Assembly (NCBI RefSeq): GCF_003367075.2
Contig: NZ_CP065936.1
Location: 360,001 to 392,000 of the forward strand
Direction: 5' to 3'
DNA length: 32,000 nt
Origin: Cylindrospermopsis raciborskii Cr2010
GTDB taxonomy: Bacteria > Cyanobacteriota > Cyanobacteriia > Cyanobacteriales > Nostocaceae
In this document: positions 1-32,000 of the stretch, piece by piece
How positions within the stretch are numbered: position 1 is the first letter of the stretch
Layout: the number at the start of each line of letters is the position of its first letter
Program-made: the position numbers and the translations under genes
Notes under the pieces: model-generated
Told to the model about the DNA's origin: nothing
The model's database searches: none
What the model saw: the letters and a program-made list of their open reading frames with translations, nothing else

Positions 1-403
1 CTACTTCTGCTTGATAATTACGACGTTGAGAATAAGAATATTTTTTACTAACTTCCCGCTCATCATCTACAATGGGCGTATTACGTTTAGCTTGTTGAGT
101 AGCAATACTCCTTAACCTAATACTTTCAACTGCAAAAAATACTGTAGAGCCAACCAACAGCAACTGGCCAAATTGCAAAATCGGGTCAAGTCGCCACCCT
201 TGAAAGATAAGAATAAACCCGCACAATAGTCCAACAGCGGCGAAAAATATATCCTGATCCCGTGAAAGTTCGGGACGCACAGTACGTAGGAAATACAGTG
301 CTGCTCCAGCTACTGCTAGAAAAATTCCCAGCACACTAGCTGAATTAGCCCCGAAATTTACCTGAGCTAGAAGACCAGTCCCATTGATCCCAAAATTTAT
401 CAT
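1..403 (-). CDS. ycf66: Ycf66 family membrane protein (partial; C-terminus runs off the window edge)
   Basis: ATG at 403-401. The frame is open down to nt 2 and is missing from the ORF track because no stop lies in the window. Manual translation gives MINFGINGTGLLAQVNFGANSASVLGIFLAVAGAALYFLRTVRPELSRDQDIFFAAVGLLCGFILIFQGWRLDPILQFGQLLLVGSTVFFAVESIRLR..., which matches the conserved Ycf66 core (RPELSRDQDIFF, FQGWRLDPILQFGQ). Confidence 0.8.
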   Translation of the reverse strand, partial: MINFGINGTGLLAQVNFGANSASVLGIFLAVAGAALYFLRTVRPELSRDQDIFFAAVGLLCGFILIFQGWRLDPILQFGQLLLVGSTVFFAVESIRLRSIATQQAKRNTPIVDDEREVSKKYSYSQRRNYQAEV

Positions 404-424
404 TGCTCTTTTCCTTGTGATATC

Positions 425-452
425 AATGACTGATGAGGGTTCATCAGTCATT
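425..452 (-). terminator. Perfect 12-bp stem / 4-nt loop hairpin downstream of psbX (putative terminator or RNA-stabilising element)
   Basis: AATGACTGATGA-GGGT-TCATCAGTCATT lies 20 nt after the psbX stop and 21 nt before the ycf66 start. There is no clear U-tract after the stem, so intrinsic-terminator status is uncertain. Confidence 0.4.
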
Positions 453-472
453 AGTTAACCTGTCTACATTGT

Positions 473-592
473 CTAATTGCGTTGGACCTTATCTTTTTGG
501 CTGATAAAAATCAAACCTACGGTAGCAGGGATAACTACAATAGCAGTACCCCAAAGTAGACTCCAAAGGAAATTTGCTAAAGAGGGTGTCAT
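473..592 (-). CDS. psbX: Photosystem II reaction centre protein X (39 aa)
   Basis: Small ORF below the track cutoff. Manual translation gives MTPSLANFLWSLLWGTAIVVIPATVGLIFISQKDKVQRN*, which is the PsbX signature (MTPSLANFLWSL...IFISQKD), a single TM helix. ATG at 592-590, TAG at 475-473. Confidence 0.9.
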   Translation of the reverse strand: MTPSLANFLWSLLWGTAIVVIPATVGLIFISQKDKVQRN

Positions 593-681
593 AATTCTTA
601 ACCTGATTTTTTTACACAATTCATCCTGATTTTAGCAAAGAATGAACTCAATTGTGGTACTATTGGATTTAACTAATAGTC

Positions 682-990
682 ATGACTAGTGTTATGAGTG
701 GTGTTGACCTGATCTCCTGGACTGTTGGACCCCTTCTGGGTGTCATGACCTTTTTATTTATTTTCCGGATCATTTTGACTTGGTATCCCCAGGTGAGTCT
801 TAAACAGTTACCGTTTAGTCTAATTGCCTGGCCAACCGAACCTTTTTTGATCCTACTCAGAAGAATTGTACCACCTCTTGGTGGTGTGGATATCACTCCC
901 ATTATTTGGGTAGGTATCTTCAGCTTGGTAAGGGAGTTTTTACTAGGTCAGCAAGGATTACTGACCATGGCGGCACGATTAAATGGGTAG
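682..990 (+). CDS. YggT family membrane protein (Ycf19-like)
   Basis: 102-aa ORF with two hydrophobic segments and the YggT-type motifs RIILTWYP and PTEPFL..LRRIVPPLGGVDITPI. Confidence 0.8.
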   Translation: MTSVMSGVDLISWTVGPLLGVMTFLFIFRIILTWYPQVSLKQLPFSLIAWPTEPFLILLRRIVPPLGGVDITPIIWVGIFSLVREFLLGQQGLLTMAARLNG

Positions 991-1006
991 TTACTATCAA
1001 CAACAA

Positions 1007-2353
1007 CTAGGGAAGTTTCATATCCTGTATGAAACTGGTGTAAACCTGACCTTGTAAAAACTGTGGATGTTCCATAATCCTTTGATGAAATCCAATGGTT
1101 GTAGGTAATCCGGTAATTGCACATTCCCTTAGGGCCCGTTTCATACGATTAATAGCTGTATGGCGATCAGGTCCCCAGACGATTAATTTACCAATCAGGG
1201 AATCGTAGTAGGGAGGGATTTGGTAATCTGTGTAAACATGAGAATCAATTCTTACCCCTGGTCCTCCTGGTGGTAAGTAACCACTGATTTTACCAGGTGA
1301 TGGACGAAAGTCATGATCTGGGTCTTCAGCATTGATGCGACATTCGATAGCATGGCCTTGGAGGGTGACCTTATCCTGGTCAAATTTGAGTCTTTCACCT
1401 TGAGCAATACGAATTTGCTCCACCAGAAGATCCACACCGGTGACCATTTCAGTCACTGGGTGTTCTACTTGAATCCGGGTGTTCATTTCCATAAAGTAGA
1501 AATGATCTGACTTATCTAAGAGAAATTCAATGGTTCCAGCACCTGTGTAGTTGATAAACTGTGCTGCTTTTACAGCTGCATGTCCCATTTTTTCACGTAG
1601 ATCTTCATCTAGAGCAGGACTAGGAGCTTCTTCTAATAACTTTTGGTTACGACGCTGAATAGAACAGTCCCTTTCTCCTAAATGGATGACATTACCATAG
1701 TTATCCGCCAGGATTTGAAATTCGATGTGTCGGGGACGTTCGATAAATTTTTCTATATAGACACCAGCATTACCAAAAGCGGCGCCAGCTTCTCCTTGAG
1801 CTGCATGGAACAGCTTAATAAACTCATCTTCACTACGCACAAGACGCATACCCCTTCCACCACCTCCAGCAGTGGCCTTGATCATCACAGGGTAACCTAT
1901 CTGGTGAGCGATCGCCAGTCCTTGGGTTTCAGTTTCCACCAGTCCATCACTACCGGGAACTGTGGGAACTCCAGCCTTTTGCATGGTTTCCTTGGCTGTG
2001 GATTTATCCCCCATTAAGCGAATTGCTTCTGGTGTAGGGCCAATAAATGCAATTTGGTGGTCTGCACAAATCTCCGCGAATCTGGCATTTTCTGCGAGAA
2101 AACCATAACCTGGGTGAATAGCAGTTGCACCCCTGGTTAAGGCTGCTGCAATAATGTTGGGAATATTTAAGTAACTTTTAGCACTAGCTGGTTCACCAAT
2201 ACAAACCGCTTCATCAGCCAATTGAACGTGTAGAGCATTACGGTCAACGGTAGAGTGAATAGCAACTGTGGAAATTCCCATTTCTTCACAGGCCCGGAGA
2301 ATACGAAGGGCTATTTCCCCCCGATTGGCAATTAAAATCTTGTCAAACTTCAT
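1007..2353 (-). CDS. accC: Acetyl-CoA carboxylase biotin carboxylase subunit
   Basis: 448 aa. N-terminus [30 protein letters not shown]-grasp glycine loop [12 protein letters not shown], and [15 protein letters not shown]. Collinear with AccC throughout. Confidence 0.97.
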
Positions 2354-2517
2354 TTTTTAGTTACCATATTACTACCAGTGGATTCACATTTTCTCCCATC
2401 TGCTTGAATTGACGCTGTTATATTATATTAATTCCCATGATTTTTATGATCACGGGGAAGAAGAAAATCCCAGAAAATCTTTGCCAGAACTTGTTTACAA
2501 AACTTTTCAAAAAACAT

Positions 2518-2546
2518 TTGCCATTGTCAATTTACTATGCTATAGT
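2518..2546 (+). promoter_or_regulatory. Candidate sigma70-type promoter for tRNA-Leu
   Basis: TTGCCA (2518-2523), 17-nt spacer, TATAGT (2541-2546). The -10 element ends 18 nt before the mature tRNA 5' end. This is a motif match only. Confidence 0.3.
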
Positions 2547-2564
2547 TTGTTTCTAGGCAATCGT

Positions 2565-2645
2565 GCGGATGTGGCGGAATTGGTATACGCGCACGCTTGA
2601 GGTGCGTGTGGCATTGCCTTGCGAGTTCGAGTCTCGCCATCCGCA
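2565..2645 (+). tRNA. tRNA-Leu (anticodon GAG)
   Basis: Cloverleaf read by eye. Acceptor stem GCGGATG/CATCCGC. Anticodon stem CACGC/GCGTG with loop TTGAGGT (anticodon GAG). Long variable arm (class II). T-arm GCGAG-TTCGAGT-CTCGC. Discriminator A. No CCA is encoded. Confidence 0.9.
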
Positions 2646-2655
2646 TAATGCCCTG

Positions 2656-3285
2656 TTAAAGTTGATTGATTCGAGAAAATAAAAGAGCCACCTTGTCTAG
2701 ATCTTTGTCCCCAGGCGATCGCTCTACTCCACTAGAGAGGTCAATACCATCTGGGTGGATTTGAGTAAGGGCGGTAAGAACATTATCTGGAGTCAATCCT
2801 CCCGCCAAAAACCAGGGAAGGGCGGGGCGGAAGGATTGTAGGACTTGCCAATCCAAAGTTTTGCCTGTTCCTCCCAACTGTTGGGGATGATAAGCATCCA
2901 ATAGAAATGTGTCCACACCACTGGTGTAGTTGAGGGTGGTTTCTAGCTGTTCCCAGCTCCTTACCCTAAAGGCTTTAATTAGTTCTATGTTAGGCAGGAC
3001 TTGACGTAGTTCCTCACAGAACAGTGGTGTTTCGTCCCCATGTAATTGTACACCGGTTAAACTTGATGAACTGACCACTTTGGTAATTTCAAAAATGGTA
3101 CTGTTTGCGAACACACCAATTTTATCAATATGGTCAGGTATATGGGAAGTAGCTAGGTTAATCTGTTCTATACTGACATAGCGGGGTGAACTAGGTACAC
3201 AAATAAAACCTAAAGCAGTTGCACCCAGTTGGGTAATTGCCAAAGATTGTTGTGGTTGAGTGATACCGCAAATTTTAATTCGCAT
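2656..3285 (-). CDS. trpF: Phosphoribosylanthranilate isomerase
   Basis: 209 aa. Begins MRIKICGIT, then [16 protein letters not shown] and DLSSGVE, the typical PRAI TIM-barrel motifs. It starts 12 nt after the hemN stop. Confidence 0.9.
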
Positions 3286-3297
3286 TGAAATAGTAAA

Positions 3298-4680
3298 TTA
3301 TATAGTGCGGGAGAATTTAGACTCCTTCATTTTACTATAAGCGTCAAAGTGACAAGCAATATTTCTCACTAACAATCTACCAATATCCGTGACTTGTATT
3401 TCATCAGCGAATAAATTTACCAGTCCATCCCTTTCTAGACGTCCTAATTCTAGGAGTTCCTCATGGAAATACTGATCAAAATTGATGTGATATTTAGCTT
3501 CAATCTCCAACTTGCGTAGACAGAAATGAGACATAATAGACATAATTACATCCCGTCTGATCATATCATCTGGAGTTAATTGAATTCCCTTACTGATGGG
3601 AACTGCGCCCATTTCCACAGATTGATAGTAATGCTTCAAATCCTTATAGTTTTGAGAATATGCATTATCTAGCATACTGATAGCAGTGATGCCAAAACCA
3701 AACAGTTCAGTTTCTGCATGGGTGGTATAACCTTGGAAGTTTCGTTTTAAAGTACCATTAACCTGAGCGATCGCCAATTCATCATTATGCTTAGCAAAAT
3801 GGTCCATACCAATAAACAGATATTGGTGACTAGTCAACTGCTCAATAGTCATTTTCATGATGTCTAGTTTTTCTTGAGCGGTGGGTAGAGTAGTAGGGTC
3901 AATTTTTTTTTGCACTGGTTTCATCCAGGGGACATAGGCAAAATTAAAGACAACAATTCTGTCTGGGTCAAGAGCAATGGTTTTGGTGAGGGTTTCTTGG
4001 AAACCTTGTAAATTTTGGTAAGGTAAACCATAAATTAAATCCACATTCACACTAGAAAAATTGGCTTGTTTAATCCAGTCCATAGCATCAAACAGCATTT
4101 TTTCTGGTTGAATTCGGTTAACTGCTAGTTGTACTTGGGGGTCAAAGTCTTGGATACCAAAGCTAATGCGATTAAAGCCAATACTTCGCAGAGAGTTAAT
4201 ATAGTCTCTATTGATATAACGGGGGTTAATTTCAATAGAAACTTCCGCATTTGCATCAACAGAGAAATAGCGATTAATAGTTTCCCATAGAAATTCGACT
4301 TGACGTATTTCCAGATAATTGGGAGTACCTCCACCCCAGTGAATTTGAAGAACAGGGCGACTTGTATCAATAAGACGAGAAGTGTTTTTTATTTCCTGAG
4401 CTAAATTATTCACATAAGGTTCAGCAATCTTCTTGTTATGAGAGATGACCGTATTACAACCGCAAAAATAGCAAGGAGTTTGACAGAAAGGAATGTGGAA
4501 ATATAAAGACAGGGGGGTATGACGGTGATTAGAATGAGAAATAGCCATTTCCCAGTCTTGAGTTGTAAATGTTTCAGATAATTCTGTAGCGGGTGGATAA
4601 CTAGTGTATCTAGGAGCGCGAGTGTCATATTTTTGAATCAAGTCCAAATCAAATTTGACACCTGGTAAAACGAAAACCAT
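3298..4680 (-). CDS. hemN: Oxygen-independent coproporphyrinogen III oxidase (radical SAM)
   Basis: 460 aa. Contains YTSYPP, the radical-SAM cluster motif CQTPCYFCGC (CxxxCxxC), and GGGTPNYL. Length and order of motifs match HemN. Confidence 0.9.
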   Translation of the reverse strand: MVFVLPGVKFDLDLIQKYDTRAPRYTSYPPATELSETFTTQDWEMAISHSNHRHTPLSLYFHIPFCQTPCYFCGCNTVISHNKKIAEPYVNNLAQEIKNTSRLIDTSRPVLQIHWGGGTPNYLEIRQVEFLWETINRYFSVDANAEVSIEINPRYINRDYINSLRSIGFNRISFGIQDFDPQVQLAVNRIQPEKMLFDAMDWIKQANFSSVNVDLIYGLPYQNLQGFQETLTKTIALDPDRIVVFNFAYVPWMKPVQKKIDPTTLPTAQEKLDIMKMTIEQLTSHQYLFIGMDHFAKHNDELAIAQVNGTLKRNFQGYTTHAETELFGFGITAISMLDNAYSQNYKDLKHYYQSVEMGAVPISKGIQLTPDDMIRRDVIMSIMSHFCLRKLEIEAKYHINFDQYFHEELLELGRLERDGLVNLFADEIQVTDIGRLLVRNIACHFDAYSKMKESKFSRTI

Positions 4681-4738
4681 AAAAACCTCTGAATTATTCT
4701 TGCGTGGGAGAAGGATTTACGCATAAGTTAAGGGTTGC

Positions 4739-4834
4739 TAATTGGGTGAGTGGAATTAAACATGAACTTAGGTTGGGTTGAGGAACGAAACCCAACGCCA
4801 ACCCATCCTACAAATAATTGTGCCTCCCTACTTA
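4739..4834. mobile_element. MITE-like dispersed element, full-length copy with hairpin core
   Basis: It shares GAGTGGAATTAAA...AGGTTGGGTTGA..GAAACCCAAC...CAAATAATTGTGCCTCCCTACTTA with 27951-29090 and 30232-30308. The ends are imperfect inverted repeats (TAA(T/G)TGGGTGAGTGGAATTA versus the reverse complement TAAGTAGGGAGGCACAATTA). The 8-bp stem is GTTGGGTT/AACCCAAC. The element ends 2 nt from the heme oxygenase stop codon. Confidence 0.55.
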
Positions 4835-4836
4835 GA

Positions 4837-5592
4837 TCAAACTAGCTGATTATAGTTAGCTTGACCCAACTTGGTCATTAATATAGGTTCCAACTCTTTC
4901 ACTATCTCCATATTGAGATAGAAAGCATAATTAGCTTCAGCGACAATTTGATCAGCAGTTGTCTCATCCACCGGTACAAGATCTAATGCTTGGCGATACT
5001 GGTTTTTAAAAACCTGTTTATCGGGAATTTGCTCGAAATTATAAAACTCAGTTCCCTCATAACCAGAGAGTTGTAAAGCTGACTGAGCAATTTTCTGCAA
5101 CATTTGTCCACCGGAAAGATCACCCATATAACGGGTATAGGCATGACCTAATAGTAGAGCAGGTTGATGGGTAGAAAGTTGTTGCAGACGAGCAACATAT
5201 TTTTGAGTAGCTAAGGATGGTTTTAGGTAACTAGGCCAGAGATCACCATAATAAAATAACATATCTTTTTCTAAGGATGGAAGACGATTTAGTTGGGGAA
5301 AATACATTACCTTAATTACAGGATGTTGTTGATGTTTAGCAATTGCAGCTTCTAGTTCACCGTAGACAAAATACAGATTGCCCAAAAATTTTCCCAAACA
5401 TTCTTTGTCTACAATCCCCTTGACGAAACACTTCATAAAACCCACGTTTTCTGCATCCGTATGAGCTTTTTGAGTACCGGAGCGAAGTTTTACCGCTAAG
5501 TTATTGCCCATTAGTTTTTCCCTCCAATTTTTGTGCACTAAGAGAGATGAATGGTCTTGCTTGGTTGGAAGCACATCTTTAATAGTCATCAT
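4837..5592 (-). CDS. Heme oxygenase (HO2-like by context)
   Basis: 251 aa. LAVKLRSGTQKAHTDAENVGFMKCFVKGIVDKE...LGNLYFVYGELE is the heme oxygenase proximal-helix region (His in QKAH). Its position immediately upstream of hemN on the same strand resembles the micro-oxic ho2-hemN arrangement of Synechocystis. Confidence 0.9.
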   Translation of the reverse strand: MMTIKDVLPTKQDHSSLLVHKNWREKLMGNNLAVKLRSGTQKAHTDAENVGFMKCFVKGIVDKECLGKFLGNLYFVYGELEAAIAKHQQHPVIKVMYFPQLNRLPSLEKDMLFYYGDLWPSYLKPSLATQKYVARLQQLSTHQPALLLGHAYTRYMGDLSGGQMLQKIAQSALQLSGYEGTEFYNFEQIPDKQVFKNQYRQALDLVPVDETTADQIVAEANYAFYLNMEIVKELEPILMTKLGQANYNQLV

Positions 5593-5685
5593 AAAATATT
5601 TAACTATGAAACTTCTTGATTAGTTTAAAGATATTCATATTTCTTTAGAGTTTATTCCATAGCATTTCCTCATTTTGTAGTTTAA

Positions 5686-6255
5686 CTACAGTCGCTCCAT
5701 CACCTTAGCAGCACAGGGAGAACAAATAGTCCAGCGTTCCAGTTCCCCTGGTGGGGATGGACACTGACATTGGGGACACAAAGGTAAATGACTATCCTGG
5801 ACTTGTTTAGTCCTGAACCAGTTTTCAAAAACCATTTTAACTGAAACCACTGGTTGAGCAATTTGACTAGTATAATTAATATTATTGCTCTGTGCTAAAT
5901 AGCTGGGATGTTCTTGTCCACAGACAGTTTCTTGTGTTTGGTTTTGTGCTATTTCATTCCATTGTGCAGTTGAGAATCGAATATCTGTTAAAGCAGGAAT
6001 TTGCAATTGGCTTAACCGCTGATTTAACTTCAATAGGATGGCATAGCGTCCAAAAGTTAAATTTTGTGACCAAGCAGCACTGGAAGTTGCTACCCACAAA
6101 ACATGACGCCGTATGGACAGGGGACGAGTTTCCCGAGAGACTTTCACACCAACAACCTCCGGCCAAAAATTAAGTAACTTGAGCAAAGGTTCTTCTTGAC
6201 ACCTGGACTCTATTTGGAGAATCCCTAGAATTTGATTAACGGATTTTAACGACAT
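5686..6255 (-). CDS. DUF721 / DciA-like protein with C-terminal Cys4 zinc-ribbon
   Basis: 189 aa. The pattern W.EVVG..VSRETRPLSIRRHVLWVATSSAAWSQNLTF....ILLKLN resembles DUF721. The C-terminal CPQCQC...CSPC forms four Cys pairs. Confidence 0.55.
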   Translation of the reverse strand: MSLKSVNQILGILQIESRCQEEPLLKLLNFWPEVVGVKVSRETRPLSIRRHVLWVATSSAAWSQNLTFGRYAILLKLNQRLSQLQIPALTDIRFSTAQWNEIAQNQTQETVCGQEHPSYLAQSNNINYTSQIAQPVVSVKMVFENWFRTKQVQDSHLPLCPQCQCPSPPGELERWTICSPCAAKVMERL

Positions 6256-6380
6256 CTAGAATTAAAGATCTTGCTTTATGATTTTTGACGATTTTTTTGC
6301 CCGTTTTACTGATACAGTTGACTATACGGTACAAATCCCAGTGTAAATTTCATAATCTAAATTTCAAGGTGTGGTGTCGA

Positions 6381-7577
6381 ATGAGTCAGAATACCAGAAT
6401 CAATTCTCATAACCCATTCCCCAAGACTTCCAGGCTTAATCCCATCCTGGCCACAGCACTCAAAAACTTGGAGGTGCGACTAGATGAGGAATTGGTTAGA
6501 TACAGACGCACCCGTTATAGTGCTCGACCGGTTGATGATAAATATATCACCTCCAATAGTGTAGAGTTAAAAGTCCCATCCGGGGAAGAGGGTGATCCTT
6601 TATCAAATCGTTTTTCCCCAGACTCCACCCTAGTTTATTCTCAAGGTGGGAGTTATACGGACACAACCACAAGCTTTCCACCAGAACAAGAAATTTTCGA
6701 TTCCCCATCTTTGGAGGAAGAATCAGCCTTCCAAGCTCCACCAAAAAAGTTAAACAAAAAGAATTTCAATAAAAACAATAAAAAGAAGTCTAATCGCACT
6801 AAGGGTGGGTTGCTCTCACCCTTGGGTGTTTTTTCTATTTTTCTCATGCTCTTGACCAGCTTAGGTTTCGGTTATGTGCTATTTAATTTACGTAGTCTTT
6901 CTAAATTGAGTTTAAGTAAGTTTAACCCATTTAACACTAATCCAGAGATTTCCAGCTCTAACACCTCTGAGAATACAAACAGTCCTGCAGTGAACAATCA
7001 GTCTTCAATTGGTTCACAATCACTTACTTCTGTTCCTCAACTTCCTAGGGTGTCCCAGAGAAAAAGTGCAAACAATGGTCAATTACCATCCCCGAGCCAA
7101 CCTGATTCCCCAGTCAACCAGGTTTCTGGCGTGAAAACCCCTCCAAAATCCACTAATCTTCCTGTTTCTCTCCAATCTAGGTCTATTAGAAATTCTACCC
7201 GCCAAAATACATCCTCTCGATCTGGCTTAGGAGTTTCATCTAGTAATCCATCCACCCCCCGATCCAATACCCAATTTGCTAGTATTGGTGAGGGAAGAAT
7301 TAAACGACGAATCAAACAGGAAGTCCCCAGGCAAAACTTACAGCTAGGAGAGGGTTCTAATGCAGCAGCACAAGCGGTCAATAATCCCTATTATTATCTG
7401 ATAACCGATAATGAGAGTGATACTATCTTGAGTGCAGCTAAGGAGGTTGTCCCCGATGCTTATTTGTCACCTAATCAAAAGTACATCTATCTGGGCGCAT
7501 TCCTAACTCCAGAGGAAGCAAAACAAAGGTTACAGCAACTAGAGGCTAGGGGAATTAAGGCTCGCTTACGAAATTAA
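6381..7577 (+). CDS. Hypothetical single-pass membrane protein with a long Ser/Pro/Asn-rich region
   Basis: The ATG at 6381 (MSQNTRINS...) is preferred over the TTG at 6285. It has a basic stretch (KKLNKKNFNKNNKKKSNRTK) followed by a TM helix (LLSPLGVFSIFLMLLTSLGFGYVLF). About 150 aa of low-complexity S/P/N/Q sequence follow, then a structured C-terminal ~60 aa (YYYLITDNESD...YIYLGAFLTPEEAKQRLQQLEARGIKARL). Confidence 0.6.
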   Translation: MSQNTRINSHNPFPKTSRLNPILATALKNLEVRLDEELVRYRRTRYSARPVDDKYITSNSVELKVPSGEEGDPLSNRFSPDSTLVYSQGGSYTDTTTSFPPEQEIFDSPSLEEESAFQAPPKKLNKKNFNKNNKKKSNRTKGGLLSPLGVFSIFLMLLTSLGFGYVLFNLRSLSKLSLSKFNPFNTNPEISSSNTSENTNSPAVNNQSSIGSQSLTSVPQLPRVSQRKSANNGQLPSPSQPDSPVNQVSGVKTPPKSTNLPVSLQSRSIRNSTRQNTSSRSGLGVSSSNPSTPRSNTQFASIGEGRIKRRIKQEVPRQNLQLGEGSNAAAQAVNNPYYYLITDNESDTILSAAKEVVPDAYLSPNQKYIYLGAFLTPEEAKQRLQQLEARGIKARLRN

Positions 7578-7627
7578 TCTTTTCTCCCTTACTGGAGTTA
7601 CGTTGATATTCGTTTTTACACAAGCTC

Positions 7628-7656
7628 TTGACCTCAATAAAGCAGCTTTGTAAACT
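7628..7656 (+). promoter_or_regulatory. Candidate sigma70-type promoter upstream of vipp1
   Basis: TTGACC (7628-7633), 17-nt spacer, TAAACT (7651-7656), about 54 nt upstream of the vipp1 ATG. Motif match only. Confidence 0.25.
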
Positions 7657-7709
7657 TGTTGATCAAGCTATTGTCTTCCAAATAAAAAACACACAAGCAG
7701 GAAAAAATT

Positions 7710-8498
7710 ATGGGATTATTTGATAGGTTAAAAAGAGTAGTTAGTGCCAATCTGAATGATTTAGTCAATAAAGCGGAAGATCCAGAAAAAATGCTGGAAC
7801 AGGCCGTCTTGGAAATGCAGGAAGACCTGGTGGAACTTCGTCAAGGGGTGGCACAAGCTATTGCTGCCCAAAAACGCACGGAAAAGCAATATAATGATGC
7901 TGTTAGTGAAGTGAATAAGTGGCAGCGCAATGCCCAGTTGGCTGTACAAAAAGGAGATGAGAACCTGGCACGTCAGGCTTTAGAAAGGAAGAAAAGTGCT
8001 AATGAAACCTCTATAGCTCTCAAAACTAGTTTAGACCAGCAGACTAATCAGGTAGACACTCTTAAAAAAAACCTGATCCAATTGGAAAGCAAAATTGCTG
8101 AGTACAAAAACAAAAAGGACATGCTCAGGGCGCGGATTACTGCCGCTAAAGCTCAAGAACAGATTGGCTCGATGGTTACTAATATGAATAGTAATAGTGC
8201 TATGGCTGCTTTTGAGCGAATGGAAGAGAAAGTTCTCATGCAAGAGGCTCGTGCCCAGTCTACAGCAGAATTAGTGGGTGCGGATTTAGATAGTCAATTT
8301 GCTCGTCTGGAAGGTAGTAGTGATATTGATGATGAATTGGCAGCTTTGAAAGCCAGTATACTATCACCAGCTCCTACACCTAAAGGAGAATTACCTCCTG
8401 CTGAATCTAGCAGTAGTTCCCAAAAGGATCAAAGCAAATCCGCTGAACCCGTAGATGCTGAATTGGAAGAGCTGAGAAAACAACTGGATAAATTATAA
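7710..8498 (+). CDS. vipp1: Vesicle-inducing protein in plastids 1 / IM30 (PspA family)
   Basis: 262 aa. It begins MGLFDRLKRVVSANLNDLVNKAEDPEKMLEQAVLEMQEDL (PspA/IM30 helix 1). A Pro/Ser-rich linker and an extra C-terminal helix (VDAELEELRKQLDKL) distinguish Vipp1 from PspA. Confidence 0.9.
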   Translation: MGLFDRLKRVVSANLNDLVNKAEDPEKMLEQAVLEMQEDLVELRQGVAQAIAAQKRTEKQYNDAVSEVNKWQRNAQLAVQKGDENLARQALERKKSANETSIALKTSLDQQTNQVDTLKKNLIQLESKIAEYKNKKDMLRARITAAKAQEQIGSMVTNMNSNSAMAAFERMEEKVLMQEARAQSTAELVGADLDSQFARLEGSSDIDDELAALKASILSPAPTPKGELPPAESSSSSQKDQSKSAEPVDAELEELRKQLDKL

Positions 8499-8541
8499 TT
8501 GACATAATTGACTTTCCCCATCTGACTTTTCGGGTAGTAAT

Positions 8542-8564
8542 GACCAGTTTAGAGTAAACTGGTC
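8542..8564 (+). terminator. 9-bp stem hairpin between vipp1 and thioredoxin
   Basis: GACCAGTTT-AGAGT-AAACTGGTC lies 44 nt after the vipp1 stop. No U-tract follows, so it could equally be a processing or stability element. Confidence 0.3.
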
Positions 8565-8589
8565 CGTAGGTTAACTTGTAAATAATGGC

Positions 8590-8934
8590 ATGGAGAACTT
8601 TATGAGTAAGGGTGTAATAACTATCACTGATGCTGAATTTGCATCGGAGGTTCTAGCTGCTGATCAGCCAGTATTAGTCTACTTTTGGGCTCCCTGGTGT
8701 GGTCCTTGTAAATTGATGACTGGATTGATGAATCTAGCTGCGGAAAAATATAGCGATCGCCTGAAAATTGTCAAGATGGAGGTGGATCCAAATCCGGATA
8801 GCGTCAAAACCTATCAGGTAGAAGGTGTACCTGCATTGAGACTGATTGCATCTAAAAAATTAAAAGCTTCTACGGAGGGGGTGATCGGGAAGGAAAAACT
8901 TCTTGGTTGGTTGAATAAGAATTTAGATAATTAA
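8590..8934 (+). CDS. trxA: Thioredoxin
   Basis: The active site WAPWCGPCK sits in a thioredoxin-length protein (VLVYFWAPWCGPCKLM...VPAL). An alternative ATG at 8602 (MSKGVITITD) is equally plausible. Confidence 0.9.
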   Translation: MENFMSKGVITITDAEFASEVLAADQPVLVYFWAPWCGPCKLMTGLMNLAAEKYSDRLKIVKMEVDPNPDSVKTYQVEGVPALRLIASKKLKASTEGVIGKEKLLGWLNKNLDN

Positions 8935-8969
8935 CCGCTCCGTTGTTTTTTGTTAGTTCGGTTATTGCC

Positions 8970-10172
8970 ATGTCCAAAAATAAAATCCGATTTGCACAAC
9001 GTTTACAACCTTTACAGTCTAATGTATTTTCGGATATGGATACAGCTAAGTCTTTAGCTATAGCTGCGGGACAAAAGTTAATTGATTTATCCCTAGGATC
9101 TTCTGATTTACCAGCAGAAAATCATGTGATCCAGGCGATCGCCCAGTCCCTGCATGATCCTGGAACTCACGGTTATTTACTGTTTAAAGGTACTCAAAGA
9201 TTCCGTCAAGTAGCAGCTGAGTGGTATGAACAGAAGTTTGGTATTCCCATAGACCCAGAAACAGAGGTTTTACCATTAATTGGCTCCCAGGAAGGAACTG
9301 CGCATTTACCCCTAGCAATTCTTAATCCTGGAGATTTTGCCCTATTGTTGGATCCGGGTTATCCTTCCCACGCGGGTGGAGTGTATTTAGCTAGTGGGCA
9401 AATCTATCCCATACCATTAACGCCAACAAATAACTTTTTACCCGTACTAACTGATATTCCCCCAGCAATTGTCAGTCAGTCTAAAATGATGGTTCTAAGT
9501 TATCCTCACAATCCCACAGGTGCGATCGCCCCTTTATCCTTTTTTAAGGAGGCTGTGGAATTTTGTCAACAGCATAATATTGTCCTAGTACATGATTTTC
9601 CCTATGTGGATTTAGTCTTTACCCAGGGAGAAACAAATGATTCCCAATCTTTAGCTCCTTCAATTTTCCAAGCAGATCCAGAGAAAACCATCAGTATAGA
9701 ATTCTTTACCTTATCTAAATCCTATAGTATGGGTGGTTTCCGCATTGGTTATGCCATTGGAAATGCTCAATTAATTCAAGCTTTAAAGCAAATAAAGTCG
9801 AGTATAGATTTCAATCAATATTTAGGCATTTTAAATGGAGCGATCGCCGCCTTAACTGGTGACCAAGAAAGTGTTAAAAAAACGGTTGACATTTTTCGGC
9901 AAAGGCGAGATGGATTTATCAAAAGTCTACATAATAAGGGCTGGGAAGTAGAGATTCCAAAAGCCACCATGTATATTTGGGCAAAACTACCTAACAGATG
10001 GAGTAACAATTCAATTAAATTTTGTACGGAATTAGTACAAGCAACAGGGGTAGCTGTTGCTCCTGGGGTAGGGTTTGGTCGAGGTGGGGAAGGATATGTA
10101 CGTTTTGCATTAGTGCAAGAAATGGATATATTGGAGAATGCAGTAGAGAAGATTGCCAACTTTTTAATGTAG
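8970..10172 (+). CDS. Pyridoxal-phosphate-dependent aminotransferase, class I/II
   Basis: The ATG at 8970 (MSKNKIRFAQRL) is preferred over the TTG at 8943. Motifs are GSQEG, YPHNPTG, the PLP-lysine motif LSKSYSMGGFRIGY, and the C-terminal GYVRFAL. Substrate specificity cannot be read from sequence alone. Confidence 0.85.
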   Translation: MSKNKIRFAQRLQPLQSNVFSDMDTAKSLAIAAGQKLIDLSLGSSDLPAENHVIQAIAQSLHDPGTHGYLLFKGTQRFRQVAAEWYEQKFGIPIDPETEVLPLIGSQEGTAHLPLAILNPGDFALLLDPGYPSHAGGVYLASGQIYPIPLTPTNNFLPVLTDIPPAIVSQSKMMVLSYPHNPTGAIAPLSFFKEAVEFCQQHNIVLVHDFPYVDLVFTQGETNDSQSLAPSIFQADPEKTISIEFFTLSKSYSMGGFRIGYAIGNAQLIQALKQIKSSIDFNQYLGILNGAIAALTGDQESVKKTVDIFRQRRDGFIKSLHNKGWEVEIPKATMYIWAKLPNRWSNNSIKFCTELVQATGVAVAPGVGFGRGGEGYVRFALVQEMDILENAVEKIANFLM

Positions 10173-10814
10173 TTTCGCCACCATTTCAGCACGAGCAGAA
10201 ACACCCAACTTTTTAAACATTCTTTTAAGTGACTGCTTAACCGTGTTTTGACTAATCCAAAGTTGGCTGGCAATTTCCCCATTTGTTAACCCCTGAGCAA
10301 CTAATTTGGCAATTTCTAACTCCCTAGCAGTTAGAGGACATTCAGTAATGGGTTTAACCATATTCCACTTAGCTTGGAGAGTGGCGATTTTTGCTGATAA
10401 ATGGATACATAAAGCACTTAAATCAGCCAAATCATTATTGTTAAAGGGAGGACTACCAGGATCTCGGGCAAAATTAAGAGTTCCCACCAGTCTACCATCA
10501 CAAACTATGGGGCCTGTCATCACGTGTTCATGGCGAGTACAAAAATTTTTCCAGTCTTCTGGAGCCAAGACTAACAGTTCATGGGTAGGTGCATGACGTT
10601 CTACAACATAACTTCCTACAGGATTGGCCTCCAAACAAACCGCAGGAATTTCTGGAATTTCCATTCCCGTCAAGAACTGGTGTTCTCTAAAGGAAATACC
10701 CCAATGGTGCACACCAAAATGTAAGCTGATAGTTTCCATAAGAGCTTGTTGTAATTCCTGCTCAGTTTCAACATGGGCTATTGCTTCAAAAATAGAGTGG
10801 AGTGTTTTAGCCAT
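10164..10814 (-). CDS. LuxR-family transcriptional regulator with an N-terminal sensor-like domain
   Basis: The C-terminal HTH is LTARELEIAKLVAQGLTNGEIASQLWISQNTVKQSLKRMFKKLGV (LuxR/GerE type). The N-terminal ~145 aa may be GAF-like, but this is unverified. The 3' end overlaps the aminotransferase 3' end by 9 nt. Confidence 0.8.
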   Translation of the reverse strand: MAKTLHSIFEAIAHVETEQELQQALMETISLHFGVHHWGISFREHQFLTGMEIPEIPAVCLEANPVGSYVVERHAPTHELLVLAPEDWKNFCTRHEHVMTGPIVCDGRLVGTLNFARDPGSPPFNNNDLADLSALCIHLSAKIATLQAKWNMVKPITECPLTARELEIAKLVAQGLTNGEIASQLWISQNTVKQSLKRMFKKLGVSARAEMVAKLH

Positions 10815-10910
10815 AAAAGTACCCAGTTGGGGACTATGCGAACCTAAAGATTAACTATATTCTAATATTATAAATCACAAAAAGCTATTATCAGCCAGAG
10901 GACAAGCATC

Positions 10911-11555
10911 ATGACAGTCACTCAAATCTCTGCCCAAGAACTTTTCCGGGCTGCATATCAAAATCGTTATACCTGGGATGAAAATTTCCCCGGTTACACA
11001 GCAGATATCACTTATAAATATGAGGGTCAGGAATTCACTGGCAAAATTCGTATTGATGCCAATTTCAAATGGGAAGTTACCCAAGTAGAAGATGAAGCTG
11101 CCAAAAAGGCAATTGACAGTCAAACTTGGGAAATTGCTGTCCATCGCGTAAGGCGCACGTTTGCCCAAACACATGGAGAAAATACCTTTACCTATGGTGG
11201 GAAGGATTCCAGTGGTGCGGTAGAAATTATTGTTGGCGGAAAATCAGCTGGTGATAAATATAAAGTTCGCAATGATGTAGTTACTCTTGTTCACCGTCAT
11301 ATTCATGGAGTTGTTGTGACTATTAACACTTTCAGTATTCACGAAATGGAAGCGGGATATCTATCTCATACTTATGATTCTGTGTATCACGATCCCAAGA
11401 CTGGAGAGCAAAAAGGTGGTCGTAGTGAGTTCACGGATGAATATGAAAAAGTAGGCAATTATTACATTCTCAACCGTCGAGAAATCCGCACAGAAACCCC
11501 AGCAGGTATGTCAATTCAAGAATTTGTTTTCGCTAATCTGGAGTTACTGGGTTAG
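10911..11555 (+). CDS. Conserved hypothetical protein (DUF3386-like)
   Basis: A clean 214-aa ORF with no TM segments. The N-terminal AQELFRAAYQNRYTWDENFPGY resembles my memory of the cyanobacterial/plastid-lineage DUF3386 family. The family name is not verified. Confidence 0.55.
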   Translation: MTVTQISAQELFRAAYQNRYTWDENFPGYTADITYKYEGQEFTGKIRIDANFKWEVTQVEDEAAKKAIDSQTWEIAVHRVRRTFAQTHGENTFTYGGKDSSGAVEIIVGGKSAGDKYKVRNDVVTLVHRHIHGVVVTINTFSIHEMEAGYLSHTYDSVYHDPKTGEQKGGRSEFTDEYEKVGNYYILNRREIRTETPAGMSIQEFVFANLELLG

Positions 11556-11600
11556 ACGGGAATTTATGAGCTTGTGGCCGTGGTAAATTGCGGCCCACCC

Positions 11601-12503
11601 CTATCCTACCCTTTGAGAATCTAAATATTTAGATAATAAACCAATAAAAACTCCGGGGGTTTCTAAATGGGGTAAAATGCCTGTATCAAGCACCTGCTGA
11701 AAATCTTTAATTGCCATTTTATTTAAACTGGCTAATCTCCTCCCTAAACTAACATTAGTAAACTGGGCCTGTTCACCCCAAAAAAATATGGTAGGCACTT
11801 GTAATTGAGGAATATATAAACTCAGATCAAAATAAAGATTCCCCTTCAAGAATGACAAGGCTGAATATTTACCATCTCTCTTTTGTGCAGAAGTTAAATA
11901 GGCCTGCACTATCTCTTGTGACAATCTTTGTGATTTGACAAATAGGAAGTTCTGTAGAAAATTGGTTACAGCTAGTTCATTTTCTGCGCCCAACCCATAA
12001 ATCAAACTGTCAACAAAGGGTAAGTTAATCACTGGAAGCGGTAATCTCCTACTCGCACCTTGACCAAAATCATTAAAACCCGCAGGACAAACTAAAAATA
12101 ACTGCTCAAAGGTTTGTGGTTCGGAAATGGCAATGCGAATCATCAAAGCTGCTGTTAAAGACGAAGCAACTACTGTTACAGTATCCGCACAAGTCTGGTG
12201 AATAAACTCCCTAATGGTGGTCAAATAATCAACTATTTGATAGTCTCTGACAGGATGATCGGAATCTCCCCAACCAATTAAATCTGGTGCCAAAATGCGA
12301 TATTTATGGGCAAAAGCTGGATAAACCTTAGACCATTCAAAAGCAGAAGCACCACCGCCAAAGTTGTGCAAAAATAGTAAGGGTGGTAATTTGTCAATTC
12401 CCCCAATATCCCAGGGTTCACTGGTCTGGGTATAGTAGACCATACTACCCAAAGAGGTGTCAACTTGTTTTTTACCAAAGCCACACGGATGGAATTCTAA
12501 CAT
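11601..12503 (-). CDS. Alpha/beta-fold hydrolase
   Basis: 300 aa. It has an oxyanion-region LLFLHNFGGGAS, a nucleophile-elbow position VVASSLTAA (variant of GxSxG), and a C-terminal GILPHLETP (His loop). Confidence 0.8.
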   Translation of the reverse strand: MLEFHPCGFGKKQVDTSLGSMVYYTQTSEPWDIGGIDKLPPLLFLHNFGGGASAFEWSKVYPAFAHKYRILAPDLIGWGDSDHPVRDYQIVDYLTTIREFIHQTCADTVTVVASSLTAALMIRIAISEPQTFEQLFLVCPAGFNDFGQGASRRLPLPVINLPFVDSLIYGLGAENELAVTNFLQNFLFVKSQRLSQEIVQAYLTSAQKRDGKYSALSFLKGNLYFDLSLYIPQLQVPTIFFWGEQAQFTNVSLGRRLASLNKMAIKDFQQVLDTGILPHLETPGVFIGLLSKYLDSQRVG

Positions 12504-12522
12504 AGACCGTTATCTCCCAAAA

Positions 12523-13071
12523 TTAGTATCGACCAATAGGTACAAGTTGATGCAGGTTCTCACCATGAATATGGTAAGCTGCACCAAAGCCAATTACAAA
12601 TCTTCCTCTCGTTGGAGTCAGCTGAAAAACTCGAAAATCAGCCAATCCTTTCAAAACCTCTATAATTGTGCCAAATCTTGCCTGAAATTGATCGACTATT
12701 TCTTGCCATTTGCTCGATTCTCTTTCCAGTAAACTGGCTCTACAATCAAAATTTAAACGCCGACGGGCGAAAATATTAGTACTTTCACCCTCATCCTCAA
12801 TAAATAAAACACTCACATCTGGACGAGACTCAATATTAATAGTATGAATGGATAAACCACTTACATATATGTAAATGTTTTTTAATTCATCCATAACAAA
12901 GGGAGCATAGCTAGCATTAGGAATCCCCTGGTCACTAACCGTAGCAATTATGATGCTAGAAAATTGCTGATGAAAGTCCTCATAGTCAGATTGAATTTTT
13001 GCCCAATCGCTCATAGATGTAGTCCTATCTATACTATTTATATGGGAGAAGAAATTGCCCGATTCCTGCAA
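12523..13071 (-). CDS. HugZ / pyridoxamine-5'-phosphate-oxidase-like (split-barrel) protein
   Basis: TVSDQGIPNASYAPFV...IYIYVSGLSIHTINI and the C-terminal DFRVFQLTPTRGRFVIGFGAAYHI fit the HugZ/HutZ-type PNPOx fold. The start may instead be the ATG at 13014 (MSDWAKIQ). It ends 19 nt upstream of the hydrolase gene on the same strand. Confidence 0.7.
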   Translation of the reverse strand: MQESGNFFSHINSIDRTTSMSDWAKIQSDYEDFHQQFSSIIIATVSDQGIPNASYAPFVMDELKNIYIYVSGLSIHTINIESRPDVSVLFIEDEGESTNIFARRRLNFDCRASLLERESSKWQEIVDQFQARFGTIIEVLKGLADFRVFQLTPTRGRFVIGFGAAYHIHGENLHQLVPIGRY

Positions 13072-13157
13072 GAGTAATCTAAAGTTGCCATCGGAAAGAT
13101 CATGTAGTATGATACGGTATAAAGTATATAATACAGATAATAGAGTTGTTAATCATT

Positions 13158-14651
13158 ATGAATGACAAAAAATCTAATCAATGGGATTTGTGTAGATTCC
13201 TTAAAACCCTTACTTATTTTGAGGTATTTCCCCTCCTGAACTGGATACAAAACATTCTACAAAATCGTCCTACAAACCAACAAGATCAACCAACAGGGAG
13301 AATACAAATGGGTGTAATTTTGGTAGCGGGTGCAACAGGTGGTGTAGGTAAAAGGGTGGTAAAAAAATTATTAACCCAAGGTTATAGGGTACGCTGTTTG
13401 GTCAGAGATATAGAGAAAGCAAGGGAAATTTTGGGCAATGAAGCAGATCTGGTGGTGGGAAATATTACAAAACCAGAAAGTCTCAATGATTTAGTTATGA
13501 GTAATATTCAAGGTGTAGTTTGCTGTACAGCAGTGCGAGTACAACCGGTGGAGGGAGACACACCAGATAGGGCAAAATATAATCAGGGGGTGAAATTCTA
13601 TCAACCAGAAATAGTAGGAGACACACCAGAAAATGTAGAATATAAAGGGGTGAAAAATTTAATATTAGCTGCCAAAAGATATTTACCAACCACCGGAGAA
13701 AAAATCATCTTTGATTTTACTCAACCATCATCAGATATCAAAAATATTTGGGGCGCCTTAGATGATGTGGTCATGGGTGGAGTTAGTTCCAGTAATTTTT
13801 ACATATTAGAGAAAAGTGCAGTCTTTAATGGCAATGTTTCCACGGCAAATTCGGGAGGTTTTGCTTCCGTAAGAACTAAAAACTTTTCCCCTGCAATTAA
13901 CCTATCCGGTTTTACGGGGATCAGATTAAGAGTTAAAGGTGATGGACAACGTTATAAAATACTTTTAAGAACAGAAACAACCTGGGATGGCATAGGTTAT
14001 AGCTACTCCTTCGATACCATAGCAAATACATGGATAGATGTTAACATTCCCTTTGTCAATTTAGTGCCGGTTTTTAGGGCCAAAACCGTAAAAGACTGTC
14101 CCAAAATCGATGAAAGTAAAATTTGTTCCGTGCAATTAATGTTAAGTAAGTTTGAATATGATGGTGGGTTAAATCCTAAATTTACCCCCGGTGCATTTAC
14201 CCTAGAATTAGAATCCATTCAGGCCTATGGTGGTGAAGGTGTATCCCAATTCGTATTGGTTAGTTCTGCAGGTGTAACCCGTCCAGGGAGACCGGGAATT
14301 AATTTAGAAGAAGAGCCACCCGCAGTGAGATTAAATGACCAATTAGGAGGAATTTTAACCTGGAAGTTAAAAGGAGAAGATAGTTTAAGAGACAGCCAAA
14401 TACCTTATACAATTATTAGACCCTGTGCTTTAACAGAAGACAGGGGAGGAAAAGAATTAATAGTAGACCAGGGTGATAATATTCGCGGTAAAATTAGTCG
14501 AGATGATGTGGCAGAAATTTGCCTTCAATCATTACAACAACCACAAGCCAAAAATATTACCTTTGAGGTAAAACAGGGCGAAAATAATGTTGTCTCTCTC
14601 AACTGGAGACAGTTGTTCTCCCAATTACAACCGGACAAGACTAGTCGCTAA
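13158..14651 (+). CDS. NAD(P)-binding Rossmann protein with an inserted CIA30 (complex I intermediate-associated 30) domain
   Basis: The Rossmann motif is ILVAGATGGVGKRVVKKL. The central DDVVMGGVSSS...GGFASVRT...RLRVKGDGQRYK matches the CIA30 pattern, and the SDR-like fold resumes at FVLVSSAGVTRPG. The ATG at 13158 is preferred over the TTG at 13146. Confidence 0.8.
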   Translation: MNDKKSNQWDLCRFLKTLTYFEVFPLLNWIQNILQNRPTNQQDQPTGRIQMGVILVAGATGGVGKRVVKKLLTQGYRVRCLVRDIEKAREILGNEADLVVGNITKPESLNDLVMSNIQGVVCCTAVRVQPVEGDTPDRAKYNQGVKFYQPEIVGDTPENVEYKGVKNLILAAKRYLPTTGEKIIFDFTQPSSDIKNIWGALDDVVMGGVSSSNFYILEKSAVFNGNVSTANSGGFASVRTKNFSPAINLSGFTGIRLRVKGDGQRYKILLRTETTWDGIGYSYSFDTIANTWIDVNIPFVNLVPVFRAKTVKDCPKIDESKICSVQLMLSKFEYDGGLNPKFTPGAFTLELESIQAYGGEGVSQFVLVSSAGVTRPGRPGINLEEEPPAVRLNDQLGGILTWKLKGEDSLRDSQIPYTIIRPCALTEDRGGKELIVDQGDNIRGKISRDDVAEICLQSLQQPQAKNITFEVKQGENNVVSLNWRQLFSQLQPDKTSR

Positions 14652-14792
14652 TAATATGCTATTTGTGGTTGATGGGACTCAGTATAGGGCGATCGCTCAA
14701 TAATTACAGCGACCAAAGCTGTCTATTGTGTTGATTTTTTGTTAAAAATGGTTTATATATAAACCGGATTCGAGATCAGGACGACTTATAGA

Positions 14793-15782
14793 ATGACCTC
14801 CGAACAGACAATTAGACGTTCCGATATATTAAATACCCAAGTCATCACCCGCGATAACGGCAAAAGGTTAGGTATCGTGAGTCAGGTGTGGGTAGACATT
14901 GACCAAAGAGAGGTTGTGGCCTTTGGATTACGAGATAGCCTGATTTCTATTTCTAGTCTACCTCGCCAAATGTATCTCAGTAGTATCAACCAGATCGGTG
15001 ATGTGATTTTGGTTGATAATGAAGATGTCATTGAGGAGATTGACGTAGAAGCTCTCAGTAACTTGATTAACTGGGAAGTGATTACAGAAACTGGAGAAGT
15101 ATTAGGTAGGGTAAGAAGCTTTAAGTTCAATGGTGAAAGTGGTAAAATATCCTCTATAGTTATCGCTTCCCTGGGATTACCCCAAATTCCAGAACAACTG
15201 TTAAGTACCTACGAAATTTCTATAGATGAAGTAGTCAGCACCGGGCCCAATAGACTGATTGTATTTGAGGGTGCGGAAGAAAGAGTTAACCAGTTGAGCG
15301 TGGGAGTTTTAGAACGTTTAGGTATTGGTAAAGCACCCTGGGAAAGAGACTCGGAGGAGGAATATGGTTATTCTGCACCGCGAGCTGTTTCTCCTGCTAA
15401 CCAATTACCTAGTGGAGTACCGTTGGAACCACCTAAACCTAAGATTCGCACTCCCCAACCGATAGCGCGAGAACAAGAAGAGTGGAGTCCAGACTATGTA
15501 GAAGAGGAAATCAGACCTCAGCGCGAGGTTATGCAAGCCCGTGCCTACGAGTCTATACAATACGAGGAGGAAGAAGATAATTGGAGCGAAACAACTGACA
15601 AAGACGCCTATCAAACACCAGCTAGTCCAAAACCCACATCCCAACCTTACAGTAAAACCTATGGTCAACAGTATGAGGATGATGAGGACTTAGAAGGTGA
15701 TGCTTGGTTAGATGTACCTAAACCGGTGAACATTCCCAAGAAGGTTAAGGAAAAACAGGTGGAATACGAGGAAGAAAGCTGA
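14793..15782 (+). CDS. PRC-barrel domain protein with an acidic Glu/Tyr/Pro-rich tail
   Basis: There are two PRC-barrel-like segments (ILNTQVITRDNGKRLGIVSQVWVDIDQREVVAFGL and LINWEVITETGEVLGRVRSFKFNGESGKISSIVI). About 140 aa of acidic low-complexity tail follow. Confidence 0.75.
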   Translation: MTSEQTIRRSDILNTQVITRDNGKRLGIVSQVWVDIDQREVVAFGLRDSLISISSLPRQMYLSSINQIGDVILVDNEDVIEEIDVEALSNLINWEVITETGEVLGRVRSFKFNGESGKISSIVIASLGLPQIPEQLLSTYEISIDEVVSTGPNRLIVFEGAEERVNQLSVGVLERLGIGKAPWERDSEEEYGYSAPRAVSPANQLPSGVPLEPPKPKIRTPQPIAREQEEWSPDYVEEEIRPQREVMQARAYESIQYEEEEDNWSETTDKDAYQTPASPKPTSQPYSKTYGQQYEDDEDLEGDAWLDVPKPVNIPKKVKEKQVEYEEES

Positions 15783-15803
15783 CCAAAAGAATGGGAGACA
15801 AGC

Positions 15804-15821
15804 TCCGTCCTTATGGACGGA
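15804..15821. terminator. 7-bp stem hairpin between convergent genes (possible bidirectional terminator)
   Basis: TCCGTCC-TTAT-GGACGGA. The stop codon of the minus-strand gene (15811-15813) lies in the loop. T-rich sequence follows on both strands (TTCTCTTGTT on plus, TTCTTTTGG on minus). Confidence 0.35.
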
Positions 15822-16407
15822 TTCTCTTGTTCGCTGAAACTACAGAGTTTGCCATTTTTACTAAATCGCTTAAACTGCCCGCTTTTAATCCAATAGTGTA
15901 CTGCACTCCTTTTTCTCTCCATGTCAGGTTAGCATCGGAGCAGTTAGCACCACATTTAAAATCTTCAAAATAAGCTTTTTTGTTATTGTTTAGGTTTACT
16001 TCTTTTCCTACAGGTTTGGGGGTATTACTACTAACTAGCTCTGCACTAATAGCACCAAAACGACAAGCTGTTCCCCCACTACAATCGGGAGTGAATCCTA
16101 GTAGGATTTGGTATTTGTTTTTGGTTACCGTTTCCACAATTGAGTAAAGTGGGGGCTCATTTTTCCCAATGGGAATATGGGTTGGTAATAGAATATTGAT
16201 TTGGGTGGTTTTCTTTAATTTAGATAGAATTGGTTGAAAAACCGGATTAACCTGGGATTTTTTGCCCTGAATTGGCTGTTTTGCTATTATCTGGTGCTGG
16301 TAGATTCCTAGTGCTGGGGTGACTGTGATAAGGTTAGTACCGGTGAGCAGTACAAACACGGTACATAATGGACTAATATGCTTGATTGGAAATTTGGAAT
16401 TCATCAT
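15811..16407 (-). CDS. Secreted hypothetical protein (signal peptide, four Cys)
   Basis: 198 aa. The N-terminal hydrophobic segment is ISPLCTVFVLLTGTNLITVTPALG. The mature part has CSGGTAC and CGANC pairs. It starts 61 nt downstream of the Hsp70-like gene on the same strand. Confidence 0.6.
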   Translation of the reverse strand: MMNSKFPIKHISPLCTVFVLLTGTNLITVTPALGIYQHQIIAKQPIQGKKSQVNPVFQPILSKLKKTTQINILLPTHIPIGKNEPPLYSIVETVTKNKYQILLGFTPDCSGGTACRFGAISAELVSSNTPKPVGKEVNLNNNKKAYFEDFKCGANCSDANLTWREKGVQYTIGLKAGSLSDLVKMANSVVSANKRIRP

Positions 16408-16468
16408 GGTTATTATGTCTATACTCTACTGAATCTTTTGTTGATGTGGAGAAGTCAATGTTATAGTT

Positions 16469-19462
16469 TTAATGCACACCACAAAATGGGTCTCGTTCCC
16501 TATCGATTTCATTGGGTTGTAATTCCAATTCACTATAGTAAACACATCCTGGTTGTTGTAAAGATTCCAGACTATGGGATATCCAATAGGGAACTGCTCC
16601 TGGGTGCATTCTTAATATTCCCTTACTATCTAGGGTGACATAGTATTGACAAGGGTAATCCGTAGAGATTTCTGGTTTGCTAAGGGATCCAATACGGATC
16701 CATTTTTTAGTTTTGGTCAAACTATCGGTTTGACAGATATAGAAATTATGTTGACCATTTTGGGGAAATGGTGGTAAAGGACTACTAATTAATCCCTTTC
16801 CAGTTTCTTTGCTTCCATCTTGTAAGTAATGAAACGTTTCTAATATCTGATTTTGACTGTTGTCAACTGCAAAGACTAAATGATAGGCATCCGGTTGATC
16901 CACTGTAGCAGATTCTAGGACATTGATAGCAATATCACCATCTTTTAAATTGTCATAATCGCCTATAAGGGCAATATTCCATTTTAATTTTCCATCAACA
17001 AATATATCAGAACCAGTTGAATGGGAGTCAATGACAGAATTGATATCAATTCCTGGCACATCTATTAAATAATGGGGACTACCTTGACAGAGTAAAACAG
17101 TAAATTGGAGAGTTTGGTCAATTTCAAATTGGACTTGAATTTTTTTGAGAAATTCAGCTTCTTCCATCCTCAAATTTTCCATGAGAGTTTTACCATCAAA
17201 ACTACCCCAAAGACGTAATTCCCCATCTTGGTAATCTTGACGATAGATGATATTAGTTAATTGAATACCTTGCCAAGTTGTTCTTACTTTAGCGACACTT
17301 TCCCAAGGGATAAGTTGATAGAGTTCTTGTCCAGCATTAAAAATAGATAATAATTCCTGAGTTTGGGTTTTGCGCTTGAAGTTGCAGGGTAAATAATAAA
17401 ATAGATTTTTCACATCTATTTCCAGCTGATTTGCTCCCTTGCGCAGTAAACTTTTAGAAGCTTCCGGATCAAATCTTAACCTTCTTAATTTTTCCGCGTA
17501 ACAAGCACCAGCAGAAGTTGCTAATTTAGTAAATTCTAGGACAAAAGTAATCCGTTCGGGATTCCAGATAAAGTAGGGAGATTTGCTAAATTCTTGGTAA
17601 ATTTGGGTTTTCACCAAATCCAGATTACAAGTTTTACCTGAGAGAATTAACCAATCTACCTTTTCATCTCCATTTAAACGACTTTCCATCAGTCCTTTGG
17701 CGATTCCTATGGCTTCTCTAATACTAGAAATAGCACAACGTTGAAATTGTTGGGCGTTTATAGTTAGGTAAATAGAATCAGCACCAACCAGTTGAAATTT
17801 CACACCACTTTGTAAAAGCAACTCGCTAATTTCTTGCTCATTGAGGGTAAAGGTTAATAAACTATCTTCAGCTCCTTTCTCCCCTAATTTTAATTTGGCG
17901 GATTCTGCATATTCCCACAGAGTATAGAAGGTTTGGAGACGTTGAGGAGCTTGTTGCCATCGAGTTGGTAAGACTTTTTCAGCGGTGTCTAAAGCGTCTT
18001 TGAAAGCAACATCCCCTTCTGGATTCTCTTTGTCCACACATTTTAATAAACTGCCACTTTTAAATTTGCTCTCTTGTAAAAAGCGCTCGTTGAGTTCTGA
18101 ATTAATTAAGTCCTCTAGCTTATCACTGGTTATATCGCCATCGGTAACCGCTGTTAATAAAAAATCAGCCAGGGCAATTTTTAACAATCGAAAAACTCGT
18201 AAGGTGATTAATTCCCCACCTAATTGTAAATGTCCTGAAGAACCCAATAATTTTGGTGTCAGTTTATAATAACGTCCTCCCAAACCTCTATCCTCACTAT
18301 TGGCAAAAACAGGAGTTTTATCTTCTAGGGTGAGTTTGATTAATGCTAGGTCGGTCGTACCCCCACCAATGTCCAATACCAGAACATTTTGGGACCAGTT
18401 ATTTTTTTCCTGACGACAACGGGTTTTAAATGATTCAATACCAATATTCAAATTACCACCAAATTCTCGCCATAAAAAGAATATGGCTACGGAAACAGCT
18501 TCGTCATAGGCCGTTTGCACATCATCTAACCCTAATTCCTCTACTAGTGCTTTAATCTCCTTTCGCACCACCGGAGGAGCAACTGTGGGATAGGTGACCA
18601 CCGCTGTCAAAAAGTCCCCTTGAGAAAATCTTCTACCTGCACGTTGACGATAGTCTTCAGTTAATTCAATTAGGTGTCCCCACGCTGCTTGAATTAATTG
18701 GTGAACTTCAATGTTATTATTTTCTAGATCATTTTTTTCTCCCTCATTTATCACCACAGGAAAAGTCCGATTTTGCCCAAAATATCTTTTTGGTGAATGA
18801 TGAAATCTACTAATAATATCTTTAAGTGAATTAATTGTACCCTGGGCGATCGCCTTTTTGCGGTTATCTCTTGCAGCTCTACCCATTTGCAATTTCAATG
18901 GTTGTATTTTACAGATTTCTATTTCACTAGGAATTTCTGTTTGTCTTCTATTAAAATCCAAAACCACTGGAATCAAATTTTGCGACTCTAGGGTAGGAAC
19001 GCGAAAAACCTCATGATATATTTGATAGAGTTTTTTACTGACAGCGCGACGAAATCTTTCACTGTTTCCCAAACATAGTTCAATTTGACGAAGAGCTTCT
19101 AGAAATTTGTCTTTATGGTCGTTTTCAAAAATTTCCCCTATTGTTTCTGGTGGAATTTCCAAATTCCTACCCAGATTGACCAGGAATTTTTCCCATTCGT
19201 TCCCACCAATATCTGGTAGAGCTAAATGGGGAGGTGAGTTTAACCATTCCCCTAACCGCTGACGCAGTCTTACTTCTTGTTCTCTGGGTAGGGTTTCTGC
19301 AATTGGTACTTCAATAGGGTCAAACATCGTTACTGTAGAGTTAGAAGTGCCAAAATCTACTGCCAACCAGCCTGGAAATCTCTTGTTAGAGTCTTCATTT
19401 AGTTTTTCACTTAGTTTCTGACTTAATCGGTTAAGGTAAGTGTCTAGTTCAAAATTGTTCAT
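16469..19462 (-). CDS. Atypical giant Hsp70/actin-fold (ASKHA) ATPase, 997 aa
   Basis: Hsp70 nucleotide-binding motifs appear in canonical order. Phosphate-1 is AVDFGTSNS (nt 19337-19357). Next come SPKRYFG, then AVVTYPTVAPPVVRKEIKALVEELGL, then YDEAVSVAIFF. Phosphate-2 is VLVLDIGGGTTDLALI (nt 18350-18373), followed by HLQLGGELIT. The adenosine motif is WLILSGKTCNLDLVK, followed by ATSAGACYAE. The ~340 C-terminal residues are unassigned. Confidence 0.85.
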   Translation of the reverse strand: MNNFELDTYLNRLSQKLSEKLNEDSNKRFPGWLAVDFGTSNSTVTMFDPIEVPIAETLPREQEVRLRQRLGEWLNSPPHLALPDIGGNEWEKFLVNLGRNLEIPPETIGEIFENDHKDKFLEALRQIELCLGNSERFRRAVSKKLYQIYHEVFRVPTLESQNLIPVVLDFNRRQTEIPSEIEICKIQPLKLQMGRAARDNRKKAIAQGTINSLKDIISRFHHSPKRYFGQNRTFPVVINEGEKNDLENNNIEVHQLIQAAWGHLIELTEDYRQRAGRRFSQGDFLTAVVTYPTVAPPVVRKEIKALVEELGLDDVQTAYDEAVSVAIFFLWREFGGNLNIGIESFKTRCRQEKNNWSQNVLVLDIGGGTTDLALIKLTLEDKTPVFANSEDRGLGGRYYKLTPKLLGSSGHLQLGGELITLRVFRLLKIALADFLLTAVTDGDITSDKLEDLINSELNERFLQESKFKSGSLLKCVDKENPEGDVAFKDALDTAEKVLPTRWQQAPQRLQTFYTLWEYAESAKLKLGEKGAEDSLLTFTLNEQEISELLLQSGVKFQLVGADSIYLTINAQQFQRCAISSIREAIGIAKGLMESRLNGDEKVDWLILSGKTCNLDLVKTQIYQEFSKSPYFIWNPERITFVLEFTKLATSAGACYAEKLRRLRFDPEASKSLLRKGANQLEIDVKNLFYYLPCNFKRKTQTQELLSIFNAGQELYQLIPWESVAKVRTTWQGIQLTNIIYRQDYQDGELRLWGSFDGKTLMENLRMEEAEFLKKIQVQFEIDQTLQFTVLLCQGSPHYLIDVPGIDINSVIDSHSTGSDIFVDGKLKWNIALIGDYDNLKDGDIAINVLESATVDQPDAYHLVFAVDNSQNQILETFHYLQDGSKETGKGLISSPLPPFPQNGQHNFYICQTDSLTKTKKWIRIGSLSKPEISTDYPCQYYVTLDSKGILRMHPGAVPYWISHSLESLQQPGCVYYSELELQPNEIDRERDPFCGVH

Positions 19463-19508
19463 AGTTTATTTGTTATTGGTTTTTATTGTCACTACAGGTA
19501 AAACTACT

Positions 19509-22070
19509 TTAAGTGTACTCATAGATATGTTGCTGGTCAATAGATGCAATATCACTAAGAATTTCCAACCAGGTAGGTATGGTCAATTCTAAGGTTGTGT
19601 CTCCAGCAGCAATATATCTAAGTAGTTCTTCTTTTTTCAATAAGTTTTGCAAACTGGGGATGATTTGATCTAAGATTCCCTCCAATTCTAAATTTATCTG
19701 TCGGTTTACTTCGCTCACATATTGAATCAAATGTAAACTAGCACTAGTAATAATTTCATCTCTTAATCGTAAAATAAAAACTTGGTGATTTGTACTGCTA
19801 GACAAATATTGACTTCTTTCCACAGACCAATCAAATACTTGTCCTGTATCATGCTTCTCATCCTGTTTGGCTAGGGGAAATATATTTTCCGGTATTATGG
19901 GTTTATCTTGATTCTCTATTTCCTCAATAATTGCCTCCTTCCATTGATTTGGTTTTGATGCTAACAACAGTCTATAGAATAGGTCTGCTGCTTCTGCTCC
20001 AAACTTATCTTCCATCAATTCTTCCAGTTCGGGATTGAGCGCTAATTTTTCTGACTCCAAATTGATGGTATTAGTTAATTTGACCAATAAATCTATTACA
20101 GATTGCCTAATACAATCTCTAGCAAATTTTTCCATATCTTTAATAGTTTGGGCAAAAACGGGATAGAAATCATCACTTTTCGTGGGCAATGTATTATTAA
20201 CCTTGGTTCCACGATCTGCACGATCAAATAATTTCCCCGCCGCACCTTTAGATTCTACCAAGGCAATTCTACCACCTTGCAATTTATTAAAAAATAAAGT
20301 CCACTGATTCCAGCTGAGAATTTGATAAGTTAATTCATCTTTGATAAGACTACTAACTACTAAACCACGTCTATCTTTTAGAGGTTCCTTACCCAAATCC
20401 CTACGAAAATTACGGTAGACTTTATCCAAACTCTCAATAGCCAATCGCAAATCAACTAGGGCTTGACTATCAGCAGCAGGTACGCCCTGGGCCTGAATTT
20501 CAGCCACAATATCTTTCAATTGTTCCTGTTGTTGACGAATAAGATCCGCCCCTCTGCGAGTATCTTCATATAACTGTTTTAACCCATGGGTATTCACATG
20601 ATTTTGAATCAATTCCCTTAACTTGCTCACACCTCCATCCCGAGCAAAATAATCCAATTGTCTACCCAAAATACTGCGGGAATCCTGGCTTAATAATTTC
20701 TGGCTTAACCTCCCCCATTTTTCTTGTAATTTTTTTGGTCGTTCCAGATAATCGGGATAATCTATATTTGCCAAAAATTCATCTGAACCAGCTTTCACCT
20801 TAGTTGAACGTTTGGATAATTCCGCTAACCCCAACAATGGCGATAATAGAACAATTCTGTCATCTTCACTGGTAAAAGCTCTCCCACTATCAATAATAGT
20901 TTCCAAAATTTTTAAATTTTCTAAAACTACTTCAGTTTCTAAAGCTTTATCATGGTATTCTTCAGCAATTAGACTGTCTAAAATCCTTTCCCCCCCTTCA
21001 TTCTCTAAAGGTAATTGATCGAAACGTCCTACCCCTACCAAAATTAAATCCTTTAAATCTTGACCTGGACGCTGTTGCTGCATCATCGTAAATATCTTAT
21101 TGGCGCGATCGCTCCCTGGGGATTTGCCATTTAATAGCACCAAAATAGTTTGTACCTGAGCTAATTCTCGTAAAGAAAGAAAAGTATCTCTAGCACCGGA
21201 ATTGGCTGCACCCAACCCAGGAAAATCCAACAGAACAAATTCTTCTGCTCCGGTCAAATCCCAAATTTCCCTAGATATTTTCACCTGAATATCCACTCTC
21301 CGAATCAAGGGAAAACTATTTTGTAATAATTGGGATGGCAAAATTTGTGGCGCTTTGGGCAATCTAATATGAGCTGGAGGTAAATCCTCAAATCGTAACG
21401 TTTGAATTGCCATAGGCAATTCAACTAACTGTAGACCATTTTTGGCAGTTTTGGCATCAATAGTATAGGTTTTATCACATAGAGATTCACCATAAGCTTG
21501 ATAAGAACGTAAAAATAATACTAACTCTCGTAATAAATAGCGCAGTTCCAAATTATTAGAGCTTTGCCAAGCTTCTTCACACCAGGAAGAAATATCCTTA
21601 CCAGTTTTAATTTTACCAACCTGTAAAGGTGGTAACCCAGCAGCAACCGCACGGCGATTGGCTTCCGATAACATAAAATGTAAACATTCGTTCACACCCT
21701 CATGAGATAAATACTCAACACTATAACTAGTTACTTGAGTAGTACTAAAATTCTCCTGTAGTTGAATATGAATAGCAGTGACATTTCCCGTCGTAGGATT
21801 TTCACTAACTGGTAGAGCATCCGCATAACCAATTAAACTACCCAACAACAAACTTTTGCCACTGCTAAACTCGCCCATGACACCAATTTTCACAGGAGAG
21901 TTAGCCATTTCCACTGTTTTTTCAGCAGCACCTCGTAACTGCAGTAAACATTCATCTAAACGGGAGGGAATCCAATCTTCCTGCTCAGACAGATGGAGAG
22001 GTACAGAGTCAATTTTACGAAGGATAAATTCAGCGTAGTCTTGAAACCTGGTTAATTTGTCTAGTTCCAT
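19509..22070 (-). CDS. Dynamin-like GTPase (bacterial DLP family), 853 aa
   Basis: G1 is IGVMGEFSSGKSLLLGSLIG (GEFSSGKS at nt 21852-21875), G2 is NPTTG, G3 is LLDFPGLG and G4 is VGVGRFD. A long predicted helical stalk follows (LRELIQNHV...QQQEQLKDIVAEIQ...). No TM segment is evident by eye. Confidence 0.85.
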   Translation of the reverse strand: MELDKLTRFQDYAEFILRKIDSVPLHLSEQEDWIPSRLDECLLQLRGAAEKTVEMANSPVKIGVMGEFSSGKSLLLGSLIGYADALPVSENPTTGNVTAIHIQLQENFSTTQVTSYSVEYLSHEGVNECLHFMLSEANRRAVAAGLPPLQVGKIKTGKDISSWCEEAWQSSNNLELRYLLRELVLFLRSYQAYGESLCDKTYTIDAKTAKNGLQLVELPMAIQTLRFEDLPPAHIRLPKAPQILPSQLLQNSFPLIRRVDIQVKISREIWDLTGAEEFVLLDFPGLGAANSGARDTFLSLRELAQVQTILVLLNGKSPGSDRANKIFTMMQQQRPGQDLKDLILVGVGRFDQLPLENEGGERILDSLIAEEYHDKALETEVVLENLKILETIIDSGRAFTSEDDRIVLLSPLLGLAELSKRSTKVKAGSDEFLANIDYPDYLERPKKLQEKWGRLSQKLLSQDSRSILGRQLDYFARDGGVSKLRELIQNHVNTHGLKQLYEDTRRGADLIRQQQEQLKDIVAEIQAQGVPAADSQALVDLRLAIESLDKVYRNFRRDLGKEPLKDRRGLVVSSLIKDELTYQILSWNQWTLFFNKLQGGRIALVESKGAAGKLFDRADRGTKVNNTLPTKSDDFYPVFAQTIKDMEKFARDCIRQSVIDLLVKLTNTINLESEKLALNPELEELMEDKFGAEAADLFYRLLLASKPNQWKEAIIEEIENQDKPIIPENIFPLAKQDEKHDTGQVFDWSVERSQYLSSSTNHQVFILRLRDEIITSASLHLIQYVSEVNRQINLELEGILDQIIPSLQNLLKKEELLRYIAAGDTTLELTIPTWLEILSDIASIDQQHIYEYT

Positions 22071-22167
22071 ATTAGTCTTTTTAATCTGAGTGAAACTCTA
22101 TTGAATTCGCGATTCCTCCCATTTTATCCATCTTACTGAAGTTTGGGAGGTCTTTTCCAACTTTCAG

Positions 22168-22608
22168 TTAAGGTTGAGGGTTTGGCGAGTTCTTGAACCG
22201 AGAAAGATGAACCCTATAGACATATTTTCCTTTGGATAGATTTCCCACATATACCTTGTACTCTCCAGGAGACCAAAATCCAGTCATTTCTGGTTGATTT
22301 CCGTCTGGTAACATACAGAAACGTCCACCCGGACCATCAACTAGTAATGTGGCTTTTTCTTCCCCTTCTAGTGTCAGTCTCAGATAGGGTATGGGTTCTT
22401 TGACCACAATAATTTGATTGGGTTGGCTAGGAATAAGGCCACAGTCCCTTTTAACTCTTGCTAGGGAATTACCACTAATAACTAGTGGATCCGGAGAAAG
22501 TTCCTGTTTAATCTCGATAACTCCCTGTTGTGCTATCACACCCTGGTTCCATGGCAAACCTATGAGGAGGTTAACTGTAAGAAAGGTTAGTAATTTTAGT
22601 GTTTTCAT
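22168..22608 (-). CDS. Secreted hypothetical protein (signal peptide)
   Basis: The ATG at 22608 gives MKTLKLLTFLTVNLLIGLPWNQGVIAQQ, a typical signal peptide, and is preferred over the ATG at 22671. The mature ~120 aa looks beta-rich and contains two Cys. It ends 97 nt upstream of the dynamin-like gene on the same strand. Confidence 0.6.
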   Translation of the reverse strand: MKTLKLLTFLTVNLLIGLPWNQGVIAQQGVIEIKQELSPDPLVISGNSLARVKRDCGLIPSQPNQIIVVKEPIPYLRLTLEGEEKATLLVDGPGGRFCMLPDGNQPEMTGFWSPGEYKVYVGNLSKGKYVYRVHLSRFKNSPNPQP

Positions 22609-22842
22609 TTTCACCTGTGCATCCGTAAACACTTGGATAGAAATTTTGATTAATTTGACCAAACTACTCAAGTTTTGTTCCCGGTTTTACCGTTTTAGGT
22701 ACATTATTAATTGAACTATCCTGATATAACACGGGACAAATGGAAAATCCTGACTATGGAGTGAGATTTTGTTGACCTTCTCCCCTATTCAATTGTAGAT
22801 TTATATGTACATGTAAATTTACAGGGGCGATGATAAAACATC

Positions 22843-23178
22843 ATGAGTTCTCAACCACAAGAAGAATGGAAACGTCGCATCCAAGAGTTAAAATCGGAAA
22901 TTAATTCATTTTACTCTGATCGACCACAGGGTACACAACTGCGTCAAAACATTATTAATCAGGTAAATAGCTATTGGAATCAATATCAAACTTGGTTTCA
23001 AAGTTTATCTAGTATGAAAAAGGTCGCTGTTGCTGCCATTACCATCATATTATGTTTTCTAACCTTACAAACAGTATTTAGACTGTTAATTTCCATTATC
23101 AGTCTGGTGGTGTTGGGGGTGTTAGTATATCTTGGTTACAGGTTTTTACTTAACAAAAACTTATTCAATAAGCCTTAA
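22843..23178 (+). CDS. Small hypothetical membrane protein
   Basis: 111 aa. A polar N-terminal half is followed by two hydrophobic helices (VAVAAITIILCFLTLQTVF and LISIISLVVLGVLVYLGY). No recognisable family. Confidence 0.5.
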   Translation: MSSQPQEEWKRRIQELKSEINSFYSDRPQGTQLRQNIINQVNSYWNQYQTWFQSLSSMKKVAVAAITIILCFLTLQTVFRLLISIISLVVLGVLVYLGYRFLLNKNLFNKP

Positions 23179-23221
23179 CCTATTTACTTCAAGTATAGTT
23201 CAACTATATACGAATTCGTCA

Positions 23222-25270
23222 ATGGATAATCAATCTAGTCCGTCTCCTCAACCACAAAAAACCAAATCCCTAGCCCTACCAGCAAGACGTTTGCTCGCTT
23301 GGTTAGCAGAAATAACCTTAGTGACAGCTAGTGGAGTGATTCCCTTTAGTGTTGGGGCTTATATTAATTCCCAAACCGATTTACAAAGAACACCTTTAAA
23401 TCCAGTTTTAGCAGGAATAGAAAGAGCGATCGCACAGCCATTGGCCCTACCAGTTAATTATGGCATTCGCAATGTAGCCAGTCCCACCAATTTTTTATGG
23501 AGTATGGGGTTGTTAACACCTATTACTCTTGCAGGTTGGCAATTATACTTATTAGCCACAACAGGTAGCACCCTTGTCAAAAAGAAGTTAGGAATCAAGG
23601 TAGTTAACAAAGAAGGAAAACCCCCCGGTGTTAAAGCCATTATCATTCGTGAGGGAATAGGGCGTTGGGGTATTCCAGCGAGTATAGCTTATGTGTTGTG
23701 GCGTTATAGTTTTGCCTTTCCTAACCTGGAACTATTTACATTTTTAGTTCTAGTAATGGTAATAGCAGAAAGTATAGGTATTAATTCTCGCAAACACCCT
23801 CGTGCCATCCATGATCAGTTAGCTGATACATACACCATAGATATTAATATAGCAATCCCTGGTAAACAACTAAGAGAAAGTTCCCCATCTCACCCCATCA
23901 CCAATTTTACCTTTAACTTTCCCCCCAATCTGACTTTGATTGTAGCCGGTGCAACGGGTATGATAGCCCTATTATCAACCCTGGTGGGTACACAAATATA
24001 TATTCAAAACCAAGCCAATCAAAGACAAACCCAGCTGGTAAACAATCAAAACTTCCTAGAACTGAGCAAACAAATTAACCCCCAGTCTGGTACTAGCATT
24101 GAGGAACGCCAACGAGCAATTCTTGCCATGGGTGGAGTTAACGATCTCCAGTCAATCAAGTATCTAGTAGATTTACTGACTAAAGAAACCGATTCCAGCA
24201 TATTGAATACTATCCAACAAGCATTATCCAATATAGGAATCACATCCATACCGGAACTAAAACGGGTCAACCAGTTCATTGGCAAAGAAATCAAATCCGG
24301 TGCTATTTCTGGTAGTGTGGGGGAACAACTGTTAAACATCAACCAACAGACCATCAACAAAATATTAGCCATTTATAGTGGCAAAACTCACGACTTAGAC
24401 TTAACAGGGATTCAATTAGGTCCGCAAAATGCCGAAGAAAATTCTCAATTTCAATTAGTGCTAGAAAATGTAGATTTATCCGGGTTGATACTTAAATCTG
24501 CCAGTCTTAACCAATCTAGTTTTAAAGGCAGTCGTTTTCGCAGTGTGGGAGAAGATGGTCGTTGGGACACCTACGATGATATTATAGCCGACTTGAGTAA
24601 AGCCCAACTAAAAAGATCCAATCTATCCAACGCCAATCTCAGTCGAGTTTTAATGAGTCGTGTAAATCTAAGTCGTTCGGTGTTAAACAGAGCAAATCTA
24701 GCAAGTAGCAAGTTGATAGATGCCAACCTTAGCAGTGCCCAACTTGTAGGTTCAGATCTACAACAAGCGACCTTGCAAGATGCCGTTCTCACCGGAGCAG
24801 ATATTAGCGGTGCACAGCTACAAGAAGCCGATTTATATGCTGCTCAATTGGCTCGGGTTTCTGCTATAGGATCCCAACTTTCCCATGCCAACTTAACTAA
24901 AACTAATTGGCAAGGTGCAGACCTCTCCGAATCTTATTTAAATCATGCCAACTTAAACAGTGCTAATTTTAGTGCTGCCAATCTTTCTGGTGCTATTTTG
25001 CGTTATGCTAACATGACTAACACAAACCTACGCAGTGCTGATATTAGTCGTGCTGATTTAAGAGGGGCAAATTTGGAAGGTACGGATTTTCAGGGAGCGA
25101 TCTTATTTCCTGGTAAACAGGATCCTAAAGATAGATTTGTAGAAACCTCAGATCTTGGTTCCCAAGCAGCTATTGTTCAGGGTGTAGATTTTAGCAATGC
25201 TAAAAACTTAGATGTTCAACAATTAGCCTTCATTTGCACCAATAGAGGAATTCATCCTCGTTGTCCATAA
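23222..25270 (+). CDS. RDD-domain membrane protein fused to a HEAT-like repeat and a long pentapeptide-repeat domain
   Basis: The ATG at 23222 (MDNQSSPSP) is preferred over the start at 23132. The RDD pattern is RRLLAWLAEITLV...KKKLGIKVVNKEG...IIREGIGRW...AIHDQLADTYTI. The HEAT-like segment is RAILAMGGVNDLQSIKYLVDLL...ALSNIG. About 200 aa of A(N/D)LSx pentapeptide repeats follow (ANLSRVLMSRVNLSRSVLNRANLASSKLIDANLSSAQL...). Confidence 0.8.
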   Translation: MDNQSSPSPQPQKTKSLALPARRLLAWLAEITLVTASGVIPFSVGAYINSQTDLQRTPLNPVLAGIERAIAQPLALPVNYGIRNVASPTNFLWSMGLLTPITLAGWQLYLLATTGSTLVKKKLGIKVVNKEGKPPGVKAIIIREGIGRWGIPASIAYVLWRYSFAFPNLELFTFLVLVMVIAESIGINSRKHPRAIHDQLADTYTIDINIAIPGKQLRESSPSHPITNFTFNFPPNLTLIVAGATGMIALLSTLVGTQIYIQNQANQRQTQLVNNQNFLELSKQINPQSGTSIEERQRAILAMGGVNDLQSIKYLVDLLTKETDSSILNTIQQALSNIGITSIPELKRVNQFIGKEIKSGAISGSVGEQLLNINQQTINKILAIYSGKTHDLDLTGIQLGPQNAEENSQFQLVLENVDLSGLILKSASLNQSSFKGSRFRSVGEDGRWDTYDDIIADLSKAQLKRSNLSNANLSRVLMSRVNLSRSVLNRANLASSKLIDANLSSAQLVGSDLQQATLQDAVLTGADISGAQLQEADLYAAQLARVSAIGSQLSHANLTKTNWQGADLSESYLNHANLNSANFSAANLSGAILRYANMTNTNLRSADISRADLRGANLEGTDFQGAILFPGKQDPKDRFVETSDLGSQAAIVQGVDFSNAKNLDVQQLAFICTNRGIHPRCP

Positions 25271-25292
25271 CTATAAGGAGTGTTAAACTGTT

Positions 25293-25784
25293 ATGAAATG
25301 TACTCAACGCTTAGTTTCTCTTTTAGGTATTGGGTTGGTTTTTAGCTTATTGATGAATCAAAAACCCGCACTAGCGCAAGTAGCTTATGGTAGTTATGTG
25401 GGTGTAGGACCAACGGTGGACACCCAAAACGGTCAAGTTGGTGGAATCTTAGCCTTTCGATATAAGTTATTAGAAGCTCCAGTTTCCTTCCGCACCCAAG
25501 CTCTAATTGGTAAAGGTACAGCAGTAGTGCCCACCGTTTCCTACGACGTTCCCATTAATTGGCAAACTGATATTTACTTAGGAGCAGGTGTGGTTTTGAC
25601 CAGTGGTGACACCCCTTCCCCCGTTGGTAATAAAATCAGTTTTGCCCTCCAACCCGGTATTGACTATGCCATACCCAATAGCAGTGCAGTAATTTTTGGT
25701 AACGCCATTATTGCCTTTGACGCTTACCGTAATAGTAGTTCCACAGCTGTTTCAGTACAAGGTGGTGTTGGTTTGAGATTTTAA
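25293..25784 (+). CDS. Small outer-membrane beta-barrel-like protein
   Basis: 163 aa. The signal peptide ends ALAQV. The body is alternating, Gly/aromatic-rich beta-strand-like sequence. The C-terminal GGVGLRF ends in Phe, a typical OMP signature. Confidence 0.5.
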   Translation: MKCTQRLVSLLGIGLVFSLLMNQKPALAQVAYGSYVGVGPTVDTQNGQVGGILAFRYKLLEAPVSFRTQALIGKGTAVVPTVSYDVPINWQTDIYLGAGVVLTSGDTPSPVGNKISFALQPGIDYAIPNSSAVIFGNAIIAFDAYRNSSSTAVSVQGGVGLRF

Positions 25785-25803
25785 CTAACCTTTACCTATA
25801 TTT

Positions 25804-26583
25804 ATGATACGCGTTTTAATTCTTGGTGGTACCGGTGATGCCATAGAAATCACTAACAAAATAAATCAAATTCCGGAAATACAGGCGATCGCATCGTGGG
25901 CGGGTCGAACCAAGAATCCGGTTATGCCCCCTAACGTGCGCATTGGCGGTTTTGGGGGTGTACCTGGGTTAGTAGAATATTTACGGGAACAGAAAATTGA
26001 TATTGTAATTGATGGGAGTCATCCGTTTGCGGATAGGATATCTTGGAATGCGGACACAGCAGCTAGAGAGGTAGGGATTCCCCGATTATTATTTCATCGT
26101 CCAGGTTGGGAAAAAGAACCGGGGGATAATTGGATTGAAGTAGAGAACAATAGGGAAGCTGCGGTCATTTTAGATAAGCAGAGAGTGAGTCACCAAGTTT
26201 TTAAAAACCAAATCAACCCAATCAAAAGAGTTTTTTTAACCATAGGTAGACAAGAAATAGGAGCTTTTGCTCATCTAGAGGAAATATGGTTTTTAATGCG
26301 AATGATTGATCCTCCAGAGGTAGATAGTAAGATTCCGCGTGGAGAGATATTATTCAATAGAGGACCCTTTGATTTGAGAGACGAAAGAGAGATTTGCACC
26401 CGATATAATATAGATGCGATCGTCAGTAAAAACAGTGGGGGGAGCGCCACCTACCCAAAAATTATAGCAGCAAGGGAGATGGGTATACCAGTGGTGATGG
26501 TAAAGCGTCCACCCCTACCACCTGGAGAACAGGTAACAGATGTGGAAGGTGTGATCAATTGGCTAATAGATAAAATAAGGTAG
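25804..26583 (+). CDS. cobK: Precorrin-6A / cobalt-precorrin-6A reductase
   Basis: 259 aa. MIRVLILGGTGDA, IDGSHPFA and IVSKNSGG are the characteristic CobK/CbiJ motifs. Confidence 0.85.
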   Translation: MIRVLILGGTGDAIEITNKINQIPEIQAIASWAGRTKNPVMPPNVRIGGFGGVPGLVEYLREQKIDIVIDGSHPFADRISWNADTAAREVGIPRLLFHRPGWEKEPGDNWIEVENNREAAVILDKQRVSHQVFKNQINPIKRVFLTIGRQEIGAFAHLEEIWFLMRMIDPPEVDSKIPRGEILFNRGPFDLRDEREICTRYNIDAIVSKNSGGSATYPKIIAAREMGIPVVMVKRPPLPPGEQVTDVEGVINWLIDKIR

Positions 26584-27895
26584 GGATATTTATTTGTATT
26601 AGAGAAATAATTTCTATAACTTGTTTTGTCATTAGAGTTACTGCTATGATGATCATCATAGCCAATGTGATTTTCCCACCGGGAATCAGGGACTGGTAAA
26701 TAGAATTTGGTAGTTTTTGTCGTTGTTGCCAACTAACAATTGCGGGAATAATAGCACCCAAAATTGAAACAGTGAGGATCCCACTATATTCTATAGCTAT
26801 AAAAAAGATGTAGGGGTTGATTGTGCCCAAACCCAGGGGTGGAAGCAGCACCAGAGAGAAAATAGGTAACCGGGAAATTTTCATCTGATTGAGACGGTAA
26901 AGATCCTGAAAGAAATCAATCAATCCATAGACAAAACCAATAAAGGATGTGACAATAGCAAATTCCGAGAACACAGTTAATATGATCGCCAAAACTTCTC
27001 CTGCTCCCCCTGCTTGTAAAACTTGTAAGGGATCGAAAATAGATCCGTTAGGTTGATTTATTTGCCAAAATTCAAAATTCACACTGCCCAAAATAACAGT
27101 ATTCCAGCAAAGAAATAAAATTAGAGGAATACCAGAACCAATGATAATAGATTTTCTAATTTTGGGGATATCTCCTTCCAATTGAGTCACTACCACAGGA
27201 ACAATATTCTGATAAAAAAGAGTCACACAAATAACTGAAATAGCACCACCCACAGCGGTCCAATTTTGGAACAAGAATAGAGAAGTTTTTATATGACCAA
27301 CCCCCAAAAATAATATTCCCATAAAGGAAACAATCACAATTCCTACCAACACATTATTTAATTTTTCCACAAATTTCTCTTTCCCCCAATACAACATCCC
27401 TCCAAATAATATAGTAAAAGTTGTTGTACCTAACCAATGGGGTAAATCCTGATCTAAATTGCATATTTTGGCAAAAGTAGATATGAGGATATCTCCCCCT
27501 CGACTAATATATGCCACCAAAATAGCATAATGCTCAATTAAATAAGCAGCACCTGCTATTCTTGCTCCTAAATTACCCAATTTTTTTTCCACAATTGCCA
27601 AAAAACCAATGTGAGCAATTCCCTCCATACTCATCACATTTACAGTAATTTCTGCAATTAGTAACCCCGATAATAGGGTGTAGAGCCAAACCAGACAAAT
27701 GGCAACATTAGAAGGTAATACACCTGAAGGTAGGGTAACTGCAGGTAGGGCAAGAATACCAGCACCAATGGTAGTTCCAGTGATTAAAGCTGTGCTACCT
27801 AAAAGGCTACCCGGTTGATGATTTAATCGCTCTCCATCAAATTTGAGGTGAGAAAACAATCGGGTGCTTTGGTCTGGGAAATTTTTTTCTGGCAT
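26555..27895 (-). CDS. Amino-acid permease of the aromatic amino acid (TyrP/Mtr, HAAAP-type) family
   Basis: Polytopic, roughly 11 hydrophobic segments. The N-terminal motif LITGTTIGAGILALPAV matches Tyr/Trp-specific permeases. The ATG at 27895 is preferred over the TTG at 27913. The 3' end overlaps the cobK 3' end by 29 nt. Confidence 0.8.
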   Translation of the reverse strand: MPEKNFPDQSTRLFSHLKFDGERLNHQPGSLLGSTALITGTTIGAGILALPAVTLPSGVLPSNVAICLVWLYTLLSGLLIAEITVNVMSMEGIAHIGFLAIVEKKLGNLGARIAGAAYLIEHYAILVAYISRGGDILISTFAKICNLDQDLPHWLGTTTFTILFGGMLYWGKEKFVEKLNNVLVGIVIVSFMGILFLGVGHIKTSLFLFQNWTAVGGAISVICVTLFYQNIVPVVVTQLEGDIPKIRKSIIIGSGIPLILFLCWNTVILGSVNFEFWQINQPNGSIFDPLQVLQAGGAGEVLAIILTVFSEFAIVTSFIGFVYGLIDFFQDLYRLNQMKISRLPIFSLVLLPPLGLGTINPYIFFIAIEYSGILTVSILGAIIPAIVSWQQRQKLPNSIYQSLIPGGKITLAMMIIIAVTLMTKQVIEIISLIQINIPTLFYLLAN

Positions 27896-27950
27896 ATCAC
27901 ACGCTAATGGCAAGTTTTCAAAAACTTATTTTACTATCATTGTAATGTTA

Positions 27951-29090
27951 TAAGTAGGCGAGTGGAATTAAATATAAGATGAACGTAGGTTGGGTTGAAG
28001 CATGAAACCCAACACCCCCATGGGTCTCGTTCCCCCCCACAAATAATTGCGCCCCCCCATACTACCCTTGATAGTTGTAATGAACGTAGGTTGGGTTGAA
28101 GCATGAAACCCAACACCCCCATGGGTCTCGTTCCCCCCCACAAATAATTGCGCCCCCCCATACTACCCTTGATAGTTGTAATGAACGTAGGTTGGGTTGA
28201 AGCATGAAACCCAACACCCCCATGGGTCTCGTTCCCCCCCACAAATAATTGCGCCCCCATACTACCCTTGATAGTTGTAATGAACGTAGGTTGGGTTGAA
28301 GCATGAAACCCAACACCCCCATGGGTCTCGTTCCCCCCCACAAATAATTGCGCCTCCCCATACTACCCTTGATAGTTGTAATGAACGTAGGTTGGGTTGA
28401 AGCATGAAACCCAACACCCCCATGGGTCTCGTTCCCCCACAAATAATTGCGCCCCCATACTACCCTTGATAGTTGTAATGAACGTAGGTTGGGTTGAAGC
28501 ATGAAACCCAACACCCCATGGGTCTCGTTCCCCCCCACAAATAATTGCGCCTCCCCATACTACCCTTGATAGTTGTAATGAACGTAGGTTGGGTTGAAGC
28601 ATGAAACCCAACACCCCCATGGGTCTCGTTCCCCCCCACAAATAATTGCGCCCCCCCATACTACCCTTGATAGTTGTAATGAACGTAGGTTGGGTTGAAG
28701 CATGAAACCCAACACCCCCATGGGTCTCGTTCCCCCCCACAAATAATTGCGCCTCCCCATACTACCCTTGATAGTTGTAATGAACGTAGGTTGGGTTGAA
28801 GCATGAAACCCAACACCCCCATGGGTCTCGTTCCCCCCCACAAATAATTGCGCCTCCCCATACTACCCTTGATAGTTGTAATGAACGTAGGTTGGGTTGA
28901 AGCATGAAACCCAACACCCCCATGGGTCTCGTTCCCCCCCACAAATAATTGCGCCCCCCCATACTACCCTTGATAGTTGTAATGAACGTAGGTTGGGTTG
29001 AAGCATGAAACCCAACACCCCCATGGGTCTCGTTCCCCCCTACAAATAATTGCGCCTCCCCATACTACCTTTGGTAGTTGTAATGTTATA
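27951..29090. repeat. Tandem array: 11 head-to-tail copies of a 97-101 bp unit derived from the MITE-like element
   Basis: The unit landmark GAACGTAGG recurs at 27981, 28082, 28183, 28282, 28383, 28480, 28580, 28681, 28782, 28883 and 28984. The unit is GAACGTAGGTTGGGTTGAAGCATGAAACCCAACA-C(4-5)-ATGGGTCTCGTT-C(5-7)-ACAAATAATTGCG-(C5/C7/CCTCCCC)-ATACTACCCTTGATAGTTGTAAT. There are no unique spacers. Confidence 0.95.
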
Positions 29091-30192
29091 CTACCTTTGG
29101 TAATTTGATAGTGAACGTACTACCTTTACCCAATTGTGAACATAGCTCTATCTTACCCCCATGTGCTTCAACAATGCGTTGGGATAAATGCAATCCTAAA
29201 CCACTACCAGACCTTTTATTTTTACCCTGACGAAATCTTTCAAAAATAATAGTTTGATCTTCCGGTGCTATACCATATCCAGTGTCCGATATCTGAATAA
29301 TAACCTGTGCCATATCTTTGTGGCGGGATTTTTCAAAAATGCTTACCTCCACAGTTCCCTGATCAGTAAATTTGATGGCATTGCCAATTAAATTGTTGAG
29401 AACCCGACGTAATTCTAGCCTATCCCCCAGAACCACATTTGGTTTTTCTAAACCGGTTTCTAATTTCAGAGTTAGGTTTTTTTCCATAGCCAATGGAATC
29501 AATTCATTAACTACTTCCTGAGCTATTTCTTGCAGATCACATGCTTGCAAATTTAAAAACTTCTTATCAGCATCAAACCGATAAACCTCTAAAAGATTAT
29601 TTACCATTTCTAGCAAGTTCTGATTACTGCGAATCATCATAGCGATCGCTTGTTTCATTTCAGGAGGAATTTGACCAAAGGTCTCCTTTTGAAACAGGTC
29701 TAACATACGATCTCCTGCTAATAAAGGAGTGCGCAAATCGTGAGTTAGTCGGGAGACAAAATCTTCTCGTTGTCGACTCATTTTTTGTTGTTCATCAATA
29801 CTGTATTTCAGTCTCAGCAAGCAGCGGACTCTTGCTAATAACTCATTAGTATCAAATGGTTTACGAATAAAATCATCCGCACCCGCATCTAATCCTTCCA
29901 CCACACTAGATTCATCAAAAGCTGTAATCAGTAAAATAGGAATGTAATCAATATTAGTATAGCTACGAATTGCGCGAGTTACTTCATAACCATCCATTTC
30001 TGGCATCATTACGTCCAAAAGAATTAGGTCTGGAGGGGATTGAACCGTTTTTTGTAAAGCTGTTGCTCCATCGGAAACTGAATCAATTGCATACCCTTCA
30101 CTCTCTAATAGGGTTTGGACTAAAATTAAATTATCTCTTCTATCATCGACTACAAGAATACGCGCAACTTGATCACTCTTGCTAACTGACAT
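29086..30192 (-). CDS. Hybrid response-regulator / histidine kinase (REC-HisKA-HATPase_c), soluble
   Basis: The canonical receiver has ILVVDDRRDN, DLILLDVMMPEMDG (Asp60), LLITA and DFIRKP. The H-box is SRLTHDLRTPL, the N-box NLIGNAIKFT, G1 DTGYGI and G2 GSGLGL. No TM segment. Confidence 0.9.
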   Translation of the reverse strand: MSVSKSDQVARILVVDDRRDNLILVQTLLESEGYAIDSVSDGATALQKTVQSPPDLILLDVMMPEMDGYEVTRAIRSYTNIDYIPILLITAFDESSVVEGLDAGADDFIRKPFDTNELLARVRCLLRLKYSIDEQQKMSRQREDFVSRLTHDLRTPLLAGDRMLDLFQKETFGQIPPEMKQAIAMMIRSNQNLLEMVNNLLEVYRFDADKKFLNLQACDLQEIAQEVVNELIPLAMEKNLTLKLETGLEKPNVVLGDRLELRRVLNNLIGNAIKFTDQGTVEVSIFEKSRHKDMAQVIIQISDTGYGIAPEDQTIIFERFRQGKNKRSGSGLGLHLSQRIVEAHGGKIELCSQLGKGSTFTIKLPKVV

Positions 30193-30231
30193 ACCCTATC
30201 CACCTGAGTAAATTTAGTTTAATTGGTAGTT

Positions 30232-30308
30232 TAAGTGGGTGAGTGGAATTAAATATAAGATCAACCATGGGTTAACCCATCCTACAAATAATTGTGCCTC
30301 CCTACTTA
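30232..30308. mobile_element. MITE-like dispersed element, short copy lacking the hairpin core
   Basis: The sequence is TAAGTGGGTGAGTGGAATTAAATATAAGA...CCCATCCTACAAATAATTGTGCCTCCCTACTTA. Both arms are shared with 4739-4834, but the AGGTTGGGTT...AACCCAAC core is replaced by TCAACCATGGGTTAA. It lies between the two kinase genes, 20 nt after the upstream kinase stop. Confidence 0.5.
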
Positions 30309-30328
30309 TTGACGCTCCCCCACAAGGA

Positions 30329-31615
30329 CTAATATCTGGCTCTCCATTTTTCTGGAACTGACATACTGCGACCTTTTTTCTCCAAATAGCTCAGTTTCTC
30401 TTCACTGAGTGAATTTACACTAACTTGTCTTGGTAATTCAACTGTAAATAGTGAACCTACTGCTAATTGACTTTCCAACATTATTTTTCCTCCCATGATT
30501 TTCACTAATGAATCAATAATTGCTAAACCCAATCCAGTCCCTGGATATTTACGACTCATACCTTGGTCTACCTGTCTAAATGCTTCAAAAATATGTTCAC
30601 AATCTTGATTGGAAATACCAATTCCAGTATCCCTAATAGAAATAGCTATGCGACTTTTACTGGTTTCGGTAACTCTAACCCAAACACACCCGCGCTCTGT
30701 AAACTTAATAGCATTTGAAAGCAAGTTAATTAAAATCTGACGCACCCGTACAGGATCATTAAATACAAGAGTATTTTCCAAATCTATTTCTACAGATAAA
30801 GATAACTTCTTGGCTTCCACTAAAGAGCGGATTTCACCCACAGTATGATTAACCATCTTAGACAGATCGAAAATTTCTGGTTTTAATCCTAATCTACCAG
30901 AATCAATCTTAGAAAAGTCTAAAACCTCATTCAGTAACATCGACAAATCCTTGGCATTATTCAGAATGCGTTTTAACATATCCGTCTGTACACTACTTAG
31001 CTGACTAAATTTAGGACGCAGTAGAATTTGGGCAAACCCGATTATAGCATTCATGGGGGTTCGCAACTCATGAGATATGGTTGACAAAAATTGTGATTTC
31101 AATCTTGATACTTCTAATAGTTTCAAATTCTGTAGTTGAATTTGTTGTCGTTGTCTCTCTAATTCATCGTTACTACGAATCAACTTTTCATGGCTTTCTT
31201 TAAGCTGACTATAAGCTAACTGGGCTTTAGTCTCGGACTGGTGCAAGCGAATTGCATTTCGCAGTGTTATAGATAAAATTTCTGGAGTGAGACTGGATTT
31301 ATTTAAATAGTCTGTAGCACCGTTATGTAATAAATTGAGAGCGGTTTTTTCCTCTCCTGGACTTGTAAGAATCACCAGGGGGACTTTAATCTGGGAGAAA
31401 TGTAGTTTGTCAATTAGGGTCAAAGTGCCATCCACCAAAGGAGAACCAAGAAAAATACAGTCGAATCTAGCACTTTCTAGGACACAAAAAACATTCTTGC
31501 TGTCACTGACCTCCCATAATTCCAAGGATAACCTGGTTTCGTTTACCACTAAACGAAATAGCTTACGTGCTAAGTCATCCTCATCCACAACCAAAATTTT
31601 TAGCCTCTCTTCCAT
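30329..31615 (-). CDS. Histidine kinase with a degenerate N-terminal receiver (pseudo-REC-HisKA-HATPase_c)
   Basis: The REC-like fold has ILVVDEDD, VILTS and DYLNK. The phospho-acceptor position reads FDCIFLG, with Gly57 (codon 31445-31447) where Asp is expected. A coiled-coil linker follows, then the H-box ISHELRTPMNAIIGF, the N-box NLLSNAIKFT, DTGIGI and GTGLGLAI. Confidence 0.85.
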   Translation of the reverse strand: MEERLKILVVDEDDLARKLFRLVVNETRLSLELWEVSDSKNVFCVLESARFDCIFLGSPLVDGTLTLIDKLHFSQIKVPLVILTSPGEEKTALNLLHNGATDYLNKSSLTPEILSITLRNAIRLHQSETKAQLAYSQLKESHEKLIRSNDELERQRQQIQLQNLKLLEVSRLKSQFLSTISHELRTPMNAIIGFAQILLRPKFSQLSSVQTDMLKRILNNAKDLSMLLNEVLDFSKIDSGRLGLKPEIFDLSKMVNHTVGEIRSLVEAKKLSLSVEIDLENTLVFNDPVRVRQILINLLSNAIKFTERGCVWVRVTETSKSRIAISIRDTGIGISNQDCEHIFEAFRQVDQGMSRKYPGTGLGLAIIDSLVKIMGGKIMLESQLAVGSLFTVELPRQVSVNSLSEEKLSYLEKKGRSMSVPEKWRARY

Positions 31616-31915
31616 TAGTTTCCATTTCCCCCCCGTTTACATATATTTGTCTAATTTTTAGACCAGTTTTACGCGCCCAGATGACCGGTTTCCCAGACTC
31701 AAGTTATACCCACATTATTTCGTATTCGCATCAGCATTTCATATCCCGGAACTTTTGGCATATATCCCTGGTTATATTTTTACTCTTCCCTAAGATAGAT
31801 GTAATTTACAACATATATCATCTAAGATCCCCTTGGGGATATTAGACACAAGGAGTTTGACCTAATGGGTGAATTTCCAAGATAATTATGATAATTTGGT
31901 TAATTTGGTACGACA

Positions 31916-32000
31916 ATGAGTGAAATTAGCATTATTTTAATAGAAGACCATGATTTAACTAGAATGGGTTTAAAGACTGTCATCCAGTCCCACCCAGGGT
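31916..32000 (+). CDS. Response regulator, N-terminal fragment (runs off the window)
   Basis: The ATG at 31916 gives MSEISIILIEDHDLTRMGLKTVIQSHPG..., the beta1-alpha1 region of a NarL/FixJ-type receiver. Only 28 codons are visible. Confidence 0.6.
   Translation, partial: MSEISIILIEDHDLTRMGLKTVIQSHPG

Follow-up and report, generated by a model that had tools for sequence, protein, structure and literature searches.

A dynamin-like GTPase and an SrfB-like Hsp70-fold ATPase encoded side by side in Cylindrospermopsis raciborskii: a probable, reduced member of the chaperone clade

Among the dynamin-like proteins (DLPs) of cyanobacteria, a 'chaperone clade' was described by Jilly, Khan, Aronsson and Schneider in 2018 (Front Plant Sci 9:206; PMC5827413), and it was defined by a DnaK-domain gene downstream of the DLP gene that is annotated as 'SrfB' or 'molecular chaperone'. 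Examples are Nos7524_3124, with a downstream gene annotated 'Virulence factor SrfB', and Cylst_0498, whose downstream neighbour is annotated 'molecular chaperone'; NSP_34240 is listed as well. The clade had 11 members, all cyanobacterial, it was presented as a gene-context note without experiment, and the idea of a membrane-linked chaperone was already raised there for this pairing (PMC5827413). In the window, by which we mean the whole 32,000-nucleotide stretch of Cylindrospermopsis raciborskii Cr2010 DNA that was analysed, a cyanobacterial DLP gene has an Hsp70-fold gene directly downstream on the same strand after a gap of 46 nt, and homologues of the two proteins, at 72-79% identity for the DLP and 74-84% for the ATPase, are found in the Nostocales genera of PMC5827413, with downstream annotations as given there. 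The original prediction made from this DNA had called the pair an undescribed system, and this has to be withdrawn because the pair matches the chaperone clade; as to its being an already named and characterised system, it is named (PMC5827413) but not characterised. What is new here is the wide adjacency of DLP and Hsp70-like genes, a third gene, a missing N-terminal domain, the accessory genes of actinomycetes and a TIR fusion.

The gene pair and its two proteins

16469..19462, minus strand: SrfB-like Hsp70-fold ATPase, 997 aa, second gene of the pair (ORF and translation)
19463..19508, minus strand: intergenic junction, 46 nt, without terminator or stable hairpin
19509..22070, minus strand: DLP, 853 aa, first gene of the pair (ORF and translation)
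18846..18853, plus strand: HIP1 palindrome within the Hsp70-like gene
21105..21112, plus strand: HIP1 palindrome within the DLP gene

Both ORFs are on the minus strand, with the DLP gene upstream and the Hsp70-like gene downstream, and the predicted arrangement of two giant co-directional ORFs 46 nt apart, with its coordinates and tight linkage, was verified. A terminator scan of the junction gave no terminator-like site and its RNA folding energy was -5.8 kcal/mol (z = +1.15 compared to shuffles), which agrees with the prediction that no terminator-like hairpin separates the genes. HIP1 (GCGATCGC) occurs 13 times in the window compared to 0.04 expected, and the site predicted in each gene was found at 18846 and 21105. 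The dN/dS values were 0.11 for the DLP and 0.08 for the ATPase when compared to the closest relative, and the same values were obtained with Sphaerospermopsis. Strong purifying selection (dN/dS about 0.08-0.11) acts on both genes. The setting is chromosomal, the genes flanking the pair are housekeeping genes, and no copies of the pair on plasmids or phages were found in the searches. Since they contain HIP1 sites, have a dN/dS near 0.1 and were found on neither plasmids nor phages, the genes do look like long-term residents of the host, as had been proposed. On the near-identical contig L001 there is no DnaJ or GrpE gene among the Pfam-annotated genes within about 10 kb on each side, which bears out another of the early observations.

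The motifs of the DLP are as follows.

21852..21875, minus strand: G1 / P-loop GEFSSGKS, residues 66-73, near-invariant in the DLP alignment A3
21786..21797, minus strand: G2 region PTTG, residues 92-95, with P92, T93 and T94 near-invariant and G95 invariant
21216..21227, minus strand: G3 DFPG, residues 282-285, with D282 and P284 invariant
21018..21029, minus strand: G4-like GRFD, residues 348-351, non-canonical, with [GN]-x-[FL]-D where [NT]KxD would be usual

All four motifs had been predicted and were found, at residues 66, 92, 282 and 348; G1, G2 and G3 of the dynamin superfamily G domain are thus present and conserved, and G4 is atypical. Pfam Dynamin_N matched the DLP with an E value of 1.1e-8 and 35.7 bits (cut-off 27) over residues 62-118 only, that is, over the P-loop-to-G2 part only. 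When the DLP family profile was compared to the PDB the best match was the Campylobacter DLP pair 5OWV (E = 2.2e-4), and 653 homologues of the DLP are annotated 'dynamin family protein'. In alignment A3 the P-loop is degenerate in Micromonospora and Actinoplanes, and therefore GTP hydrolysis is not universally required. The AF2 model of the DLP has a pLDDT of only 37, which is too low to read the predicted long helical stalk or a paddle. No hydrophobic or transmembrane segment that could serve as a membrane-binding element was found in the DLP sequence, and neither the DLP nor the ATPase has a transmembrane segment.

The features of the ATPase are as follows.

17438..19375, minus strand: Hsp70-type nucleotide-binding domain (NBD) with large helical insertions, about residues 30-675 (AF2 secondary structure, Foldseek)
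19337..19357, minus strand: phosphate-1 motif DFGTSNS, residues 36-42
18350..18373, minus strand: phosphate-2 motif DIGGGTTD, residues 364-371
17621..17650, minus strand: adenosine motif LILSGKTCNL, residues 605-614, with G609 invariant
16472..17425, minus strand: C-terminal beta-rich region, about residues 680-997, ending in RDPFxGxH (AF2 model, alignments)

The actin fold, the two phosphate motifs, the adenosine motif and the catalytic Asp/Glu residues that mark an Hsp70 NBD are all there, and the three motifs were located where the original prediction had read them, beginning at residues 36, 364 and 605. In alignments of 30-45 diverse members the catalytic residues are invariant; the invariant positions of the NBD are D36, G38, D320, E321, D364, G366, G368, D371 and G609. 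The AF2 model is confident (pLDDT 86.8, pTM 0.85), and with it Foldseek matched full-length DnaK, BiP and Ssb at E = 8e-18, with about 650 columns aligned to Hsp70s. The family profile matched only Hsp70 NBDs in the PDB, the best being DnaK at 1.3e-11, and Pfam HSP70 matched the protein at E = 1.3e-3. Both predicted folds are thereby upheld, that of the DLP by Dynamin_N and 5OWV and that of the ATPase by AF2/Foldseek and the DnaK profile match. A DnaK-type substrate-binding domain with a lid was not found, the Pfam, NCBIfam and PDB-profile matches covering the NBD only, and the protein scores far below the cut-offs of all DnaK/HscA NCBIfam models. As had been predicted, there is neither a substrate-binding domain nor an EEVD tail; in the model, a beta-rich region of about 320 residues with the conserved RDPFxGxH end takes the position that the substrate-binding domain and its lid have in DnaK. 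In this region G948, G972 and V974 are invariant in alignment A1, G972 and P992 are invariant in alignment A2, and G995 is near-invariant. The N-terminal domain of about 136 aa that is present in many relatives is missing in the window protein.

Conservation of the pair and the usual third gene

Of 14 informative loci, 13 had the DLP gene as the immediate upstream, same-strand neighbour of the Hsp70-like gene, and these 13 (L001-L005, L007, L008, L015, L016 and L018-L021) are from Nostocales and five actinomycete genera, so that the adjacency proposed to be checked across genomes extends over two phyla. In actinomycete pairs the stop of the first gene and the start of the second overlap or abut (6999/7001, 7001/7001, 8004/8001 and 7997/8001), an arrangement suggestive of translationally coupled genes and of a stoichiometric complex between their products. 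The identities of the DLP and the ATPase to the window proteins were 71-72% and 74-75%, respectively, in Nostoc, 48% and 52% in Fischerella, 23% and 30% in Actinomadura, 24% and 25% in Streptomyces, and 21% and 27% in Micromonospora, and by these values the two proteins have diverged in parallel. The Nostocales pair has homologues across many genera with about 75% identity between genera, including one in Trichormus (Anabaena) variabilis ATCC 29413. Members of the family were found mainly in filamentous Cyanobacteria and Actinomycetes, with one in a Planctomycetota MAG.

In 13 of 15 related loci the Hsp70-like gene is followed by a third conserved gene of about 345-510 aa, the products of which gave no Pfam match, and this gene is absent from the window. 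The 'two-gene module' that had been predicted is therefore not the common form, which has three genes; the window holds a reduced yet functional two-gene form of the usual three-gene module. Since the dN/dS values of the DLP and the ATPase are 0.11 and 0.08, the pair is functional without the third gene. That this lineage has lost both the third gene and the N-terminal domain shows how plastic the module is in evolution. The actinomycete versions carry variable extra genes that encode vWA, tubulin-like, PP2C, kinase-like and Hsp70-WD40 proteins, and in Streptomyces, Actinoplanes and Kineosporia these vary downstream of a constant triad. A relative, P0256, has an N-terminal TIR domain fusion (TIR_2, 4e-21) that matches PADLOC TIR models, and in Scytonema HK-05 the two genes of the pair have an NB-ARC/TPR STAND gene inserted between them.

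A proposed two-NTPase machine and the alternatives to it

The explanation that we favour, to which we give about an even chance, is that this operon-like chaperone-clade pair encodes a two-NTPase machine in which a DLP scaffold is regulated by an Hsp70-like clamp, with a maintenance role being the better fit. How the two proteins interact physically and associate with a membrane, which of them regulates the other and what they do in the cell we infer as follows. The DLP would bind GTP and self-assemble as a scaffold, probably at a membrane surface because transmembrane segments are absent from both proteins. The ATPase would attach to the DLP itself or to a client that the DLP holds, and its ATP cycles would load, remodel or dismantle the DLP assembly. 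Place and time would be set by the GTPase, and it would be for the ATPase to reset the system. The third protein, where it is present, may be an adaptor or a co-factor. The cellular role could be maintenance, for example of membrane or septum dynamics in filamentous cells, and the broad, vertical and strongly constrained Nostocales module fits such a role better than it fits a mobile defence island. Against a housekeeping membrane machine speak the variable accessory genes and the TIR fusion, which one would sooner expect in a conflict or signalling system. The lack of a hydrophobic membrane-binding segment, the short Dynamin_N match, the non-canonical G4, the degenerate P-loop of some actinomycete DLPs and the plasticity of the module also count against this explanation. 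For the anti-phage role of the original prediction the support is indirect, and for its thylakoid role nothing but the family name speaks.

It is possible, though we consider it doubtful, that the module serves multicellular bacteria as the constant core of a conflict system, either anti-phage or for programmed cell death. The DLP would then be a GTP switch or sensor, the ATPase an ATP-dependent assembling or threshold-setting component, and the third protein an adaptor; the vWA, FtsZ-like tubulin, PP2C, kinase-like, WD40 and TIR proteins would be effectors in analogy to DO-GTPase/GAP1 (PMC7159879), and the window would hold a stripped-down or partly decayed copy. This would account for the accessory genes that vary behind the constant triad, the TIR fusion, the STAND gene within the Scytonema pair and the inactive P-loop of some DLP copies. 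The bias towards filamentous Cyanobacteria and Actinomycetes, with the Planctomycetota MAG, is as in Kaur et al. (PMC7159879), the DLP has a weak similarity to LeoA in the P-loop region, and B. subtilis DynA is reported to take part in phage defence (PMC12998192). However, the PADLOC check that had been suggested for this locus gave no real match, as the PADLOC models gave P-loop or motif-level matches only, with E values of about 1e-4 or weaker, and the DO-GTPase, GAP1 and EAD families gave no above-threshold Pfam match. Moreover, the Nostocales pair is widespread and well conserved between genera with housekeeping and not defence genes as neighbours, its low dN/dS carries no arms-race signal, plasmid and phage copies were not found, and the window copy is without an effector-like partner.

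That the 997-aa protein is an SrfB orthologue and the pair a cyanobacterial SrfABC toxin/virulence complex is very improbable. Many homologues do carry the annotation 'virulence factor SrfB', Pfam SrfB was matched by 15 of 30 diverse family members at E < 1e-3 with a best E value of 2.5e-12, and the vWA genes that flank srfABC in Haemophilus and Xenorhabdus recall the actinomycete contexts (bioRxiv 10.64898/2026.09.18.752743). However, the match in the window protein (9.3e-6, 24.4 bits) is below the cut-off of 27.1 and covers about 74 of 992 profile positions in one motif region, around phosphate-2. Furthermore, an SrfA-like gene (kinase-like, transmembrane, lipocalin) adjoins none of the loci examined, the Pfam SrfC family model did not match the DLP even at E up to 10, and the bacteria that carry the pair are free-living phototrophs or actinomycetes of the soil. 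It is hardly credible that an ordinary DLP and a divergent DnaK-type folding chaperone are neighbours by chance or local synteny, for although the window alone offers proximity only and the 46-nt gap has weak promoter-like matches (which are no commoner there than in shuffled sequence), comparison of loci already contradicts it, with adjacency held across Cyanobacteria and Actinobacteria at about 21-31% identity to the window proteins amid completely different flanking genes, overlapping stop and start codons in actinomycetes, parallel divergence, and an ATPase that lacks the DnaK substrate-binding domain and has no J-protein or GrpE gene nearby.

Beyond the two-NTPase machine we tentatively suggest that the DLP, the SrfB-like Hsp70 ATPase and the adaptor of about 400 aa form a previously unrecognised three-component NTPase system, reduced in the window, that belongs to a conflict/cell-fate class or is a counterpart of Hsp70-driven polymer disassembly. 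If this is true, the system is common to filamentous Cyanobacteria, Actinomycetes and some Planctomycetota, and its constant core recruits variable vWA, FtsZ-like tubulin, PP2C, kinase-like, WD40 or TIR modules. This would make it a new class of regulated conflict/cell-fate system in multicellular bacteria or, alternatively, the prokaryotic counterpart of a process in which Hsp70 takes apart polymers of dynamin or of coat proteins. To our knowledge, the known partners of bacterial DLPs are other DLPs, and an obligatory coupling of a DLP with an Hsp70-fold ATPase would represent a different working principle, GTP-driven assembly with an ATP-driven clamp reset, to which the uncoating by Hsc70 in eukaryotic endocytosis is no more than an analogy. 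Conservation of the module extends to most of the heterocystous cyanobacteria and to many actinomycetes. These are the two lineages of bacteria classically regarded as multicellular, and the function of the module may therefore bear on filament membrane or septum maintenance or on immunity. Because the third gene and the accessory modules exist, the two-gene picture in the literature is incomplete, and natural reduced variants such as that in the window show the DLP-ATPase pair to be the minimal unit retained under selection. Tractable hosts include Nostoc punctiforme, T. variabilis ATCC 29413 and Streptomyces.

Comparison with known systems

Like Nostoc punctiforme BDLP and Campylobacter jejuni DLP1/DLP2 (5OWV), the window DLP is a large GTPase that has the P-loop, G2 and G3 of the dynamin type, and as with DLP1/DLP2 its gene shares an operon with that of a probable working partner. 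It differs from the characterised bacterial DLPs in that this partner is an Hsp70-fold ATPase and not a second DLP, the similarity is confined to the G1-G3 segments with G4 being non-canonical here, and there is an insertion of about 180 residues between G2 and G3. The ATPase shares with Hsp70/DnaK the NBD fold and all the catalytic motifs, but the identity is about 14%, its NBD carries large helical insertions, it has about 320 beta-rich residues and RDPFxGxH instead of the substrate-binding domain, lid and EEVD, and it is without a nearby J-protein or GrpE gene. With SrfB (Pfam PF07520) it has in common that it is a giant Hsp70-motif protein of about 1000 aa, and SrfB is the name that databases use for its homologues. 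SrfABC, reported as a tripartite toxin (PMC6950479), differs in that no SrfA is found here and in gene order and hosts.

The LeoABC / Eleos anti-phage system also has a dynamin-like GTPase; the LeoA HMM match in the DLP is weak (9e-5) and lies in the P-loop region at residues 50-102 only. Membership in that system was rejected, as there are no LeoB/C-type GTPases, the partner is an Hsp70-fold ATPase and the LeoA match is about 50 residues long. The DO-GTPase/GAP1 systems of Kaur, Burroughs, Iyer and Aravind (2020; PMC7159879), which include tubulin and HSP70, are similar in combining a GTPase with an Hsp70-family protein and in their bias towards filamentous bacteria, and some actinomycete loci here carry vWA and Tubulin_2 (FtsZl1) genes as in those systems and in the FtsZl1-vWA-GTPase operons of Makarova and Koonin (2010; PMC2875224). 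In contrast, the GTPase here is dynamin-like with an Asp in G3 and the DO-GTPase has a Walker-B glutamate, the GAP1, FNIII and GrpE components are missing, and the window locus is without any accessory genes. Membership was rejected for this G3 Asp and because the DLP, ATPase and third-gene proteins had no Pfam DO-GTPase/GAP1 matches.

The likeness to the chaperone clade is that a large DLP of a heterocystous Nostocales has a DnaK-domain protein encoded immediately downstream. In the P-loop the extension GKSLLLGSLIG departs from GxxxxGKS/TxL/INALL/I, the motif of most cBDLPs (PMC5827413). A third gene, members from actinomycetes and Planctomycetota, accessory genes and a TIR fusion are not mentioned by Jilly et al. 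(2018), and the window variant has neither the third gene nor the N-terminal domain of the ATPase.

Two NTPase genes in the window

Both of the long ORFs on which the original prediction was built were borne out on the minus strand, with the gene for the dynamin-like protein (DLP) lying upstream of the gene for the SrfB-like Hsp70-fold protein (the ATPase).

22168-22671, minus strand: ORF of 167 aa flanking the pair, without a Pfam match
19509-22070, minus strand: DLP gene, ORF of 853 aa, upstream of the ATPase gene
19463-19508, minus strand: DLP-ATPase junction, an intergenic gap of 46 nt
16469-19462, minus strand: ATPase gene, ORF of 997 aa, downstream of the DLP gene
15811-16407, minus strand: ORF of 198 aa flanking the pair, without a Pfam match

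The terminator scan of the 46-nt junction detected no site and the junction RNA did not fold stably (MFE -5.8 kcal/mol, z = +1.15 relative to shuffles), in agreement with the tight gap without a terminator-like hairpin that had been described. All the motifs quoted in the original prediction were found, namely GEFSSGKS, PTTG, DFPG, and GRFD at residues 66, 92, 282, and 348 of the DLP, and DFGTSNS, DIGGGTTD, and LILSGKTCNL at residues 36, 364, and 605 of the ATPase. The HIP1 site (GCGATCGC) claimed for each gene was likewise confirmed, at 18846 and 21105, and the window as a whole holds 13 copies compared to an expectation of 0.04, an abundance that reads as a sign of a cyanobacterial chromosome. 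Transmembrane-like segments were absent from both proteins. Relative to L001, a contig locus that is 99% similar to the window, dN/dS was 0.11 for the DLP and 0.08 for the ATPase, and the values relative to Sphaerospermopsis were similar; the two are shown to be intact NTPases under purifying selection. The flanking ORFs, of 167 aa upstream and 198 aa downstream, were considered as members of the module and rejected because they are conserved in L001 only; the product of the downstream one begins with a hydrophobic stretch resembling a signal peptide.

The assignment of the 853-aa protein to the dynamins held up in the HMM search, in which Pfam Dynamin_N matched residues 62-118 only, at E = 1.1e-8 and 35.7 bits compared to a cut-off of 27 bits. 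The top PDB match of a DLP family profile made from relatives in cyanobacteria and actinomycetes was 5OWV, the Campylobacter DLP pair (E = 2.2e-4), with an alignment covering the GTPase motifs G1-G2 and G3, and the homologues are annotated as 'dynamin family protein'. The G4 motif, [GN]-x-[FL]-D, is non-canonical, and the G2-G3 interval carries an insertion of about 180 residues. An AF2 prediction of the DLP with a shallow alignment of close homologues reached a pLDDT of only 37.

The Hsp70 fold proposed for the 997-aa protein is supported by profile and by structure prediction. Pfam matches were weak (SrfB 9.3e-6, which is below the cut-off, and HSP70 1.3e-3), and the name SrfB rests, for this protein, on a sub-threshold, motif-level match. 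In the PDB, the family profile matched nucleotide-binding domains of Hsp70s alone, with DnaK at the top (1.3e-11), and the AF2 model, made with a 45-sequence alignment, was confident (pLDDT 86.8, pTM 0.85) and gave full-length DnaK, BiP, and Ssb as its top Foldseek matches (E = 8e-18, about 650 aligned columns, 14% identity). The catalytic residues D36, G38, D320-E321, D364, G366, G368, D371, and G609 were invariant in 30-45 diverse relatives. A DnaK-type substrate-binding domain is absent, as had been noticed from the sequence, and residues ~680-997 form beta-rich domains instead, with a family-conserved RDPFxGxH tail at the end. A Pfam search with the DLP at E up to 10 returned no SrfC-family match, and literature searches on SrfB/SrfC yielded no fold information.

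Conservation and composition of the module

At 50% identity, the representative library contains 412 clusters of the ATPase family. Near homologues (74-84% identity) occur in many Nostocales genera, remote ones (23-31%) are frequent among the actinomycetes (Micromonospora, Actinoplanes, Actinomadura, Streptomyces, Kitasatospora, Kineosporia, and Parafrankia), and one remote homologue came from a Planctomycetota MAG. When the 15 loci with a full-length ATPase family member were examined, the gene immediately upstream, in the same orientation, was found to code for a DLP homologue in 13 of them (L001-L005, L007, L008, L015, L016, and L018-L021). In the Planctomycetota contig L017 the upstream sequence is not long enough to judge, and in Scytonema sp. 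HK-05 (L006:49-7494) the pair is split by an insertion of about 6 kb, the order being a 451-aa DLP fragment, an opposite-strand NB-ARC and TPR (STAND) gene at 2071-5397, and then the Hsp70-like gene. The DLP and the ATPase diverge in parallel, their identities to those of the window being 71-72% and 74-75%, respectively, in Nostoc, 48% and 52% in Fischerella, and 21-24% and 25-30% in actinomycetes, and the genes flanking the pair are completely different from genus to genus. In actinomycetes the DLP stop and ATPase start codons overlap or abut. Homologues of the two genes are thus co-localised in other genomes, an outcome opposite to the main refuting one named in the original prediction and clearly in favour of a module; the pair is shown to be coupled obligatorily in the genome, with apparent translational coupling in the actinomycetes.

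The motif scan of genome contigs used generic Hsp70 motifs, and 7 of the 13 loci listed were true family members. L009-L014 were rejected as unrelated Hsp70s, such as HSP70 plus DUF3731 pairs, and not SrfB. In the Proteobacteria Caballeronia and Noviherbaspirillum (L010:5466-10109 and L012:5548-10343) there is a different tandem of non-canonical Hsp70s of about 620 and 950 aa, in which the second protein has a DUF3731 'DnaK-related' C-terminus; this tandem is unrelated to the DLP-ATPase module.

The module had been described as one of two genes, and this is true of the window but not of most of its relatives, since in 13 of 15 loci, from three phyla, a third conserved gene of about 345-510 aa comes after that for the ATPase. 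Among its carriers are Nostoc, Anabaena cylindrica, Fischerella, Scytonema, Rhizonema, five actinomycetes, and the Planctomycetota MAG. No trace of it was detected in the window, L001, or Sphaerospermopsis (L018), and its profile had no match in the PDB or Pfam. Many ATPase relatives also have an N-terminal domain of about 136 aa, as in A. cylindrica, Sphaerospermopsis, and Fischerella, or a longer extension of 250-290 aa.

L002:11122-12228, L019:9588-10676, L016:10552-11760, and L017:4006-5121, among others: third gene, following the Hsp70-like gene
P0005 (an ATPase relative) residues 1-139, L019:6001-6420, and L005:7446-7880: N-terminal domain or extension, compared with window 19463-19508

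The window ATPase starts exactly after the position of this domain, no remnant of which was detectable in the window or in Nostoc loci. Because both the third gene and the N-terminal domain are missing, the window holds the minimal form of the module, and by its dN/dS relative to L001 (0.11 and 0.08) the pair is not decaying.

Genomic setting and probable role

The neighbours of the pair in the window are ordinary (CbiJ, an RDD/pentapeptide protein, a PRC-barrel protein, CIA30/NAD-binding, PNPOx, and others), and the only RNA gene detected is the following.

2564-2646, plus strand: tRNA-Leu (GAG)

A PspA/IM30 (Vipp1) homologue lies beside a thioredoxin gene at 7710-8498 on the plus strand, about 8 kb from the module; its linkage to the module was rejected as probably coincidental because L018 and L019 do not show it. 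At 27979-29085, with a permease gene on one side and a response-regulator/histidine-kinase gene on the other, there is a tandem array of 11 copies of a 101-bp unit (97% matches), GC-rich at 0.51 compared to a background of about 0.39, with the hairpin-like GTTGGGTTGAAGCATGAAACCCAAC in the unit, which had no match in Rfam. At this site L001 has just one copy, with another at L001:399, and thus the array expanded recently.

The DLP and the ATPase would form a complex in which the DLP may be the GTP-dependent assembling element, and the Hsp70-like ATPase may bind and remodel the DLP assembly or a client via its own C-terminal domains; the third protein, where present, could be an adaptor. With this overall picture, to which we give roughly even odds, a role in cell-biological maintenance is the one we favour for Nostocales. 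The main rival is a role in conflict, which is possible and on the unlikely side. It draws on variable accessory genes, a TIR fusion, inactive GTPase copies, and a bias towards multicellular bacteria. The triad of DLP, ATPase, and third gene is extended by variable, translationally coupled genes in three actinomycete loci.

L020:12199-16786: Actinoplanes, vWA and Tubulin_2/FtsZl1
L021:12414-15702: Kineosporia, APH-like kinase fold, vWA, and PP2C
L015:12043-17233: Streptomyces, PP2C-like protein and Hsp70-WD40 protein

The ATPase relative P0256 (1549 aa, 46% identical to the window ATPase) has a fused N-terminal TIR domain (TIR_2, 4e-21) that also matches the PADLOC models PDC-S66 and SAVED_TIR, and DLP homologues of Micromonospora (L008:5737-7947) and Actinoplanes (L020:5989-8004) have a degenerate P-loop, e.g. 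LLAEGDDDHVV, and are probably GTPase-dead copies retained in the operon. The window locus has no accessory genes, TIR fusion, or degenerate P-loop, and the PADLOC run, which bears on the anti-phage function suggested in the original prediction, returned motif-level matches only. No plasmid copies were found by tblastn with the DLP and ATPase and no phage copies by tblastn with the ATPase; the pair is shown to be chromosomal with a vertically inherited pattern in Nostocales, where maintenance is the role that we prefer.

Comparison with known systems

The likeness of the DLP to LeoA is confined to the P-loop. The DO-GTPase/GAP1 systems join GTPases with tubulin and HSP70 (Kaur et al. 2020), but they are built from other families, and no Pfam model of theirs matches the module. 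Makarova and Koonin 2010 described the FtsZl1 context to which the vWA and Tubulin_2 genes of Actinoplanes belong. In Jilly et al. 2018 (PMC5827413), cyanobacterial DLPs were grouped on sequence and gene context, and eleven heterocystous strains were listed in which the downstream genes are 'molecular chaperone' or 'Virulence factor SrfB', and the window pair is this DLP/chaperone pair. No follow-up of it was found in the later papers of the field that were checked, nor did a literature search find experimental work on any family member. The original prediction of an undescribed system is partly supported, in that the module exists, is conserved, and is uncharacterised, but not in that it is undescribed, since the window pair is an orthologue of this published gene-context class in a reduced two-gene form.

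Follow-up and report, generated by a model that had tools for sequence, protein, structure and literature searches.

The spacer between a histidine-kinase gene and an amino-acid permease gene of the cyanobacterium Cylindrospermopsis raciborskii is occupied largely by a block of near-identical units of about 101 bp, which raises the question of what this block is, how it arose, and whether it serves the genes on either side. The locus was analysed in the window, by which we mean the whole 32-kb stretch of DNA under study, and at the same kinase-permease junction in other assemblies. The reading that we prefer, with a probability of about 0.78, is that the block is a young, recombination-driven, non-coding hypervariable minisatellite that grew from a mobile REP-bearing element.

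The array and its flanking genes

Tandem Repeats Finder detected one array (period 101, 11.0 copies, 97% matches, score 2109; Table 1), in agreement with the 11 copies given in a preliminary description of this DNA. Units were delimited by splitting the array at GAACGTAGG. The resulting unit starts (27981, 28082 and onward to 28984) are separated by periods of 101, 101, 99, 101, 97, 100, 101, 101, 101 and 101 bp, which reproduces exactly the series listed previously. On the plus strand the unit begins with ATGAACGTAGG; on the minus strand, which is that of the genes, it reads ATTACAACTATCAAGGGTAGTAT-G7-CGCAATTATTTGT-G7-AACGAGACCCAT-G5-T-hairpin-CTACGTTC. Comparison of the units also bore out the near identity of the copies, the differences being in the length of G/C homopolymers (7 vs 5, 5 vs 4), in a C/T change that recurs between units (minus strand, GGGGAGG vs G7), and in the variant tail of unit 11, which adjoins the kinase gene. 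Because the standard units are all exactly 101 bp in four other long assemblies, where the sole exceptions are three longer variants (119, 102 and 181 bp), the periods of 99, 97 and 100 bp are probably homopolymer miscalls. The 101-bp unit starts 6 nt 5' of the head of a REP, takes in that REP, its decayed partner and one of the arms of the parent element, and reaches into a local 26-bp repeat. The junction between units, GTTGTA/ATGAAC, carries a 3-nt microhomology (ATG/CAT).

The kinase stop codon and the permease start lie where they had been placed before, in agreement with the 446-aa product called in other assemblies. The array was said to fill the whole intergenic space; it fills almost all of it, but 83 bp (27896-27978) are left before the permease start. 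Nor does the block begin at 27951, as positions 27951-27978 lie outside the repeat and represent the unamplified arm of the parent element. In the array-free clade there is no insert at all and the two genes are spaced by 39 bp. The C-terminal codons of the kinase (KLPKVV-stop) come from the inserted DNA, the protein of array-free strains ending in KLPMIVK-stop, and the distal part of the permease leader, ATGATAGTAAAATAAG (27925-27940), corresponds to the last kinase codons and stop of those strains.

Table 1. Coordinates of the array, its components and neighbouring features in the window.
Feature	Coordinates	Strand	Basis or remarks
Tandem array, 11 head-to-tail units of ~101 bp	27979..29085	.	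Tandem Repeats Finder and unit table
First of 11 REP hairpins, GTAG head + GTTGGGTT / GAAGCATGA / AACCCAAC	27985..28013	+	Pattern search, family consensus
Other REP stem-loops (starts)	28090, 28191, 28290, 28391, 28488, 28588, 28689, 28790, 28891, 28992		All in the same orientation
Decayed partner REP and left arm of parent element (ACCCCCATGGGTCTCGTTCCCCCCCACAAATAATTGCGCCCCCCCATA), unit 1 as example	28014..28061	+	Comparison with L009 and window copies 4739 and 30232
Unamplified arm of parent element (TAAGTAGGCGAGTGGAATTAAATATAAGAT)	27951..27980	+	Repeat family D5; common to copies 4739 and 30232 and Microcystis
12-bp direct repeat TATAACATTACA (minus strand), permease-side edge of inserted DNA	27941..27952	.	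Twin at 29079-29090
26-bp local repeat, 1.7 copies (29077-29102 TACCAAAGGTAGTATAACATTACAAC, partial 29058-29076)	29058..29102	-	
Conserved permease leader	27896..27940	-	Empty-site vs filled-site comparison
Tyrosine/tryptophan-type amino-acid permease gene, 446 aa from ATG 27895	26555..27895	-	Pfam Trp_Tyr_perm 6.6e-77; homologue names
Hybrid response-regulator/histidine-kinase gene, 368 aa	29086..30192	-	Pfam; stop codon 29086-29088
Single composite-element copy with one REP (4772-4796, loop GAGGAACGA)	4739..4834	+	Between heme-oxygenase gene and HemN-like gene
Single composite-element copy without GTTGGGTT REP	30232..30308	+	Between two kinase genes; insertion polymorphism among strains

Several other identities for the block were considered and rejected. 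A coding array is contradicted by a period that is not a multiple of 3, by one TAG per unit, and by array ORFs (134 and 158 aa) for which no Pfam match was found. A CRISPR array was rejected on the grounds that the units are contiguous and that the sequence between hairpins is identical in every unit. A G-quadruplex was likewise rejected as the driver: folding with quadruplex energies ignored the loose G3+N1-15 match present in each minus-strand unit, and the G-runs are not kept in sister copies or in some of the units (GGGGAGG, TAGGGAGG).

The REP hairpin and the parent element

Each unit contains a hairpin of the form GTTGGGTT-N9-AACCCAAC, its loop being GAAGCATGA. A search of the window for GTTGGGTT-GAAGCATGA-AACCCAAC returned 11 matches in the array, matching the 8-bp stem reported earlier for every unit, and one at 4772, against 0.02 expected by chance; these 12 are the hairpins of the 32 kb of host genome covered. 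The predicted energy of the hairpin as RNA is -11.4 kcal/mol on the plus strand and -9.4 kcal/mol on the minus strand. A REP head is defined as GT[AG]G located 0-2 nt 5' of the stem (PMC6006769, PMC3733652), and each unit reads C-GTAG-GTTGGGTT...AACCCAAC. With a stem of 8 bp, a loop of 9 nt and a length of 29 nt including the head, the hairpin also lies within the size range of REP palindromes (20-40 bp, with a 6-13-bp stem).

A paired-hairpin genome scan gave at least 120 loci, nearly all cyanobacterial, with 356 hairpin instances. The consensus of these instances is (T/C)GTAGGTTGGGTTGAGGAACGAAACCCAACA, i.e. (T/C)GTAGG-TTGGGTT-loop-AACCCAA-CA. The GTAG head is found in approximately 90% of the 356 and the loop GAAGCATGA in 21 of them. 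Other cyanobacterial genomes contain many members of the family, one MAG contributing at least 20 of the at least 120 loci listed. Judged by its head and stem, the hairpin is a GTAG-headed REP belonging to a family spread across cyanobacteria and a few other phyla. Among the same listed loci are 10 in which a protein of ~180 aa is flanked by these hairpins. The three such proteins that were tested scored 203-219 bits against NCBIfam model NF047646 (REP-associated tyrosine transposase, RAYT; cutoff 80), and their motifs DHLH, WE and YIHYNP are those of subclass 2.2 (group 2) of PMC6006769. Other genomes thus contain a cognate RAYT gene with these REPs on either side, as in REP/REPIN-RAYT systems, and in L057, L091 and L101 RAYT genes are situated amid hairpin arrays. 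No RAYT was found in the 32-kb window, and no Cylindrospermopsis name appears among the best 120 named homologues.

By sequence, the unit that was amplified corresponds to the interior of a MITE-like composite element in which inverted arms surround a REP doublet. The parent element is non-coding, ~80-125 bp long, and bounded by imperfect terminal inverted repeats (TAAGTRGG.GAG ... CTC.CCYACTTA); its doublet is inverted with the heads outward, another likeness to REP/REPIN-RAYT systems. The window contains two single copies of it outside the array, and the element is also found in Microcystis, where an intact copy contains GCCCCGATGGGTTACGAAGTGCGCTAACCCATCCTACAAATAATTGTGCCTCCCTACTTA, the match of the decayed partner REP and left arm of the array units. 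At the 30232 copy, other strains have an empty site, and the filled site has ATTA on both sides (short duplicated ATTA/TA). The copy that founded the array, located in the last kinase codons, is confined to part of the C. raciborskii lineage, and its edges are obscured by the 26-bp repeat. This repeat spans the kinase stop codon and contributes the 23 bp with which the 101-bp unit begins; it occurs as 1-5 extra copies in other strains, and R. curvata has ~7 copies of a related 26-mer. In length, terminal inverted repeats and presence or absence between strains, the parent element resembles bacterial MITEs such as Nezha of cyanobacteria, a likeness of general type. It differs from them in having a REP doublet at its core in place of a deleted insertion sequence, and the array itself is a product of tandem amplification, not of transposition.

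Variation among strains

The number of units at the same kinase-permease junction in other assemblies is 10, 11, 11, 15, 18 and 20-21. Taken over the long contigs, the series reads 0, 10, 11, 11, 11, 15, 18 and 20-21 units, which is the behaviour of bacterial VNTR or minisatellite loci (MLVA), where head-to-tail repeats differ in copy number between near-identical strains. The locus has been found in three states: absent, with the 26-bp repeat only, and with 10 to ~21 units. Among strains with 10 to ~21 units the flanks are 99.2-99.9% identical, while the order of variant units differs; the edge unit has diverged, and re-duplication of whole blocks of units is seen. Together with the related clade that carries no insert, these data support the earlier proposals that amplification was very recent or homogenisation is ongoing, and that the array is a recombination hotspot of variable copy number. 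Every one of the seven long contigs with the insert keeps at least 10 copies, a persistence that could reflect selection or simply an expansion that outpaces loss.

Because copy number ranges from 0 to ~21 between strains, the locus is a useful and highly polymorphic strain marker for this toxic, invasive bloom-former, resolving lineages whose flanks are more than 99% identical. To our knowledge the locus has not been described as a marker; full-text literature searches by accessions, by sequences and by the species name with 'tandem repeat' returned nothing relevant on it, and a metagenome scan for the unit junction gave 0 matches. The locus also explains why contigs of short-read C. raciborskii assemblies break repeatedly, and may be mis-joined. 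Its empty site, single element and array form a series in which a REP-bearing mobile element rewrites the end of a gene and then expands into a kilobase-scale spacer separating two genes that used to be neighbours.

Origin and possible function of the array

The array was searched for signals of a function of its own. Rfam searches, run both with gathering thresholds and with E<=10, gave no match in the array, the sole match in the window being a tRNA elsewhere. A scan of the array for promoters and terminators was negative on both strands, as was a search for a consensus promoter between the array and the permease start, and the array contains neither TCCGGA nor a T-run of 4 or more. RNA folding of the units in three registers on both strands gave z-scores of -0.4 to -0.7 (about -0.5), no better than shuffled sequence. 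The earlier suggestion of a structured RNA consequently found no support in these searches, nor did they indicate a promoter or terminator in the units. We infer neutrality from this absence of signals, and the array is probably carried passively.

In the minisatellite reading, one illegitimate duplication would have given two 101-bp direct repeats, on which unequal homologous recombination or replication slippage could then act to expand, contract and homogenise the array. The array would have no gene-like function of its own and would ride on read-through transcripts. Its main effects would be side effects, the two genes being pushed apart, with their coupling likely weakened, and the last kinase codons being rewritten.

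An alternative is that plain homologous recombination was not the builder, and that the array was amplified by a RAYT anchored on the REP. Here the tyrosine transposase would excise the REP and its 3' flank as single-stranded DNA and re-insert them beside the head of its own copy, in the manner of IS200/IS605, which yields a head-to-tail array. RAYTs are reported to cut single-stranded DNA 5' and 3' of REPs at sites chosen by the GTAG (PMC8266576), and RAYT genes do lie among such arrays in the three loci mentioned above. Of 24 hairpin-bearing arrays, 20 have their boundary at most 9 nt 5' of the GTAG head (6 nt in the present array), where uniform phase predicts 4.3 and none of 200,000 simulations reached 20, although arrays of one genome are not independent samples. 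Half of the hairpin arrays (12/24) have a near-integer copy number, i.e. the unit is a REP plus its downstream flank. Against this, the junction GTTGTA/ATGAAC lacks the CT or CA dinucleotide at which RAYTs are known to cleave, and no RAYT was found in the window or, under the name Cylindrospermopsis, among the best 120 named homologues. The higher-order re-duplication of blocks that contain both the edge unit and a partial 26-bp repeat resembles the outcome of unequal crossing-over, and a hairpin that stalls replication would likewise set the endpoints of slippage at its foot. We therefore regard a RAYT-driven origin of this array as unlikely. The broader proposal is that head-to-tail arrays of this REP family are built by a REP-anchored and possibly RAYT-catalysed copy-and-reinsert step whose starting point is a few nucleotides 5' of the GTAG head. 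It would add a so far undescribed way for REPs to multiply, and is likewise considered unlikely.

The array might instead be a regulatory spacer that depends on copy number. In this case 11 transcribed hairpins would attenuate or insulate read-through from the kinase into the permease, or would stabilise the 3' end of the kinase mRNA as E. coli REPs do, and array length would tune permease expression. In array-free strains the two genes are probably co-transcribed, because they are only 39 bp apart, and the array interposes 1.1-2.2 kb with 10-21 stable hairpins; the lack of a consensus promoter between the array and the permease start fits such a role, and PMC3733652 reports effects of REPs on transcription termination and mRNA stability. 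The hairpins are nevertheless not intrinsic terminators, because they lack a U-tract. No preferred length is apparent in the copy numbers, which drift widely even between near-identical strains, and insert-free strains retain the same genes. A regulatory spacer is accordingly considered improbable.

A tandem array of small-RNA genes was considered by comparison with NsiR1, which lies upstream of hetF in Nostoc sp. PCC 7120. That array resembles the present one in its layout of about a dozen (12) tandem ~100-bp units in a heterocyst-forming member of the Nostocales, and in having identical central and diverged peripheral copies (PMC9045159). Each NsiR1 unit, however, has a DIF1 promoter, a ~60-nt RNA and a terminator, whereas the units described here have no DIF1 motif (TCCGGA), sigma-70-like promoter, T-run of 4 or more, or terminator on either strand, no Rfam match at E<=10, and a fold energy no better than shuffled. 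They bear no relation to hetF and are recognisable as a decayed mobile element, and an entire clade within the species complex lacks them, which makes an NsiR1-like array very improbable. Expansion of the repeat by mis-assembly, a condition for giving up the preliminary description, can be dismissed almost entirely. Homopolymer lengths that vary from unit to unit in the window and in L121 do resemble long-read errors, and no more than 2-4 units are visible in short-read scaffolds. Yet an array of 10 to ~21 units occupies this position in seven long contigs of 1-4 Mb, two of which (the window and L122) possibly represent a single strain, and another seven contigs, built from short reads, break off within the array after 1.4-3.7 units.

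The minisatellite reading can be set beside repeats of known kind. E. coli BIMEs, especially BIME-2 arrays, are likewise regularly spaced REP clusters in intergenic or 3' untranslated DNA with a variable number of tandem units, and BIME-2 reaches about a dozen units. BIMEs have been proposed to bind proteins and to affect mRNA stability. They alternate in REP orientation (PMC2817692), whereas all 11 REPs here have the same orientation and the partner REP is decayed. GTAG-tagged REPs, as described by Di Nocera, De Gregorio and Rocco 2013 (PMC3733652), are short extragenic palindromes with a 5' GTAG head, as here, and include clusters tandemly reiterated with flanking DNA; the head-to-tail arrangement is the rare one in that account, and the REP of the present locus is in addition nested in a MITE-like carrier. 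The same paper gives the cyanobacterial GTAG-15 families large loops of 9-15 nt, and the loop found here is also larger than in most REPs, a likeness of loop size.

Because REP clusters tandemly reiterated with flanking DNA have already been described, the repeat is of a known kind, and only the size of the array is unusual. Tandem arrays of hairpin units are frequent in the at least 120 listed loci, where their periods span 35-105 bp and their copy numbers reach 9.3, and such arrays are common in cyanobacteria; the present array measures 1.1-2.2 kb across strains vs no more than 0.5 kb for the others in those loci. The view that such an array is uncommon in bacteria was therefore upheld for its size only. 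Separately, plain recombination with randomly placed breakpoints would not predict the clustering of array boundaries at the GTAG head, which suggests a REP-specific step in array formation. The regular position of the boundary beside the REP head in many genomes provides a testable clue to how REPs multiply locally.

The tandem array and its alleles

Within the 32-kb window, Tandem Repeats Finder (TRF) identified a single array, with a period of 101, 11.0 copies and 97% matches, in agreement with the 11 copies of the preliminary description. Splitting the array at a fixed motif gave successive unit periods of 101, 101, 99, 101, 97, 100, 101, 101, 101 and 101 bp, exactly the series read earlier from the sequence alone. 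The hairpin GTTGGGTT-GAAGCATGA-AACCCAAC was likewise found once in each unit, as had been claimed, against a chance expectation of 0.02 matches. The array is real, and a good explanation is now at hand: a mobile element in Cylindrospermopsis (Raphidiopsis) raciborskii that bears a repetitive extragenic palindrome (REP) gave rise to a young, hypervariable minisatellite. The proposed start at 27951 was not borne out, since 27951-27978 lie outside the repeat, and the array occupies most, rather than all, of the kinase-permease spacer, 83 bp being left between it and the permease start. Differences between units are limited to G/C homopolymer lengths and a recurrent C/T change, with three additional substitutions in the unit adjacent to the kinase gene.

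Positions of features in the window
Feature	Position	Strand	Remark
tRNA-Leu (GAG) gene	2564-2646		long variable arm
Single copy of composite element	4739-4834		between another minus-strand gene pair
Two adjacent large genes	16469-22070	minus	853-aa and 997-aa products
Trp/Tyr-type permease gene	ATG at 27895	minus	
Former kinase terminal codons (ATGATAGTAAAATAAG)	27925-27940		now within permease leader of array strains
Second arm of composite element	27951-27980		excluded from amplification
Element portion compared with Microcystis	27951-28013		
Tandem array	27979-29085		
26-bp repeat (TACCAAAGGTAGTATAACATTACAAC)	29058-29102		straddles kinase stop codon; 1.7 copies
Hybrid response-regulator/histidine kinase gene	29086-30192	minus	
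Single copy of composite element	30232-30308		between minus-strand gene pair (two kinase genes)

The exact kinase protein is present in 21 public contigs, and look-ups of the kinase variants that other strains carry yielded an allelic series for this kinase-permease junction. Eleven units are found in the window, CP091284 (3.8 Mb contig) and CP195152 (4.0 Mb contig), 10 in LYXA01 (4.0 Mb contig; five of them 111 bp via a 10-bp duplication), 15 in VHLJ01 (1.0 Mb contig), 18 in JBPFSD01 (4.1 Mb contig; with five extra copies of the 26-bp repeat) and 20–21 in CP073250 (3.9 Mb contig). Three short-read assemblies have 2–4 units, possibly collapsed, and seven short-read contigs stop 1.4–3.7 units into the array. 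Besides CENA302, CENA303 and R. brookii D9, several further assemblies lack the insert. The check for copy-number variation among relatives, suggested in the preliminary description, was thus positive, with 10 to 20–21 units across assemblies and other strains insert-free. Flanks of the array locus are 99.2–99.9% identical to the window, and the order of unit variants differs even among the 11-unit assemblies. In both of the longest arrays the edge-unit variant reappears internally, preceded by a 119-bp unit that includes part of the 26-bp repeat, indicating that whole blocks were re-duplicated.

Homopolymer lengths (G7 to G5 or G6, G5 to G4) differ between units only in the window and VHLJ01, the four other long assemblies compared (loci L122, L149, L132 and L150) being uniform save one G8 run. 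This confinement indicates uncorrected long-read errors in the window assembly, and similar errors are possibly present elsewhere in the window. In the four cleanest assemblies all standard units are exactly 101 bp, the exceptions being three longer variants (119, 102 and 181 bp), so that the units of 97, 99 and 100 bp seen in the window and VHLJ01 probably reflect homopolymer miscalls. The practical value of the locus lies in marking strains and in the caution it calls for in assembly. In two assemblies, L135 (ACYA01, the CS-505 draft, 4608-5600) and L136 (4608-4870), what comes after the array or a single unit is another copy of the composite element and, in the permease's place, unrelated genes (DUF6671; GUN4); either dispersed elements recombined and rearranged the locus, or the assembly was mis-joined.

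Insert-free strains have 39 bp from the kinase stop to the permease ATG and a kinase C-terminus of KLPMIVK*, whereas in array strains the C-terminus is KLPKVV*, coded by inserted DNA. A 12-bp direct repeat, TATAACATTACA, borders the inserted DNA on both sides. At the same site R. curvata NIES-932 carries approximately seven copies of a related 26-bp repeat without the REP, indicating that the junction is repeat-prone independently of the 101-bp array. Other strains have up to five extra copies of the 26-bp repeat (L132 4608-4740 and L139 4080-4290 compared).

The hairpin and its parent element

When a single genome of each species was scanned for paired hairpins of this kind, spaced 60–90 nt, at least 120 loci were recovered. 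Of the loci listed, nearly all were cyanobacterial (Tychonema, Okeania, Microcoleus, Chamaesiphon, Lyngbya, Anabaena/Dolichospermum, Microcystis, Calothrix, Scytonema and others), and a few belonged to MAGs of Desulfobacteraceae, Poribacteria, Pelolinea, Nitrospirae and Caldithrix. The 356 hairpins among the 120 loci listed gave the consensus (T/C)GTAGG-TTGGGTT-GAGGAACGA-AACCCAA-CA, with the array's loop in 21 of them. A 5' GTAG adjoining a short palindrome is the REP signature (PMC3733652, PMC6006769), and by this signature the array hairpin is a REP. Cyanobacterial GTAG families were described by Di Nocera et al., the GTAG-15 loops being 9–15 nt (PMC3733652).

All-against-all comparison of the 120 listed loci revealed one small recurrent ORF family, proteins of about 180 aa in 10 loci, in each of which the gene has hairpins on both sides. 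Three members were tested, and they scored 203–219 bits (cutoff 80) against NCBIfam NF047646, 'REP-associated tyrosine transposase' (RAYT); one of them also matches Pfam Y1_Tnp. The proteins carry the motifs DHLH, WE and YIHYNP, which are listed for RAYT subclass 2.2 (group 2), the E. coli enzyme included (PMC6006769). Homologues of the hairpin-flanked RAYT numbered 7916 proteins at E<=1e-30, with about 68% identity between Nostoc and Desulfobacteraceae. A single REP sequence with its RAYT is conserved across cyanobacteria, Desulfobacteraceae, Poribacteria, Nitrospirae and Anaerolineae (L001-L120, e.g. L023, L057, L074, L085, L091, L101 and L115). The usual description of REP-RAYT systems is that they are inherited vertically and specific to a lineage; this large RAYT family is unusually conserved across phyla.

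A repeat search of the whole window showed that the unit sequence is not confined to the array. The two single copies have in common two arms, TAAGTRGGYGAGTGGAATTAAAYAT... and ...CCTACAAATAATTGYGCCTCCCTACTTA, that together make up imperfect terminal inverted repeats, and the hairpin in the copy at 4739 differs from that of the array in its loop (GAGGAACGA) but not in its stem. Microcystis novacekii (L009) has an intact composite element, in the order arm, GTAG-GTTGGGTT-loop-AACCCAAC, 5 nt, GATGGGTT-loop-AACCCATC-CTAC, arm: two GTAG-headed hairpins, heads outward, within inverted arms. The array unit comprises one intact hairpin, a decayed partner hairpin that now reads ATGGGTCTCGTTCCCCCCCAC, one arm and 23 bp of the local 26-bp repeat.

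The copy at 30232 is an insertion polymorphism among strains (compared upstream of the kinase start in the window, L122, L133, L139, L143 and L146). ATTA flanks the filled site on both sides in the window and CP091284; where the site is empty, in CENA302-type strains and R. curvata, its sequence is AGATATTA/AACTAAATTT. The CS-505-type lineage (LYXA01) has lost the element, together with the final 21 codons of the upstream kinase, through a secondary deletion. Judged by presence and absence at these sites, the element family has been mobile within the C. raciborskii species complex. The composite element is common to Microcystis (L009 4291-4430, L088 6099-6366) and Cylindrospermopsis, the arm and REP, including loop GAAGCATGA, being nearly identical. 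As these genera belong to different cyanobacterial orders, the near-identity suggests that the element spread horizontally among bloom formers that occur together. A 109-bp tandem duplication of arm and REP (2.5 copies) is present in Microcystis L088 as well.

Formation of the array

The unit junction (…GTTGTA/ATGAAC…, plus strand) and the two outer edges have only ATG in common. This 3-nt microhomology indicates that illegitimate recombination or slippage would have made the initial duplication. From the two 101-bp direct repeats then present, we infer, unequal crossing-over or slippage would have produced the observed spread of copy numbers, interior units that are identical while the edge unit has diverged, and the block re-duplications. 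The scientific value of the locus is a clean evolutionary series that leads from the empty site through the element to the array.

Hairpin-bearing arrays are common by TRF in the 120 loci listed, a biased sample because the query demanded two hairpins. Examples are found in Microcoleus (L016; period 45 bp, 9.3 copies), Anabaena (L087; 50 bp, 8.2 copies), Pelolinea (L098; 47 bp, 6.4 copies), Okeania (L010; 101 bp, 5 copies), Tychonema (L018; 102 bp, 4 copies) and Dolichospermum (L056; 87 bp, 4 copies), showing that the window array is exceptional in size, not kind. We analyzed the boundaries of 24 hairpin-bearing arrays (23 from L008-L116 and the window) with the GTAG head set 5'. In 20 of these arrays no more than 9 nt separate the boundary from the head that lies downstream of it, where random phase predicts 4.3; none of 200,000 simulations attained 20. 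Copy numbers are near-integer in 12 of the 24, and the window array has its boundary 6 nt from the head and an 11.0 copy number. This regularity adds to the scientific value of the locus. It raises the question of a REP-anchored step in array formation, conceivable because RAYTs cleave single-stranded DNA on either side of a REP, 5' as well as 3', at CT or CA dinucleotides chosen by GTAG (PMC8266576). We consider such a step unlikely, however, since the window junction has neither CT nor CA, no RAYT is known in the host C. raciborskii, replication stalling at the hairpin foot would give the same boundary bias, and not all of the 24 arrays are mutually independent.

Possible effects, and other features of the window

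No sign of an autonomous function emerged from sequence searches of the array: Rfam returned no family at E<=10, neither a sigma-70-like promoter nor an intrinsic terminator was seen, a DIF1 motif and T-runs of at least 4 were lacking on both strands, and its ORFs, accounted for by a single TAG per unit, had no Pfam match. Its folding energy was indistinguishable from that of shuffled sequence. The lone hairpin is moderately stable (-9.4 to -11.4 kcal/mol). Given the 39-bp spacing in array-free strains, the kinase and permease genes were probably co-transcribed. The array now separates them by 10–21 hairpins and 1.1–2.2 kb, so that it may plausibly alter read-through or the stability of the 3' end of the kinase mRNA; such effects are proposed for REPs in general (PMC3733652). 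The wide copy-number drift among near-identical strains argues against a tuned array length.

Elsewhere in the window, the two adjacent large genes look like a bacterial dynamin-like pair, the 853-aa product having a dynamin-family N-terminal GTPase domain and the 997-aa product a weak, sub-threshold SrfB match. HIP1 (GCGATCGC) occurs at 13 sites, as expected for a cyanobacterium.
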